From an uncultured cyanobacterium (GTDB lineage: Bacteria > Cyanobacteriota > Cyanobacteriia > Cyanobacteriales > Cyanobacteriaceae), in the NCBI GenBank assembly GCA_963749915.1, contig CAVVOP010000027.1, forward strand, positions 90,609-154,608: DNA of 64,000 nucleotides, in the 5' to 3' direction. Below, piece after piece: positions 1 to 64,000 of this stretch. A program made the position numbers and the translations under genes. The notes beneath the pieces were generated by a model. The model had not been told where the DNA came from. It saw only the letters and a list, made by a program, of their open reading frames with translations, and did not search any database. Each line of letters opens with the position of its first letter. The stretch's first letter is position 1.

Positions 1-221
1 AACACGACCAAAGCCATAAAAAGGGAACCTACTTGGTGATGACGATGGGCAAAATTACCCTTAATTAACTCTTTTCTCGTTTCTTTATCCGCTTGGCGAG
101 TCTTTTTCACTTTTATCCCTAAATACAAAGCGTAAATAGCGGTGGCAAATAACACCCACATTAAAATCGGATGTCCAAATTGTGACCATGTTTTGACGGC
201 TTGGGGAATCTCAAAATTCAT
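1..221 (-). CDS. DUF4079-type membrane protein, 5' part (runs off window)
   Basis: Manual translation from ATG at 221: MNFEIPQAVKTWSQFGHPILMWVLFATAIYALYLG...HRHHQVGS; the HP-x-MW and HH-x-G motifs recall cyanobacterial DUF4079. Confidence 0.7.
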   Translation of the reverse strand, partial: MNFEIPQAVKTWSQFGHPILMWVLFATAIYALYLGIKVKKTRQADKETRKELIKGNFAHRHHQVGSLFMALVV

Positions 222-403
222 TGCTTCTCTACCTTTTTAGTTTAAACTTAAGATTATTTCATATAAATTAACATAGCATTAACAGGGGATCGATGTTAAT
301 TGTCATGGAGGAAGTAGAATCATCCGTAAATGCAGAGAGTAACGAGATTATGTCACAATCAGAAAAGGAATAGTTTAAGCAGAGTATAGGACTTAAAAAT
401 AAC

Positions 404-1090
404 ATGAATTCACCAATTCAAGCTGTAAGTGCACCCTATCGAGGAGATGCTTATTATCGCACCCCACCTCCTGATTTACCATCTCTATTGTTAAAAGAAA
501 GAATCGTTTATTTAGGATTGCCATTAGTATCACCTGACGAGTATAAAGATCAATTGGGCATAGATGTCACGGAATTAATTATTGCACAACTGTTATTTTT
601 GCAATTTGACGATCCCGAAAAGCCCATTTATATGTATATAAACTCCACAGGTACCTCATGGTATGGTGGGGATTCTATCGGTTTTGAAACAGAGGCCTTT
701 GCTATTTGTGACACCATTAGCTATATTAAACCTCCTGTTCATACTATCTGTTTAGGTCAAGCAATGGGTACCGCTGCCATGATTTTAGCCTCGGGCACAA
801 AAGGCTATCGGGCAAGTCTTCCTCATGCTAGTATTATTCTCCATCAGGCTAGACAAGGGGCACAAGGGCAAGCTACAGATATTCAAATTCGGGCAAAGGA
901 AGTTATTGTCAATAAAAGAGTAATGCTTAATATTCTCTCTGATAAAACAGGACAACCGCCAGAAAAAATCGAGAAAGATACCGATCGTATGTTCTATATG
1001 AATCCGCAACAAGCCAAAGAATACGGCATCATTGACAAGGTTTTAGAAAGTAGTAAAGAATTACCCGTGCCACTAGCTGCCGTCAGTTAG
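404..1090 (+). CDS. clpR: Clp protease non-catalytic subunit ClpR
   Basis: RTPPPDLPSLLLKERIVYLG motif; catalytic Ser replaced (QAMGTAA); lies upstream of clpP. Confidence 0.9.
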   Translation: MNSPIQAVSAPYRGDAYYRTPPPDLPSLLLKERIVYLGLPLVSPDEYKDQLGIDVTELIIAQLLFLQFDDPEKPIYMYINSTGTSWYGGDSIGFETEAFAICDTISYIKPPVHTICLGQAMGTAAMILASGTKGYRASLPHASIILHQARQGAQGQATDIQIRAKEVIVNKRVMLNILSDKTGQPPEKIEKDTDRMFYMNPQQAKEYGIIDKVLESSKELPVPLAAVS

Positions 1091-1250
1091 GATCTGCCCA
1101 TAATTTGGGGAATAGGAAATACTGCGATGGGCAATAGTTTCTTGTACCATCAAATTATGACTTTCGTCAATATAACATGGGGGTGAATAATCCTAACTCT
1201 CATTTACCAACCATCAATTATTTACTTTAAAAAAATCAAGAGAAAAAAGC

Positions 1251-1850
1251 ATGCCTATTGGAGTACCCAGAGTTCCATATCAAGCACCCGGACAACCTTA
1301 TAGTGACTGGGTTAACATTTACGATCGCCTTTATCGAGAACGCATTATTTTTTTAGGTAGAGGGGTTAATGACAGTTTAGCGAACCAAATTATTGCGGTG
1401 ATGCTATATCTCGACTCCGAAGACCATAAAAAACCAATCTACCTTTATATTAACTCCCCCGGTGGATCGGTAACGGCAGGATTAGCCATTTATGACACCA
1501 TGCAACATATCAAATCCGAAGTTGTTACTATTTGCGTGGGTTTAGCCGCCTCTATGGGTGCATTTTTACTCACCGCCGGTACAAAAGGTAAACGTTTAGC
1601 CCTACCTCATTCTCGGATTATGATACACCAACCTTTAGGAGGAGTACAAGGACGTCGTCAAGCTACCGATATCGAAATTGAAGCCAAGGAAATCTTGCGT
1701 ATTCGGGATGAATTGAACGGTATCATGGCTTTTCATACAGGGCAACCTATCGAAAAAATCGCTAAAGATACTGATAGAGATTTCTTTATGTCGGCACAAG
1801 AAGCGCTGGAATATGGTTTGATTGATAAAGTCATCGAAGATAGAGTTTAA
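1251..1850 (+). CDS. clpP: ATP-dependent Clp protease proteolytic subunit
   Basis: [18 protein letters not shown] and RIMIHQP motifs. Confidence 0.95.
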
Positions 1851-1923
1851 TCAATGGACAATTAACAATGAACAATTGACAGGATAAAAGTTTTCATTAT
1901 CTGAGATTAAAAGGCTTGATGAT

Positions 1924-2496
1924 ATGAATACAGTAATTTTAAATCTAAAAGATGTTGGCATAACTGATGATCAATTTTATAGTTTATGTCAGGTTAATCC
2001 TAATTGGAATTTAGAAATAAATAAACAAGGAGAATTAATAATTATGCCTCCTGTTGGTGGTATTAGTGGTAATCGTGAAGCTAATTTAATCGCTGATTTA
2101 ACTATTTGGAATCGTCAGAAAAAATTAGGCGTTGTTTTTAGTTCATCAACTATTTTTTGTTTTCCAAATGGTGCAAAGCGATCGCCAGATGTTGCCTATA
2201 TAAAACTAGAAAATTGGCAAAAATTAACTCTACAACAACAAGAAAAATTCCCTCCCATTTGTCCTGATTTTGTTGTAGAATTAAGATCAAAAACTGACTC
2301 TTTAAAAACCTTACAGGAAAAAATGCAAGAGTATTTAGAAAGCGGCTTACAACTGGGTTGGTTAATCAATCCTCAACAGCAACAAGCAGAAATTTATCGC
2401 CCTAATCAAGCCGCAGAAATATTATCTTTACCAGCTACTTTATCAGGAGAAAATGTTTTACCTGAATTTATCCTGAATTTGCCTATTTATAATTAA
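1924..2496 (+). CDS. Uma2 family endonuclease-like protein (DUF820)
   Basis: RSPDVAY, PDFVVELRS and LGWLINP motifs. Confidence 0.9.
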   Translation: MNTVILNLKDVGITDDQFYSLCQVNPNWNLEINKQGELIIMPPVGGISGNREANLIADLTIWNRQKKLGVVFSSSTIFCFPNGAKRSPDVAYIKLENWQKLTLQQQEKFPPICPDFVVELRSKTDSLKTLQEKMQEYLESGLQLGWLINPQQQQAEIYRPNQAAEILSLPATLSGENVLPEFILNLPIYN

Positions 2497-2550
2497 AGGG
2501 TAAAGCCTCATTTTGAATTAATAACTATTAATAATTATCAACAAATAATC

Positions 2551-3249
2551 TTGTTAAATAGCGAGCAAAATTTACCAAAAATTATCAGTAATTCCCGAAT
2601 AATTGAAATAGAAGATTTAGGCTTAATGCCTTATAAAAAAGCATGGGAATATCAACAAAAATTAGTTAAAGAAAGAATAGATAATCCTGCATTACCGGAC
2701 AAATTATTATTAATTGAACATCCCCCCGTTTATACCCTTGGCACCAGCTCAACTTTAGATAACCTCAAATTTGACATAAATAACTTTTCAGGGAAAATAT
2801 ATCGCATAGAAAGGGGTGGAGAAGTAACATTTCACTGTCCAGGGCAAATAGTCGCTTATCCCATTTTAAATTTACGTTATTATCAACAAGATTTACACTG
2901 GTATTTAAGACAATTAGAAGAAGTAATTATCCAATTATTAGCAAAATATAACCTTAAAGGAGAAAGAATAAATGGCTTAACAGGAGTGTGGATTAATGAC
3001 GCAAAAATAGCTGCCATTGGCATTAAAGTTAAACGTTGGATTACCATGCACGGATTTGCCCTAAATATCTGTTGCGATTTATCGGGCTTTGATCAAATTA
3101 TTCCCTGTGGTATTAAGGATAAATTTGTCACCAAAATATCCTATTATGTTCAGGATATTAGTGTCCTAGTGGTAAAGCCAGAATTAGTCAAGACCTTTGG
3201 GAAAGTTTTTTCCGTCACAGTTTCAAGCCAGAAAGATCTCAATCAGTAA
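2551..3249 (+). CDS. lipB: lipoyl(octanoyl) transferase
   Basis: EHPPVYTLG, RGGEVTFHCPGQ, KIAAIG, HGFALN, PCG. Confidence 0.93.
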   Translation: MLNSEQNLPKIISNSRIIEIEDLGLMPYKKAWEYQQKLVKERIDNPALPDKLLLIEHPPVYTLGTSSTLDNLKFDINNFSGKIYRIERGGEVTFHCPGQIVAYPILNLRYYQQDLHWYLRQLEEVIIQLLAKYNLKGERINGLTGVWINDAKIAAIGIKVKRWITMHGFALNICCDLSGFDQIIPCGIKDKFVTKISYYVQDISVLVVKPELVKTFGKVFSVTVSSQKDLNQ

Positions 3250-3320
3250 AAAAAGTTTGCCCAAGGTTCGCGAAATAGGTTAGTTTATAGATTAAATTTT
3301 AGATTTTTGAATCAGATTAT

Positions 3321-4274
3321 ATGGCAATGAGAATTTTAGTTACCGGCGGTGCTGGATTTGTGGGATCTCACCTAGTCGATCGTCTTATGAATCAGGGTCA
3401 TGAAGTATTATGCTTAGATAACTTTTACACGGGCAATAAAATCAATATAGAACAATGGTTTAATAATCCTCGTTTCGAGTTGATTCGCCATGATATTACC
3501 GAACCCATTAGATTAGAAGTTGATCAAATTTACCACTTAGCCTGTCCCGCTTCCCCTATTCATTACCAGTTTAACCCGGTGAAAACTATAAAAGTAAATG
3601 TCATAGGTACTTTAAATATGTTAGGGTTAGCCAAACGAGTTAAGGCCAGATTTTTATTAGCTTCTACCTCTGAAGTGTATGGAGATCCTGATGTGCATCC
3701 TCAACCGGAAGAATATAGAGGTAACGTGAATTGTATAGGGATTCGTAGTTGCTATGATGAAGGTAAAAGAGTGGCAGAAACTCTTGCCTTTGACTATTAT
3801 CGAGAGCATCAATTAGAGGTTCGAGTAGCCCGAATTTTTAATACCTATGGTCCCAGAATGTTAGAAAAAGACGGACGTGTTGTTAGTAATTTTATCGCCC
3901 AAGCCATTAGGGGAATCCCTCTAACTGTATATGGCGATGGTTCACAAACCCGTAGTTTTTGCTATGTTTCTGACTTAGTAGAAGGATTAATGCGTCTTAT
4001 GAATAACGATTATGTTGGCCCGGTAAATTTAGGCAACCCTGGAGAATATACTATTTTACAATTAGCCCAAACTATCCAAGAAATGGTTAATCCCGACGCT
4101 GAATTAGTATATAAACCTTTACCCGAAGACGATCCAAAACAACGTCAACCTGATATTAATAAAGCAAAACACTATTTGGATTGGCAACCAACTATTCCCC
4201 TTAAAGAGGGTTTAAAACTTACTATTGAGGATTTTCGCCGCCGAATAGAGACTGAGGCGAACCTTCCATTTTAA
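3321..4274 (+). CDS. UDP-glucuronate decarboxylase (UDP-xylose synthase), SDR family
   Basis: [34 protein letters not shown]. Confidence 0.9.
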
Positions 4275-4362
4275 TGGAAGGGAAACTCATTGAAAATCTG
4301 CCACAGCTATTTTGCCTGAAACAGCTTTAAAATATTAAAAATTTATTATCAAGGAGAAATTT

Positions 4363-5742
4363 ATGCGTGTTTGTGTCATCGGTACTGGATATGTAGGCTT
4401 AGTTACAGGCGTATGCCTGGCTCATATCGGTCATGATGTGATTTGTGTCGATAATAATGAGGAAAAAGTTAAACTCATGAAACAAGGGCAATCCCCTATT
4501 TATGAACCCGGATTATCGGAATTGATGGACTCTTGCATGAATATTGGGAAGTTGAACTTTACTACGGATTTGAGTGCGGGGGTTAATCATGGGGAGATTT
4601 TATTTATCGCCGTTGGTACTCCACCTTTACCTACTGGAGAGAGTGATACTCGTTATGTGGAGGCAGTTGCAAGGGGTATTGGGAATAATCTTAATGGTGG
4701 TTATAAGGTAATTGTCAATAAATCAACTGTACCGATAGGTTCTGGAGATTGGGTACGGATGATCGTGTTGGATGGTTTCAAAGACCGACAAACCCAAACT
4801 TTGGGCGATGGTTTCGTGATGACAGAAGAAACTACCCCTTTATTTGATGTTGTCAGCAATCCTGAATTTTTGAGGGAAGGTAGTGCAGTTTATGACACTT
4901 TCAATCCCGATCGCATTGTTTTAGGTAGTAGCAGTGAAAAAGCGATCGTCACGATGAAGGAATTATATCAGCCTTTAGTTGATCGTCGTTTTTCTGATGA
5001 TACCACCTTACCCCCTGTTCCCGTAGTTGTTACGGATTTAAGTTCGGCGGAAATGATCAAATATGCCGCTAATGCTTTTCTCGCCACGAAAATCAGTTTT
5101 ATCAACGAAGTTGCCAATATTTGCGATCGAGTAGGGGCAGATGTGACTCAAGTAGCTCAAGGTATTGGTTTAGATTCTCGTATCGGTAGTAAATTTTTAC
5201 AGGCAGGTATCGGTTGGGGAGGTTCATGTTTTCCCAAGGACGTGTCAGCCTTAATTCATACTGCCAGGGACTACGGCTACGAAACAGAATTGATGAATGC
5301 CGCCGTCAAAGTTAACCAACGTCAAAGAGTAATCGTCATCGAAAAACTACAACAAGAGTTAAAAATCCTCAAAGGGAAAGTAGTCGGGTTACTGGGGTTA
5401 ACCTTTAAACCCGATACCGACGATATGCGTGACGCACCAGCTTTAAACATTATTCAAGAATTAAACCGTCTTGGTGCTAAAGTTAAAGCTTATGATCCCA
5501 TCGTATCTCAAACAGGTATCAGTCACGGACTTTCGGGAGTGATTATCGAAAGTAATGCCGAAATGTTAGCCGATGGTTGTGACGCATTAGTGTTAGTTAC
5601 TGATTGGCAGGAATTTTTGAAACTCGACTTACAAAAAATGAGGAAATTAGTTAAAAATCCCATTATCATTGACGGGCGCAATTTTCTCGATTTTAAAGCT
5701 ATAGAAGAAGCGGGTTTTCATTATGTCGGCATCGGCAGGTAA
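4363..5742 (+). CDS. ugd: UDP-glucose 6-dehydrogenase
   Basis: GTGYVGL, KSTVP, SNPEFLREG, GGSCFPKD. Confidence 0.93.
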   Translation: MRVCVIGTGYVGLVTGVCLAHIGHDVICVDNNEEKVKLMKQGQSPIYEPGLSELMDSCMNIGKLNFTTDLSAGVNHGEILFIAVGTPPLPTGESDTRYVEAVARGIGNNLNGGYKVIVNKSTVPIGSGDWVRMIVLDGFKDRQTQTLGDGFVMTEETTPLFDVVSNPEFLREGSAVYDTFNPDRIVLGSSSEKAIVTMKELYQPLVDRRFSDDTTLPPVPVVVTDLSSAEMIKYAANAFLATKISFINEVANICDRVGADVTQVAQGIGLDSRIGSKFLQAGIGWGGSCFPKDVSALIHTARDYGYETELMNAAVKVNQRQRVIVIEKLQQELKILKGKVVGLLGLTFKPDTDDMRDAPALNIIQELNRLGAKVKAYDPIVSQTGISHGLSGVIIESNAEMLADGCDALVLVTDWQEFLKLDLQKMRKLVKNPIIIDGRNFLDFKAIEEAGFHYVGIGR

Positions 5743-5946
5743 TAAATAGTGACAAAGACAGCTGAAGGGGTGACGATAGAGCTTAATCCCAAATACAGCA
5801 AAAGAGCGGCTGAAGCCCGAAAAGGTGGAACAAAATTAACGTCCCAGGATCCTTTGCTATCTATTTTCCTCCCTCAGAAGTCTTAAGTATATCGTTCACA
5901 CAGAAAAGCCACATACCTTTCCACCACTAGCTTCTTCATAATTTGT

Positions 5947-5971
5947 AATTCGTAATTCGTAATTCGTAATT
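5947..5971. repeat. short tandem heptamer repeat (TAATTCG)n
   Basis: taattcg repeated about 3.5 times. Confidence 0.7.
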
Positions 5972-6039
5972 TTACCTGAGACCTCACCAGCCAACTAAGG
6001 AAAATTGTCCGGCGAAGCAAATTTTTGGGTGCGACTGTC

Positions 6040-6115
6040 CAGCACTAGAGATACTAGCTTGTGGTCACGGGGTGAATGATGATACAAATGGGGCAGTAAA
6101 TATAATCGCCAAAAT
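6040..6115 (+). pseudogene. tiny remnant resembling a TnpB C-terminus
   Basis: Translates ...ACGHGVNDDTNGAVNI, similar to the CGH..NAD.NAA.NI end of IS200/IS605 TnpB. Confidence 0.4.
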
Positions 6116-6134
6116 CGTTTCATCTATAGAGAAT

Positions 6135-7553
6135 TTAAGACATCCATTCGCTATGGAAAAATTCACCACGAGGTTTATCTATACGCTCATAAGTATGCGC
6201 ACCGAAATAATCCCGTTGTGCTTGGGTTAAATTCTGAGGAAGGCGAGCACTTCTATAGCTATCAAAATAGTTAAGAGACGCACTAAAAGCGGGAACAGGA
6301 ATACCCATTTTATTCGCTAAAACCAACACATCCCGCCATGCCTGTTGACGGTCAAGGATACTTTGTTTAAACTCAGGGGCAAGGAGTAAATTGGCTAGAT
6401 TAGGATTGTCGGTAAAAGCCTTGTTGATTTTCCCTAGAAAACCAGCTTTTATGATACAACCACCTTTCCAAATTCGGGCAACTTCAGGTAAATTGACATT
6501 GTAATTATATTCCGTCGAAGCCTTAGCTATCAAAGCCATACCTTGAGCATAAGAACACATTTTTGAGCAGTATAAAGCATCCCTAATTTTAGAGATAAAA
6601 CTGTCCACATCGCCGTCAAATTTCTCCGTGATCCCTATTAACTCTTTTGCGGCCACAATCCGTTCTTCCTTATAGCTAGAGATGCTTCTTGCATATACCG
6701 CCGCATAAATAGTGGGAATAGGTACGCCTAAATCTAAAGAACTGATCACAGTCCAGCTTCCCGTACCTTTTTGCCCCGCCGCATCCACAATTAAATCAAT
6801 TAAATGTTTGCCTGTTTCGGGATCTTTTTTCGGAAAAATATTAGCAGTAATCTCGATTAAGAAAGAATTTAGCTCATCAGTAGTATTCCAATCGGAAAAT
6901 ACTTTGTGTAACTGTTCATTGCTTAATCCTAGTCCATTTTTCAATAAATCATAAGCTTCAGCAATTAACTGCATATCCCCGTACTCAATGCCGTTGTGAA
7001 CCATTTTAACGTAATGACCGGCACCACGAGGACCAATATAGGTTACACAAGCACCATCATCCACTTGGGCAGCAATTTTTGTTAGAATGGGCTCAAGCTC
7101 ATGATATGCGGCTTCTGTACCTCCGGGCATCAATGAAGGACCATTTAAAGCACCTTCTTCACCGCCACTTACTCCCATGCCCATAAACCCTAAACCGGTT
7201 GCTTCAAGCTCATTAGTGCGTCTTTCAGTGTCTTCATAGAGGGAATTACCACCATCGATAATCATATCTCCCTCATCGAGTAAAGGCTTCAATTGTTGAA
7301 TAACTCCATCCACAGGTGCACCTGCTTTCACCATTACCAATATTTTACGAGGACGTTCGAGAGTTTGCACAAATTCTTCTAAAGAATAGGCCGCCTTAAC
7401 GTCTTTATCTTTAGCCCTTGTATTCATAAATTCTTCTGTTTTATTAGGACTACGGTTATACACGGCGATGGGAAATCCTCTGCTTTCTACATTAAGGGCG
7501 AGATTTTCCCCCATAACGGCTAATCCAATTACTCCAAAGGTTCTTTTGGTCAT
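6135..7553 (-). CDS. gndA: NADP-dependent 6-phosphogluconate dehydrogenase
   Basis: [44 protein letters not shown]. Confidence 0.96.
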
Positions 7554-7726
7554 AAACAATTCCTATCTTTGATAAATTTATTTACTTTCAGGTTAACTCG
7601 ATCTTCTGAGAATGGTTCACAAAGATTTTCTTGAGATTGTATTCGATCATGAGTTCGACGTTAGGAATTAGAAGACCCTTGAAAAAATATTTACTTTTGC
7701 TTTTGTTTACCATCAACGATCTATTG

Positions 7727-8914
7727 TTACCAAGTAATTGCCTTTCTCTCACGCAAAATTAACCCATAAACGGCGACAGTTTGTTCGGCTAGTTTTGACC
7801 ATTGAAAGCGCCTACTTAAATCTTCATAGGCATTATTTACCAGTAATTGCGCATAGTCATGATTTCTTAATACTTCTAATATTCCCCATGCTAAAGAGTC
7901 AGGATTATTAGTTTGTGTCACCATGCCTGTTTGTCCGTGTCTTACAACTTCTGGTAGCCCTCCCGTATCCGAGACTACCACTGGTACACGAGAAGCAAAA
8001 CTTTCCAGGACAACAATGCCGAAAGGTTCGTATAAACTAGGGAAAACTGCACAATCTGCCACCGTCTGAAATTGGTTGAGATCTTCATCAGACATGAATC
8101 CAGTAAAATAACATCGTTCCCATATTCCTAAGTCATGGGCCAAGTTTTTGACATAGTTAGTATTTCCGCCGCCGATAATCACAAATTTCGCCTTTTTTTC
8201 CAAGGTTTCCAAGATTTTGGGTGCGGCATTTAATAAAATGTGAATCCCTTTCTCATAAGTCATTCTACCCACATAATAGATTATCTTTTCCTCATCCCCG
8301 GCAAATTTGCGCCTAAATTGCCAACAATTAAAATTTGGCGATCGCTGTTTTTTTTCCGGGCGAATGCCATTATAAATCACGTCAATTTTATCCCAAGGAC
8401 AACCTAAAGCTTGGTTAAGTTCATGACGCATATAACCACTGCAAACAATTACCCGCCATGATTCGTAAACTAAAATACCTTCTTTACTATCGATATAGGC
8501 GTGGGTTTCGTTGTGAATACCGTTATGCCTACCATATTCCGTGGCGTGAATGGTAGTAACCAGGGGAATTTTAAAATTATGCTTAAGGGCAATTCCACAA
8601 TCAGCGACTAACCAATCATGGGCATGAATTATATCAAAAGTTCCAATTTGATGGATTAAATTCTCTGCCGTTGCCCTCATTACATCATTCATGTGGGCAA
8701 CCCATTGAAAAAAATTATCATTAGGAGGAATAGAAATACGGTAAACTTTAACACCTTCGACAATCTCAAATTTAGGTGCATTAGCAAATTCAAGGGTTAT
8801 TAAATGTACATCATGACCTAATTGGACAATTTCAGGATATAATTCTGCTACATGACGTGCGATACCCCCTATAATTCTCGGCGGAAATTCCCATGATAGC
8901 ACCAGTATTTTCAC
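7727..8914 (-). CDS. glycosyltransferase family 4
   Basis: WEFPP, HAHDW, FPSLYEPFGIV. Confidence 0.9.
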   Translation of the reverse strand: MKILVLSWEFPPRIIGGIARHVAELYPEIVQLGHDVHLITLEFANAPKFEIVEGVKVYRISIPPNDNFFQWVAHMNDVMRATAENLIHQIGTFDIIHAHDWLVADCGIALKHNFKIPLVTTIHATEYGRHNGIHNETHAYIDSKEGILVYESWRVIVCSGYMRHELNQALGCPWDKIDVIYNGIRPEKKQRSPNFNCWQFRRKFAGDEEKIIYYVGRMTYEKGIHILLNAAPKILETLEKKAKFVIIGGGNTNYVKNLAHDLGIWERCYFTGFMSDEDLNQFQTVADCAVFPSLYEPFGIVVLESFASRVPVVVSDTGGLPEVVRHGQTGMVTQTNNPDSLAWGILEVLRNHDYAQLLVNNAYEDLSRRFQWSKLAEQTVAVYGLILRERKAITW

Positions 8915-8990
8915 TTTCCTTATTCCTAAACAATTTACTACTAATCAGTGATTAATAAATAATAATCAATTTTTACTTTTTACTTAATCC

Positions 8991-9632
8991 ATGTTGGAAA
9001 ATTGGCTATCTGTTTTACAGGATAATCGTCTAATTGGGGTGATTCGCACTGATAATCTGAAAATGGGGCTAAAAATGGCCTATGCTTTAGCTCAAGGAGG
9101 TGTTAAACTAATTGAAATTACATGGAATAGCACACAACCAGCAAAGTTAATTACCACTTTAAGGCAAGAATTGCCCCATTGTTCCATCGGTGCCGGTACA
9201 ATTGTCCATCATCGAGATTTAGTTACTGCAATCGATGCCGGAATCCAATTTTGTTTTAGTCCTCATTTTGATTCAAACTTACTAAATTTTGCTCATAATC
9301 GTGATATTCCTTATATTCCAGGTGCTTTATCTCCTTCGGAAATAATTAATGCTTTTAACGGAGGTGCGAAAACCGTAAAAGTTTTTCCTATTCAAGCTGT
9401 GGGTGGAGTGAACTATATAAAAAGTATTCGATCGCCTCTCAATAATATTCCTCTAATTCCCACAGGCGGTGTTACAATACAAGATGCGCAAGATTATATC
9501 AAAGCAGGGGCGATCGCTGTAGGGTTATCAACGGACTTATTTCCAGAAGATTTATTAAAAGAAAAAAAATGGGAGATAATTTCCGAAAGAGTGAATCAAA
9601 TTCAACAACTATTAGTTAGCATTAATAACTGA
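8991..9632 (+). CDS. eda: KDPG/KHG aldolase
   Basis: IEIT, GAGT, SPH, KVFP and PTGGV motifs. Confidence 0.88.
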   Translation: MLENWLSVLQDNRLIGVIRTDNLKMGLKMAYALAQGGVKLIEITWNSTQPAKLITTLRQELPHCSIGAGTIVHHRDLVTAIDAGIQFCFSPHFDSNLLNFAHNRDIPYIPGALSPSEIINAFNGGAKTVKVFPIQAVGGVNYIKSIRSPLNNIPLIPTGGVTIQDAQDYIKAGAIAVGLSTDLFPEDLLKEKKWEIISERVNQIQQLLVSINN

Positions 9633-9768
9633 ATAATGAATAATTTGGTCATAAATTTTGTTTGTGGATTCTCAAAGGATATTTCATTGAATACACAGTA
9701 ATTTTCCATTGCCCATTGTCCATTATAAATGTACTTATTATTTACTAAATTTTTGTGAGGTGGAGTAA

Positions 9769-10164
9769 ATGTCTTCTAACGCATCTTTGAATAAAATTAG
9801 ATCAGGGAACAATAGTCGTGGCCAATCAATATTAGCAAATAGAACCTTAAAAAAAGAGAAAATACAAAAAAAAAGAGCCAACCTCGAAAAAGCTATCGAA
9901 ACTAGCCTAAAAATATTTGCTAATGTAGGAATTTCTGTTTTAGCAATTTTTAGTATCAAACATCTTTTACCCTACCACTTAGCACAACAAGAAAAAATAG
10001 CAGAAATCGACGGCGAAATAGCGAAAATCAAACCGAGAGTGGAAAAACTCCAAGAAGATTTCGGGACCACCTTCGATCCCAAACTAACCCGGAAAGTTAT
10101 GGAAAAAAACACCTACAAGGTCGACCCTAACTTAAGTCCGGTCTTTTTTACCAACAGAAAATGA
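9769..10164 (+). CDS. hypothetical single-TM coiled-coil protein
   Basis: Basic N-terminus, one hydrophobic segment, then a coiled-coil-like stretch. Confidence 0.6.
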   Translation: MSSNASLNKIRSGNNSRGQSILANRTLKKEKIQKKRANLEKAIETSLKIFANVGISVLAIFSIKHLLPYHLAQQEKIAEIDGEIAKIKPRVEKLQEDFGTTFDPKLTRKVMEKNTYKVDPNLSPVFFTNRK

Positions 10165-10323
10165 GGCAAACAATTCCGGGTTTTGGAATTCAGTTATCAC
10201 GAAACGAATCCCACCCCCAACCATGAAAATCTATTTTCAAGTTAGATTCCGGGGTTATAATGTTTTTTCAGAATCAATTCACCTGCCACCTCCTAATGGG
10301 GGAAGAAAACCCCCCTACTTTAT

Positions 10324-10470
10324 TTATAGTGGCGATTTTTCCTTATAGGGCTCACCTTCAAAAGGTTGCACTCCAATTTCCGGAGGTGACTCCTCAGGCC
10401 GACTAAAAATCCGGGTAAAGCCTTCCGTTAAATATTTAGTGATGTTTCCGAACATTTTGATGATATTCAT
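10324..10470 (-). CDS. atpT: 48-aa small protein, AtpTheta/Norf1-like ATP synthase inhibitor
   Basis: Manual translation MNIIKMFGNITKYLTEGFTRIFSRPEESPPEIGVQPFEGEPYKEKSPL; Y..E...RIF.....P..GVQPF.G.P pattern; GGGGG-N7-CCCCC hairpin just downstream. Confidence 0.75.
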   Translation of the reverse strand: MNIIKMFGNITKYLTEGFTRIFSRPEESPPEIGVQPFEGEPYKEKSPL

Positions 10471-10864
10471 AACCCAATTCCTCCTAATTTAGCTATATCT
10501 CAGGGGATATGGTCATCAACTTCCACCGACAACCATAAGACGAGAAACAACTTTATTAAAAACGCCAAAATTAAACTTTAATCTTTTAACTTCTTATTGA
10601 TCCCCTCAGTTTCTATTATTAGCTATCAAAGACTTACTGGGTTAAATTGTTAAGATTTTTTATTGATTATTAGCATTGCTTAATATTTAGTAACATTAAA
10701 CAAGAAAATTGGTGTCATTAATCAGCAAAAAAGAATCATTGGCCCTAAATATACTTATTTTATCTCAAAAATAATTAGTTTAATCTTGATCCCTAACATT
10801 TAATGTAATAAGTAATAAGTAATAACTGAATATATTTTATTAATCATAAACAAATTTAAAAGAT

Positions 10865-11830
10865 ATGATAACCAAAATAGCCGTTGTTGGGGCTGGAATA
10901 GCAGGTTTAACCATAGCGAAAAAATTGACAAATCGAGGGTTCTCAGTAGATATTTTCGATAAGGGTAGAGCAGTTGGTGGTAGAATGTCTAGCAGAAGAA
11001 CACAATGGGGTTATCTTGATCATGGGACGCAGTATTTTACCGTCAAAAACCCTGTTTTTCAAGATTTTCTGGCACAAAATAAAAAATTTGTCAAGGTATG
11101 GACTGGAAAATTTGCCTGTTGGCGGGATGGAGAGTTAACAACTATCGAGCCTGAAAATTCCCGATATGTACCAACTTTAGCCATGAATAATCTGTGTAAA
11201 AATATGGCAATAGGATTAAATGTAAAGTTACAAACCCGCATTATCCGTTTAGAGAAAGGCCAAAAATGGATATTAATCGACGAAAACCAGCAAAAATACT
11301 CAGATTATGATTATGTGATGATTACCGCACCTCCAATACAAACCATCGATTTATTAGCTAATCACACTACCATCACAGAATCTATTAGTAAATTAAAAAT
11401 GTTCCCCTGTTATAGCTTAATGTTGGTACCTGAAAATAAGCTAGATTTGGCTTTCGATGCCATTGAATTTCAACATCCGATACTCCGTTGGATTGCTGCC
11501 AATGATAGTAAACCTTCGCGAGGGGAAAAAGGCAGTATCATCATTCAATCGAATCTTACTTGGACTGAGATCAATTTAGAAAAAAGTAAAGATTCTGTCG
11601 GAAAAATATTGAAAAATACCGCCGCCGATATTTTAAATATTCAGTTTAATCATAGTCTTTATGAGTCTGTGCACTTATGGCGTTATGCTATATCTAAACA
11701 ACCTAATGATCAAGGTTACTATTTAGATAAGTCTAATAATATCGGTGTTTGCGGTGACTGGTGTTTGAATGGTAAGGTCGAATCCGCTTTTTTAAGTGGC
11801 CATTTTCTAGCAGAAGAAATTCGTGGTTAA
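10865..11830 (+). CDS. renalase-like NAD(P)/FAD-dependent oxidoreductase
   Basis: GAGIAG, DKGRAVGGRMSSRR, DHGTQYF, GDW..GKVESA. Confidence 0.88.
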   Translation: MITKIAVVGAGIAGLTIAKKLTNRGFSVDIFDKGRAVGGRMSSRRTQWGYLDHGTQYFTVKNPVFQDFLAQNKKFVKVWTGKFACWRDGELTTIEPENSRYVPTLAMNNLCKNMAIGLNVKLQTRIIRLEKGQKWILIDENQQKYSDYDYVMITAPPIQTIDLLANHTTITESISKLKMFPCYSLMLVPENKLDLAFDAIEFQHPILRWIAANDSKPSRGEKGSIIIQSNLTWTEINLEKSKDSVGKILKNTAADILNIQFNHSLYESVHLWRYAISKQPNDQGYYLDKSNNIGVCGDWCLNGKVESAFLSGHFLAEEIRG

Positions 11831-11884
11831 ATGTTGATTTAAAAGCAGCTATTTCTCAAGCTAACTTCCGCGGTTTGATTCATA

Positions 11885-12016
11885 TAGACCTCTTGCAAAA
11901 GTCAAAAAATCTGGTCGTCAGAGGAGTCAGGAGTCAGGAGTCAGAAAGGCTTTTCCAATCCAAAATCCAAAATCCAAAATTACCTAACCGAGAAATCTAT
12001 TTTTGCAAGAGGTCTA
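11885..12016. mobile_element. MITE-like element with 16-bp perfect terminal inverted repeats
   Basis: TAGACCTCTTGCAAAA (11885-11900) and TTTTGCAAGAGGTCTA (12001-12016) enclose GAGTCAG and AAAATCC heptamer repeats. Confidence 0.8.
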
Positions 12017-12017
12017 A

Positions 12018-13400
12018 TTATTTCGTTGCCTCTTCTAACCACACAGGAGGTAGTTGACTTGGACGCTCAGGTAATTCCATTAAGCCCATTTCTGTTAAGC
12101 GGATGACGGTTTTTAATGATTCTACTAAACTAGGATCAAATCTGACACCGCTATAACTCTCACATTTGGCGAAGGCTTCTAAAAGACTATAGGCTTGTCT
12201 GTTGCCTCTGGGTTGAGTTAATTCTTGGAAATAGCTCACTAATCCCAAAATTCTCGATTCTAAGGGGATTTCTGTGGCTTTTAAACCATCTGGATTACCG
12301 CTACCATCCCAATATTCTAATTGATGAAAGACTATTTTTGTGATTGGTTCTAATTCGTTCATAGAGGCTAATAAACGAGCTCCCAAAATTGACCGATCGC
12401 ACCAAAACTTATAATGATTAGAGTCTAATTGATCGAGATCGTCTGTAAAAACCTCTATTGGTGCTTCAGCCAAACCGATACGAAATAATAACCCAGCTAA
12501 TCTTAACCGTCTTAGTTGAAGGGTTGGTAAGTCGAGAATCTGCCCTAATGTTTCCGCCAAAGCCGCTACCTGTAAGGAAGCGTAAGGGTTAAAGGGGTCA
12601 TTGTGATCAACTTTTTGTGCCATTCTCAGAAAGGCTTGAAGTTTACTGGCGGCAAGATTACGACTGAGTTTTAATGCTTGTCCTTCTAAATCCCTTAATT
12701 CCCTTGTTTGACGGTTAACGGTGACTAATTCCTGTTGACTGGTTTGTAAGTAAGACACAATGCGACTGACGACCCCTGTTAAATCCACTGTACCAGAAGG
12801 GGAAATGTCTTTTATTTGTAATCGCATTTCCTCCAATTTATGGGCGAGGGGAGGATTATAAGGCTTCATCCGTTGAGTTAAAATATCGATCGCCTTTTCC
12901 ACTAAAATTCGGTCAAATGTCCATAACCCATAAAACTTTCTCTCTGTATCGATTTGCGGTTGACTTGCAGCCCGATATTCTTCTGGCGAAAGTTCATGAC
13001 AAAGCAACATCGCTGCATAATCTGGAGCTAAAATAACTAAATTCCATTCTTCGACAAGACTATCATCTTCCTGTAAATTAACCAATGCCACGTTATCTAA
13101 TTGACTGGTGCGGTGGGAGGCAAAACCACTACTTGCCACTGCTGCGATCGCCACTTGTCGGCAATGTTGTGCTAAATCCCAATATCGATCAGCCTCTTGA
13201 ATATACCATTTCCCCTGTTGAAAAGTAACCAACACTAAAGGACTATATATCTCATCCTCATAAGTATGCTCTAAGATATGATCCTCTAAAGCATGACAAA
13301 GTGCAACAAGAGTGTTTTTATAATAAACACCGTAACTAGAAGGCAATTTACCTTCAGGAAGACTCATTCTTAACTGATGGAGGGTAGATTCTGGTTGCAT
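12018..13400 (-). CDS. DICT sensory domain fused to a degenerate HD-GYP domain
   Basis: YYKNTLVALCHALED and TFQQGKWY (DICT); LAGLLFRIG, EYWDGSGNPDGL, IPLESRIL and RFDP (HD-GYP-like). Confidence 0.8.
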   Translation of the reverse strand: MQPESTLHQLRMSLPEGKLPSSYGVYYKNTLVALCHALEDHILEHTYEDEIYSPLVLVTFQQGKWYIQEADRYWDLAQHCRQVAIAAVASSGFASHRTSQLDNVALVNLQEDDSLVEEWNLVILAPDYAAMLLCHELSPEEYRAASQPQIDTERKFYGLWTFDRILVEKAIDILTQRMKPYNPPLAHKLEEMRLQIKDISPSGTVDLTGVVSRIVSYLQTSQQELVTVNRQTRELRDLEGQALKLSRNLAASKLQAFLRMAQKVDHNDPFNPYASLQVAALAETLGQILDLPTLQLRRLRLAGLLFRIGLAEAPIEVFTDDLDQLDSNHYKFWCDRSILGARLLASMNELEPITKIVFHQLEYWDGSGNPDGLKATEIPLESRILGLVSYFQELTQPRGNRQAYSLLEAFAKCESYSGVRFDPSLVESLKTVIRLTEMGLMELPERPSQLPPVWLEEATK

Positions 13401-13499
13401 TCTTACATAGAGAATAGAAAGTTAATAATTACTAATTACATCCTAGCTCACTATTAACTATTATTAAATTAATAATCCTTAACTCAAATTTACTTCTTT

Positions 13500-13555
13500 C
13501 AAAATCCAAAATTATCCGTTCCCAGTCCCTCAAAACTATCTTGACAGACCACTAG
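13500..13555. repeat. dispersed ~56-bp repeat (IS/MITE end), inverted copy at 45314-45369
   Basis: caaaatccaaaattatccgttcccagtccctcaaaactatcttgacagaccactag matches the reverse complement of 45314-45369 with one mismatch. Confidence 0.85.
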
Positions 13556-13616
13556 TCATCATAAGGATTTTAGCCTTTTCTTAAGAGAATTTTATTTTTG
13601 TGGATCTCTGACCATT

Positions 13617-13643
13617 AAAAAAGGGTGCATGGCTTGCACCCCT
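13617..13643 (-). terminator. intrinsic terminator of the PEP-CTERM gene
   Basis: GGGTGCA-tggct-TGCACCC hairpin followed by a T-run on the minus strand. Confidence 0.7.
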
Positions 13644-13693
13644 GAAATGTACTTTGATTATTCTTCTAGCCTTCTCAGCTTACTTCTGGTGCT

Positions 13694-14348
13694 TTAAGCA
13701 GGACTTGAACCACGCTTTTTTTTGAAGAGGGTACCGAGTCCTAAAGCCATTCCAGTACCGAGGATGGTGAGAGGTTCAGGAACCGTTTGAACTACAGCTC
13801 CATATTCACCAGCATTGCCACCAGCAATATCTGCAAAGGTTAATTCTTCACCACCAACAGGAACAAGGCCTATTCCCGGAAGGCTAACTAGAGCCTGCGA
13901 AGAGACAGTTTCTTCAAAAGCAACCCCATTGTTACCATCAAACGAACCGAGGAATTGGCCTGGTAAAAAAGTCACAGATACACCGTTAGCAAAATCGAAG
14001 ACGAGGTTGTTTGTAAGGTTGTAAATAAAGTCAGTACCTACATTTGAATCCCATTCGAACGTTCCCACAGCAGGAGGCTACGTCGTAGAAATCAGGGACC
14101 GTAGGGAAAAAAGGAGCAAATGAACCAATAGCCTCGAAAACTGCCGCTACCCCTCCAGGGCTAAAGGTGACGTCAAAAGAATCACCTGCACCAGGATTAA
14201 CATCTTCGAAGAAGTTGCTGGTTGAATTATCCCATTGTAGTTCACCAAAACCGATAGCTTGAGCAGGAGCGAAGCTAGTTACCGCGATCGTACTTACGAC
14301 AGCGACGCCCGCGGCAGTAAATTTGCTCAATAAATTGAGTTTTTCCAT
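13694..14348 (-). pseudogene. PEP-CTERM sorting-domain protein split by a 1-nt frameshift near 14075
   Basis: Signal peptide in ORF 14031-14348; VPEPLTILGTGMALGLGTLFKKKR in ORF 13694-14068; the frames join at DFYDVA/PAVGTFEW. Confidence 0.8.
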
Positions 14349-14471
14349 TTTTACCTATGTATTTATTTAAATATTTCCACTTAGAGCCTAAACCACAAAA
14401 ATCAAATTGTCAAGTGTTTTCGCTAAAATTACGGTTAAACATCTTTAATTTACGTAGTTTAATTTACGTGG

Positions 14472-16280
14472 TTAAGAATCGAGTTTTAACACCGCCATGA
14501 ATGCAGATTGTGGTACATCTACCGTACCGATCGATTTCATGCGTTTTTTACCCTTAGCCTGTTTCTGTAATAGTTTTTTCTTACGGCTAATGTCACCGCC
14601 GTAACATTTCGCCAAAACGTCTTTTCTGAGGGCGGGAATATGTTCACTGGCGATAATTTTTGCCCCTATCGCCGCTTGAATTGGCACTTTAAATTGATGA
14701 CGTGGAATCAATTCTTTGAGTTTTTCTGTCAAAGCTCGTCCAACATTATAAGCTTTATCTCGGTGAACAATCATGGCTAAAGCATCAACAGGATCTTTAT
14801 TTACCATAATATCTAAGCGAATTAAGGGATTTTCTCGGAAACCAATTAATTGATATTCCATACTGGCATAACCACGAGAGCGGGATTTCAGTTGATCAAA
14901 AAAGTCTGTTACTACTTCCGCCAAAGGTAATTCGTAGATTAAATTAGTACGGTTGATGGTAAAATATTTCATGTCCACAAACACACCCCGCCGAGTTTGA
15001 CATAAATCCATCAAAGTTCCCACATAATTTTCAGGGGTAATAATATCAACTTTAATATAAGGCTCTTCTATTTTTACCCGTTTTTGCGGATCCGGTAGGG
15101 CACTGGGATTATCAATTTCAATTACCTCTCCATCGGTGGTAGTAACCCGATAAACTACAGAAGGAGCGGTGGTAATTAAGTCCAAATCATATTCTCTTTC
15201 TAAACGTTCTTGAACAATTTCCATATGTAGTAAACCCAAGAAACCACAACGAAAACCAAAACCCATGGCACTGGAGGTTTCAGGCTCAAAAGATAACGCC
15301 GCATCGTTTAATTTTAGCTTTTCTAAAGCGTCTTTCAAATCTCCATACTGATCCGCATCGATGGGGAACAACCCACAAAATACCATCGGTTTTGCTTCGG
15401 TATAACCGGGTAATGCTTCGGAGGCAGGTTTATTAGCTAAGGTTATAGTATCCCCTACCCTTGCGTCTCCTACCGCTTTAATTGCCGCTGCCAAATAACC
15501 CACCTCTCCTGCATGTAATTCATCCACCTGAATTTGTGTGGGGGATAGTATGCCCACTTCGTCTAATTCGTACTGTTTTCCTGACGCCATTAACAGGATG
15601 CGATCGCCTTTTTTGATGCTACCATCCATAACTCGGAAATAAACAATAACCCCCCGATAAGGATCATAATAACTATCAAAAATTAAAGCTCTTAAAGGTT
15701 TATGGGTAGCATCCTCCGGTGGTGGAACCTGGGCGATAATGGACTCTAAAATATCGTCAATGCCGATTCCAGCCTTTGCGGAAGCGTGAATAATATGACT
15801 ACAATCTAAGCCAACAACATCTTCAATTTCTTTTATAACTCTTTCTGGTTCAGCACCGGGTAAATCAATTTTATTTAAAACAGGGATAATTTCTAAATTA
15901 TTTTCTAAGGCAAGATAAACATTCGCTAAAGTTTGTGCTTCTACCCCTTGAGAGGCATCAACCACTAACAAAGCACCTTCGCAGGCGGCAAGAGAACGGG
16001 ATACCTCATAGGAAAAATCCACGTGGCCGGGGGTATCGATCAAATTTAAGACATAATCTTCGCCATCTCTAGCCTTATAGTTCATTCGGGCGGCTTGAAG
16101 TTTAATAGTAATACCCCTTTCACGCTCCAAATCCATATTATCAAGGAATTGGGCTTTCATATCCCGATCTCCCACAGTGCCTGTTACCTGTAACAAACGG
16201 TCTGCTAAAGTAGATTTACCGTGATCAATATGGGCAATAATCGAAAAATTGCGCAGTCGTTTAACAGGAGCGTCAGTCAT
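14472..16280 (-). CDS. lepA: translation elongation factor 4
   Basis: [31 protein letters not shown]. Confidence 0.97.
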
Positions 16281-16410
16281 AAATTTTATTTTCTCTGAAT
16301 CAATAAATTTAGCGGATAAACAATTAATGTTTCTTAACTTATTTTAATATCTCTGTGGGAAATTGACACTCTCACCGTTAACCCTACGGGTGTAACGGGA
16401 GATTCTTGGC

Positions 16411-16975
16411 TCACAGACTCTTAACTAGATTAAACAAGTTTAGTTGCTTAACCCCCGTCAGAACGTCTCCACAAGCATTTTGAATCACGGGCTGTCCGAC
16501 CGCAATTAATCCCCTATTTTTAATTACTTTTGCACTAGCAACGTCTCTTTGCTCTTGGTATCCACAAAACTGACAACGGTGTACTCTCTCACTTAAACTA
16601 ACTTTCCCCACAGGGGCATCAGGACATTGCTCAAGAGATTGAAAAGTTAGCATCACATAATAACCACTAGCTTTTTTGAATATACGGGCTTGTTTAGCCT
16701 CAAAACCGGTGGGATAATCTCTTGATTGTTTAATCAATAGCCATCCTAATTGTGGTAGCTTTACCTTTCCTTGACCCAAACAATTTTTAACCATGGCGGG
16801 AAAAACAAAGCTTCTCATCTTCTTTTTAAATCTGGGAAAGCCGTTACCTTTCGCTCTCATGTCAGAAAAAGCTCTGTCTAAGGTTTTTAAAGTTTGTTGT
16901 AAAACTTGAGCATTCACTGACTTTAGCTGAAGATTCGATTTTTTGGCTGTGGTTAAATTTTTAGCTTGAATAAGG
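16411..16975 (-). pseudogene. tnpB: TnpB remnant lacking the RuvC core
   Basis: QVLQQTL..LDRAF and GFPRFKK, then a jump from PVGKVS directly to LSERVHRC..CG...RDVASA. Confidence 0.8.
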
Positions 16976-17023
16976 CAAAATTGGCTTGAGTTATGATTGG
17001 ATTGTATAACTTAATGCTTTAAA

Positions 17024-17195
17024 ATGTCAAGCAATTATCATAAAGGTTTTAGATCTGTCTATAAACTTACTGCTCATGTTGTTTTGGGGACTAAATATCG
17101 TAGAAAAGGACAGGTGCTTATTTTGTAGCAGTTGTGAACCGGTGTTTACGATAAGTCAGTTAAAGAAATATGTTGAAAATCAAAAACCACCTACC
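17024..17195 (+). pseudogene. tnpA: TnpA (Y1 transposase) remnant
   Basis: MSSNYHKGFRSVYKLTAHVVLGTKYRRK followed after a deletion by ...TISQLKKYVENQ. Confidence 0.75.
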
Positions 17196-17386
17196 AAAAG
17201 GAAAGTTCTACCTCTTGTTTATTTGTCGTCAAAATTCATCTCCCGTTAATTTTGGTGGGCTTTTTTTGAGAAAAATTTAAAATTTAACGGGAGTCCTATT
17301 TTGACATTGTAAGATAGCGAAAAATCTAGGACAATAAAAATAGAGTGATTTTATCAATTTCCTCTACCATTAACTCTTAAGGTTCA

Positions 17387-19387
17387 TTGATGTTTACCCT
17401 TAACGCCCCCTTTAAACCCACTGGAGATCAACCAACTGCCATCGCTTCTTTAGTAAAATCATTACAATCGGGAAATGCTTTTCAAACCTTACTCGGTGCA
17501 ACGGGTACAGGAAAGACTTATACTATCGCTTGTACCATCGCCCAATGGCAAAAACCGACGTTAGTATTAGCCCACAATAAAACCTTGGCCGCACAACTGT
17601 GCAACGAATTAAGGCAATTTTTTCCTGATAACGCCGTTGAATATTTTGTCAGTTATTACGATTATTACCAACCAGAAGCATATATTCCTGTTACGGATAC
17701 CTACATCGAGAAAAGTTCATCTATCAACGACGAGATTGATATGTTACGGCACTCAGCAACTCGATCTTTGTTTGAAAGAAAAGATGTTATTGTGGTGGCT
17801 TCCATTAGCTGTATTTATGGCTTAGGGATGCCTGTGGAATACCTGAAAGCCTCTATTCCTTTACACCTTAACCAAGAATATGATCCCCGTCAACTCATCC
17901 GAGATTTGGTTAATGTGCAATATACTCGCAACGATATTGACCTGTGTCGTGCTACTTTTCGGATCAAGGGGGATGTGTTAGAGGTTGTCCCAGCCTACGA
18001 AGATCGAGTTATAAGAGTCGAATTTTTTGGAGATGAAATCGAAGCAATTTCTCTTTTAGACCCTGTTACTGGAGAATTATTGCGGGAGTTAGAGCATGTT
18101 AATATCTACCCTGCCAGGCACTTTGTCACACCACAGGAGCGAGTAGAACAGGCGATCGCCGACATAGAAGAAGAATTAGAAGAAAGATTAATAATTTTAG
18201 AAAAAGAAGGAAAATTAGTCGAAGCTCAAAGATTAAAACAAAAAACAAAGTATGATTTAGAGATGTTAAAAGAGGTGGGATATTGCAACGGAGTCGAAAA
18301 TTATTCTCGTCATTTAGCGGGAAGAAAAGTAGGAGAGCCTCCCGATTGTTTAGTAGATTACTTCCCCGAAGATTGGCTTTTAGTAGTCGATGAATCCCAT
18401 GTAACTGTACCGCAAATTAGGGGAATGTATAACGGAGATCAAGCAAGAAAAAAAGTCTTAATTGATCATGGTTTTCGTTTACCTAGTGCCGCCGATAATC
18501 GCCCCTTAAAAGCTGATGAATTTTGGCAAAAAGTGAAGAAATGTATTTTCGTTTCTGCTACTCCTAGTAATTGGGAAATTGAGAAATCAAGTCATCAAAT
18601 TGTTGAACAAATTATTCGCCCTACGGGCATTTTAGATCCGCAAATTTTTGTAAGACCTAGCGAGGGACAAGTAGATGACTTATTGGGAGAAGTTAAACAG
18701 AAGATTAGCAAAAAAGAACGGGTTTTAATAACGACATTAACTAAGAGAATGTCAGAGGATTTGACGGAATATTTACAGGAAAAAGGAATAAATGTACAAT
18801 ATTTGCATTCCGAGATTCAGTCCATTGAGCGAATTGAGATTTTACAAAGTTTAAGAGCAGGAGATTTCGATGTCTTGATCGGAGTGAATTTGTTACGGGA
18901 AGGTTTAGATTTACCAGAAGTATCCTTGGTAGTAATTTTAGACGCAGATAAAGAGGGTTTTTTGCGATCAGAAAAATCATTAATTCAGACCATAGGAAGG
19001 GCGGCACGTCATATAAATGGACAGGCAATTTTATACGCTGATAATTTTACTCAAAGTATTAAAAAAGCTATTAATGAAACTAATCGCCGTCGAGAAATTC
19101 AGCTTAAATATAATCAAGAAAATAATATTATTCCTCAGTCTATTACTAGAAAATATAGTAATTCAATTTTAGAATATTTAGATATCTCTAGGCGGTTAAA
19201 TAAGCAAGAATTGGAAGAAGTTTATACCCATTTAGAAGAAATAAGTTTAGATAAAATACCTAATTTAATTAAACAATTTGAAGAACAAATGCAAAAAGCG
19301 GCTAAAGATTTGGAGTTTGAAAAAGCCGCTGAATATCGAGATAAAATTAAACATTTACGAGCACAATTATTATCAGTTAAGTCCTAA
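17387..19387 (+). CDS. uvrB: excinuclease ABC subunit B
   Basis: [27 protein letters not shown]-terminal UVR domain. Confidence 0.97.
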
Positions 19388-19677
19388 AACTTAAACTCCT
19401 TGCCCGAATTTAGCTATAATTGCCGGTAAAACTAAGGTAGTTAATATCAACGACTATATCACCATCCCAAAAGCATAAAAATTAATGGCACAATCTTAAT
19501 TCCCGTTATGGATCTTCTAAATTAAGATAAGATTATGGTTGATTTGGCGGTGGTGAATATTATTTTCGTTAGTGGTGAAATGATTGATTTCTCAATTCCA
19601 ACACCATTCAACTTTATCAAATTCATCATTTACCGTCACTTAATCGGAAAAATCAAGACTCTATACAAGAGGTTCAA

Positions 19678-20769
19678 ATGAAGATTGGTGTTCCTAAAGA
19701 AATTAAAGACAGAGAATTTCGGGTTGGTTTAACTCCCGCTAGTGTCAAAGTTTTAATCGAACAAAATCATCGGGTTTTTATCGAAGAAAATGCAGGAGTA
19801 GGCTCAAGTTTTAGTGACGAAGATTATCAAAAAGTAGGGGCAACTATTGTCGATACTGAAAGTGCATGGGATCAAGAATTAATCATTAAAGTAAAAGAGC
19901 CTCTTTCTTCTGAATATCAGTATATCCATCAAGGGCAAATATTATTTACTTATCTTCACTTAGCCGCTGATCGTAGTTTAACAGAATTTCTTCTCAAAAG
20001 TGGTGTAACTGCGATCGCTTACGAAACAGTACAATTACCCGATGGCAGACTACCTCTGTTAACCCCCATGAGTATCATTGCCGGAAAATTAGCAGTACAA
20101 ATTGGGGCGAGATATTTAGAAAAACAACAGGGGGGAAAAGGAGTTTTACTGGGGGGGATACCGGGGGTTGCCCAAGGAAATGTTGTCATTTTAGGAGGAG
20201 GAATCGTCGGCACAGAAGCCGCTAAAATTGCAGTGGGCATGGGGGCAAAGGTAACTATTTTAGATGTAAACATCGATAGATTAGCCTATTTAGAAACCCT
20301 TTTTGGATCGAGAGTCGAGCTATTATATAGTAACTCTCAACATATAGATCAAACTGTACCGAGGGCGGATCTATTAATTGGTGCGGTTTTAATTACGGGG
20401 AAAAAGGCACCTATCCTCGTTTCACGGAAATTAGTCAAACAAATGTATGAGGGCTCAGTGATTATGGATGTGGCTGTAGATCAAGGTGGTTGCATCGAAA
20501 CTTTGTACACGACTTCTCACAGTGAGCCTAGCTACATAGAAGAAGGAGTCATTCATTTAGGTATTCCTAACCTCCCCGGTGCCGTACCCTGGACAGCTAC
20601 CCAAGCATTGAATAATAATACTTTACCCTATGTATTGAAACTAGCCAATCAAGGCATTGGGGCATTAAAACAAGATGCCAGTTTAGCCCAAGGGTTAAAT
20701 ATACAATACCATCGCCTAGTACATCCGGCGGTGCAGCAAGTATTCCCAGATTTAGCCGTTGACAGTTAA
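19678..20769 (+). CDS. ald: alanine dehydrogenase
   Basis: IGVPKEIK, KVKEP, TYLHLA, DVAVDQGGC, NLPGAVP. Confidence 0.95.
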   Translation: MKIGVPKEIKDREFRVGLTPASVKVLIEQNHRVFIEENAGVGSSFSDEDYQKVGATIVDTESAWDQELIIKVKEPLSSEYQYIHQGQILFTYLHLAADRSLTEFLLKSGVTAIAYETVQLPDGRLPLLTPMSIIAGKLAVQIGARYLEKQQGGKGVLLGGIPGVAQGNVVILGGGIVGTEAAKIAVGMGAKVTILDVNIDRLAYLETLFGSRVELLYSNSQHIDQTVPRADLLIGAVLITGKKAPILVSRKLVKQMYEGSVIMDVAVDQGGCIETLYTTSHSEPSYIEEGVIHLGIPNLPGAVPWTATQALNNNTLPYVLKLANQGIGALKQDASLAQGLNIQYHRLVHPAVQQVFPDLAVDS

Positions 20770-20826
20770 GGATTAAGGTAACTGCCGAAGTCATTAAATT
20801 TTAGTATTAGGATCTGGCGAGGAAAA

Positions 20827-21363
20827 CTAAATGCCAATGGCTAATTGTGTCGTTGCAGATAAACTTTCAAACACAGGGATGGATAATTCCTCTTTAGATA
20901 GTGTTTTGATCGTTTCTTTCCCCCTACCCGTTAATAACAGTACAGGTTGGCAACCGGCATTAAGGGCACATTCAATGTCACTCGGTGCATCCCCTATAAA
21001 CCACGATTGAGATAAATCGATATGGTTTTTTTCACTATAATTTAGTAGTAAATAGGGGGAAGGTTTACGACACTGGCAATTATCCGCGGGTTGATGAGGA
21101 CATATTAAAATATCGGCAAATTCCACCCCAAAATGTCGATATTCTTTAATTATGCACTTATGTATTGCTTTTACGTCTTCTTCCGAAAAATAATCCCGAC
21201 TAATACCTGATTGATTCGTCACAATTACTAATTGATAACCCTCGGTTTGCCATTGTTTTAATGCTTCTCCCGCACCTTGAGGCAAAGATACCTGTTCAGG
21301 ACGACTCAGATAAGGAATATAATCTATTACTACCCCATCTCTGTCTAAAAATAACGCTTTCAT
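20827..21363 (-). CDS. gmhB: HAD-IIIA phosphatase (D-glycero-D-manno-heptose 1,7-bisphosphate phosphatase-like)
   Basis: FLDRDGV, VTNQSG, CPH...C.CRKP, IGD. Confidence 0.8.
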   Translation of the reverse strand: MKALFLDRDGVVIDYIPYLSRPEQVSLPQGAGEALKQWQTEGYQLVIVTNQSGISRDYFSEEDVKAIHKCIIKEYRHFGVEFADILICPHQPADNCQCRKPSPYLLLNYSEKNHIDLSQSWFIGDAPSDIECALNAGCQPVLLLTGRGKETIKTLSKEELSIPVFESLSATTQLAIGI

Positions 21364-21447
21364 TAGCCACCTCCAAAAACTCAAAACTCATTTATAACAG
21401 ATATCTTTAGATTTTTGATGGTGCTTATCAAGATCTATGCCCTACCG

Positions 21448-22056
21448 TTATGCTTTCCGAGAATAGTACTCAATTACGAGTAATTCGTTGATATTTAAAG
21501 CAACCCATTCTCTTTCGATAACACCGTTAACTTTACCGACGAGGTTATCTTTGTCATATTCTAAATGACTAGGGAGGTTAGCTAAACCGGGGTTAAGAAG
21601 ATTATTTTTAACAATATTAACAGAGCGATCTCTTTTTCTAACGCTAACAACATCCCCGGGGCGACATTGATAGCTAGCAATATCTACTACCCGATCGTTA
21701 ACCATAATATGACCGTGGTTCACCAATTGACGAGCGCCCGGAATTGTAGGTGCCATGCCAAGACGAAAAACGGTATTATCGAGACGCATTTCTAATAATT
21801 GTAATAATACCTGACCGGTAGAACCAGTTACTCGACGGGCTTTTTTGACATAACGAATTAATTGTGTTTCGCTGACACCATAGTTATAACGAAGTTTTTG
21901 TTTTTCTTCAAGACGGATGGCGTATTCTGAGCGTTTACGGCGGTTTTGTCCGTGTTGTCCAGGGGGATATTGACGACGAGCATTTTTACGAGTTAAGCCC
22001 GGCAAATCTCCCAAACGACGCACTATCCTTAAACGAGGTCCTGTATATCGAGACAT
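21448..22056 (-). CDS. rpsD: 30S ribosomal protein S4
   Basis: [29 protein letters not shown]. Confidence 0.98.
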
Positions 22057-22188
22057 AGTTACTAATTTCTCCTTATATATTGTTTATATTTAGACCCAAA
22101 CATACCATTCTACCGTAAAAATGATGAATCGGGAATGGATGGGGAAAAAGAGATCAGGGAAAATCCACAGGCTATTTTATACCCAAGC

Positions 22189-22224
22189 AAAAAAGAACCA
22201 AGTTCATATATGAGAACCTGGTTC
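22189..22224 (-). terminator. intrinsic terminator of the porin gene
   Basis: GAACCAAGTTC/GAACCTGGTTC hairpin plus T-run on the minus strand. Confidence 0.65.
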
Positions 22225-22264
22225 ACTTTCTTCATTAAAGAATTAAGAGATTATTTTTTCTAGC

Positions 22265-24037
22265 TTAGAATTTGAACACAGTACGAAGAATGCCCACTAC
22301 GATAGTGCTTTGTCCATTATTACTATTATTAGGATCGAATACGGCATAAACACCCGGAGTAATAGAAATATTGTCGGTGACAGGATATAAATATTGACCT
22401 TCTACAATCCAAGACTGTCCACGATCGCGTCCTACAGTACCATCTACACTACCAGCACGGGGAACCTGTCCACCGGCAACGGTTAAGACAGAACCCTCTT
22501 TGAATAAATCAAGGAAGGATAAGTTAGTATTCCATGTAAATAGATCGGCACTATCACCGTTACGATTATTACCCGTACTGTCCACAGATTGACCTTGAGC
22601 AAAAGCCCAGCCTACCCAACCAGCGATGTTGAACTTAGGGGTAATAAGCCAAGTAGCTTGTAAACCAATGTTTTCGGAAGTGGTCGCTGCACCACTAAAA
22701 GGATCTTTTGAACCACGGAAACCACCAGTACGACCACCTGAACCTAAATCAGCAATACCGTTAGATACGCCACCAGTGTAACTACTACCAGTGCTACCGG
22801 TTAAATTAGCTTCCCCTGCGGCAAAATAAGAGTGCATATAGGCCACGGCGAGTTTGAAACTGTCTCCAGGACTGAAACCTAACTGAATCCCAGTGCTATA
22901 AGTCCCATTAAATAAACCAGCCCCACCACTAGGATCATTTGCCCTGTCGGCTAAGTAGGAAGCAGTAATATCGAAACTCTTACCTAATTTATATTTGAAC
23001 CCGATACCAGTGTCACCGGGTTGACGATAGATGAAGGGATTAAAACGGTTAACACGAGCTAAAGCACCAGTTGCATCACTTGAGGTGAAGGGGCTAAGGG
23101 TATCGTAAATATCTTGAGGAGGTAATGCAGTACCAACCCAGAAACTTCCGTTATCGCCCACAGGGGTTTTGTAGTAAAGACGATCAATAATAACATCGTT
23201 ACCATCAGCACCAGTAAACTGTTCAAAGTTTAAACGAGCCATATCTGTGCCATAAGCAGAACCTAAGTTAGGAACATTGGCAGCCGCTAAACGAGTTCTT
23301 AATAAGTCTTTCCCAGTAAAGCTGGTATCTAAGATTAAACGAACACGATTACTGAAAGTTGCTTGTTCATCGGAGTCTTGGGCAGTGCTTTTAGCCTCTC
23401 CTGAGTTAGTTATATCACCATTTCTGTCAACGGCAACTGCTGAGTCTCTGGTGTTATAAACGTCACCTAGTTTGTAATCTGGACCACTTTGTGCGGTAAC
23501 GGCAAAAATTACTTCCCCTTTTAACTTGGTGGTAGTAGAAAACTGATTATCTTCTAAGAAAGCCACTCGACCTTCTAAGTTATCGACTCTTGCACCTAAT
23601 GCGGCCAATTCACTCTCAAATTCTGCCATCAAGCGTTTTAATTTCTCGATATCTTCTCTGAGTACCGCTTCACTAGCTGCGATTAGGCGTTCCATTTGCT
23701 GCATGCAAGCATTTAAACCGGCGGCAAATTCGTAACGACTTAAAGCACGATTTCCTCTGAAGGTACGATCTGGATAACCGACGATACAACCATAACGCTC
23801 AACTAAGCTTCTCAATGCTTCAAAAGCCCAATCGGTGGGGGAAACATCTCTTAACTGAGAAACGGAGGTAACTTGCCCCATAGGTTGAGTTTGATTATAC
23901 TCAGAAATTTGCTCTAAAGCTGAATCGGGATTTACTTCATTGGCACTGGCAGATTCAATGATTACACTATTAGAGGCAACACTCAAAGCAAGAAGTGCTG
24001 GAGTTGCCACCACATAATTTTTGACTAATTTGAACAT
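22265..24037 (-). CDS. SLH-domain cyanobacterial outer-membrane porin (OprB/Som type)
   Basis: QVTSVSQLRDVSPTDWAFEAL, FSTTTKLKGE, C-terminal RTVFKF; probable start ATG at 24037. Confidence 0.93.
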   Translation of the reverse strand: MFKLVKNYVVATPALLALSVASNSVIIESASANEVNPDSALEQISEYNQTQPMGQVTSVSQLRDVSPTDWAFEALRSLVERYGCIVGYPDRTFRGNRALSRYEFAAGLNACMQQMERLIAASEAVLREDIEKLKRLMAEFESELAALGARVDNLEGRVAFLEDNQFSTTTKLKGEVIFAVTAQSGPDYKLGDVYNTRDSAVAVDRNGDITNSGEAKSTAQDSDEQATFSNRVRLILDTSFTGKDLLRTRLAAANVPNLGSAYGTDMARLNFEQFTGADGNDVIIDRLYYKTPVGDNGSFWVGTALPPQDIYDTLSPFTSSDATGALARVNRFNPFIYRQPGDTGIGFKYKLGKSFDITASYLADRANDPSGGAGLFNGTYSTGIQLGFSPGDSFKLAVAYMHSYFAAGEANLTGSTGSSYTGGVSNGIADLGSGGRTGGFRGSKDPFSGAATTSENIGLQATWLITPKFNIAGWVGWAFAQGQSVDSTGNNRNGDSADLFTWNTNLSFLDLFKEGSVLTVAGGQVPRAGSVDGTVGRDRGQSWIVEGQYLYPVTDNISITPGVYAVFDPNNSNNGQSTIVVGILRTVFKF

Positions 24038-24050
24038 AATATTAAAAAGT

Positions 24051-24059
24051 TCCTCACAC
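24051..24059 (-). promoter_or_regulatory. GTGTGAGGA leader/RBS motif, putative Yfr1 sRNA target
   Basis: Complementary to the conserved Yfr1 motif ACUCCUCACAC; lies 13 nt before the porin ATG. Confidence 0.55.
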
Positions 24060-24215
24060 CTTTTTTTACTCACAAATAATTAATAACACAAAACTCTACT
24101 TCTAACAAGTCCTTTTTGTGTTTTGAATCACACTTATTGAATTATTTTTATGAAAAACAAAATTCACCTAATTGTTAATAAAAATTGCTGATTATTAATA
24201 TAAGAAAAAGCTATT

Positions 24216-25793
24216 TCATTCTGCCATTCTTGTTGTTTTGAAGGTAATTACATACACAAGCAGGAACACAATTAATAATATAACGAACCAATCTCCCTTT
24301 GCCACATAAAAAGTGATGGTATCACGGCGATAAATTTTACCAACGTGAGTTTGATACTCATTGAGGTTAGAAATCCATTGAGTATTACCATGGGGATCGA
24401 TAATGGCAGAATAGCCGGTATTGGTGGCCCTTGCCGTCCATCTATCGGTTTCAATGGATCTCATAACGTCTTGGGCATGATGTTGAGAAGGCATAACATC
24501 GCTATAATGGGCGTTATTAGACGCGGTGACTATAAATTCTCCTCCTTGTAAGGCTTGGTGACGGAAAATTTCGGCAAAGGCGGAATCGTAACAAATTCCC
24601 ACTATAGCTTGTCCAAAAGGAGTATTGAAAATCTGTTCTTTTTCTCCTGCAATTAACTGAGCGTCTAGGGGGGAAAGTCGATTAATAATATTACCTAATA
24701 TACCCCTAAAGGGAATATATTCACCCAAAGGAACTAACTTAATTTTATCATACTTACTAATAATTTTTCCTTCTTTATTAAGGGCAAATAAAGTATTTGT
24801 ATAATCATTATTTTTTTGATTAAATGCTCCTAATAATATAGGTATTTTTTTATCAATTATTAATTGATAAATGGGGCTATGATCTGCTATTTGATCATAA
24901 AAAAAAGGTAAGGCTGTTTCTGGGGTTAAAATTAGGTCTACATTTTTTTGAGCTAAATAATTATAGCCTTTTGTATAATTAATCATCGCAGTTTTTAACC
25001 CTCGATCATAAAGCTTTATTTCATTAGGGATATTACCTTGAATAATACCGATATTAATTACTTTTGCGGGGTCGTCGCTGATAGTTTTTTGATAATTTAA
25101 ATAACCAATGCCGTGGCTGACGATTAAAATTATGATAGCATTAACAATTAAGTGATATTTATTTTTATGAAAATGTTGCCTATGGTTGATAATTAAAATA
25201 ATATTTTCGGCAAATAAACCATTAATTAAAACAATTAAAGCGGTAATCACAGTTGTCCCAGAAACCTTCAATAATTGTAAAATTACCAAATTATAGGGAC
25301 TTTGAGTAAAAGATAAAGATGTCCACCATAAAGGGCTAAAACTCCAGATTTTTTCCAGTAAACACCAAATACTTACTGCTAAAAATAGTTTACTAATTAA
25401 AGGATGTAAAAACTTATGTTGATATATTTTTTTCTTAAAAATAAAATTAATAATAAACGTCCAAAAAGTAACTAAAAGTGCCCCCCAAAAAGTAATAAAA
25501 AACCAACAAAAAATCGCAATAATTAAACTATTAAACCATGGTACTCCCATCCATGTCATCGGGTGAATCCCTGTTATCCAAAATAAAGCAAAACCATGGT
25601 AGCCAAATCCCCACAAAAAACCGGCTAATATTGCTGTTAAGGGTGATTGATATAAGGCTATCCATAGGGGAATTAAAGCAATCCATCCAAAAAACCATAA
25701 ATTAGTTGGGGCAACGGTTAAACCCATTAATAAACCACCGATAAGTGCAAAAATTAGGTGTTTAAAAGATATTTTCTTGAGAAGAATAAACAT
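24216..25793 (-). CDS. lnt: apolipoprotein N-acyltransferase
   Basis: Multi-TM N-terminus; QGNI, PE, K.KLVPLGEY, ICYDS, RATNTG. Confidence 0.92.
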   Translation of the reverse strand: MFILLKKISFKHLIFALIGGLLMGLTVAPTNLWFFGWIALIPLWIALYQSPLTAILAGFLWGFGYHGFALFWITGIHPMTWMGVPWFNSLIIAIFCWFFITFWGALLVTFWTFIINFIFKKKIYQHKFLHPLISKLFLAVSIWCLLEKIWSFSPLWWTSLSFTQSPYNLVILQLLKVSGTTVITALIVLINGLFAENIILIINHRQHFHKNKYHLIVNAIIILIVSHGIGYLNYQKTISDDPAKVINIGIIQGNIPNEIKLYDRGLKTAMINYTKGYNYLAQKNVDLILTPETALPFFYDQIADHSPIYQLIIDKKIPILLGAFNQKNNDYTNTLFALNKEGKIISKYDKIKLVPLGEYIPFRGILGNIINRLSPLDAQLIAGEKEQIFNTPFGQAIVGICYDSAFAEIFRHQALQGGEFIVTASNNAHYSDVMPSQHHAQDVMRSIETDRWTARATNTGYSAIIDPHGNTQWISNLNEYQTHVGKIYRRDTITFYVAKGDWFVILLIVFLLVYVITFKTTRMAE

Positions 25794-25934
25794 TTTTATA
25801 ATTAATAATTATGGGGTGGGTAATGCCGATGTTCCCCCGATAAATAAAGATTAAAGGAAGGTTAAAACTTTTTAATTTAAGTTAAAGTCATTGTATATTG
25901 ACCCCATAACTAACTATTACTGATAACCATAAAA

Positions 25935-27416
25935 ATGTTAGATACTTTAGACTTAACTCTTTCTTTAGATAAGCAGACTTATCGTGCCAAAATAGAAGAC
26001 TTAATGCGGGAATTGCGATCGCTACAGAATATCTGTTGGTTAAAAAAATTACCCATTATCGTCGTTTTAGAAGGATGGGCGGCGGCAGGGAAAGGCGGTT
26101 TGGTCAAACAAGTGACTAATTATATGGATCCCCGTGGTTTTATCGTACACCCGATCTTAGCACCTTCGGAAAATGAAAAAAAATATCCTTTTTTGTGGCG
26201 TTTTTGGCAAAAATTACCCTCTAAACGCAGTATTGGTATTTTCTATCATAGTTGGTACACCCATTTATTGGAAGATAGATTATGCAAACGTTTACATAAT
26301 AGCCATGTGCCTACCATTATGCGTGATATTAACGCCTTCGAGAGACAATTGGTTGAAGATGGTGCCGTCATTGCTAAATATTGGCTTCATTTAAGCAAAA
26401 AAGAATTAAAAGATCGTCTCAAGGAATACGAAAAAGATGAGCTGGAATCATGGCGAGTGCGTAAGGAAGATTGGCAACAGGCAAAAAATTATGACCAATA
26501 TAAAACTCTAGCAGAAGAAATGCTTATTTACACCAGCAGTGGTTTCACTCCTTGGGTATTGGTAGAAGCTAATTGTCAACGGTGGGCGAAGGTTAAGGTT
26601 TTAACCCAATTAGTCTCCACCATTCGAGAAGCCTTGGCTAAACAAGAAATTACCATGGAAAGCCCTTGTTTACCTCCTCAAACAGCTTTATTATCCACCG
26701 AACCTGACTATTTAGCACAAGTTGATTTAAACCTCACTCTCCTAAAAGAAGAATATAAAATTAAACTGAAACAATCTCAAGTAGAACTTAGGAAATTACA
26801 GAAAGACATTTTTGAAAAGAATATCGGCGTTTTATTATTGTTTGAAGGTTGGGATGCTGCGGGAAAAGGGGGTGCAATTAAAAGAGTTACCGATATTTTA
26901 GATCCTCGTAGCTATGAAGTCCACGCTTTTAGCGTCCCCACTGAAGAAGAACATCTATATCATTATCTCTGGCGTTTTTGGCGACGGTTAACCCCCACGG
27001 GAAAAATCGGCATTTTCGATCGCACATGGTATGGTAGGGTGTTAGTGGAGAGAATCGAAGGTTTTGCCAGCGAAACACAGTGGAGAAGGTCTTATCGAGA
27101 AATTAACGAATTTGAAGCTCAGTTATCTAGTTCCAACTATATAATTATCAAATATTGGCTACATATTAGCCCCGAAGAACAATTAAGACGTTTTGAGGCA
27201 CGTAAAGGTGATCATTATAAAAACTATAAATTAACCGGTGACGATTATCGTAATCGTGAAAAATGGAATTTATATTACGTTGCCGTCAATCAAACCATTG
27301 CCCATACTAGCACCCCCCAAGCCCCTTGGACGATCGTACCTGGTAACGATAAATATTACGCAAGGCTTTTTGTCTTAGAAACCATTATCAATGCCATTAA
27401 ACATAAACTAACATGA
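25935..27416 (+). CDS. pap: polyphosphate:AMP phosphotransferase (two-domain PPK2)
   Basis: Two PPK2 domains with EGWAAAGKG and EGWDAAGKGG. Confidence 0.88.
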   Translation: MLDTLDLTLSLDKQTYRAKIEDLMRELRSLQNICWLKKLPIIVVLEGWAAAGKGGLVKQVTNYMDPRGFIVHPILAPSENEKKYPFLWRFWQKLPSKRSIGIFYHSWYTHLLEDRLCKRLHNSHVPTIMRDINAFERQLVEDGAVIAKYWLHLSKKELKDRLKEYEKDELESWRVRKEDWQQAKNYDQYKTLAEEMLIYTSSGFTPWVLVEANCQRWAKVKVLTQLVSTIREALAKQEITMESPCLPPQTALLSTEPDYLAQVDLNLTLLKEEYKIKLKQSQVELRKLQKDIFEKNIGVLLLFEGWDAAGKGGAIKRVTDILDPRSYEVHAFSVPTEEEHLYHYLWRFWRRLTPTGKIGIFDRTWYGRVLVERIEGFASETQWRRSYREINEFEAQLSSSNYIIIKYWLHISPEEQLRRFEARKGDHYKNYKLTGDDYRNREKWNLYYVAVNQTIAHTSTPQAPWTIVPGNDKYYARLFVLETIINAIKHKLT

Positions 27417-27460
27417 ATTACTCAGATCTTGCACCTTTCCCAAAAGCATCTGTTGAGGGC

Positions 27461-27498
27461 AATTATGAATTATGAATTATGAATTATGAATTATGAAT
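27461..27498. repeat. short tandem heptamer repeat (AATTATG)5
   Basis: Seen directly. Confidence 0.85.
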
Positions 27499-27684
27499 GA
27501 GTTAAACTTAGTAAAGTATCTTTATAAAGAGGAAAAGCCATTTAAAAGCTAAAAAATAATCTAAAACAACCTGAGTATTGGATAAGCGAATCAGCTCTAA
27601 TAGTTATAGATTAAGAAATTTGCTCAATTCCGATATTACCGTTGTTAAATTGTCTCAAAGGATGAACCAATTATTAAAATTTTT

Positions 27685-27900
27685 ATGATTCCAAATAGTA
27701 TTACTATTACCGTTAATGGTGAATGTTGCAACTGTCCTGAAAATGTCCGTTTGCCGGTTTTGTTACCCTCCCTCGGTTTTAATCCTCGTCTCATCGCTTT
27801 AGAATATAACGGCGAAATCTTACATAGACAGTATTGGGACACCACCATTGTCAAAAATGGCGATCGCCTAGAAGTAGTCACTATTGTGGGCGGAGGATAA
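27685..27900 (+). CDS. thiS: sulfur carrier protein ThiS
   Basis: ITVNGE...EYNGEI...GDRLEVVTIVGGG. Confidence 0.92.
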   Translation: MIPNSITITVNGECCNCPENVRLPVLLPSLGFNPRLIALEYNGEILHRQYWDTTIVKNGDRLEVVTIVGGG

Positions 27901-27970
27901 AAGAATGAATAATGAATAATTAATAATTAACAAAATTAAGGAGCTTTTTCAAGAAAGAAATAATAAAAAT

Positions 27971-28576
27971 ATGGGTAAGAAAATAACTTGGCAGAAAAAT
28001 AGCGAAAATCCTGATAACTATAACGTAACTAACTTAAAATTTATCAGTGAATGGTGGTCAAAATTAGACGAAATAGAAGTTAAACTAGCCCAAAGATTAA
28101 TTCCAGACACAGGAAATGTTAATGATATTGACTGGAAATTCCAGAGATTTGATGAAGATTTTACCCTCGAATCCCCTCAAATAAGAGGCATAACTGTCTA
28201 TGGGAAGAAAAAAGGTGATGAGAGAGAATTTGGTTACACTGCACAAAAAATAGAGTTAGACACCGATAATCAGCAATTAGACATCTATCTTCAATCTCAA
28301 CCCAATACCATTATCCGTTTTACTATACCCACAATTCAATATCAAACTATCGCCTTAGGAGAGGTGGAAATAGTTAGTAATGGGGATGGTAAAAATCATC
28401 TTATTTTGTTGAGAAATAATCAAGCAAAATTAGAAGTAACCTTTACCTTAAATTCTGATCAACAACTATATTTATTGTCACAACTAGCGAAAACCCTCAA
28501 ACTTAATCCGAAACTTAATATTTCCCCAGACACCCTGAGGGAATTACAGGATTTATTACAACAACAGAGTATGTAA
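27971..28576 (+). CDS. hypothetical protein
   Basis: 201-aa ORF with host-like composition; no motif recognised. Confidence 0.7.
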   Translation: MGKKITWQKNSENPDNYNVTNLKFISEWWSKLDEIEVKLAQRLIPDTGNVNDIDWKFQRFDEDFTLESPQIRGITVYGKKKGDEREFGYTAQKIELDTDNQQLDIYLQSQPNTIIRFTIPTIQYQTIALGEVEIVSNGDGKNHLILLRNNQAKLEVTFTLNSDQQLYLLSQLAKTLKLNPKLNISPDTLRELQDLLQQQSM

Positions 28577-28679
28577 TACCAATACTTTAGTAAAATGAGC
28601 AATATTTAAATTACTTTCCTGTCTATTCCCTATTTCCCTCCTCATCAAAAAACTTTTTAGCAAACCCAAATTCTTAATT

Positions 28680-29573
28680 GTGAATTTCTACACCCTTGAT
28701 GTTTTTACCAATAAACCCTTTACCGGTAATCAATTAGCTGTGTTTCCCCATTTACACGAGTTATCTTCAGAGAAAATGCAAAAAATCGCGATGGAGTTTA
28801 ACTTCTCCGAAACGGTTTTCGTCTTTCCGCCTAGTAACCCCCAAGCTAATTTTGATGTGCGTATTTTTACCCCCGGGGGAGAAATTCCTTTTGCCGGACA
28901 TCCCACCATCGGCACTGCTTTTCTCTTAGCATATTTGGGGATGGTTGATTTAACTGGTGATACCACCGAAATTATTTTACATGAAGGGATTGGGAATGTT
29001 CCTGTTACTATTTATAGTCAATATCATGAGCCCATCGCCACAGAATTGAAAGTACCGAATCCTCCGGAATTTTTTGGTGATATTCCCTCAAAAAAAGCCT
29101 TAAGCTCAGTTTTATCGTTATCAGAGACAGATTTAAGCGATAAATATACCCCTCAAGCCGTTTCTTGCGGTTTACCATTTTTAATTATTCCCCTCAACAG
29201 TCTTTCAGCTTTAACCAAGGCACAGATTAACTTGACGGCATGGCAAAAAACCCTATGGGATTATATCGCCCCCCATCTCTATCCTTGTTATCAGGTGGAT
29301 GAATTTCAATGGCGAGTAAGAATGTTTGCCCCGGCTTTAAATATAGCGGAAGATCCAGCCACGGGTTCGGCGGCGACAGCTTTTTCTGCTTATTTAGCTA
29401 CTTATCAACCAGAAAATAACGGTAATTGGCAATGGTTAATTGAGCAAGGTATGGAAATCAATCGCCCTAGTAGAATTATAGCGATCGCCAGTAAAAAAGA
29501 CAATAAAATCACGGAGATAAAAGTTAGAGGTGAATCGGTAATTATCACCGAGGGAATTTTGATCATTAATTAG
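28680..29573 (+). CDS. PhzF family isomerase
   Basis: DVF...GNQLAV, FSETVF, EIPFAGHPT, EDPATGSA. Confidence 0.92.
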   Translation: MNFYTLDVFTNKPFTGNQLAVFPHLHELSSEKMQKIAMEFNFSETVFVFPPSNPQANFDVRIFTPGGEIPFAGHPTIGTAFLLAYLGMVDLTGDTTEIILHEGIGNVPVTIYSQYHEPIATELKVPNPPEFFGDIPSKKALSSVLSLSETDLSDKYTPQAVSCGLPFLIIPLNSLSALTKAQINLTAWQKTLWDYIAPHLYPCYQVDEFQWRVRMFAPALNIAEDPATGSAATAFSAYLATYQPENNGNWQWLIEQGMEINRPSRIIAIASKKDNKITEIKVRGESVIITEGILIIN

Positions 29574-30112
29574 GTGAAAAGTCGGAATCCTATACCAGTC
29601 AATCAAGTGTATTATATTGTAAAGAATTGTAAAGAAATACTGGCTTTCCATAACAAAATATTTCTTTTATGGTTTACTGGTGGTAGGAGTGTGTAGGGGT
29701 TAGAGTGATCGATAAGTTGGGAAGCACAGGCTTTATTACTATTCGGTCAATTGTTTTGGGGTCTAAATGGGGATGTAAACATTGCCTGAGGTGCACTTCA
29801 TCTATTTCTAAAGTTTTATGACTACGAAGTCAGCTATTTCTAAAGTTTTATGACTTTACGAGTAGCTAAAAGACTTTAAGTCTGTCTTAAGATATTTGCC
29901 AGACTGAGTTTCAGACAATTTATAAAAGTAAACTTTTGTCAGTCATTCTTCGTTCTTAAATTGTTTGGAAAGCTTGATTCGCAAGCAGTAAAAGTGTGCT
30001 AGGTGGTGACGTCTCCACAACCTGAAAATGTGCGAACCGACAGTGCAATGGTTCTAAGAGCACTACTTCTATACCACTAGTGAGCGGCTTACAGTTTACG
30101 AGGTAAATAACT

Positions 30113-32327
30113 ATGAATCCGATTTTTGCTGATATTTTCGATGGCAATCTGTTGGACAATAACATCACTAACGGTGGTGTTCTTGATGATAATATTGTTC
30201 TCGACAATGGAAATGATACTTCCAACGGTGGCAGTGGCAACGATCTCATATATGGCATGGTGACGATTTGCTCTTCGGTGATACGGGGACGACTACCTCT
30301 TCGGTGGTGCCGGTACAGACACCTCAAGGGTAATGGGAACAACGACACTCTCAATGGTGGCGCGGGCAACGACTACCTCTACGGTGGCACGGGGGACGAT
30401 TCCCTCTTCGGTGACACGGGGGACGACTACCTCTTCGGTGGTGCCGTACAACACCTCAAATAATGGTAACGACTCGCTATTTGGAGGAAACGGCGACGAC
30501 TACATCGACGGCGGCAATACAATCACGCAGACATGGCGGAACAACGACCTCCTCCAGGGGGGCTACAACCGCGACACCCTCAACGGTGGCAATGGCAATG
30601 ACAGTCTCATTCCGGATGGCGTATATGCGACGACGTGATGTCTGGCAATGGCAATGACGATCGCTATGCCTATACCGCAGCCAACATCGGCGGATCCAGC
30701 GTGGGGGACCTCCTCAATGGCGACAGTGGCAACGACTTCATCTACGGAAGCGGCGGCAACGACACCGCTGATGGTGGTTCCGGCAATGATCTCGGTTAAT
30801 GGCGGCAATGGCAACGACCTCCTCCAGGGAGGCTTCAATCGCGACACCCTCAACGGTGGCAATGGCAATGACAGTCTCTATGCCTATACCGCAGCCAACA
30901 TCGGCGGATCCGGCGTAGGTGACGTCCTCAATGGCGACAGCGGCAACGACTTCATCTACGGAAGCGGCGGCAACGACACCGCTGATGGTGGCAACGGCGA
31001 TGACTACATAAGGCGGCAATGGCAACGACCTCCTCCAGGGGGGCTTCAACCGCGACACCCTCAACGGTGGCAATGGCAACGACAGTCTCTATGCCTATAC
31101 CGCAGCCAACATCAACGGATCCAGCGTGGGGGACGTCCTCAATGGCGACAGCGGCAACGACTTCATCTACGGAAGCGGCGGCAACGACACCGCTGATGGT
31201 GGTTCCGGCAATGACTTGATCGATGGCAGCAGTGGCAATGACAGTCTCATCGGCGGTTCTGGCCGTGACACCCTCAACGGTGGTGCTGGCAACGACATAT
31301 CACTTCGACGGCGACAGCGGTATTTACAATGGAGATGCTAGCGACGACGTGATGTACTCTGGCATTGGCGCCGAGACCATGGACGGCGGCTGCAGGAGTT
31401 GACTTGATCGACCACACCGCCTTCAATGGGGCTTACAGCTTCAACATGACAACGGGTCTGACGAACTTTGGCGGTGAACTCTTCACCAACTTCGAGAACG
31501 CCACCATGGGCAATGGCAATGACACCGTTATCGGCAACGCCTCTAACAACGTCATCAACAGCGGTGGGGGCAATGATACCCTCAACGGCGGTTCTGGCAA
31601 TGACATCTTGAACGGCGGCAATGGCAATGACAGTCTCTTGGGCGGTTCTGGCAATGACATCTTGACCGGTGGTGGAGACGGTCAAATTGATGTGCTGACC
31701 AGCGGTAGTTTCGCCGATCAGGATACCTTCGTACTTGGCACTGGTTTCATCTTTGGCCAGGTCCTCTATGACTCTGCCGGTAATGCTGATTATGCTCGAA
31801 TTACTGATTTTGACCTTATTGATTTTGTAGGGGAACTAGCAACCCAGGTCGATCGAATCCAGCTCAGAGGGTCAGCATCCGGCTATCGGTTACAAAATGG
31901 TATTAATAAATTAAAATAAAACGGTCAAATTGATGTGCTGACCAGCGGTAGTTTCGCCGATCAGGATACCTTCGTACTTGGCACTGGTTTCATCTTTGGC
32001 CAGGTCCTCTATGACTCTGCCGGTAATGCTGATTATGCTCGAATTACTGATTTTGACCTTATTAATTTTGCAGGGGAATTAGCAACCCAGGCCGATCGAA
32101 TCCAGCTCAGAGGGTCAGCATCCGACTATCGGTTAGTAAATAATCTTAATGTAGGGGGATTTATAGGAGTGGGTATTTATGACCGAAACGTAATTGCCAA
32201 TCCCTTTGATGACGATCTAATTGGTCTTGTTCAAGGGGTTACTGCAGGCAATGGTTTTGGGCAATTAAACCTAACCAACACAACTCAGTTCACATATGTA
32301 TCCACCGGTGTTATAATTCTCCCATAA
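30113..32327 (+). pseudogene. RTX (hemolysin-type) calcium-binding repeat protein; multiply frameshifted, C-terminal block duplicated
   Basis: Many GGxGxDxL nonapeptides spread over several frames; GC-rich; YD..G..DYARITDF C-terminal motif occurs twice. Confidence 0.8.
31678..32135 (+). repeat. 215-bp direct duplication (31678-31892 and 31921-32135)
   Basis: Identical except five transitions in the last ~70 bp; 28-bp AT-rich spacer containing a stop codon. Confidence 0.9.
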
Positions 32328-32385
32328 TACGGTCGTTACAGGGCAAACGCAATTTCCCCTGAGAATCAAAAACAAAAGTAATCCG

Positions 32386-32409
32386 AAAGGTGGGCATCGC
32401 CCACCTTTT
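32386..32409 (+). terminator. intrinsic terminator / REP-like hairpin
   Basis: AAAGGTGGGC-atc-GCCCACCTTTT. Confidence 0.7.
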
Positions 32410-32678
32410 CACCTTTTATGGGAAAACCCTTGAAGATTCTCGTCTTTGAGTTTTGGATAGGGAAGAGGGGCTAGAAATCAAAAGAACCACCATCAAATTG
32501 AGTATTTTTACTCAAAAAAATATCCTGACATTTTCTTTTGGTATTCATTTTCTCTAATTTCATAATCTCAAACTATACACTTTGACGTGCGAAATGTGGG
32601 TTAAAAAGATCGTAAATTATTGGAGATGTCTAATAGTTTAAAGCAAGAAATTGCAGCTTTCAACTTTGAAGGGCTAAA

Positions 32679-33203
32679 TCAAGTTTTTTTACCAGGAATG
32701 ATATAAATTACACCAGAAATAATAGTTAAAAATAAAGCTATCCAAAAGGAAATTAAGCCAAAGGTTTGCCAAATGCCAGAGAGGGGGATAATTAGTAAAC
32801 TGATGGCGATGATCTGCATAACGGTTTTCAGTTTTCCCCAGATATTTGCACCAGTTATCTTGTCTTGTTTTGCCCATTGAGGATTAACTCTCCATCCAGC
32901 AATGACAATTTCTCTAACAATAATAATTAATACTGCCCATGCTGGTATTTGTTGGCGTTCGATTAACACCAAAAAAGGGGCTATTACAAGAATTTTATCG
33001 GTTAAAGGATCTAAAAATTTACCTAATTCAGTGATTTGATTTAATTTTCGGGCTAAATAACCGTCTAACCAGTCCGTTGCCGCGGCAATGATGAAAATGG
33101 CAAAGGCCATCCATTGAAAGCTAATTTTTGGTTGATATAGTAAATATATTAGGGGAATAACAAAAATAATTCTTGTTAAAGTTATGGTATTGGGTATATT
33201 CAT
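32679..33203 (-). CDS. pgsA: CDP-diacylglycerol--glycerol-3-phosphate 3-phosphatidyltransferase
   Basis: PNTIT..R, TDWLDGYLAR, GKFLDPLTDK, GKLKT. Confidence 0.93.
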   Translation of the reverse strand: MNIPNTITLTRIIFVIPLIYLLYQPKISFQWMAFAIFIIAAATDWLDGYLARKLNQITELGKFLDPLTDKILVIAPFLVLIERQQIPAWAVLIIIVREIVIAGWRVNPQWAKQDKITGANIWGKLKTVMQIIAISLLIIPLSGIWQTFGLISFWIALFLTIISGVIYIIPGKKT

Positions 33204-33240
33204 TAAATGGGGGAATAGGGAATATTTTTTATATTAATAT

Positions 33241-33765
33241 CTGACGTTACGCAATAAGAGAATTAATTGTTTTAGTGAGGTATCAGGTATCAGGTATTAG
33301 GTGTCAGGTGTCAGATGTCAAAATACAAGCAACTGACTATTTTTTCCGTTGACTCAGTTTTTCCTTTAGACTATGTAACATGCTGCCAATTTCATCACAT
33401 TTGTTTAATACTGTTTCTAATTCTTCATCTTTGAGATAGGCTAAACGTCCAACAATGATCAAATGAGTTTCTAATTCTTTAAGTGAACCATTGGCAATCG
33501 AGAGGTGACGAATATAATCACCTAAATAATTTCTGCCCTTTCCTTCTGCGATGTTGCTCCGAATTGAAACTGCCGCTCTTTGTATTTGACTAGTTAATCC
33601 ATAAATTTCAGTTTTGGGAAGTTTGGAAGTTAGTTGATAACATCTCACTACCAAATCCATTGATTTTTGCCAAACTTTCAAATCTCGATAACTTTTTACT
33701 TCAATCATTTTCAGAAAACCTAAAACCTGACAACTAAAACCTAACACATGAGTGCGTAACATCAG
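33241..33765. mobile_element. non-autonomous TIR element carrying a four-helix-bundle gene
   Basis: TIRs CTGACGTTACGCA and TGCGTAACATCAG (12/13 match); flanking TTAATAT direct repeat at 33234-33240 and 33766-33772. Confidence 0.75.
33337..33708 (-). CDS. four helix bundle protein (23S rRNA IVP / bAvd-like family)
   Basis: SYRDLKVWQKS, P..E.YGLTSQIQRAAVSI.SNIAEG, GSLKELET; probable start ATG at 33708. Confidence 0.9.
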   Translation of the reverse strand: MIEVKSYRDLKVWQKSMDLVVRCYQLTSKLPKTEIYGLTSQIQRAAVSIRSNIAEGKGRNYLGDYIRHLSIANGSLKELETHLIIVGRLAYLKDEELETVLNKCDEIGSMLHSLKEKLSQRKK

Positions 33766-33804
33766 TTAATATTTCTTTGTTAATTGTTAATTGTTAATGG
33801 CTAT

Positions 33805-34923
33805 TTATCTTCCTAGAGAAAGTTCTTCTTTTTTGCCCAAAATACCTTGGGGTCGAGAAATCATTAAAATCATTAAAATTAAACCAATAATCATTACTCT
33901 TAATGCGCCTAATTGAGAATCATTGATTATATCTGAATTGCTAAAGATAAATCTGGTCAATGAGTCGTATCCCCAAAATATAATCGATCCTAAAATTACT
34001 CCTGCATTGTTACCTGAACCGCCTAGAATCACTATTATCCAAGCATTAAATGTTAATAAAGGTTCAAAACTGGAAGGATAAATAGTTGTTAATTGCCAAC
34101 TATAAAATGCTCCAGCAATTCCAGCGATCGCACCTCCTAACATGAAGGATTGTAGCTTGTAAGAAAAGACGTTTTTACCCAATGCTTTAGGTATTTCTTC
34201 ATCTTCTCGAATAGCTTTTAACACCCTACCCCAAGGAGAATGAACGAGAAGATCTAAGCCATAATAAACTAAGGTTAAGGTAATTAAAATTAATAACATT
34301 AAGCCTGCTTTATAACTATAATTATATAAGGCAAGTATGCCGTTAACATAGATAATTAGAATTAAAATTAAGGTTAAACTACCAGAGAAATAAATATTAA
34401 AAATACTTGAAGGTTGATAACTTTTTCCTTGCATTTCTTGTCTTGATCGCAATTGTTGACGAATGTTTTTCTGTAATTGCCACAAAACAAAAATTCCTAA
34501 TAGGGAAAACACCACAATCATCATGATTTTACCTAAGGGATTCGGTTGAAAATTGCCAAAGGGTAATTGATAACCTTGTATTCCAAATGTGCCGTTGGTT
34601 AACCATTGTTCATTTTGTACGACTAGACGAATTAATTCGGAAACTCCGATAGTGACGATCGCCAAATAATCTTCTCGTAATTTCAAGGAAGTAAGACCGA
34701 TCAAAAACCCCAAAAAAGAGGCAAGAATAGCCCCAATTATTAGCGCCAAGAATAGAGGTACTTCTTTTTCTGCCAACAAAACAGTAGTGTAAGCCCCGAT
34801 AGTCATAAAAGCGACATGACCAAAATTAATTAATCCGGTGAAACCCCACTGTAAATTTAAACCCAAAGCAAATAAAGCATAAAGACTGGCGGAGATAGTC
34901 AAAAAAACCAGATATTCAACCAT
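33805..34923 (-). CDS. branched-chain/neutral amino acid ABC permease (LivM/NatC-like)
   Basis: LNLQWGFTGLINFGH, LREDYLAIVT, GRVLKAIREDE. Confidence 0.9.
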   Translation of the reverse strand: MVEYLVFLTISASLYALFALGLNLQWGFTGLINFGHVAFMTIGAYTTVLLAEKEVPLFLALIIGAILASFLGFLIGLTSLKLREDYLAIVTIGVSELIRLVVQNEQWLTNGTFGIQGYQLPFGNFQPNPLGKIMMIVVFSLLGIFVLWQLQKNIRQQLRSRQEMQGKSYQPSSIFNIYFSGSLTLILILIIYVNGILALYNYSYKAGLMLLILITLTLVYYGLDLLVHSPWGRVLKAIREDEEIPKALGKNVFSYKLQSFMLGGAIAGIAGAFYSWQLTTIYPSSFEPLLTFNAWIIVILGGSGNNAGVILGSIIFWGYDSLTRFIFSNSDIINDSQLGALRVMIIGLILMILMISRPQGILGKKEELSLGR

Positions 34924-35165
34924 TTAAACCTCAATACACTAAAAAAATTATTGATAATAACCCGTTCAGAGTATATCTTATCTTCCTTGTTGTCGGCTTA
35001 CTAGCGGTAGAGTTGGCAAATTATTAATTGCGATTAGAGATGATGGAGGGTAAGATTTTCAGGATACTATCCTACTTCGTTTAAGGTTTTACTATTCGCC
35101 ATAATTACTTATCCTTCTTGAGAAAAAAACTCAGAGGAAAATTGATAATTAATAATTAATAATTT

Positions 35166-35453
35166 TTAATGAACCTGATTATGTTCTGCTAAAATTTTCT
35201 CCACTTTGGCTTCTTCAAGTTTAGCAATAATTCGACTAGACTCATGAAGATCTCTTTGGGTTTTGGTGAGACTAACCGTTGAACCGATGGAGAAAAGTAG
35301 TCCCATTCCCATATAACCTTTAATCCAGATGTTAACAGGTAAATAAATTATACCAAGAGAAGTTGCACCAATCGAAAGGATAAAAGATAACCAAGTTTGA
35401 ATAACCCAAGCATTACTATGACTTTGATTAAAATTGTCTTTTCCCATGATCAA
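35166..35453 (-). CDS. YiaA/YiaB-type two-helix membrane protein
   Basis: Two TM segments; GYMGMG...TKT.RD.HE pattern. Confidence 0.75.
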   Translation of the reverse strand: MIMGKDNFNQSHSNAWVIQTWLSFILSIGATSLGIIYLPVNIWIKGYMGMGLLFSIGSTVSLTKTQRDLHESSRIIAKLEEAKVEKILAEHNQVH

Positions 35454-35631
35454 TAAATATACAAAATAAACTTTTTACTACGATTATAATAGTCAGTATT
35501 TTTATTTGGTTTAGGGAATAGACAGTTTATAAATTGGACGACTTTATTTGTCTATTTAGATGATTACTTACAGGACTTGTGCAAAAGACCAGATTAGGTT
35601 TTAAAAAACCAATATTCACATAGAGATAAAA

Positions 35632-36927
35632 TTATTCAAGATTCTTAATATATTGTATTCTGTAAATAACATTATTTGCTTCTTCGGTGAATAAAATACC
35701 ACCATCAGGCATGACTAATAATCCAACGGGTCTTCCCCAAGTAGAGGGAATGGAAGGATCTGTGAGAAAACCTGTCAAGAAGTCTTGATAATAGCCTTTT
35801 GGCTTACCTTTATCATCAAAAGGAATAAAGACTAACTTATATCCTGTACCCTCACTACGATTCCATGAACCTCGAAAAGCGACAAATGCACCATTTCGGT
35901 ATTTTTCGGGAAAAGTTTTACCCTTATAAAATTGTAATCCTAAAGGTGCTGAGTGGGATTCAATCAAAACATCGGGGATAATAGTCTGCCTAACCAATTC
36001 CGGTTTAATACTTTGACCTTCTTTCACATAACGAGGATCTAAAAATTCAGAGGATAAATAACTAAAAGGCCAGCCATAAAAACCTCCTTCTTGAACACGG
36101 GTAAAATAATCGGGTACTAAATCATCTCCTAAACCATCTCTTTCATTGACAGTGGTATATAATTCATTGGTGACAGGGTGAAAATCTAAACCGACAGGAT
36201 TACGCAATCCGAAGGCAAAGGTTTGTTGGTTATTACCTTCAAAATCCATTGTTTGAATTGAGGCACGAGGTAATTCTTCTATATCAGCATTAGAACGAGA
36301 ACCGATGGAAACATATAGTTTATTTTCTGTGGGAGAAACGACGACATTTCGAGTCCAATGTTGATGATAACCTCCCCCCGGAAGAGATGCGATGGAGATT
36401 CCCTGTCCTTGTAATCTAGTTTGCCCTTGAGGATAATCATAACGTTTGACAGCATCATGATTTCCCAGAAAAAAATAATCTTCAGTAAAAGCCATACCAA
36501 AGGGAATATTTAAACCGTTAGTTTGATCAGCAAAAATTGTACGCACATCGGCAACTCCATTATTATCGGTATCTTGTAATAAAGTAATGCGATTATTTCT
36601 AGTCTCTGTTACCAATACATCTCCATCAGGAGTTAAAGCCAACCAACGGGGATTGTTTAAACCTTCGGCATAAACATTTACTTGAAAACCAGGAGGTACA
36701 TTCAATATTCTTGGAGAGGGAATGGGTAAAATTTGTGGAGGTTGAGATGCGCTATCGGAGGCAAAAGGTTTGGGTAATGATTCCAGTTCAATCTTAATGG
36801 GTTCGGGGTTTAATATTTCCGTCGAAATCGGCGATATTTCCGCTGATTGGGACTCTGGTGGACTTGTTTTGATTGTACAAGAGACTATTATCAAAAAAAG
36901 TAAGAAAGATAAGTATTTTAGTTTCAT
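35632..36927 (-). CDS. PQQ-dependent sugar / sorbosone dehydrogenase family lipoprotein
   Basis: Lipobox-like IVSC; HHWTRN, GLRNPVG, HSAPLG, GSWNR, WGRPVG. Confidence 0.85.
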   Translation of the reverse strand: MKLKYLSFLLFLIIVSCTIKTSPPESQSAEISPISTEILNPEPIKIELESLPKPFASDSASQPPQILPIPSPRILNVPPGFQVNVYAEGLNNPRWLALTPDGDVLVTETRNNRITLLQDTDNNGVADVRTIFADQTNGLNIPFGMAFTEDYFFLGNHDAVKRYDYPQGQTRLQGQGISIASLPGGGYHQHWTRNVVVSPTENKLYVSIGSRSNADIEELPRASIQTMDFEGNNQQTFAFGLRNPVGLDFHPVTNELYTTVNERDGLGDDLVPDYFTRVQEGGFYGWPFSYLSSEFLDPRYVKEGQSIKPELVRQTIIPDVLIESHSAPLGLQFYKGKTFPEKYRNGAFVAFRGSWNRSEGTGYKLVFIPFDDKGKPKGYYQDFLTGFLTDPSIPSTWGRPVGLLVMPDGGILFTEEANNVIYRIQYIKNLE

Positions 36928-37014
36928 TGAATTTTTCTAATATGTCAAAATATCCGATTTATTTTCTGTTATATACTTATACTTTAAAAGTCTTAACATT
37001 TACTTCTAATCATT

Positions 37015-37833
37015 ATGTCTTCTTCTCAGTGGTTACGATTACTAAAAAATGTCGGTAATTGGCAAGGATCATTTACTGAATTTTCAGCCAATGGTGTTTT
37101 AATTAAAAATACCCCTACGGAGGTTAATTTAGAAGGTTTAAACGAGAATAAAACTATTAGATTGACGGTGGATCGTCTCGATAGTAATGATCCTCCTCAT
37201 GTTAACGAATTTACTTCTCTAAATCGTAATATTTTCCTATTTGAAGATGGACATTTTGCCAAAGGCACACAACAATTTAGTCCTTTTTCAATCTTTGGTG
37301 CTGAATTCGGCTTTTTTGCAAATGATCGCCGTTTACGCATGGTACAATTATTTGATAAAGAGAGTAACCTGGAACAAGTTACCTTAATTCGTGAATTTCG
37401 GGCTAATGGCAATGGTGTAGAGCGATCGCAGTTATCCATAGAGCAATTAGAGGGTCAATGGCAAGGAGAGGCTTTTACTTTATATCCTGATTGGCGCAAT
37501 ACAGAACCTTATTCTACTGATTTAATCATAAAAAAAGAAGGAGATCATGTAATTCAGACATTAAAAACTCCAGAATTAAACTTAACTTCTCAAGGAAAAA
37601 TTGATCATAATACTATTACTTTTTCCCGCAATAATACAGATATTAGACTTTTGTTATTACCCGATGGTGCATCATCTACAACACCCTTAAAAATCGAAAA
37701 TCGGCAATCTTTTTTTTTAGAATGTGCCTGGTTAATTGAACCTAATAAAAGATTGCGCTTAGTCCGACAATATGACGATAAAGGTGCTTGGGTTAATGTC
37801 TCTTTAGTCAAGGAAACTAAAATACTAATTTAA
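37015..37833 (+). CDS. DUF3598 family protein
   Basis: SQW..LLKNVG.WQGSFT, LIRE, LLPDG motifs. Confidence 0.8.
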   Translation: MSSSQWLRLLKNVGNWQGSFTEFSANGVLIKNTPTEVNLEGLNENKTIRLTVDRLDSNDPPHVNEFTSLNRNIFLFEDGHFAKGTQQFSPFSIFGAEFGFFANDRRLRMVQLFDKESNLEQVTLIREFRANGNGVERSQLSIEQLEGQWQGEAFTLYPDWRNTEPYSTDLIIKKEGDHVIQTLKTPELNLTSQGKIDHNTITFSRNNTDIRLLLLPDGASSTTPLKIENRQSFFLECAWLIEPNKRLRLVRQYDDKGAWVNVSLVKETKILI

Positions 37834-38084
37834 TAGAATAAAGCTATTACTGAGATCTTGCACCTTTGCTAAAAGCTCTAAAAATTTAGGTTTTAGGTTT
37901 TAGGTTAAGAAAAAAGAAGTAAATTCGAGTTATTGTGGGAAAAGTCCCCTTAATTCTTGTATATGATTTTAGTGTCAGAGAATTTGTTACAATAGTCCCA
38001 TCGAATACAAAGAAAACCATAAATTTTTTTTAGGGTAAAGATGGCAGCAAGTGGCTCTAAGAGAAAAAAATCTGTCTATCTTAA

Positions 38085-40313
<2,229 letters not shown>

Positions 40314-40552
40314 TCTCAGCGAAAAGGCTTTCGAGGGTGTCTAGAACAGCGATGAACTTTCTCTCGCAGTATTGGGGGTCAAAGTTCTTTTCGTGATGAT
40401 GAACGCTGCCGTCAAAAATATGGTATCTTTTGGGAAAAATATTCTGCTATTGTTCCTTATCGACTTGTTCCAGGTTTATGTTGGGATATCCCAACATAAG
40501 CATCATCTAGTTAAAGCCCTTTTTTACCATATAACAAAATCCATCTTGTATT

Positions 40553-41647
40553 ATGAAACGAGTAATAGTTATAGGAGCAGGACCAGCCGGTTCTGCAGCG
40601 GCAATGAGCCTCACAAAATTCTCAGATATCGAGGTAATTTTGCTTGATAAAGCTACTTTTCCTCGACGCAAAGTCTGCGGTAGTGGCCTCTCTCCCTGGA
40701 CTTTGCGTCTGCTTGATGAAATGGGAGTGGGTTCAATAATTCGCAAAGAAGCTTACCCTATTAAAGCAGGTATTATTGGTGGAACAGGGGGAACATCGGT
40801 TGAACTACGCAGCGATTATGAGGCGGCGGTACTATTACGCTCTCGATTGGATACTTTACTGGCTTATGAGGCAGATAAACGGGGTGCCAAACTAACTGAA
40901 GGTGTTCGCGTTCAAGAATTAATCTGGGACAATGAACGTTTGCTGGGGGCGAAAACTAATCAAGGAGAAATAGAGGCTGATGCCGTCATTGTTTGTAGTG
41001 GAGGGACAAGCAAGTTGGTTCAGGCTCAGCGTCACGGAAAAACTTTACGTGCCCTAATGGGATGGTACGAAGGTGTAACAGGTATTTCTGACGCTGTAGA
41101 AATCTACTTTGACCCCATGGTCAAACCCTACTATGGATGGGTGTTTCCCGAAGATAAAAATCGAGTCAATATCGGAATCTGTTACGATCCAGCCCTTGGT
41201 CACCTCAATGCAAAACAACGCTTTGAAGCCTTTATAGAAGGTCGTCTGGCTCTAAGGGTTAAATATGCCAGTCCTATTGATTATTTGATGGGACATCCCA
41301 TTGCCATTACCCACAAACCAACCGCACTGGTAGAGTCAGGAACTTTAATAGCTGGAGAGGCAGGCAATCTTGTAGATCCAGCAACGGCAGAAGGGATTCA
41401 TACTGCCCTTGCCAGCGGGATTATTGCTGGTGAATTTTTGGGTTCGCTTCTAGACCAGGGCGATTTACCCACTTTTGAGAATCTCTCACCCTATACGAAA
41501 TTAATTCAGCAAAAAATTGGCCCACGTCTAATGGCAGGTAATCTTTTTCGAGAAGTGGCGAAAACACCCATTTTGGATTTTGCTCTTCGTTTTGGTTCCT
41601 TTAAACCTGTAAAAAATGTTCTCAATTGGGCACTCACTGGTGCTTAG
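40553..41647 (+). CDS. geranylgeranyl reductase family FAD oxidoreductase
   Basis: GAGPAGS, DK..FPR.KVCG, YGWVFP, GEAG.LVDP...EGI. Confidence 0.85.
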   Translation: MKRVIVIGAGPAGSAAAMSLTKFSDIEVILLDKATFPRRKVCGSGLSPWTLRLLDEMGVGSIIRKEAYPIKAGIIGGTGGTSVELRSDYEAAVLLRSRLDTLLAYEADKRGAKLTEGVRVQELIWDNERLLGAKTNQGEIEADAVIVCSGGTSKLVQAQRHGKTLRALMGWYEGVTGISDAVEIYFDPMVKPYYGWVFPEDKNRVNIGICYDPALGHLNAKQRFEAFIEGRLALRVKYASPIDYLMGHPIAITHKPTALVESGTLIAGEAGNLVDPATAEGIHTALASGIIAGEFLGSLLDQGDLPTFENLSPYTKLIQQKIGPRLMAGNLFREVAKTPILDFALRFGSFKPVKNVLNWALTGA

Positions 41648-41737
41648 AGTATGCATCTGTTTTTATAATTTTGTCGCTCAATATGGACGCAAATACTACA
41701 AACTGTAAAATAATTTGAGATAAAGATTTTAAAATTT

Positions 41738-42754
41738 ATGAAAGTTCTAGTTACAGGTTCTTCCGGTCACTTAGGTGCAAATTTGGTGCGACGGCTACTA
41801 AAAGACGGGCACAGCATCCGCGTACTTCTACGGGAGGGCAATAATAACGCTGCGGTGGATGGGCTAGATGTGGAAAGAGTTTACGGTGACCTGCGGGATT
41901 TTTCTGGGACAAAATCAGCAGTCAGGGGATGCGATCGCATTTACCATTGTGCCGCCCAAGTTTCCACTTTGGATGGGGATCCCGTCTTTAGGCGAGAGAT
42001 TTACGAGTGCAATGTTTTAGGCACTATCCATATCCTCCAGGCCGCCTTGGAAACGGGTGTTGATAAAGTTGTGGTTTCTGGCTCGTTCAGTGCAGTGGGG
42101 CATAACCCTGAAAAACCTAGTAATGAAACAGTCCCTTTTTATCCTTTCTCGTCCCACTTACCTTACGGGTTTAGCAAAACTTTTGTCGAGCATGAGTGCC
42201 TCAAAGCCTTTGCCAATGGTCTGAATGTCGTTGTGGCTGTGTCCTGTGCTATTCTCGGTCCCCATGACTACAAACCGTCCCGTATGGGGCGCACACTTAT
42301 GGATTTTGCGAACAGTAAACTCACCGCCTACGTTCCTGGTGGTTTTGAGTTTGTTGCCGCTAGAGATATTGTCGAAGGACACATTCTGGCAATGTCCCAA
42401 GGACGACCTGGACAAAAATACATCTTTAGTAGCCAGTTTCTCACCGTTGATGAATTGATGGACATATTTGAGGACGTTACAGGTCGCGATCGCCCGCGTT
42501 TAAGAATTCCGGGGGCAGTGATGACGAGGATCGCAGGAGTTGCGGATTTTGTCTTACCCCGATTTTTCCCCAACATACCAAGACGCTTTACCTCCGGTGC
42601 TGTTCGTATCCTGCGGATGCATCGCCGTGCCGATATTAGTAAAGCTAAAAACGAGCTAGGATATCAACCAACCAATATTAAAGCTGGCATACAATCAGCC
42701 TATGATGATTTTCTTCGCAGAGGTTTAATTACGTCTGCGGGAAAAAATACTTAA
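41738..42754 (+). CDS. extended SDR (3beta-HSD/HpnA/SdmB-like NAD(P)-dependent reductase)
   Basis: TGSSGHLG, YHCAA, YGFSK (YxxxK). Confidence 0.85.
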   Translation: MKVLVTGSSGHLGANLVRRLLKDGHSIRVLLREGNNNAAVDGLDVERVYGDLRDFSGTKSAVRGCDRIYHCAAQVSTLDGDPVFRREIYECNVLGTIHILQAALETGVDKVVVSGSFSAVGHNPEKPSNETVPFYPFSSHLPYGFSKTFVEHECLKAFANGLNVVVAVSCAILGPHDYKPSRMGRTLMDFANSKLTAYVPGGFEFVAARDIVEGHILAMSQGRPGQKYIFSSQFLTVDELMDIFEDVTGRDRPRLRIPGAVMTRIAGVADFVLPRFFPNIPRRFTSGAVRILRMHRRADISKAKNELGYQPTNIKAGIQSAYDDFLRRGLITSAGKNT

Positions 42755-42785
42755 CTTACCCCAAACAAAACTTGAGCTAACTAAC

Positions 42786-44150
42786 ATGACCACCAGTGCA
42801 ATCAATGTCAAAAAAACACCTCCGGTTTTGCGAGGAGGCTTACCCTATCTAGGATATGCCCTAGAGTTACAGAGCAACCCCATTGATTTCCTGCAAAGAG
42901 GACAGAAGCAATTTGGGGAAATTTTCTCGTTTTTATTGGCGGGCTCTAAGGTAACATTTTTAACGGGGTCTAAAGCCAACGAAGCATTTTTTCGTGCCCC
43001 CGATGACCAATTTAGTCAAAAAGAGGCTTATCAATTCACTGTCCCGATTTTTGGTAGGGGAATTGCTTACGACACCACTCCTGATCGGATGAGCGAGCAG
43101 CTTGGCTTTGTCTTTCCCGCACTAAGGGAAGAACGGATGCAAGCCTATGCTGGATTTATGGCCACAGAAGCTCAAGCCTATTTTGACACTTGGGGAGAGT
43201 CAGGAGAAAGAGATCTGCTCACCGCTATGAATGAATTAACGGTGTTTATTGCTAGCCGTTGCCTGATTGGCCATGAGTTTCGACAGCACCTCAGCACAGA
43301 GTTTGCCCATTTGTATCACGACTTGGAACGCGGGATCAATCTGCTGGCTTTCTTTCAACCCTATCTACCCTTACCTTCTTTTCGGCGACGGGACAAAGCT
43401 CGCGTGCGGATGGTGGAACTTATTTCCCAAATTATTGCTAATCGAAGAGCCAGGGGTAGTGAGGGCGAGGATTTCTTGCAAGCCCTGATGAACGCTCGTT
43501 ATGCCGATAGTACAGCCCTGTCAGACGATGATATAACAGGCATATTACTGACACTACTGTTTGCTGGTCAACATACCAGTGCGGTGTTAGCTGCCTGGAC
43601 GGGTATTTTACTATTGCAGAACCCGCAGTATCTACCGGCGATTATGGCCGAACAACAGGCAGTTTTTGATGAGAGCCAAACCTTTTCCCTTGAAGCGTTA
43701 CGGCAACTGGTGGTTTTGGAGCGATCAATTAAAGAAGCAGAACGACTGCGACCACCTTTAATCATGCTGATGCGGAAAGTATTGCGTGACTTTGAATACA
43801 ATGGTTATCACGTCCCTGCGGGGGGGCTAGCAATGGTTTCTCCCGCCGTCTCTCACCGACTGCCTGAGTGCTTCCATCTTCCCCATAGCTATGATCCAGA
43901 TCGATTTACTCCTGAACGAGCAGAAGACAGCAAATCTCCTTACACACTGATCGGTTTTGGCGGTGGCAGACACCGCTGTATCGGCCAAGCATTTGCTTAC
44001 CAACAGGTTAAGGTAATTGGGACGGTGTTACTGCGACAGTTTGACCTGGAGTTAGTACATCAAAACTATGAGCCAGATTACACCACCTTTGTTGTGGGAC
44101 CGCGCCAACCTTGTCTAGTACGCTATAGACGTAAACATAAATCCTATTAA
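42786..44150 (+). CDS. cyp51: cytochrome P450, CYP51 (sterol 14alpha-demethylase)-like, soluble
   Basis: AYQFTVPIFGRGIAYD (B'/B-C region), FAGQHTS (I helix), EAERLRPP (K helix), FGGGRHRCIG (heme). Confidence 0.85.
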   Translation: MTTSAINVKKTPPVLRGGLPYLGYALELQSNPIDFLQRGQKQFGEIFSFLLAGSKVTFLTGSKANEAFFRAPDDQFSQKEAYQFTVPIFGRGIAYDTTPDRMSEQLGFVFPALREERMQAYAGFMATEAQAYFDTWGESGERDLLTAMNELTVFIASRCLIGHEFRQHLSTEFAHLYHDLERGINLLAFFQPYLPLPSFRRRDKARVRMVELISQIIANRRARGSEGEDFLQALMNARYADSTALSDDDITGILLTLLFAGQHTSAVLAAWTGILLLQNPQYLPAIMAEQQAVFDESQTFSLEALRQLVVLERSIKEAERLRPPLIMLMRKVLRDFEYNGYHVPAGGLAMVSPAVSHRLPECFHLPHSYDPDRFTPERAEDSKSPYTLIGFGGGRHRCIGQAFAYQQVKVIGTVLLRQFDLELVHQNYEPDYTTFVVGPRQPCLVRYRRKHKSY

Positions 44151-44166
44151 TTTTAACAATCAGATT

Positions 44167-45306
44167 ATGAGAGCCTTGACACAGAATTACCAACAAGTAA
44201 CTGCACCACAACAACATCGTCCCCCATCATTCACAGAGGCGAAAAATCGCCGCCAAAAAGTGCGTGCAGCGGGGATGAATCCAGATTACTGGTATGCTGT
44301 TGAGTATGACCATGCCATTAAGCCAGGACAGGTAGTTGAGGTGAAGTTTTGGAATATTTCCATTGCTTTGTATCGTGGACAAAATGGTCAACTAGTCGCT
44401 CTAGAAAATCGCTGTGCCCACCGTCAACTGGCACTTTCTTTAGGTCAAGTCGAGGGCGATCGCTTGGTCTGCTGTTACCACGGCTGGACTTACAATCAGG
44501 AAGGGAAAGTCGTTGATATCCCCCACGACCTTTTTGATAAACCAATGCCAGTGTGTAAGATCCTTACCTATCCGGTGAAAGTACGCTACGGGCTAATTTG
44601 GATTTTCCCTGGCGACTCCACATTGGCTGAAAAGAAACAAATTCCCGAGATCCCTGAGTTAGAAGGAAAAGACCGTTGGGCGTGCATACCACTCGATTTT
44701 ACTTGGGAAGCACATCACTCGATGATTATTGATAATGTCAGCGATTTCACCCACGCTTATCTGCATCGCCAGTACCGACCCTTCACTGATGCCAAGTTGA
44801 CAAAGTGTCGGGAAGAGGGAGATAAGGTCCTCGTCAGTTACGAAACCAAAGTTGGTACCGGTAGAATTTCTGGACTGTTCGTTGACCGTAAGCGGGTTAA
44901 TACCAACTCGATGGAGCTTTGTTATGAGTATCCTTACCAGTGGTCAAATACCGACGGCAAAATAAAGCATTGGTGCTTTCTTTTACCTATCAATGAACAA
45001 ATGACTCGTGTATTCTTCCTCTTCTACTTTGATGCCTTGATCATTCCTTTGACAGGGATTAAGATTCCGCAATGGCTGATGACTCTGGTACTGAAAATTG
45101 CTAATCCACTTTTGATTAAGCCGCTTCTCAGCCAAGATGGAGTTGCTCTTGAAGCAGAGCAAAAGGGCTATAATGCTCACTTCAAGGCACCTATCATTGA
45201 GCTTAATCCGGCCGTGCACTTGTTCCAGCTATTAACAATTCGCAAGTGGGAAGAACACTTGGCTATCGACACTCCCACCCAATATTGCACAGATCAAGAA
45301 ACATGA
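44167..45306 (+). CDS. Rieske non-heme iron oxygenase (SdmA-like candidate)
   Basis: CAH...CCYH Rieske ligands; NVSDFTHAYLH and QD mononuclear-iron motif. Confidence 0.85.
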   Translation: MRALTQNYQQVTAPQQHRPPSFTEAKNRRQKVRAAGMNPDYWYAVEYDHAIKPGQVVEVKFWNISIALYRGQNGQLVALENRCAHRQLALSLGQVEGDRLVCCYHGWTYNQEGKVVDIPHDLFDKPMPVCKILTYPVKVRYGLIWIFPGDSTLAEKKQIPEIPELEGKDRWACIPLDFTWEAHHSMIIDNVSDFTHAYLHRQYRPFTDAKLTKCREEGDKVLVSYETKVGTGRISGLFVDRKRVNTNSMELCYEYPYQWSNTDGKIKHWCFLLPINEQMTRVFFLFYFDALIIPLTGIKIPQWLMTLVLKIANPLLIKPLLSQDGVALEAEQKGYNAHFKAPIIELNPAVHLFQLLTIRKWEEHLAIDTPTQYCTDQET

Positions 45307-45313
45307 AAGAAAC

Positions 45314-45383
45314 CTAGTGGTCTGTCAAGATAGTTTTGAGGGACTGAGAACGGATAATTTTGGATTTTGGATTTTGGATTTTG
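45314..45383. repeat. dispersed IS/MITE-end repeat plus (TTTTGGA)n
   Basis: Inverted copy of 13500-13555, immediately after the Rieske gene. Confidence 0.8.
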
Positions 45384-45437
45384 GAGGATTGTTTTACTAT
45401 TTATTCAGGGAGTCCTAAATACTATTATGGCAATTCT

Positions 45438-46352
45438 ATGAAAAAGTTAACTAGGTTAATCGAGAATATTAAGGAGATTTTTAGTTTTGGTTTTTTTGCA
45501 TCGTCCCCAAGCAGATTATTCTTGACCATTTTACTTACACCGTCGTTATTTTTCTGTTCTATGAAGCAAGAATCTGTGATCAAGCAAGAATCTATGATTA
45601 AGCAAGAAATAGATCAATCTCCTATTAATATCTTAATCCCACTTTATTCCTACCCAACTTGGTATAATCCAGAAACTTATCTTTGGACCAAAATAGCTAA
45701 ATCTGCAACTCAAATACCGATCACTGCCGTGATTAATCCTAATAATGGACCAGATGGTGGACCTCCCAATAAAGATTATGTTAGGGGCCTTGAAGATTTA
45801 CGTACAGCGGGTGTCACCATTTTTGGTTATGTTGCCACTAATTACGGTAATCGTAGTTTAACTGAAGTTAAATCAGATATCGATTTATATCATAAATACT
45901 ACAATATTAAAGGCATTTTTTTGGACGAAGCCGCTAGTAATGAGAACAAACTTAACTACTACCAAGAAATTTATCAATACATTAAAAATAAATCTAATTT
46001 ATATACCGTAGTTCTAAATCAAGGAACCCAAACTGATGAAGGTTATCTTAGTCTTCCGGCAACGGATATCAGTGTCATTTTCGAGAACTATTCTCAACCT
46101 TGGCTGGGATACGAAAGTAAACCTTATTTAAATAAATATGATAGAAAACGTTTTTCGATTTTAATTCATACAGTTCCTGATATAGCTACAATGAAAAGTC
46201 ATATTGATTTGGCTCTGAAACGCAATATAGGTTACATTTATATAACTGACGATAGTCCAGATAGTCCAGATCAAGACCCTTGGAATAGTCTTCCTTCTTA
46301 TTGGGAAGCAGAGGTGAATTATCTTCAAGAAGTCTTTTCCAAACGAAAATGA
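45438..46352 (+). CDS. spherulation-specific family 4 protein (GH135, Sph3-like)
   Basis: PLYSYP, INPNNGP, GYV.T.Y, GIFLDE, NQGT, IFEN; probable start ATG at 45438. Confidence 0.85.
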   Translation: MKKLTRLIENIKEIFSFGFFASSPSRLFLTILLTPSLFFCSMKQESVIKQESMIKQEIDQSPINILIPLYSYPTWYNPETYLWTKIAKSATQIPITAVINPNNGPDGGPPNKDYVRGLEDLRTAGVTIFGYVATNYGNRSLTEVKSDIDLYHKYYNIKGIFLDEAASNENKLNYYQEIYQYIKNKSNLYTVVLNQGTQTDEGYLSLPATDISVIFENYSQPWLGYESKPYLNKYDRKRFSILIHTVPDIATMKSHIDLALKRNIGYIYITDDSPDSPDQDPWNSLPSYWEAEVNYLQEVFSKRK

Positions 46353-48139
46353 TAAATTCTTAATTGATCATCTTCATAATAAATCGAAGCATTGTTATGG
46401 GTACGACTATAAGCTTCACACATTTGTAAAGCTTCAAATTGTAAACTAGCACGACCCGCAGGGGAACGGTAGTAACGATAACTAGGGTCAGATAAAACTG
46501 CATAGCTAATACCTTGCAATTCCTCGGGAAAAATTACTAAGGGTTTTTTCTCTACGAAAACAAATAAATCCGGTATCTCCAAGTCAAAATTAAACTTTTT
46601 TTGACCAACTTTTGTGGAATATTTTTCGACAAACCTAGCTAAATCTTCATACCAACCTGTTCCGTAAACCTCGGCTAGTTGTTCAACTGGTGCAACAATC
46701 ATCCAAGTTTTGCGAGGAAATAAGCTATTAATTTCTAAAGCTTTACGGGCGGCCATTTCATATTCTACATAGATAAGTTTTGGGGGTTGAGGTAAACAAA
46801 AATTAAGGGTAATGGAGAAGATTAAAATTATACAAATTATCTCTGACCATTTTCCTAAAATTAAACTCAATAAACTAGACAAGCAAATAAATAATAATCC
46901 TGACAATAAACTTAGGGCGATAGGAAGGGTTAATAAGAAACTAGAATCAGAATAAAATGGATTAGTGGGAATAGCGGCCAGTCCAGCTAATAGTAACCAA
47001 GCTATAGTTACCATAATTAAGCTGACTCTTTTTCCTGCTAACATCCCAACTCCTCCAATTAAAGCTAAGATTAACAACCCGGGTGCGGCTAAGGTTATTA
47101 TTGCCAAGGCACAAATAATATTGATCACGGCATTTTTTCCATAGCTACGATGGAAAATAAAGGCAGAAAACCCCAAATATATCAACAAAAAAATTGCACC
47201 TAATTCCAATTCATTCCCCGCCCATTGTCGCACTAAAGAATTATTTAAATTGTCAGTAATATTAACTATAAATTGCCTTATCCAGCCGGGAAAATTAGTA
47301 GGTACATCAAAATTTGAAGTAAATAAATATGCACCTAAACTATACATAGAGACAAAACCTGCCGCACTGTTTTTACTTAAATTCTTGACACAATAGCCAA
47401 CACTTAACACCAGCAGTAATCCCAAAATTGGTCCCAAAAAACGCACAGTGTGCATGGGATGGATAGAACCTAAGATAGATAAAAAAGCAGCCAAAGCTGA
47501 ATAAACGGGGATGTAATTGACCTGATAGTTATCCTGGGCGATAATTTGTTGAGTTAGTAGCAAGGTTTGATAGCTGTCAGAATGTCCAAAACGAAGTTGA
47601 GTTAAAGGATACTCCCAGCGTATCACTATAGCTATGGTGAAAACGATGGCCAAGGATAATATGTTCAAGATAATTTTTGGTTGATCAGTTTTTAAGAATA
47701 CTAAGTAGGCTACTATTTTTTGTCGGCTCTTCTGAATATATTTACGTACACACTTAAGTATATTCGGAAAAGTATCCCTATTTAATAAACCTTGATCTAG
47801 GCAATCTAAAAATTTAGCAAATAAGTTTTGTCCTATCAAACTAAAATGTTGTCGAGGTTTTTCGATGTGAAAAAATATCCACCATCCCCCCAAAAATAAA
47901 CTATAGATAAGGGTGATAGTTAGCCAATTAAAAATGTGTATTCTTGCCAACAATAAAATAATAAAAAGCAGAAAACATAACAAACGAGTAACATTGCCTA
48001 AAACCCAGTCTTGAGGCGAAAAATAGCCCGTTTTAGGAAAAACTCGCTTCGGTAATTCCCAAAATAAAATCAAACAAATTATTGACAACCAAAAATTTGT
48101 CAACAAGTCCAAAAGCAACGTTTTATCATTCAATAGCAT
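46325..48139 (-). CDS. polytopic membrane protein of unknown function
   Basis: 604 aa, many hydrophobic segments, soluble C-terminal domain. Confidence 0.75.
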   Translation of the reverse strand: MLLNDKTLLLDLLTNFWLSIICLILFWELPKRVFPKTGYFSPQDWVLGNVTRLLCFLLFIILLLARIHIFNWLTITLIYSLFLGGWWIFFHIEKPRQHFSLIGQNLFAKFLDCLDQGLLNRDTFPNILKCVRKYIQKSRQKIVAYLVFLKTDQPKIILNILSLAIVFTIAIVIRWEYPLTQLRFGHSDSYQTLLLTQQIIAQDNYQVNYIPVYSALAAFLSILGSIHPMHTVRFLGPILGLLLVLSVGYCVKNLSKNSAAGFVSMYSLGAYLFTSNFDVPTNFPGWIRQFIVNITDNLNNSLVRQWAGNELELGAIFLLIYLGFSAFIFHRSYGKNAVINIICALAIITLAAPGLLILALIGGVGMLAGKRVSLIMVTIAWLLLAGLAAIPTNPFYSDSSFLLTLPIALSLLSGLLFICLSSLLSLILGKWSEIICIILIFSITLNFCLPQPPKLIYVEYEMAARKALEINSLFPRKTWMIVAPVEQLAEVYGTGWYEDLARFVEKYSTKVGQKKFNFDLEIPDLFVFVEKKPLVIFPEELQGISYAVLSDPSYRYYRSPAGRASLQFEALQMCEAYSRTHNNASIYYEDDQLRIYHFRLEKTS

Positions 48140-48312
48140 AACATTCTTAAGTATTTTTTTTACTTTACAGAAACTTTATATTTTATAACAATAGTCTTTA
48201 TCAAATTTTGATAAAAATACCTTTATCAAATCTTCATTAAAACCCCCTTTCTTTTTACTAGTAAATACTATTAGAATTTATCTAAATGGATATATTTATT
48301 TAGGTAAATACT

Positions 48313-49536
48313 ATGAATAGAAAAATCTTAGTGACGGGAGGGGCCGGTTATATTGGTTCCCATACGGTCCGACAACTAGGAGAAGCGGGTTACGAGTTAG
48401 TAGTTTATGATAATCTTTCTACGGGTACAGCCGCAGCAGTGCTTTGCGGAGAATTAGTCGTGGGCGACTTGGACAACAAAAAACTTTTACACCGTATTTT
48501 CGCTGAACATCAATTTGATGCTGTTTTGCATTTTGCGGCTAGTATTTCTGTACCAGAATCCATCGCTAACCCCCTTGCCTATTATACTAACAACACTCGC
48601 AATACACTAAGCTTACTGGAATGTTGTCAAAAATTTGGCATAAAACAACTTATTTTCTCCAGTACCGCCGCAGTTTATGGTGAACCCCAGGAAAACCCCG
48701 TCAGGGAGATATCTGCCACCGAACCGGTAAATCCCTACGGTCGTTCTAAGTTAATGAGTGAACAGATAATTCAGGATTATTCCCGCATTTCGGGGTTAAA
48801 GTATGTAATTTTACGTTACTTTAATGTTGCTGGTGCAAGTCCGAAGGGTGAAATCGGACAATCGGCGAAAAAAGCCAGTCATCTCATTAAAGTCGCCTGC
48901 GATGCTGCTTTGGGCCGTCGTTCCTCCGTTAGTATTTTTGGAACTGATTTTCTTACCCCTGACGGGACAGGGATTCGGGATTATATCCATGTGGAAGATT
49001 TAGCCAGTGCCCATATCCATGCGTTGCGTTATCTCGAAGCGGGTAACGAAAGTCAGATTTTTAACTGTGGTTATGGTCAAGGATACAGCGTTAGGGAAGT
49101 ATTGGATAAGGTAAAGGAAATTTCTGGCAACGATTTTCCTGTCATGGAAATTAAAAGACGTGCCGGCGATCCCGCTTGTGTCATAGCCTGTGCCGATAAA
49201 ATTCGGCAAATTCTCCCATGGAAACCCCAGCATAATAGCTTGGACACCATCGTCCGTACCGCCCTAGGCTGGGAGAAAAAACTTATGTCTCTAGTAGAGT
49301 TAGAGGGCAAGTTAGCCCATGAAAACTTTAAATTAGGGGCAATTCTCGTGAACAAAAAGGTGATTTCTTCTCAAGAATTAGAAGAAGTTTTAGTGGAACA
49401 ACACCATTACGGGAAAAAAGTGGGAGAAATTTTGGTACAAAAATCGATTATTTCTCAAACACTCTTGGATAGTGTTTTGCGAGAACAAAATTTGCGCAAA
49501 CAGGGTGTGTGGTTCCGAATACCTGTGGCAGCTTAA
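48313..49536 (+). CDS. galE: UDP-glucose/UDP-GlcNAc 4-epimerase with C-terminal MshEN-like extension
   Basis: GGAGYIGSH, FSSTAAVYG, PYGRSK, RYFNVAGA, DGTGIRDYIHV; extra C-terminal segment with a tandem xLG/xVG...LxxQ motif. Confidence 0.9.
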   Translation: MNRKILVTGGAGYIGSHTVRQLGEAGYELVVYDNLSTGTAAAVLCGELVVGDLDNKKLLHRIFAEHQFDAVLHFAASISVPESIANPLAYYTNNTRNTLSLLECCQKFGIKQLIFSSTAAVYGEPQENPVREISATEPVNPYGRSKLMSEQIIQDYSRISGLKYVILRYFNVAGASPKGEIGQSAKKASHLIKVACDAALGRRSSVSIFGTDFLTPDGTGIRDYIHVEDLASAHIHALRYLEAGNESQIFNCGYGQGYSVREVLDKVKEISGNDFPVMEIKRRAGDPACVIACADKIRQILPWKPQHNSLDTIVRTALGWEKKLMSLVELEGKLAHENFKLGAILVNKKVISSQELEEVLVEQHHYGKKVGEILVQKSIISQTLLDSVLREQNLRKQGVWFRIPVAA

Positions 49537-49594
49537 TTGAGAAATATTTCAGCACATAGTTCAATTCAATTTATCAAAACAAAAGGAGATTAAC

Positions 49595-52500
49595 ATGACG
49601 GTTATTGGTGATATCGATCTTAATGGTGATTTAACTGACTGGAGTGATTCATATCGTTTAGATTATCTACCCGGAACAGGAGTAGAAGGATATGAGCTCT
49701 ATGGTAAATATACAGGAGATAACTATGTATTTGCTCTGAAACTAGACCCAACTGCAACATCCATAAACCAGATTGGAACATTTACAACCTTTTGGTTCAA
49801 TACTGACCAAAATACCAGTACGGGTTATCCTATCTTTGGTTATGCTGGTGGGGCAGAATATAACGTTAATTTCTTTACCGATAATCAACCCTATCTTTAC
49901 ACAGGAGCGGCTGGAGAGATTTTTCAGATGGGACCCCTTGCCCATGCCTACAATAGCGATCAGACCATCGTAGAATTTGCTGTTCCTGCCAATATTATTG
50001 GCAATCCAAGTGCGATTGACGTGTATGCCGATGTGAATGACACCACGTTTTTGCCAAAATCTTATGCCCTCGACAAGTACACCGTTTCCTCAGTTCCCCC
50101 TGATCTCTTACCAACCCGCACCGACCCTACCAACAAAAAAATTGGAATAGTTTATTCTGAAACCAGCGCCAACCAATATTTCAGCAAGACGGCATATTCG
50201 CAATTATTTATGTCGATTCAAGAGGAAGCGATGATGGCCGGGATTCCCTTTGACCTGCTGACGGAAGCAGACTTGAAGGATATAAATAAGCTGGTCAACT
50301 ACGACACGCTGGTATTTCCTTTCTTCCAAAATGTTAACAAGGCAGATTTGCAGTCGATTGAAGACAACCTGACCAATCTTATTTACAAGTCCGGTACCAG
50401 CATTATTGCGGCCGGCAATTTCATGACCAATGATGAAACCGGCGTGGCATTGCCAGACGCTTACAGCCGCATGAATACGCTGCTCAATTTGCAGCCTCAA
50501 GCCTTTGGTACCAGTACGATTTCGCTTACTAATGGCTCCAACCCAGTGTTGCCGGGATATACAGCCCCAGTGTTGAAGGGATATACAGCCGGTGAGACCA
50601 TCCGTACCTACAATCCTCAGGGGTGGAATGTCTTCAGCAGTGTGGATCCCACTAAAACGACGACGCTGGTCAACCAAACTGTGAGTGTTGGTACGGAACC
50701 TGCGGTCGTCGCCACACAGGTCACCCCAACCAGTGGCAATAATGTTCACTTCGCAACGGAAGCTTATCTGGGAGACACCAATCTCCTCTGGCAGGCCCTG
50801 CAATGGACAACCTACGACGGCCAACCTTCCCTCGAGTTGAGCTTGACTCGTAATAACAGTCTCTTCCTGTCTCGTAATGACATGGATATTTCCCAGGAGG
50901 CTGCTGCGGTTAAACCTGCTGATAATACACCTGGCATTTACGATCGCCTGCTGCCCATTCTGGATCAGTGGAAAGAGGCTTATAACTTTGTCGGCTCTTA
51001 CTACATCAACATTGGGAACAATCCTCCTGACGAATACACCGATTGGTCGGTCTCCAAACCTTACTACAATGCCATGCTGGCGGCAGGTAATGAAATTGGG
51101 ACTCATTCCAATACCCATTTTTATGATTATCAAGGCTATAACCCTCCCGAAAACACCAACATTGCCACGGATGCACAGCTTGAGTTTGAGTTTAACCAAT
51201 CCAAGCAAGTCATTGAACAAAATCTTGGCATTAAAGTGACGGGTGCAGCATTACCCGGTGCACCAGAAACCCTGGAAACGGCTCAGAAAATTATTCAGTA
51301 CTTTGATTACATCTCTGGGGGATACTCCGGAGTTGGCGCAGGTTATCCCAATGCTTTTGGCTATTTAACACCGGAACAGACATCAGTTTACCTGGCCCCA
51401 AACCTCTACTTTGACTTCACCATGATTGAGTTCGGCATTCCAGTTTACGATGCTACGACAGGAACCTATGTGCCTAAAAAGCTCAATGCTACTGAGGCGG
51501 AACAAGAGTGGATTAATCAGTTCAATAGCCTGAACAACCATGCCAATAAGCCGATTGCGGTGATGCCCTGGCACGACTACGGGGCAACCAACTGGGAGAA
51601 CGGAGGCTACACCACAGATATGTTCACGAGTTTGATTCAAACAGCATATAACAGTGGTGCAGAATTTGTCACTCTCGACGATGCCAGCCGACGCATTAAA
51701 GCCTTTGAGCAATCCAACCTGCAAATTGTCAATAGCTCCAACACTTTAATCACGGCAACGGCGACTCCTGCCGCTGGCACCAGCCTAGGTAAGTTTAGTC
51801 TGGATCTGGGCACAGGTTACATGATTAAGAATGTCACCAACTGGTATGCCTACAACGACAACTCGGTTCTTCTGCCAACCAATGGCGGCACCTTCGGGAT
51901 CAACCTGGGTGGAACCCCTGATGATATTACCCACATTACTGACTTACCGATGCGATCGGAACTTCTTTCCTTAACTGGAAATGGCGAAGATTTGAGCTTC
52001 ACCATGATTGGAGATGGCCAAGTGAAAGTAGATTTGAAGGAGCCGACGGGCTTAAAGCTAACGGTCAAAGGGGCCGACAGCTACAGCCTGTCAGGGGAAA
52101 TTCTCACCCTTAATTTCAACCCTTCTATCAATTACCTCAGTCCCCTGGTTGCACGCAACGTCAGTGTTGATTTGGGCCCTGATATGCCTCCGGTAGTTGC
52201 TAATCCGATTGCTGATTTTACTGTCAATGAAGATGCTCCCAGCATCATAATTGACCTGAACCAGGTTTTCAACGATCCCGACGACCCCTTGATTGTGAAA
52301 TCAGTTTTAAGCAACAGTAATCCAGCACTGGTTTCGACTTCACTCAATGGCAATCTTCTGACCCTGGGCTATCTAAAAGACCAGTTTGGTACGGCTGACA
52401 TCACAATTCGGGGAACTTCTGGAGGAAACTTTGTAGACGATACCTTTAAGATAAATGTTGCCTCGGTGGATGATGCACCCACTGTTGCTACTCCCATTGC

Positions 52501-53635
52501 TGATGTTAGTGTGGAGCAAAATGCTACCCCAACGACCATCAATTTGGGCAATGTCTTCACTGATGTTGATAACGATGTCACTGCCATTGTTAAAACAGTA
52601 CAAGCAAACAGCAATTCCGGGTTAGTCACTGCTACTGTTAATGGTAATAATCTTATCCTGAACTACCAGTCAAATCAATTTGGTACAGCGGATATTACAG
52701 TTCGGGCGACATCCAACGGTGAAACTGTCGATGATACCTTTATTGTGACAGTACAACCCCTGGGTAATGTGATCAACGGAACTAATCGCCGAGATGATTT
52801 TAAGGGTACTAGTGGGCGAGACATTATCAATGTTTTTGGCGGCGACGACAAAATTGATGCTAAAGAAGGCAATGATCTTGTCTATGCAGGGACTGGAGAT
52901 GATGAACTCAAGGGTGATAAAGGGAATGATATTATCTACGGTGAGGCAGGCAAAGACAAGCTTGATGGTGGGGATGACAATGATCTGCTCTATGGGGGTG
53001 CTGGAGATGATAAACTCAAGGGTGATAAAGGGAATGACACCCTTGATGGGGGGGTAGGTAACGACGAGCTTGATGGTGAGGATGACAATGATCTGCTCTA
53101 TGGGGGTACTGGAGATGATGAACTCAAGGGGGATAAAGGGAATGACACCCTTGATGGGGGGGTAGGTAACGACGAGCTTGATGGTGAGGATGACAATGAT
53201 CTGCTCTATGGGGGTGCAGGTAGCGATGAGTTAGACGGTGGAAAGGGTAAAGATACACTGATAGGTGTTGATCCAACCAGTATCCTGGCAGGCCGAGGTG
53301 AAATTGACATCTTAAAAGGAAAAGAAGACGATGATCTCTTTATTCTGGGAGATACAAATCGAGTTTATTACGATGATGGCATTTCGGGTAATGCAGGGCA
53401 AAGTGATTATGCCTTAATTGAGGATTTCGAGAGTAAAGATGGCGATCGCGTTCAGCTCCGGGGTGATGCTTCCAACTATGTCCTGGAGGATGCTCCTAGG
53501 GGGTTACCTGGTGGCACTGCTATTTACTTCATCACTGGCACTACTAATGAACTGATTGGCGTTGTTAAGGGTGTTGATGTCGATGAATTGTTCCTGAACA
53601 GTACGAATATGTTCACCTTCGTTCCAGTAACATAA
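49595..53635 (+). CDS. large secreted polysaccharide deacetylase-domain protein with Ig/cadherin-like and RTX repeats
   Basis: RNDMD and EIGTHSNTH (NodB-like); two ~97-aa P.VA.PIAD..V...A repeats; GGxGxD repeats at 52850-53250. Confidence 0.8.
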   Translation: MTVIGDIDLNGDLTDWSDSYRLDYLPGTGVEGYELYGKYTGDNYVFALKLDPTATSINQIGTFTTFWFNTDQNTSTGYPIFGYAGGAEYNVNFFTDNQPYLYTGAAGEIFQMGPLAHAYNSDQTIVEFAVPANIIGNPSAIDVYADVNDTTFLPKSYALDKYTVSSVPPDLLPTRTDPTNKKIGIVYSETSANQYFSKTAYSQLFMSIQEEAMMAGIPFDLLTEADLKDINKLVNYDTLVFPFFQNVNKADLQSIEDNLTNLIYKSGTSIIAAGNFMTNDETGVALPDAYSRMNTLLNLQPQAFGTSTISLTNGSNPVLPGYTAPVLKGYTAGETIRTYNPQGWNVFSSVDPTKTTTLVNQTVSVGTEPAVVATQVTPTSGNNVHFATEAYLGDTNLLWQALQWTTYDGQPSLELSLTRNNSLFLSRNDMDISQEAAAVKPADNTPGIYDRLLPILDQWKEAYNFVGSYYINIGNNPPDEYTDWSVSKPYYNAMLAAGNEIGTHSNTHFYDYQGYNPPENTNIATDAQLEFEFNQSKQVIEQNLGIKVTGAALPGAPETLETAQKIIQYFDYISGGYSGVGAGYPNAFGYLTPEQTSVYLAPNLYFDFTMIEFGIPVYDATTGTYVPKKLNATEAEQEWINQFNSLNNHANKPIAVMPWHDYGATNWENGGYTTDMFTSLIQTAYNSGAEFVTLDDASRRIKAFEQSNLQIVNSSNTLITATATPAAGTSLGKFSLDLGTGYMIKNVTNWYAYNDNSVLLPTNGGTFGINLGGTPDDITHITDLPMRSELLSLTGNGEDLSFTMIGDGQVKVDLKEPTGLKLTVKGADSYSLSGEILTLNFNPSINYLSPLVARNVSVDLGPDMPPVVANPIADFTVNEDAPSIIIDLNQVFNDPDDPLIVKSVLSNSNPALVSTSLNGNLLTLGYLKDQFGTADITIRGTSGGNFVDDTFKINVASVDDAPTVATPIADVSVEQNATPTTINLGNVFTDVDNDVTAIVKTVQANSNSGLVTATVNGNNLILNYQSNQFGTADITVRATSNGETVDDTFIVTVQPLGNVINGTNRRDDFKGTSGRDIINVFGGDDKIDAKEGNDLVYAGTGDDELKGDKGNDIIYGEAGKDKLDGGDDNDLLYGGAGDDKLKGDKGNDTLDGGVGNDELDGEDDNDLLYGGTGDDELKGDKGNDTLDGGVGNDELDGEDDNDLLYGGAGSDELDGGKGKDTLIGVDPTSILAGRGEIDILKGKEDDDLFILGDTNRVYYDDGISGNAGQSDYALIEDFESKDGDRVQLRGDASNYVLEDAPRGLPGGTAIYFITGTTNELIGVVKGVDVDELFLNSTNMFTFVPVT

Positions 53636-53701
53636 GTGGCTGGAATGGAAAAAATGTTTAATTGCAAAAGTTAGGTATTTCGGTTAGGAGAACCCCAATT
53701 T

Positions 53702-55540
53702 ATGATGATTCGCATTCTACTGGTCGATGACCAAAAGTCCATTCTGGAATATCTTAAGGCTTTACTAAAGCCAAAACGGGATTTGAAAATAGTCGGAACA
53801 GCAAATAATGGTTATACTGCCATTGAACAAGTAGCACAATTACAGCCTGATGTGGTAATTATGGACATAGGAATGCCTGGTTTAGATGGAATAAGTGCGA
53901 CTAAAATTATCTGCCAAAAATTTAAAGATACCAAAGTTATCGTTTTGAGCGGCTACGACAACGATGACTATGTTCATCAATGTTTAAGTGCAGGATCAAT
54001 GGGCTATTTACTCAAAGATGTCGTGACACCTGAAGAAATTATAGAAACAATTCGTTTTGTACATAAAGGCTATGCTCACTATGCTCGAATCGAGCCTGAA
54101 TTAATCAAAAAAATTATTTCTCAGGTTGCTGTCACTAATTCGGTAACTTCTTCCTCAATACCTAACCAAACTAATAATGATAATCAACAATACCCGAAGC
54201 TAGAGATGGCAAACAACTCCCTCAATGGTTTTCACGCTGAAAATGTTGGCGAAATAGTACAGCAAAAACCAGAACAACAAGCTATCTCTAACATCGTTTC
54301 CCCAGAAACAACCCATAAAATTGGCTGGCGTCAACTGCTATTTTTGCTTATTTTTGCGGTCAGTGTCACTTTTGGTATTTATTTTGTTCGTCAAAAAATT
54401 AGAGAACCTTTACTTTCTTTAAGTAAATTACAACAAAAGGCGACCCTAGGCGACACGGAATTTACCGGCAAAATCAGCCCGGTGAAATCTTTTAAGATTG
54501 CGGCCACCACCCCCTCGGTAGTAGAAGAAATCTATGTACAAATTGGTGATTTAGTTCAAGTTGGTCAACCTTTGCTAATTCTCAAAAATCTTGAAGCTGA
54601 AAAACTTAAGGAGCAGATTTTAGCTCAAAGACAGACGGCGATGGAACAACAGCAGCTGGTTCTTCAACAACAGCAAATAGCAGAAAAACAAATCCTAGAA
54701 CTAGAACAAAAAATTGCATACTATCAAAAAAATTTAGTACCTCTTCAGGCTCAAATCGCCGAGGCAGACTTGCGTGTCTCCTTGGTCAAAACTCGTACTG
54801 AACAACTACCCTTGCGTCAGCGACAAGACTCCATAGAAAGAACCAAAGCCATTTACCAAAGGTCTTTGAATCGTTACAAACGCTTTGAACAACTTTACGA
54901 AAATGGGGCGATCTCCCAAGATGAGTTAGAACAGCTAGAGTCCGATTTAAGTGTTGCCAAAACAGATTTCGAAATGGCTCAGAAAGCGGCCGCAACAACT
55001 AAAGAACTTGAGCAAGTTCAAGAAGCTCAATTACAACTCAAACGCCAATTATCAATTCAAGATCAACAACAACAAATTAGACAGCTAGAAGACCAATTAC
55101 GAGCTACTCGTTTACAAGCTCGACAAGCTCAAGAAAGGATAGAATTACTCCGTCAGCAATCAGCAGAATTATTAAAGCAAAAAACCCCAGAAGTTAAAAT
55201 TCCGGTAAAAGCGACTATTCCCGGAGTAGTGGTTGAATTACCAGTGACCATTGGTGAGCAAATTTTTCTGGGAAATATTTTAGTCAATATGGCACAAATG
55301 AAAAAACTTAAGGTGGAAATTCCCATCAAAGCTAGTCTGATTAATGCTGTACTTCCAGGTCAACAAGGGATGGTTAAAGTAGGTGTTGGTTCAGAATCCC
55401 AAGAATTTCCTGCCACCATCACTACCATTAATCCTCTTCCTAATGAGCAACTTAACCACATAGTTGAGGTACAGTTTGAAAATACTGATAATTTATTATT
55501 AGTTGGTCAATTGGCAGCAGTTCATTTTCTACCGAATTAA
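53702..55540 (+). CDS. response-regulator receiver domain fused to a HlyD-type membrane fusion protein
   Basis: ILLVDD, MDIGMPGLDG, GYLLK; one TM; biotinyl-like V.IGD.V..GQPL, coiled coil, V.A.IPG.V. Confidence 0.85.
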   Translation: MMIRILLVDDQKSILEYLKALLKPKRDLKIVGTANNGYTAIEQVAQLQPDVVIMDIGMPGLDGISATKIICQKFKDTKVIVLSGYDNDDYVHQCLSAGSMGYLLKDVVTPEEIIETIRFVHKGYAHYARIEPELIKKIISQVAVTNSVTSSSIPNQTNNDNQQYPKLEMANNSLNGFHAENVGEIVQQKPEQQAISNIVSPETTHKIGWRQLLFLLIFAVSVTFGIYFVRQKIREPLLSLSKLQQKATLGDTEFTGKISPVKSFKIAATTPSVVEEIYVQIGDLVQVGQPLLILKNLEAEKLKEQILAQRQTAMEQQQLVLQQQQIAEKQILELEQKIAYYQKNLVPLQAQIAEADLRVSLVKTRTEQLPLRQRQDSIERTKAIYQRSLNRYKRFEQLYENGAISQDELEQLESDLSVAKTDFEMAQKAAATTKELEQVQEAQLQLKRQLSIQDQQQQIRQLEDQLRATRLQARQAQERIELLRQQSAELLKQKTPEVKIPVKATIPGVVVELPVTIGEQIFLGNILVNMAQMKKLKVEIPIKASLINAVLPGQQGMVKVGVGSESQEFPATITTINPLPNEQLNHIVEVQFENTDNLLLVGQLAAVHFLPN

Positions 55541-55546
55541 TTATCA

Positions 55547-57061
55547 ATGAAGCACAGCACTGTATTGCTTACTACTGAAGGTACTTATCCTTTCCATAAA
55601 GGGGGAGTTGGCACTTGGTGTCATGTACTCACAACCCAGTTACCAGAAATTGATTTTAAAATATTTGCCATCGTCGCAAACCCTTACTTAAAAGAGCATT
55701 ACGAATTAACTCCTAACATAAAGCAAGTTATTAAAGTTCCACTGTGGGGAATAGATGATCCTGTGGAATACTCCTGGCGTCACCCTTTTTCTCAAGCATT
55801 TAAAAGTAAAATAAAGACTGGAGAAACTACTATTACTCAGAAGTTTATCCCTCTTTTTCAGAGCTTCTTAGAAGCTATTGTCTTTCAGGATGTGGAAATA
55901 GACCGGCTTGGGGGAATTCTTGTCGGTCTCTATGAGTATTTTCAAGTCTATGACTATCACAAGACCATGACATCACCACAGGTCTGGCATAGCTTCCAAG
56001 ATTTTAGCTTAAATTGGTTAGCCTCTAATGATCAAGAAACACCCCTACTGGTTGATGTAACAGAATCAATGCGTCTGCTGTATCGTTTTCTGATTACTAT
56101 CCATGTACCCGTACCTCACACAGATATTACTCATTCCTCTGCAGCCGCTTTTTGTGGTTTGCCCTGCGTTATTGCAAAATTACAAAGAGGTACACCCTAT
56201 CTGTTAACTGAACATGGAATCAATATTAGGGAGCAATATCTGAACTTAAATCGTAGTATTCCCTCAGCCTTTGTGCGTCGGTTTCTCTACCGCTTAATGG
56301 CTTCCGTGGTTAAGCTAAATTATCATTATGCTGATCAAATCTCTCCCGTATGCGAATACAACGCACGTTGGGAACGTTGGTGGGGTGTACCGGCCGAAAA
56401 GATTAAGGTCATTTATAATGGTGCAGACCCCGAAAAATTTCATCCCACACCCCCAGTTGAGAAAGCACGACCTCAGGTGATGAATATGGGTTTAATTTTT
56501 CCCCTCAAAGGTCAACTAGATTTGATTGAAGCGGCTGCTATTGTTCGGGAAAAAATTTCTGATGTGGAGTTTCGCTTTTATGGAAAGGCTTCTGATGAAG
56601 AATATTTTGCTCAATGTCAAAAATTGGTCGAGAAATATCATCTGGAAAAAACGATTAACTGGGCTGGTTTTACCAGTGAACCTTGGCGAGCTTATAGTGA
56701 GGCTGATGTGGTTGCCATGGCAAGTATTTCCGAGGGCTTTCCCTATGCCGTCATTGAAGCAATGCTCTCGGGTGCTACCATTGTCTCGACGGATGTAGGT
56801 GGTGTAAGTGAGGCTCTAGGAGATACAGGGCTACTGGTACAGGCTAATCGTCCCCAAGAACTGGCCGCGGCAATTTTGAAATTATTGCAATTGTCTGATT
56901 CTCAGCGACGAGAATTTGGTCAACGGGCCTGCAATCGAGCCTTAAAGTTGTTTACTCAACAGAAATTTTTAGCGGAACATCAGAATAGCTATTCTCAGTT
57001 GATTAAGGGCTTGCCGAGTAAAAATGTAACAATACCATTGAGGAACAAAATACGACATTAG
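55547..57061 (+). CDS. pelF: GT4 glycosyltransferase PelF (DUF3492 + GT4)
   Basis: EGTYP...GGV..W, LTEHG...RE, SISEGFP...EAM, TDVGG. Confidence 0.88.
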   Translation: MKHSTVLLTTEGTYPFHKGGVGTWCHVLTTQLPEIDFKIFAIVANPYLKEHYELTPNIKQVIKVPLWGIDDPVEYSWRHPFSQAFKSKIKTGETTITQKFIPLFQSFLEAIVFQDVEIDRLGGILVGLYEYFQVYDYHKTMTSPQVWHSFQDFSLNWLASNDQETPLLVDVTESMRLLYRFLITIHVPVPHTDITHSSAAAFCGLPCVIAKLQRGTPYLLTEHGINIREQYLNLNRSIPSAFVRRFLYRLMASVVKLNYHYADQISPVCEYNARWERWWGVPAEKIKVIYNGADPEKFHPTPPVEKARPQVMNMGLIFPLKGQLDLIEAAAIVREKISDVEFRFYGKASDEEYFAQCQKLVEKYHLEKTINWAGFTSEPWRAYSEADVVAMASISEGFPYAVIEAMLSGATIVSTDVGGVSEALGDTGLLVQANRPQELAAAILKLLQLSDSQRREFGQRACNRALKLFTQQKFLAEHQNSYSQLIKGLPSKNVTIPLRNKIRH

Positions 57062-57125
57062 CTTGTTAACACTGCTAGGAAAACTAACACAAATAAGATT
57101 TTGGAAAAAATACAGAGCTTTTTCA

Positions 57126-58721
57126 ATGAATAAACCACAATATGCCAACCGAACAAAAACACCTTCTTCCGTTGTGGGAATGACTCCACAACCCCCAAAA
57201 CTAGGAAAATTAATTAGGGCAGTAGCAAAGGTTAGTCCACAATTAGCTGACCATTGGCAAGCCACAGCAATTATAGAATCTCTGGGGTACACCGATCGCA
57301 TAATAGAAAAAGAGTTCGGATTTAGTGATGCTTTATCTCTGGGTTGCTACGTTTATGAGCATTCTCAAAACTCTTTAAAAGTTAAACCAAATTTCCGTCA
57401 GACTAATTATCTTCGCAAAATTTTTCAGGAATTGTGCATTTTTGCCGACCAATTCTCTCGTAGTTTTGTTTATGCCGTCCCATTATTGGTGATTTTGTTT
57501 CTAGAATATCTAGAGTTAGGTCATCAAGAATCCTTACTTGCTCCTGATCTAGCCTCACTGCTGACAATCTCAACAATGGCAAGTCTATGCTCTAGTGGTG
57601 GATTTGTGCAAATGATTAGCCGTCGTGGTGAATTTTACCTCAGGCTAGGTGAGCCATTGCAAGCTCAACGGGTTTGTTTACCACTTCTCTATATTGGTTT
57701 TGCCACCAGTATTATTCTCAGTTTTGCAGGACTTTGGTTCGGTTTTTATCGTGGTCTTTTTGCCGATGATTATCTGATTCTAGCTACCATTTACTATCTA
57801 ATGCTCAGTTTGCTGTGGATGCTTTTAGCAACTCTATCCATTCAATTACGCTGGAGTACCCCGATAATTCTTCTAGGTTTAAGTGTCCTTTTCATCTATT
57901 TAAGAGTTGATCTTGCCATGGATGCCATAGTTGCACAACTATTAGCTATGTCTGTTACTTTAGCCGTGGCCATCGCCTTAGTAACCTTCCTTTTTCAAAA
58001 AAACAAACGTGAAACTCATCCCCAACAGGTTAAATTACCTCATTTAAGTGCACTTGTTTATTTACTCGCTCCCTATTTCTTTTATGGAGTAGCTTATTTT
58101 AGCTTTATTTTTGCCGATCGCATCGTGGCGGGTTTAGCCATTGATCCGGTTTCAGGACTACTTTTTGGTATCGATTCTCAATATCAAAGAGGCATGGATT
58201 TGGCTTTACTTAATTTTTTATTGCTTGTGCCATTGGTAGAATATTTGAGCTATAAATTAATTCTTTATTGGTACAATCAGGCAAAATTATTAAAATTAGG
58301 GCTAACTGACCATTTCTCCCGCCAACTAAGTCATCGCTACCATCTCATAATTGTGATTACAACCATGCTTTTTCTCCTTTCCGTATTACTAACAGTGGGA
58401 ATGCTCAAGCCTAGCAGTTGGGGAAGAATGGAAACTATTCAAGCCCTTGTAGGTTGTTTAGGTTATTTATTTTTTGTCATTGGTTTATTGAATGCCATCC
58501 TGCTGTTCAGCTTAAATCAAGCGATTGCAGTGATTCAAACTCTGATACCTTCACTAATCCTCAATCTGATGCTCGGTTATCTGTTCGCCCATCTCATTGG
58601 AGTTTATTCTGCTGCTATCGGTTTACTCTTGGGAGCGGTAATCTTTATGGTATTGTCTGGAAGAAAAGTTTTCCACTGCATTGCCAAACCCGAATATGTT
58701 TACTATTTAGGTGGATATTAG
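57126..58721 (+). CDS. PelG-like polysaccharide exporter / polytopic membrane protein
   Basis: About 12 TM segments directly after pelF; F.DR motif; C-terminal YYL; alternative start at 57063. Confidence 0.6.
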   Translation: MNKPQYANRTKTPSSVVGMTPQPPKLGKLIRAVAKVSPQLADHWQATAIIESLGYTDRIIEKEFGFSDALSLGCYVYEHSQNSLKVKPNFRQTNYLRKIFQELCIFADQFSRSFVYAVPLLVILFLEYLELGHQESLLAPDLASLLTISTMASLCSSGGFVQMISRRGEFYLRLGEPLQAQRVCLPLLYIGFATSIILSFAGLWFGFYRGLFADDYLILATIYYLMLSLLWMLLATLSIQLRWSTPIILLGLSVLFIYLRVDLAMDAIVAQLLAMSVTLAVAIALVTFLFQKNKRETHPQQVKLPHLSALVYLLAPYFFYGVAYFSFIFADRIVAGLAIDPVSGLLFGIDSQYQRGMDLALLNFLLLVPLVEYLSYKLILYWYNQAKLLKLGLTDHFSRQLSHRYHLIIVITTMLFLLSVLLTVGMLKPSSWGRMETIQALVGCLGYLFFVIGLLNAILLFSLNQAIAVIQTLIPSLILNLMLGYLFAHLIGVYSAAIGLLLGAVIFMVLSGRKVFHCIAKPEYVYYLGGY

Positions 58722-58787
58722 ACCCCATAATGTTCGGTTAAGATGGAATTACCCTCAATACTGCGAGGGTTTTGGAAATATTATTGT

Positions 58788-60036
58788 CACGACTTGGCAA
58801 TTTTACAAAGAAAAGAAAGTAAAAAGATAGTACGATAAAAAAATTGAGAGAAAAAAACAATTGAGTGATGATACCTCTAGTAGGAGTGCCTAAATCAATA
58901 GCGAAGTCTTTACAGAAATATAGACAGTTATTTAAGCGAGAAAAAGCATTTGAAACGGTGAGTCGTTTTATTACAGGTTTAATACTCAGTCCCAACAAAA
59001 CATTAGAAGCTATACATTCACAGCAAGTGTGGGAAGAGGGCAAAGAAATAAAAAGAAGAGCGATGCATCATGCAGTATTTGAAGCCCCATGGAACAGCGA
59101 AGAAATAATGCCCCAACATAGAGAAATCATAGCGTCAGACCACAGAGGTAAAGGGCAAGAAGTGATCAGCTTAGATTGGACATTAAGTCATCATGAGAAA
59201 GGAGAAAAAATCTATGGTGTGAAGAAGCTCTATGATTATGTAGAAGGAAAAATGAGTCGCTACCAAACAGTTGTAACCGCAACCATAGCCAATCAAGAAA
59301 TTATTGATGGAATCGAAGTAGTGGTGCAAGAACCTAACTATGAAAAGGAAGAATTAGACTATTTAAAAATGACTTATCAAGAAAGTTATGAACAAATGGA
59401 GCAGGTCAGAGAAAGACTAAGTGAGCTATTTTATTATCAAAAAAATCGTTTGGCTTATCGTAAAAGAACTGAAATTGCTGTGGATATAGTCAAAGAAATC
59501 GAGAAAGAAGGTCAGTTTCCCGAAGCCAACTATGCTTTTGATAACGGAGTATTAACTCTTGCGTTGACGGAAGTAATTGAACAATCGGGAAAACATTGGG
59601 TCAGTGAAATCGAAAAAAATCGTAATATTAATTGGAAAGGAAGTTGGACTAGAGTCGATGTGATAGCAGAAGAGTTGAAAAAAACTAGTCCCTCTAGCTT
59701 TCGTCAGTTTGCCAAACAAATAACTGGATTGGAGTCTTCTCAGGTACGCAACTCCGAAGCGGTAAAACGCCACTTTCGTTTGAGTTGTGTAGCGCAGTCT
59801 TTGCTTCAAAGAGTTGCTTGTGCTGGTCAGAAATCGGAAAAATTTAAGTTTGCGAAGGAAAAGCAAACTATTGGTCAACATCTTTATTCTTTGAACCGTG
59901 AAGCATTGGGACAATTATTATCTTTAGCTCAGGGTCTATTTGCTCAAGGTCAATCTTGTCAGGACATTTTGGAGGTAATTATGCCTACTTAAAATCATTT
60001 TATTCTCTATTTCAATCTCAATTTTGCCAAGTCGTG
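58788..60036 (+). mobile_element. IS701-like insertion sequence, internally deleted
   Basis: 13-bp TIRs CACGACTTGGCAA and TTGCCAAGTCGTG; TATTGT target duplication at 58782-58787 and 60037-60042. Confidence 0.85.
58865..59992 (+). pseudogene. DDE transposase (IS701-like), probably lacking the third catalytic segment
   Basis: LDWT and FDNG motifs; SSFRQF joins directly to AKQITGLESSQVR without a W..E.F motif. Confidence 0.7.
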
Positions 60037-60437
60037 TATTGTCGGCTTGGGGAGTTCGGAGAGGTCGCTTCGCTCCTGCCGCAAGCGGGGCGGAGTTCGG
60101 AGTTCGGAGTTGATTTACAATATAAGGGTCATGTCAAAGTTCCAATGGTTTCAAGGAACGCACCCTACTAAGGCGATCGCACTCAACCCAACCTACGGGC
60201 GATGCGATCGCACTAATTCCGACAAGACGATCGGTTTTTCAAATTATCAATCTCTAACCAGAAAACTAATTAGAAGCAGAGCAAATCTTGAGCACGCGAT
60301 CGCCTTAATCATCAGATTAAATGATCCTTATTTAATTGCGATCGCCTTCAAACTACTATTGGCGTTACAATAGAATCAGCTCCTAAGACGATCACCTGTT
60401 TTTCTGTTAGATAGATCACCGGAAAAACCTAAGCAAG

Positions 60438-61307
60438 ATGAGTTATGATAGTATTCTCAAATTCTGGATTGATGAATATACTCAACCGATTTTGAGTTGG
60501 TTGTTGAATACTCCTGTTGAAGAAAAGATAGAAATCCTCAAAACCGAGTTAAATGTCGAACCAATTAGGGCTGATGGGGTATTTTTCTTACAAGTAGGGA
60601 ACAAAGTTATTCATCTAGAATTTCAAACTAATCCTCAATCAGAGCCGCCTTTACCGTTAAGAATGTTGGATTATTGGGTGCGTTTATACCGCATCTATGA
60701 ACAAGAAAAAGAGATTGAACAAGTAGTTATCTTCCTGAAACCAACGACATCAGAGAAAGTCTTTGAAGATAGTTTTCAAGTGGGAAATACGATTCATCGC
60801 TATCGAGTGATTAGAATCTGGGAATGTGATCCCACTCCGTTACTGTCTCAACCAGAATTGCTACCATTGGCAGTGTTAGCCAAAAGTGAGCAACCAGAAG
60901 AGCTATTATCCCAGGTAGCAGAAAGAATAGATAGAATAGAGAACAAAAGAAAACAAAGTAATCTTGCTGCCTGTGTTGAGTTATTAGCCGGAATCAATTA
61001 TTCAGAGGAATTAATGGCGATGTATTTACAAGAAGATATTTTACGAGAATCGGTTATTTATCAAAAAATTCTTAATCAAGGAATCAAACAGGGAATCGAA
61101 CAGGGAATCGAACAGGGAATCGAACAAGGTGAAGCATCCTTAATTATCCGAATCCTATCACGACGTTTTGGGAAAGTTGACGGAGCGATAGAAGAACGCA
61201 TTCGCCAACTGTCAGTGCCTCAGTTAGAAGAGCTAGGAGAAAGTTTGTTAGATTTCTCTAGTTTGAGCGATTTGCTCTCTTGGCTAGAAAAAACTAGTTC
61301 TGCTTGA
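60438..61307 (+). CDS. Rpn family PD-(D/E)XK nuclease with DUF4351 C-terminus
   Basis: IRAD, HLEFQT, RMLDY, (GIEQ)n, LEELGE.LLDF. Confidence 0.88.
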   Translation: MSYDSILKFWIDEYTQPILSWLLNTPVEEKIEILKTELNVEPIRADGVFFLQVGNKVIHLEFQTNPQSEPPLPLRMLDYWVRLYRIYEQEKEIEQVVIFLKPTTSEKVFEDSFQVGNTIHRYRVIRIWECDPTPLLSQPELLPLAVLAKSEQPEELLSQVAERIDRIENKRKQSNLAACVELLAGINYSEELMAMYLQEDILRESVIYQKILNQGIKQGIEQGIEQGIEQGEASLIIRILSRRFGKVDGAIEERIRQLSVPQLEELGESLLDFSSLSDLLSWLEKTSSA

Positions 61308-61599
61308 GGTGGGATTTTGGCTAAATTATGGTTAATTTACCCCACAAGAGCTTGGCTAGAATATAGCTTTTTGGGTCTAAATGCTCAAAAAATCAAACAA
61401 TTAAAGCAGTTATCATCATTGTTATTAAAAAGGATTAACAAGAATGTCGAATCAGAGTGGAAGTTATACGTTTACCTTACGAAAAGCAACCCTTCTCTAA
61501 CTTTAAGGGCTAAAGTTTTTAGCCAACATTCCCAGTTGGTTTAATCTCCATTTGATTATACTATTGAGAATGTAAGTATGGAAAAGTTTATATGAAATA

Positions 61600-61691
61600 A
61601 TACCAATTTCATTTAATTATGCAACAGATTAATTTTAGGGGTGCAAGGCTTGTGCGCAAAAAAGTGTAGCAATATTTTTTGAAATTGGTAT
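61600..61691. mobile_element. short MITE-like inverted-repeat element
   Basis: ATACCAATTTCA and TGAAATTGGTAT 12-bp inverted termini. Confidence 0.6.
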
Positions 61692-61710
61692 AATGCCGAG
61701 CCTCCTCGCT

Positions 61711-62598
61711 TCAGTCCCACGTAAACTCTTTCTGTAGAAGCTCAAACAGGGCAAGATTATGTTCTCGGTAAAATGATTTCAGCAACATATAGTCGTTCTG
61801 CAATATGCTATCTTCGTACGTCCCCACAAAACGCGGCATTAACTCGGACTGAGTCCAGAAATGTGGTTCCAGCCCAACGAATGCTTCGATCTGCCGGAGT
61901 TGCCCCTTAGTGTCTTGTTTCAGGTCTTCACTCGAAACGACCAAAATCTGATTTCGGGAAAAGCAATCACAGTAATATTTGAGATGTCGATGATACATCC
62001 CAAGTAGTAGGATCGGCATCTCAATCATTCGACCGCACTCAACTGCCTCGATCTCGTCAGCTATATCTTTCTGGAAGTTCTGACCGAAATCAGATGGTCG
62101 TCTTACAAAAAAGTCGCGTTGGACAGTGGAATCACATCTTCGCACCCAGTCGTAGAACCAATCTTGATTGCTAACGTGCTTTTTCCGGTACATTTGCCAG
62201 GCAGAATGCGCACGTGTGATTGGATTTCGGAGTAGAACGATGAGGCGAATGTTCGGGTTGTAGTCGTAGATACGCTTGGCTGCGCGTTGAGCTGCGCCTA
62301 GATAACCAGGAGTAATATCGAATGTCAGTTTCCCGCTATTCGCTGGAGTTCTGCGTGGAAAATGGGAATGATAGAAACTGATTCCGCGGGAAAAGCGAGA
62401 ATTGCAGTTGAAGAAATCGATTTCCTTGATATTCGATGGGGCGACATTAGGGTTACATGAGAGGTAATGATAAAGAGCTGTAGTACCTGCTTTCTGTGCA
62501 CCTATACAGATCGCAGAGGGCTTGAGCGGAGGAAAAGCCTGCTCCAACAGAGTCCATGCCTTGTTCCTCAAGTAGCGAAGCTGTTTACCTAATCTCAT
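61711..62598 (-). CDS. PAPS-dependent sulfotransferase
   Basis: IGAQKAGTT (5'-PSB loop), KEIDFF, TPGY, LRNPITRAHS (3'-PB). Confidence 0.88.
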   Translation of the reverse strand: MRLGKQLRYLRNKAWTLLEQAFPPLKPSAICIGAQKAGTTALYHYLSCNPNVAPSNIKEIDFFNCNSRFSRGISFYHSHFPRRTPANSGKLTFDITPGYLGAAQRAAKRIYDYNPNIRLIVLLRNPITRAHSAWQMYRKKHVSNQDWFYDWVRRCDSTVQRDFFVRRPSDFGQNFQKDIADEIEAVECGRMIEMPILLLGMYHRHLKYYCDCFSRNQILVVSSEDLKQDTKGQLRQIEAFVGLEPHFWTQSELMPRFVGTYEDSILQNDYMLLKSFYREHNLALFELLQKEFTWD

Positions 62599-62662
62599 CG
62601 ATACTACTCCCTATCCTTAGCAATAATTTCTAGAGTTTCTTGACTGTTTATAATCCATTCCT

Positions 62663-62755
62663 TAAGCAGGTGGACAAATTTAATTAAACGTTAGAATCTC
62701 TGGAACCCAAAACCGGCAGGGATCTACTTTCAAATTTATATTGTCCACCTGTTTA
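62663..62755. mobile_element. short MITE-like inverted-repeat element
   Basis: TAAGCAGGTGGACAA and TTGTCCACCTGTTTA inverted termini. Confidence 0.55.
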
Positions 62756-62903
62756 TTATACTTTAATAAGTTGACTATTGTTATCAATTAAAAGTTGAAG
62801 GTTCATACTATGGCGATCGCTTGGTTGAATAAGCTTAATATTTTTGAGCGGAAGATGATCGCCCCTTGCAACTAAATAGTTTAGATAAGCAAATAAAAAA
62901 AAT

Positions 62904-63750
62904 ATGACAAATGTGATACTTGCTTCCCAGCAAACTCTTCCCGATCATACCCAATTACCCGAGTCAGACGGTACCTTTGTGAAAAATTTTCAAGAACATC
63001 CCCAGAGCGTTTTACTTACCTCATCGATTTGGTCTAGACTACAGGAGATTCACCCAGATGGACAATTTTGTCTTGGTCAAGATAGTGGCATCTATTGGCA
63101 GATTACTGAGCCACCAGAGAAAGGCGCAGAAGCACCAGATTGGTTTTATGTGCCAGATGTTCCACCTACAATAGATGGACAAATACGTCGTTCTTATGTA
63201 ATGTGGCAAGAATTAGTTGCTCCTCTAATTGTCCTCGAATTTGTGTCCGGAAATGGGGCAGAGGAAAGAGATAAAACGCCTTACCGAGGTAAGTTCTGGG
63301 TCTATGAAAAAGCAATTCGCGTTCCGTTCTATGGAATTTATGAAGTCAAGAAAGCAAGTATTGAGCTATATCATTTGCTTGAGGGAAAGTACGAACAAGT
63401 GCCAGAAAATGAGCGAGGACATTATCCGATTATCCCTTTAGGGTTAGAATTAGGGATTTGGCAAGGAACTTATCAAAATGTAGAATTACCTTGGTTGCGC
63501 TGGTGGACAATGGAGGGAGAGCTTTTGCTGACAGGAGAAAGAAAAAGCCGAGCAAGAAAAGCAACGGGCTGAACAGGAAAAGCAACGGGCTGAACAGGAA
63601 AAGCAACGGGCTGAACAAGAAAAGCAACGTGCTGAACAGGAAAAGCAACGTGCTGAACAAGAAAAGCAACGGGCAGATAAAGAGAAAAGAGAAAATGAGA
63701 GATTAAGGGAATTATTAAAACAAGCAGGCATAGAAATTCCCCAGGAGTAA
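62904..63750 (+). CDS. Uma2 family protein with (AEQEKQR)n coiled-coil tail; +1 frameshift near 63540
   Basis: LPESDG, APDWFYVP, LEFVSG, WLRWW; the 21-bp repeat tail reads in another frame to TAA at 63750. Confidence 0.8.
63546..63677 (+). repeat. 21-bp tandem coding repeat
   Basis: gctgaacaRgaaaagcaacgK repeated about six times. Confidence 0.85.
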
Positions 63751-64000
63751 ATTATTGAACTAGAATCAAGTAGGCTGTGTTAGCGACAGCGTAACACACC
63801 GAACCCAAGGGTAACCTGAGTTCGGAGTTCAGAGAGTTCGCCTTCGGCTCGTACACTCCCTTCGGTCGTGAACGGAGTGCTGCTTCGCAGTCGTACCGAG
63901 CGGAGTTGATTTAGAAGGGGTTTAGCTTGGTTTACTAATCTACTTTTGGTTATTTTGTTATCGTTTTGTCCTAATTAATCAGATAAATTAAAATTGTTAA

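Follow-up and report, generated by a model that had tools for sequence, protein, structure and literature searches.

Sterol gene clusters of the type described here have already been published from cyanobacteria (Lee, Wei, and Welander 2023, Nat Commun, PMC10202945; Lee and Welander 2025, PMC12004948). According to the first report, the oxidosqualene cyclase (OSC) of Calothrix NIES-4105 makes lanosterol, and in E. coli SdmA and SdmB of the same strain strip lanosterol of its two C-4 methyls. NIES-4105 is also the sole cultured cyanobacterium tested for sterols; production was inconsistent and stopped in culture, and the authors considered the outcome inconclusive. Whether cyanobacteria make sterols de novo is still unsettled. 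The second report (J Bacteriol) describes Bsr of Sandaracinus amylolyticus, which reduces C-24 in lysates and has homologs in cyanobacteria that are encoded in clusters with sterol genes. The initial annotation of our locus had mentioned both Bsr and the Calothrix cluster, and both are real.

We analyzed a 64-kb stretch of cyanobacterial DNA (the window) that contains four genes of this kind. The system itself is known: the genome is a new carrier of a published pathway, most likely not a sterol scavenger, and represents no new kind of biology. What is new is modest and consists of the host lineage, the split architecture of the cluster, and a DHCR7-like gene unreported in cyanobacteria. We think it likely that a cyanobacterial-type de novo pathway to cholesterol-type sterols was acquired horizontally and that the four genes are its downstream half.

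The cassette and its four predicted enzymes

The four genes form a compact, GC-rich cassette. They lie on the plus strand at 40553..45306 of the window (C27:131161-135914 on contig C27), are all intact and in the same orientation, are separated by 90, 31, and 16 bp, and probably constitute one operon. The GC content is 46.0% (45.2-47.7% per gene), 8.5 points above the genome value of 37.5%, and the flanking genes are at 34.3% (BFA1) and 33.4% (Spherulin4-like). The initial annotation had pointed out the tight spacing, the common orientation, and the higher GC content, and had assigned the genes to a GGR-family reductase, an extended SDR, a CYP51, and a Rieske oxygenase. All of these assignments hold (TIGR02032, NF052578, P450 51 structures, and NF052579, respectively), and its reading of the genes as a post-cyclization sterol module is supported by the family matches, orthology, and synteny with the published clusters.

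The first gene (40553..41647, plus strand) encodes a Bsr-like, GGR-family flavoenzyme of 364 aa which, judged from its sequence, is a candidate sterol side-chain C-24 reductase. It matched TIGR02032 with 165 bits (cut-off 158.8) and keeps GAGPAG (8-13), Cys42 in VCGSG, and YGWVFP (194-199); the motifs that we checked (FAD motif, catalytic Cys, and YxWxFP) are those named in PMC12004948. The protein is 89% identical to that of the C. rhizosoleniae SC01 gene adjoining SdmB (L006 7833-8924), which appears, from the gene numbering, to be the Bsr homolog of Table S2 in PMC12004948. Like S. amylolyticus Bsr, it belongs to the GGR family, retains the catalytic Cys and YxWxFP, and is co-localized with sterol genes. 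Unlike it, it is cyanobacterial, and the table in PMC12004948 gives the C. rhizosoleniae ortholog as only ~34% identical to the assayed, non-cyanobacterial enzyme. The assayed Bsr sequence was not among the 120 matches listed for the window protein, and homologs at 46-55% identity in Myxococcales and Polyangiaceae were among the matches listed. The ortholog in Calothrix NIES-4105 is broken over three frames.

The second and fourth genes are predicted to encode the partners in C-4 demethylation. The SdmB-like extended SDR (338 aa; 41738..42754, plus strand) would carry out the 3-dehydrogenase/decarboxylase and ketoreductase steps, and the SdmA-like Rieske oxygenase (379 aa; 44167..45306, plus strand) would be the C-4 methyl oxidase. 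SdmB has an NAD(P)-binding glycine motif, GSSGHLG (7-13), and the catalytic YxxxK as YGFSK (143-147); SdmA has a Rieske 2Fe-2S motif, CAH...CCYH (83-105), and a mononuclear iron site, DNVSDFTHAYLH (189-200). The best NCBIfam matches were to SdmB (NF052578, 327 bits, full length) and SdmA (NF052579, 407 bits, with the next family at 31 bits, 376 lower), both short of the cut-off of 600; the names of both models bear a methanotroph tag (Mthl).

The pair resembles the Calothrix enzymes more closely than those of methanotrophs. It shares with SdmA/SdmB of Methylococcus capsulatus the same two families, with the models matched over their full length, but it falls below the equivalog cut-offs, the Methyloprofundus homologs are only 44-48% identical, and, unlike in M. 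capsulatus, CYP51 lies between the two genes. SdmB and SdmA are 72% and 76% identical, respectively, to the assayed homologs of Calothrix NIES-4105, and SdmA is in the same clade and has the same neighbors. According to PMC10202945, the Calothrix-type pair, to which the window genes belong by type, takes off both methyls, whereas the methanotroph pair takes off one.

The SDR also matched the hopanoid-associated epimerase HpnA (236 bits), and the genome has an SHC (C8:448654-450603), both of which would fit a cassette whose enzymes act on hopanoids or on another cyclic triterpenoid from the host SHC. We give this reading very little credence. The HpnA match is weaker than that to SdmB and is under HpnA's own cut-off (367.65), the P450 belongs to the sterol-specific CYP51 family (E = 1e-130), and the orthologs act on lanosterol (PMC10202945). 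In addition, the SHC gene has a host-like GC content (39.6%) and is 240 kb from the OSC locus described below.

The third gene (42786..44150, plus strand) encodes a true CYP51 of 454 aa, a predicted sterol 14-alpha-demethylase with no ferredoxin fusion. The protein matched PF00067 (216 bits) and has the heme-thiolate Cys motif FGGGRHRCIG (391-400). Its best PDB matches were all named Cytochrome P450 51 (7jj1, 6mi0, and 6mcw; E = 1e-130, 440 bits); CYP51 structures scored 212-440 bits versus 159 bits for CYP120, the first clearly different P450, and the identity to the genome's own P450 paralog is 26%. Residues 10-450 aligned with 6mcw, the best solved-structure match, at positions 7-448 only of the 551-residue chain, and the window protein lacks the C-terminal extension, which we take to be a ferredoxin domain. 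6mcw and 7jj1 are presumably CYP51 of Methylococcus capsulatus. The window protein also has YQFTVPIFGRGIAYD at 82-96 and AGQHTS at 260-265, which we take to be the CYP51 signature stretches of helix B' and helix I. In the CYP51 tree it fell inside the cyanobacterial CYP51 clade (support 99/95). No redox partner was identified for CYP51 or SdmA.

The rest of the pathway in the same genome

There is no cyclase in the 64-kb window, as the initial annotation had correctly stated. A 731-aa ORF directly upstream of the cassette was considered as a hidden cyclase and rejected; it is the catalase-peroxidase KatG (1335 bits).

The missing upstream genes are on another contig, C8, where searches of the genome for osc, smo, and shc found all three. 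Adjacent, co-oriented genes at C8:690573-696621 encode ERG24 (ERG4/ERG24, 251 bits), squalene epoxidase (PF08491, 100.6 bits), OSC, ERG2 (200 bits), and a KshA-like Rieske protein (KshA_C), with the epoxidase and OSC at C8:691709-695003. The OSC scored 718 bits against TIGR03463 and E = 9e-138 against human lanosterol synthase (1w6k), and its catalytic motif VSDCTAE is intact. It is 65% identical to the OSC of Calothrix NIES-4105; around the specificity residues 17/17 and 10/12 residues are the same, and the compared position is unchanged.

These genes bear on the two explanations that the initial annotation had left for the absent cyclase. The first, that cyclase and epoxidase are elsewhere in the genome, is what we found. 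The second, scavenging as a new lifestyle, is unsupported: with no endogenous pathway, the cassette would tailor eukaryotic lanosterol, cycloartenol, or 4-methylsterols, which would be in keeping with the lack of a cyclase within 64 kb and with the physical separation of the cassette from the OSC locus. However, the genome encodes both squalene epoxidase and an OSC with its catalytic motif, the cyclase-side genes share the cassette's origin (one cluster in relatives and the same clade in trees), and inspection of the genes next to the cassette showed none for sterol uptake. We consider scavenging highly improbable, and de novo synthesis remains our preferred reading.

The host is a cyanobacterium, with genes for PSII CP47 and CP43. 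Contig C27 is tied to C8 because copies of a MITE-like repeat are common to both, at 96-99% identity. The genome, in 34 contigs and with 2.09% contamination, could be a bin from a metagenome.

We found no convincing candidate for a C-5 desaturase in the genome. Two FA_hydroxylase genes were rejected as sterol desaturases: the one on contig C11 belongs to a family with members in many genera of cyanobacteria (60-87% identity), and the one on contig C2 had only a weak OlsE-like match and no PDB relative. Both are absent from five same-genus genomes.

The split cluster, its scars, and its origin

The genes descend from the same cluster type as those of the published carriers. All nine are in one contiguous cluster in C. 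rhizosoleniae SC01 (L006) and the Rivularia sp. MS3 MAG (L011), in the order ERG24-SMO-OSC-ERG2-Rieske-EXPERA-GGR-SdmB-CYP51-SdmA, with EXPERA between the two blocks. The genome is like the Calothrix-type clusters (NIES-4105, SC01, MS3, and Hormoscilla spp.) in gene set, internal order, and common descent. The nine genes are 69-90% identical to those of SC01 and MS3 and 51-76% identical to those of NIES-4105, and in five separate trees (CYP51, SdmA, SdmB, OSC, and ERG24) the genome fell inside one cyanobacterial clade, both halves alike. The P450 is accordingly not outside CYP51, nor are SdmA and SdmB among non-sterol enzymes, the groupings that the initial annotation had named as contrary to its view; the pair is in the clade of the cyanobacterial sterol clusters.

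The architecture is different. In the relatives a single cluster spans 12-21 kb, whereas here the genes are at three loci on two contigs (C8:690573-696621, C8:510275-511746, and C27:131161-135914) and do not form a contiguous cluster. EXPERA, a gene in the SC01 and MS3 clusters, is a mere fragment here, and a DHCR7-like ERG4/ERG24 gene is extra, being absent from 4/4 relatives searched and from the cyanobacterial rows of PMC10202945. Conversely, NIES-4105 has an SMT-like methyltransferase and a second GGR, neither of which is in the sterol loci here.

A DHCR7-like remnant and an EXPERA pseudogene remain as scars, which show that the three loci formerly lay together. The intact DHCR7-like gene (C8:510451-511746) is apart from the other sterol loci and has its closest homologs at 60-67% identity; PDB entry 4quv matches both it and ERG24 (257 and 227 bits, respectively) and does not separate them. 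Beside it is the EXPERA pseudogene, a frameshifted fragment (residues ~12-51). The remnant comprises the final ~41 codons of a DHCR7-like gene and marks the left border of the cassette (40356..40479, plus strand; PF01222 match at C27:130994-131086), where it sits 74 bp upstream of GGR. A 96-bp stretch of it matches the intact gene's 3' end (C8:511646-511741) at 95% nucleotide identity, it is 76% identical at the protein level over 41 residues, and the likeness ends exactly at the last codon of that gene. The DHCR7-like gene was apparently once between the Rieske gene and Bsr, replacing most of EXPERA.

A truncated copy of the host MITE-like repeat (45312..45396, plus strand) is at the right edge of the cassette, directly 3' of SdmA, and a copy in the same orientation is just 5' of ERG24 (C8:690422-690516). 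The repeat has 50 BLAST matches in the genome, 26 of them of at least 60 bp, and was not found in the sterol loci of relatives.

The cluster fragmentation and the EXPERA pseudogene could be signs of decay, in which case the cassette would be a decaying or silent relic: a transferred cluster broken by rearrangement, from which sterols are no longer made and whose genes are intact for want of time. The dead remnant upstream of GGR, an ISL3 transposase fragment near one of the split loci, and the MITEs at the edges fit this explanation, as do the cessation of sterol production in culture and the broken GGR ortholog of Calothrix NIES-4105. Nonetheless, the open frames of the DHCR7-like gene and the nine cluster genes are full-length and encode intact cofactor motifs, and every fragment retains an operon-like internal order. 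In pairwise comparisons with three relatives, the dN/dS values of the nine genes were all 0.06-0.27, indicating purifying selection but leaving room for very recent relaxation, which pairwise values do not detect. Lastly, EXPERA belongs to the EBP family, which has an isomerase role, and it therefore duplicates the retained ERG2. Based on these results, we regard a relic as distinctly unlikely and favor a pathway under selection, the genome being one in which pathway genes stay intact after the physical break-up of their cluster.

The distribution of the genes points to recent transfer between cyanobacteria, because no sampled relative in the small-genome lineage of the host has them. Unlike the Calothrix-type carriers, this lineage has small genomes, and the cluster was in 0/60 sampled relatives; the best match to CYP51 in those 60 was 34% identical and there was no ortholog. 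Among 400 sampled cyanobacteria, ERG4/ERG24 had no match in any (400/400) and SdmA had none above 36% identity. The cassette DNA was absent in 6/6 same-genus genomes, and its high GC content is a further sign of foreign origin. Synteny around the window is not kept in those six genomes, genes downstream are strain-specific too, and no insertion site could be defined.

The predicted route and its implications

We infer the individual enzymatic steps, their order, the end product, and expression from sequence comparisons. The window operon would act in trans with the two other sterol loci. Squalene would come from the host, which has SHC as well; the C8 squalene epoxidase would epoxidize it and the neighboring OSC would cyclize the product, most likely to lanosterol. 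The window CYP51 would then take off the 14-alpha-methyl and the C8 ERG24 would reduce the resulting delta-14 bond, SdmA and SdmB would strip the C-4 methyls, probably both, the Bsr-like GGR would saturate the C-24 side-chain double bond, and the C8 ERG2 would move delta-8 to delta-7. The KshA-like Rieske protein and the DHCR7-like reductase, both encoded on C8, may carry the product towards delta-5 sterols.

The presence of the DHCR7-like gene would push the predicted product towards cholesterol. A bolder version has delta-5 sterols (cholesterol) made de novo by an undescribed route, with DHCR7-type delta-7 reduction and with KshA/Neverland-like Rieske C-5 desaturation replacing the ERG3-type di-iron enzyme. 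We hold this version to be doubtful. In it, the DHCR7-like gene may have been acquired separately from the rest of the cluster, and its former position would mark a cluster remodeled towards a fuller cholesterol pathway.

The cholesterol-type pathway that we favor matters for the sterane record. Sterols are used as biomarkers of eukaryotes, and each bacterial lineage able to make 4-desmethyl, C-24-saturated sterols weakens that reading.

We looked for regulatory features and for sequencing runs that contain the locus. Between 37800 and 45800, scans gave 8 promoter-like sites (10.5 expected) and 7 terminator-like sites (9.8 expected), and Rfam had no match across the window. No RNA sequencing runs contained the stretch; six DNA runs did, all of them sediment metagenomes, from three studies. 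Four runs gave only short Logan contigs (82-633 bases), which were near-identical to the cassette and bridged no whole junction. A contig from run X3 covers 40489-40758, and one from run X1 covers 40272-40442 with small indels.

Sterol genes in the window and on contig C8

The four genes at 40553-45306 encode enzymes of the families proposed by the initial annotation. That annotation had described them as co-oriented, tightly spaced, and GC-rich, and all of this was borne out. The open reading frames are on the plus strand with intergenic gaps of 90, 31, and 16 bp, in gene order, and the cassette has a GC content of 46.0%, compared to 37.5% for the whole genome (4.69 Mb) and 33-34% for the immediate neighbors. 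The family calls were right as well. The first gene (40553-41647) encodes a flavoprotein of the geranylgeranyl reductase (GGR) family (TIGR02032, 165 bits with a cut-off of 158.8) with intact GAGPAG, Cys42, and YGWVFP motifs. The second (41738-42754) encodes an extended SDR whose best NCBIfam match is SdmB (327 bits, full length), followed by hopanoid-associated HpnA (236 bits), and its GSSGHLG and YGFSK motifs are intact. The third (42786-44150) encodes CYP51. The top solved structures were named Cytochrome P450 51 (E = 1e-130), all structure chains listed above 200 bits were named CYP51 or sterol 14-alpha-demethylase except one named only 'Cytochrome P450', and the first clearly different family was CYP120 (159 bits); the AGQHTS and FGGGRHRCIG motifs are intact. 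The fourth (44167-45306) encodes a Rieske oxygenase whose best NCBIfam match is SdmA, the 4-methylsterol monooxygenase model (407 bits, with the next family at 31 bits), and its CAH...CCYH motif and DNVSDFTHAYLH iron site are intact.

The cyclase genes were on a different contig of the same genome, C8. The initial annotation had proposed searching the whole genome for osc, smo, and shc, and the family search found all three on C8. There were two cyclases, a squalene-hopene cyclase (SHC; TIGR01507, 895 bits) and an oxidosqualene cyclase (OSC; TIGR03463, 718 bits; human lanosterol synthase 1w6k at E = 9e-138), with a squalene epoxidase gene directly upstream of the OSC gene. Annotation of C8:683000-702000 placed the latter two in a block of five adjacent, co-oriented genes (C8:690573-696621) that encode, in order, an ERG4/ERG24 sterol reductase, the squalene epoxidase, the OSC, an ERG2-type C-8 isomerase, and a Rieske oxygenase with a KshA C-terminal domain. 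Like the cassette, the block is GC-rich (41-47%). Because OSC and squalene epoxidase are both encoded in this block, the genome is predicted to have what synthesis of the sterol ring needs, and the sterol-scavenging lifestyle that had been suggested for this organism is not supported.

We rejected the large open reading frame just upstream of the cassette (38118-40313) as a cyclase; it encodes the catalase-peroxidase KatG. This gene has a GC content of 58.6% in a genome of 37.5%. In four same-genus genomes katG is located elsewhere, with only 66-70% nucleotide identity to the copy in the window. Between BFA1 and KatG (37834-37968) is a member of a second short repeat family (~115 bp, ~10 copies, 83-98% identity).

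One cluster in relatives and its dispersal in the host

The genes in the window and those on C8 are parts of a single cluster in related cyanobacteria. We scanned species-representative genomes with the CYP51 protein, which returned 19 loci. In Calothrix rhizosoleniae SC01 and the Rivularia sp. MS3 MAG, the five-gene block of C8 and the four-gene cassette of the window are joined in one cluster, in the order ERG24, SMO (squalene epoxidase), OSC, ERG2, Rieske, an EXPERA/EBP-family gene (166 aa), GGR, SdmB, CYP51, and SdmA, with 69-90% identity to the host genes. Calothrix sp. NIES-4105 has the same backbone (51-76% identity). Three genes, Rieske, EXPERA, and GGR, are missing from the cluster in three Hormoscilla MAGs. 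In one of these, Hormoscilla sp. GUM202 (locus L007, 8607-8870), a single 88-aa frame has a piece of the KshA-like Rieske protein (residues 5-43, 67% identity) fused to a piece of GGR (residues 309-347, 79% identity). This frame is a deletion scar; it shows that Hormoscilla lost the Rieske, EXPERA, and Bsr (GGR) genes from a longer cluster, and that the longer form is ancestral.

Protein trees placed the host sequences with those of the same relatives. Of the trees that the initial annotation had suggested, we made those for CYP51, SdmA, and SdmB, and we added OSC and ERG24 (the last in a quick version). The host genome was within the same cyanobacterial clade in all five, together with NIES-4105 in four (NIES-4105 was not included in the ERG24 tree), and Rokubacteria, Planctomycetota, Myxococcota, and methanotrophs were outside it. 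Because relatives have the same cluster and the proteins fall in the same clade, both halves share one origin and the split is secondary.

Two relatives have additional features at these loci. In NIES-4105 (locus L010, 5623-8369), the gene orthologous to the window GGR is split among three reading frames. After it come a different GGR-family gene (427 aa) and a methyltransferase gene (299 aa); the start of this methyltransferase resembles sterol methyltransferases. In C. rhizosoleniae SC01 (locus L006, 5875-6996), a Cupin_8/JmjC-like gene (374 aa) is between Rieske and EXPERA, and it is missing at that place in Rivularia MS3.

The split left sequence remnants on both contigs. The ERG4/ERG24 family search gave a third, tiny match inside the window, where 96 bp (40384-40479) are 95% identical to the 3' end of an intact second ERG4/ERG24 gene (C8:510451-511746). 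The likeness reaches 41 residues at the protein level and ends exactly at the last codon of the second reductase. GGR starts 74 bp downstream of this remnant, and only from ~10 bp before that start does the window resemble the relatives' clusters. On C8, a frameshifted EXPERA fragment (residues ~12-51) directly precedes the intact second reductase gene, and upstream of both are an ISL3-family transposase fragment (202 aa, C8:508401-509009) and several dispersed repeats. A single cut does not account for the remnant in the window, a 96-bp duplicate with 5% divergence. The simplest reading is that the second reductase gene was once between the Rieske gene and GGR, in place of most of EXPERA, and that later rearrangements left the parts of the cluster at three separate sites.

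The outer edges of the former cluster have same-orientation copies of a MITE-like repeat of the host, one 5' of ERG24 (C8:690422-690516) and one, without its right arm, 3' of SdmA (window 45312-45396). This element has CTAGTGGTCTGTCAA as its terminal inverted repeat, with a TTTTGGA run in its interior. It had 50 BLAST matches in the host genome, of which 26 are 60 bp or longer, and was not found in the relatives' sterol loci. Copies on C27 (the contig of the window), C8, C22, and other contigs share 96-99% identity, which speaks for a single organism as the source of these contigs, although the host genome may be a metagenome bin. The host is a cyanobacterium, as genes for CP47 and CP43 of photosystem II were found.

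The distribution and GC content of the genes are consistent with a transfer, at a comparatively recent date, from a cyanobacterial donor that is not among the sampled genomes and has a GC content of about 44-47%. There was no CYP51 ortholog in any of 60 relatives (6 from the same genus, 13 from the same family, and 41 from the same order; best match, 34% identity), and the cassette DNA had no match in any of six same-genus genomes. SdmA-like matches were found in 15 of 400 sampled cyanobacteria, all with at most 36% identity. The GC content of the host cassette is 8.5 points above that of its own genome; the relatives' clusters are mostly within 0-2 points of their flanks, with NIES-4105 5 points above.

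Known sterol systems and a second reductase

The Calothrix sterol cluster and Bsr, which the initial annotation had mentioned, are both published. In Calothrix sp. NIES-4105, the sterol cluster described by Lee, Wei and Welander 2023 spans 21 kb; its OSC yields lanosterol in E. coli, and its SdmA and SdmB remove both C-4 methyl groups (PMC10202945). The authors name eight cyanobacteria in which such genes occur (PMC10202945). They saw sterols, including cholesterol, in acid-hydrolyzed Calothrix biomass, but production then stopped in culture and the authors call the analysis inconclusive (PMC10202945). Lee and Welander 2025 report C-24 reduction in lysates by Bsr, a GGR homolog of Sandaracinus amylolyticus, and Bsr homologs beside sterol genes in several cyanobacteria (PMC12004948). 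Their Table S2 has a C. rhizosoleniae protein (34% identity) whose gene number places it beside SdmB; this matches the position of the L006 gene that shares 89% identity with the window GGR. The NIES-4105 homolog in that table (24% identity) is instead the separate 427-aa GGR adjoining the SMT-like methyltransferase, not the ortholog of the window GGR (PMC12004948). The genes of the window cassette are thus orthologs of those in a published sterol system. The host's version departs from it in three modest ways: the host lineage is new, the cluster is split three ways with its scars still readable, and a DHCR7-like gene has been added.

The added gene is the second reductase on C8. Its product is 31% identical to the ERG24 of the cluster and 53% identical to a Minicystis rosea protein that is only 28% identical to ERG24. 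Its closest database relatives, where named, are mostly called '7-dehydrocholesterol reductase' (automatic names). Its GC content is host-like (38.0%). A second ERG4/ERG24 gene was found in none of four relatives' genomes, and there was no ERG4/ERG24 match of any kind in the 400 sampled cyanobacterial genomes. For cyanobacteria, Supplementary Data 1 of Lee et al. 2023 has no entries in the columns for 7-dehydroreductase and C-5 desaturase (PMC10202945). From the names and the paralogy, we infer a putative DHCR7.

Proposed pathway and selection

Squalene of the host would be epoxidized and cyclized, probably to lanosterol. Two OSC stretches around the specificity residues are identical to those of the NIES-4105 OSC at 17 of 17 and 10 of 12 positions, and they include V at the position of human V453 and H at that of C449, residues that matter for specificity. 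CYP51 (window) would remove the 14-alpha-methyl group, ERG24 (C8) would reduce the delta-14 bond, SdmA and SdmB (window) would strip C-4, the Bsr-like GGR (window) would saturate C-24, and ERG2 (C8) would shift delta-8 to delta-7, giving lathosterol-type sterols. The KshA-like Rieske protein and the DHCR7-like reductase could together convert this product further, to delta-5 sterols. The former matches KshA (E = 2e-40), and the proteins that a language model finds similar to it are automatically named 'cholesterol 7-desaturase family', a name that serves only as a lead. A family search with follow-up of candidates gave no assignable ERG3-type desaturase in the host genome. We infer every enzymatic step in the host organism.

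Two FA_hydroxylase-family genes, on contigs C2 (C2:12149-12964, 42.8% GC) and C11 (C11:25956-26732, 46.2% GC), have raised GC contents, and neither was matched in five same-genus genomes. The C2 gene adjoins a phage-type integrase gene, and the family of the C11 gene is common among other cyanobacteria.

The nine sterol genes have been under purifying selection. In comparisons with three relatives, pairwise dN/dS was 0.06-0.27 and dS was 0.5-1.3 for all nine genes, which indicates purifying selection and that no sampled relative is the direct donor. A search for RNA sequencing runs with this stretch found none.

Other genes were noticed on both sides of the cassette. A GC-rich segment (53-54%) at 30113-31919 has several short open reading frames in different frames, all with RTX calcium-binding repeats, and looks like a fragmented repeat protein. 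Downstream of the cassette is a strain-specific stretch that encodes a 1346-aa protein in which RTX repeats are combined with a polysaccharide deacetylase domain (49595-53635), a Spherulin4-like protein, a 604-aa protein that belongs to no family, and an epimerase/dehydratase.
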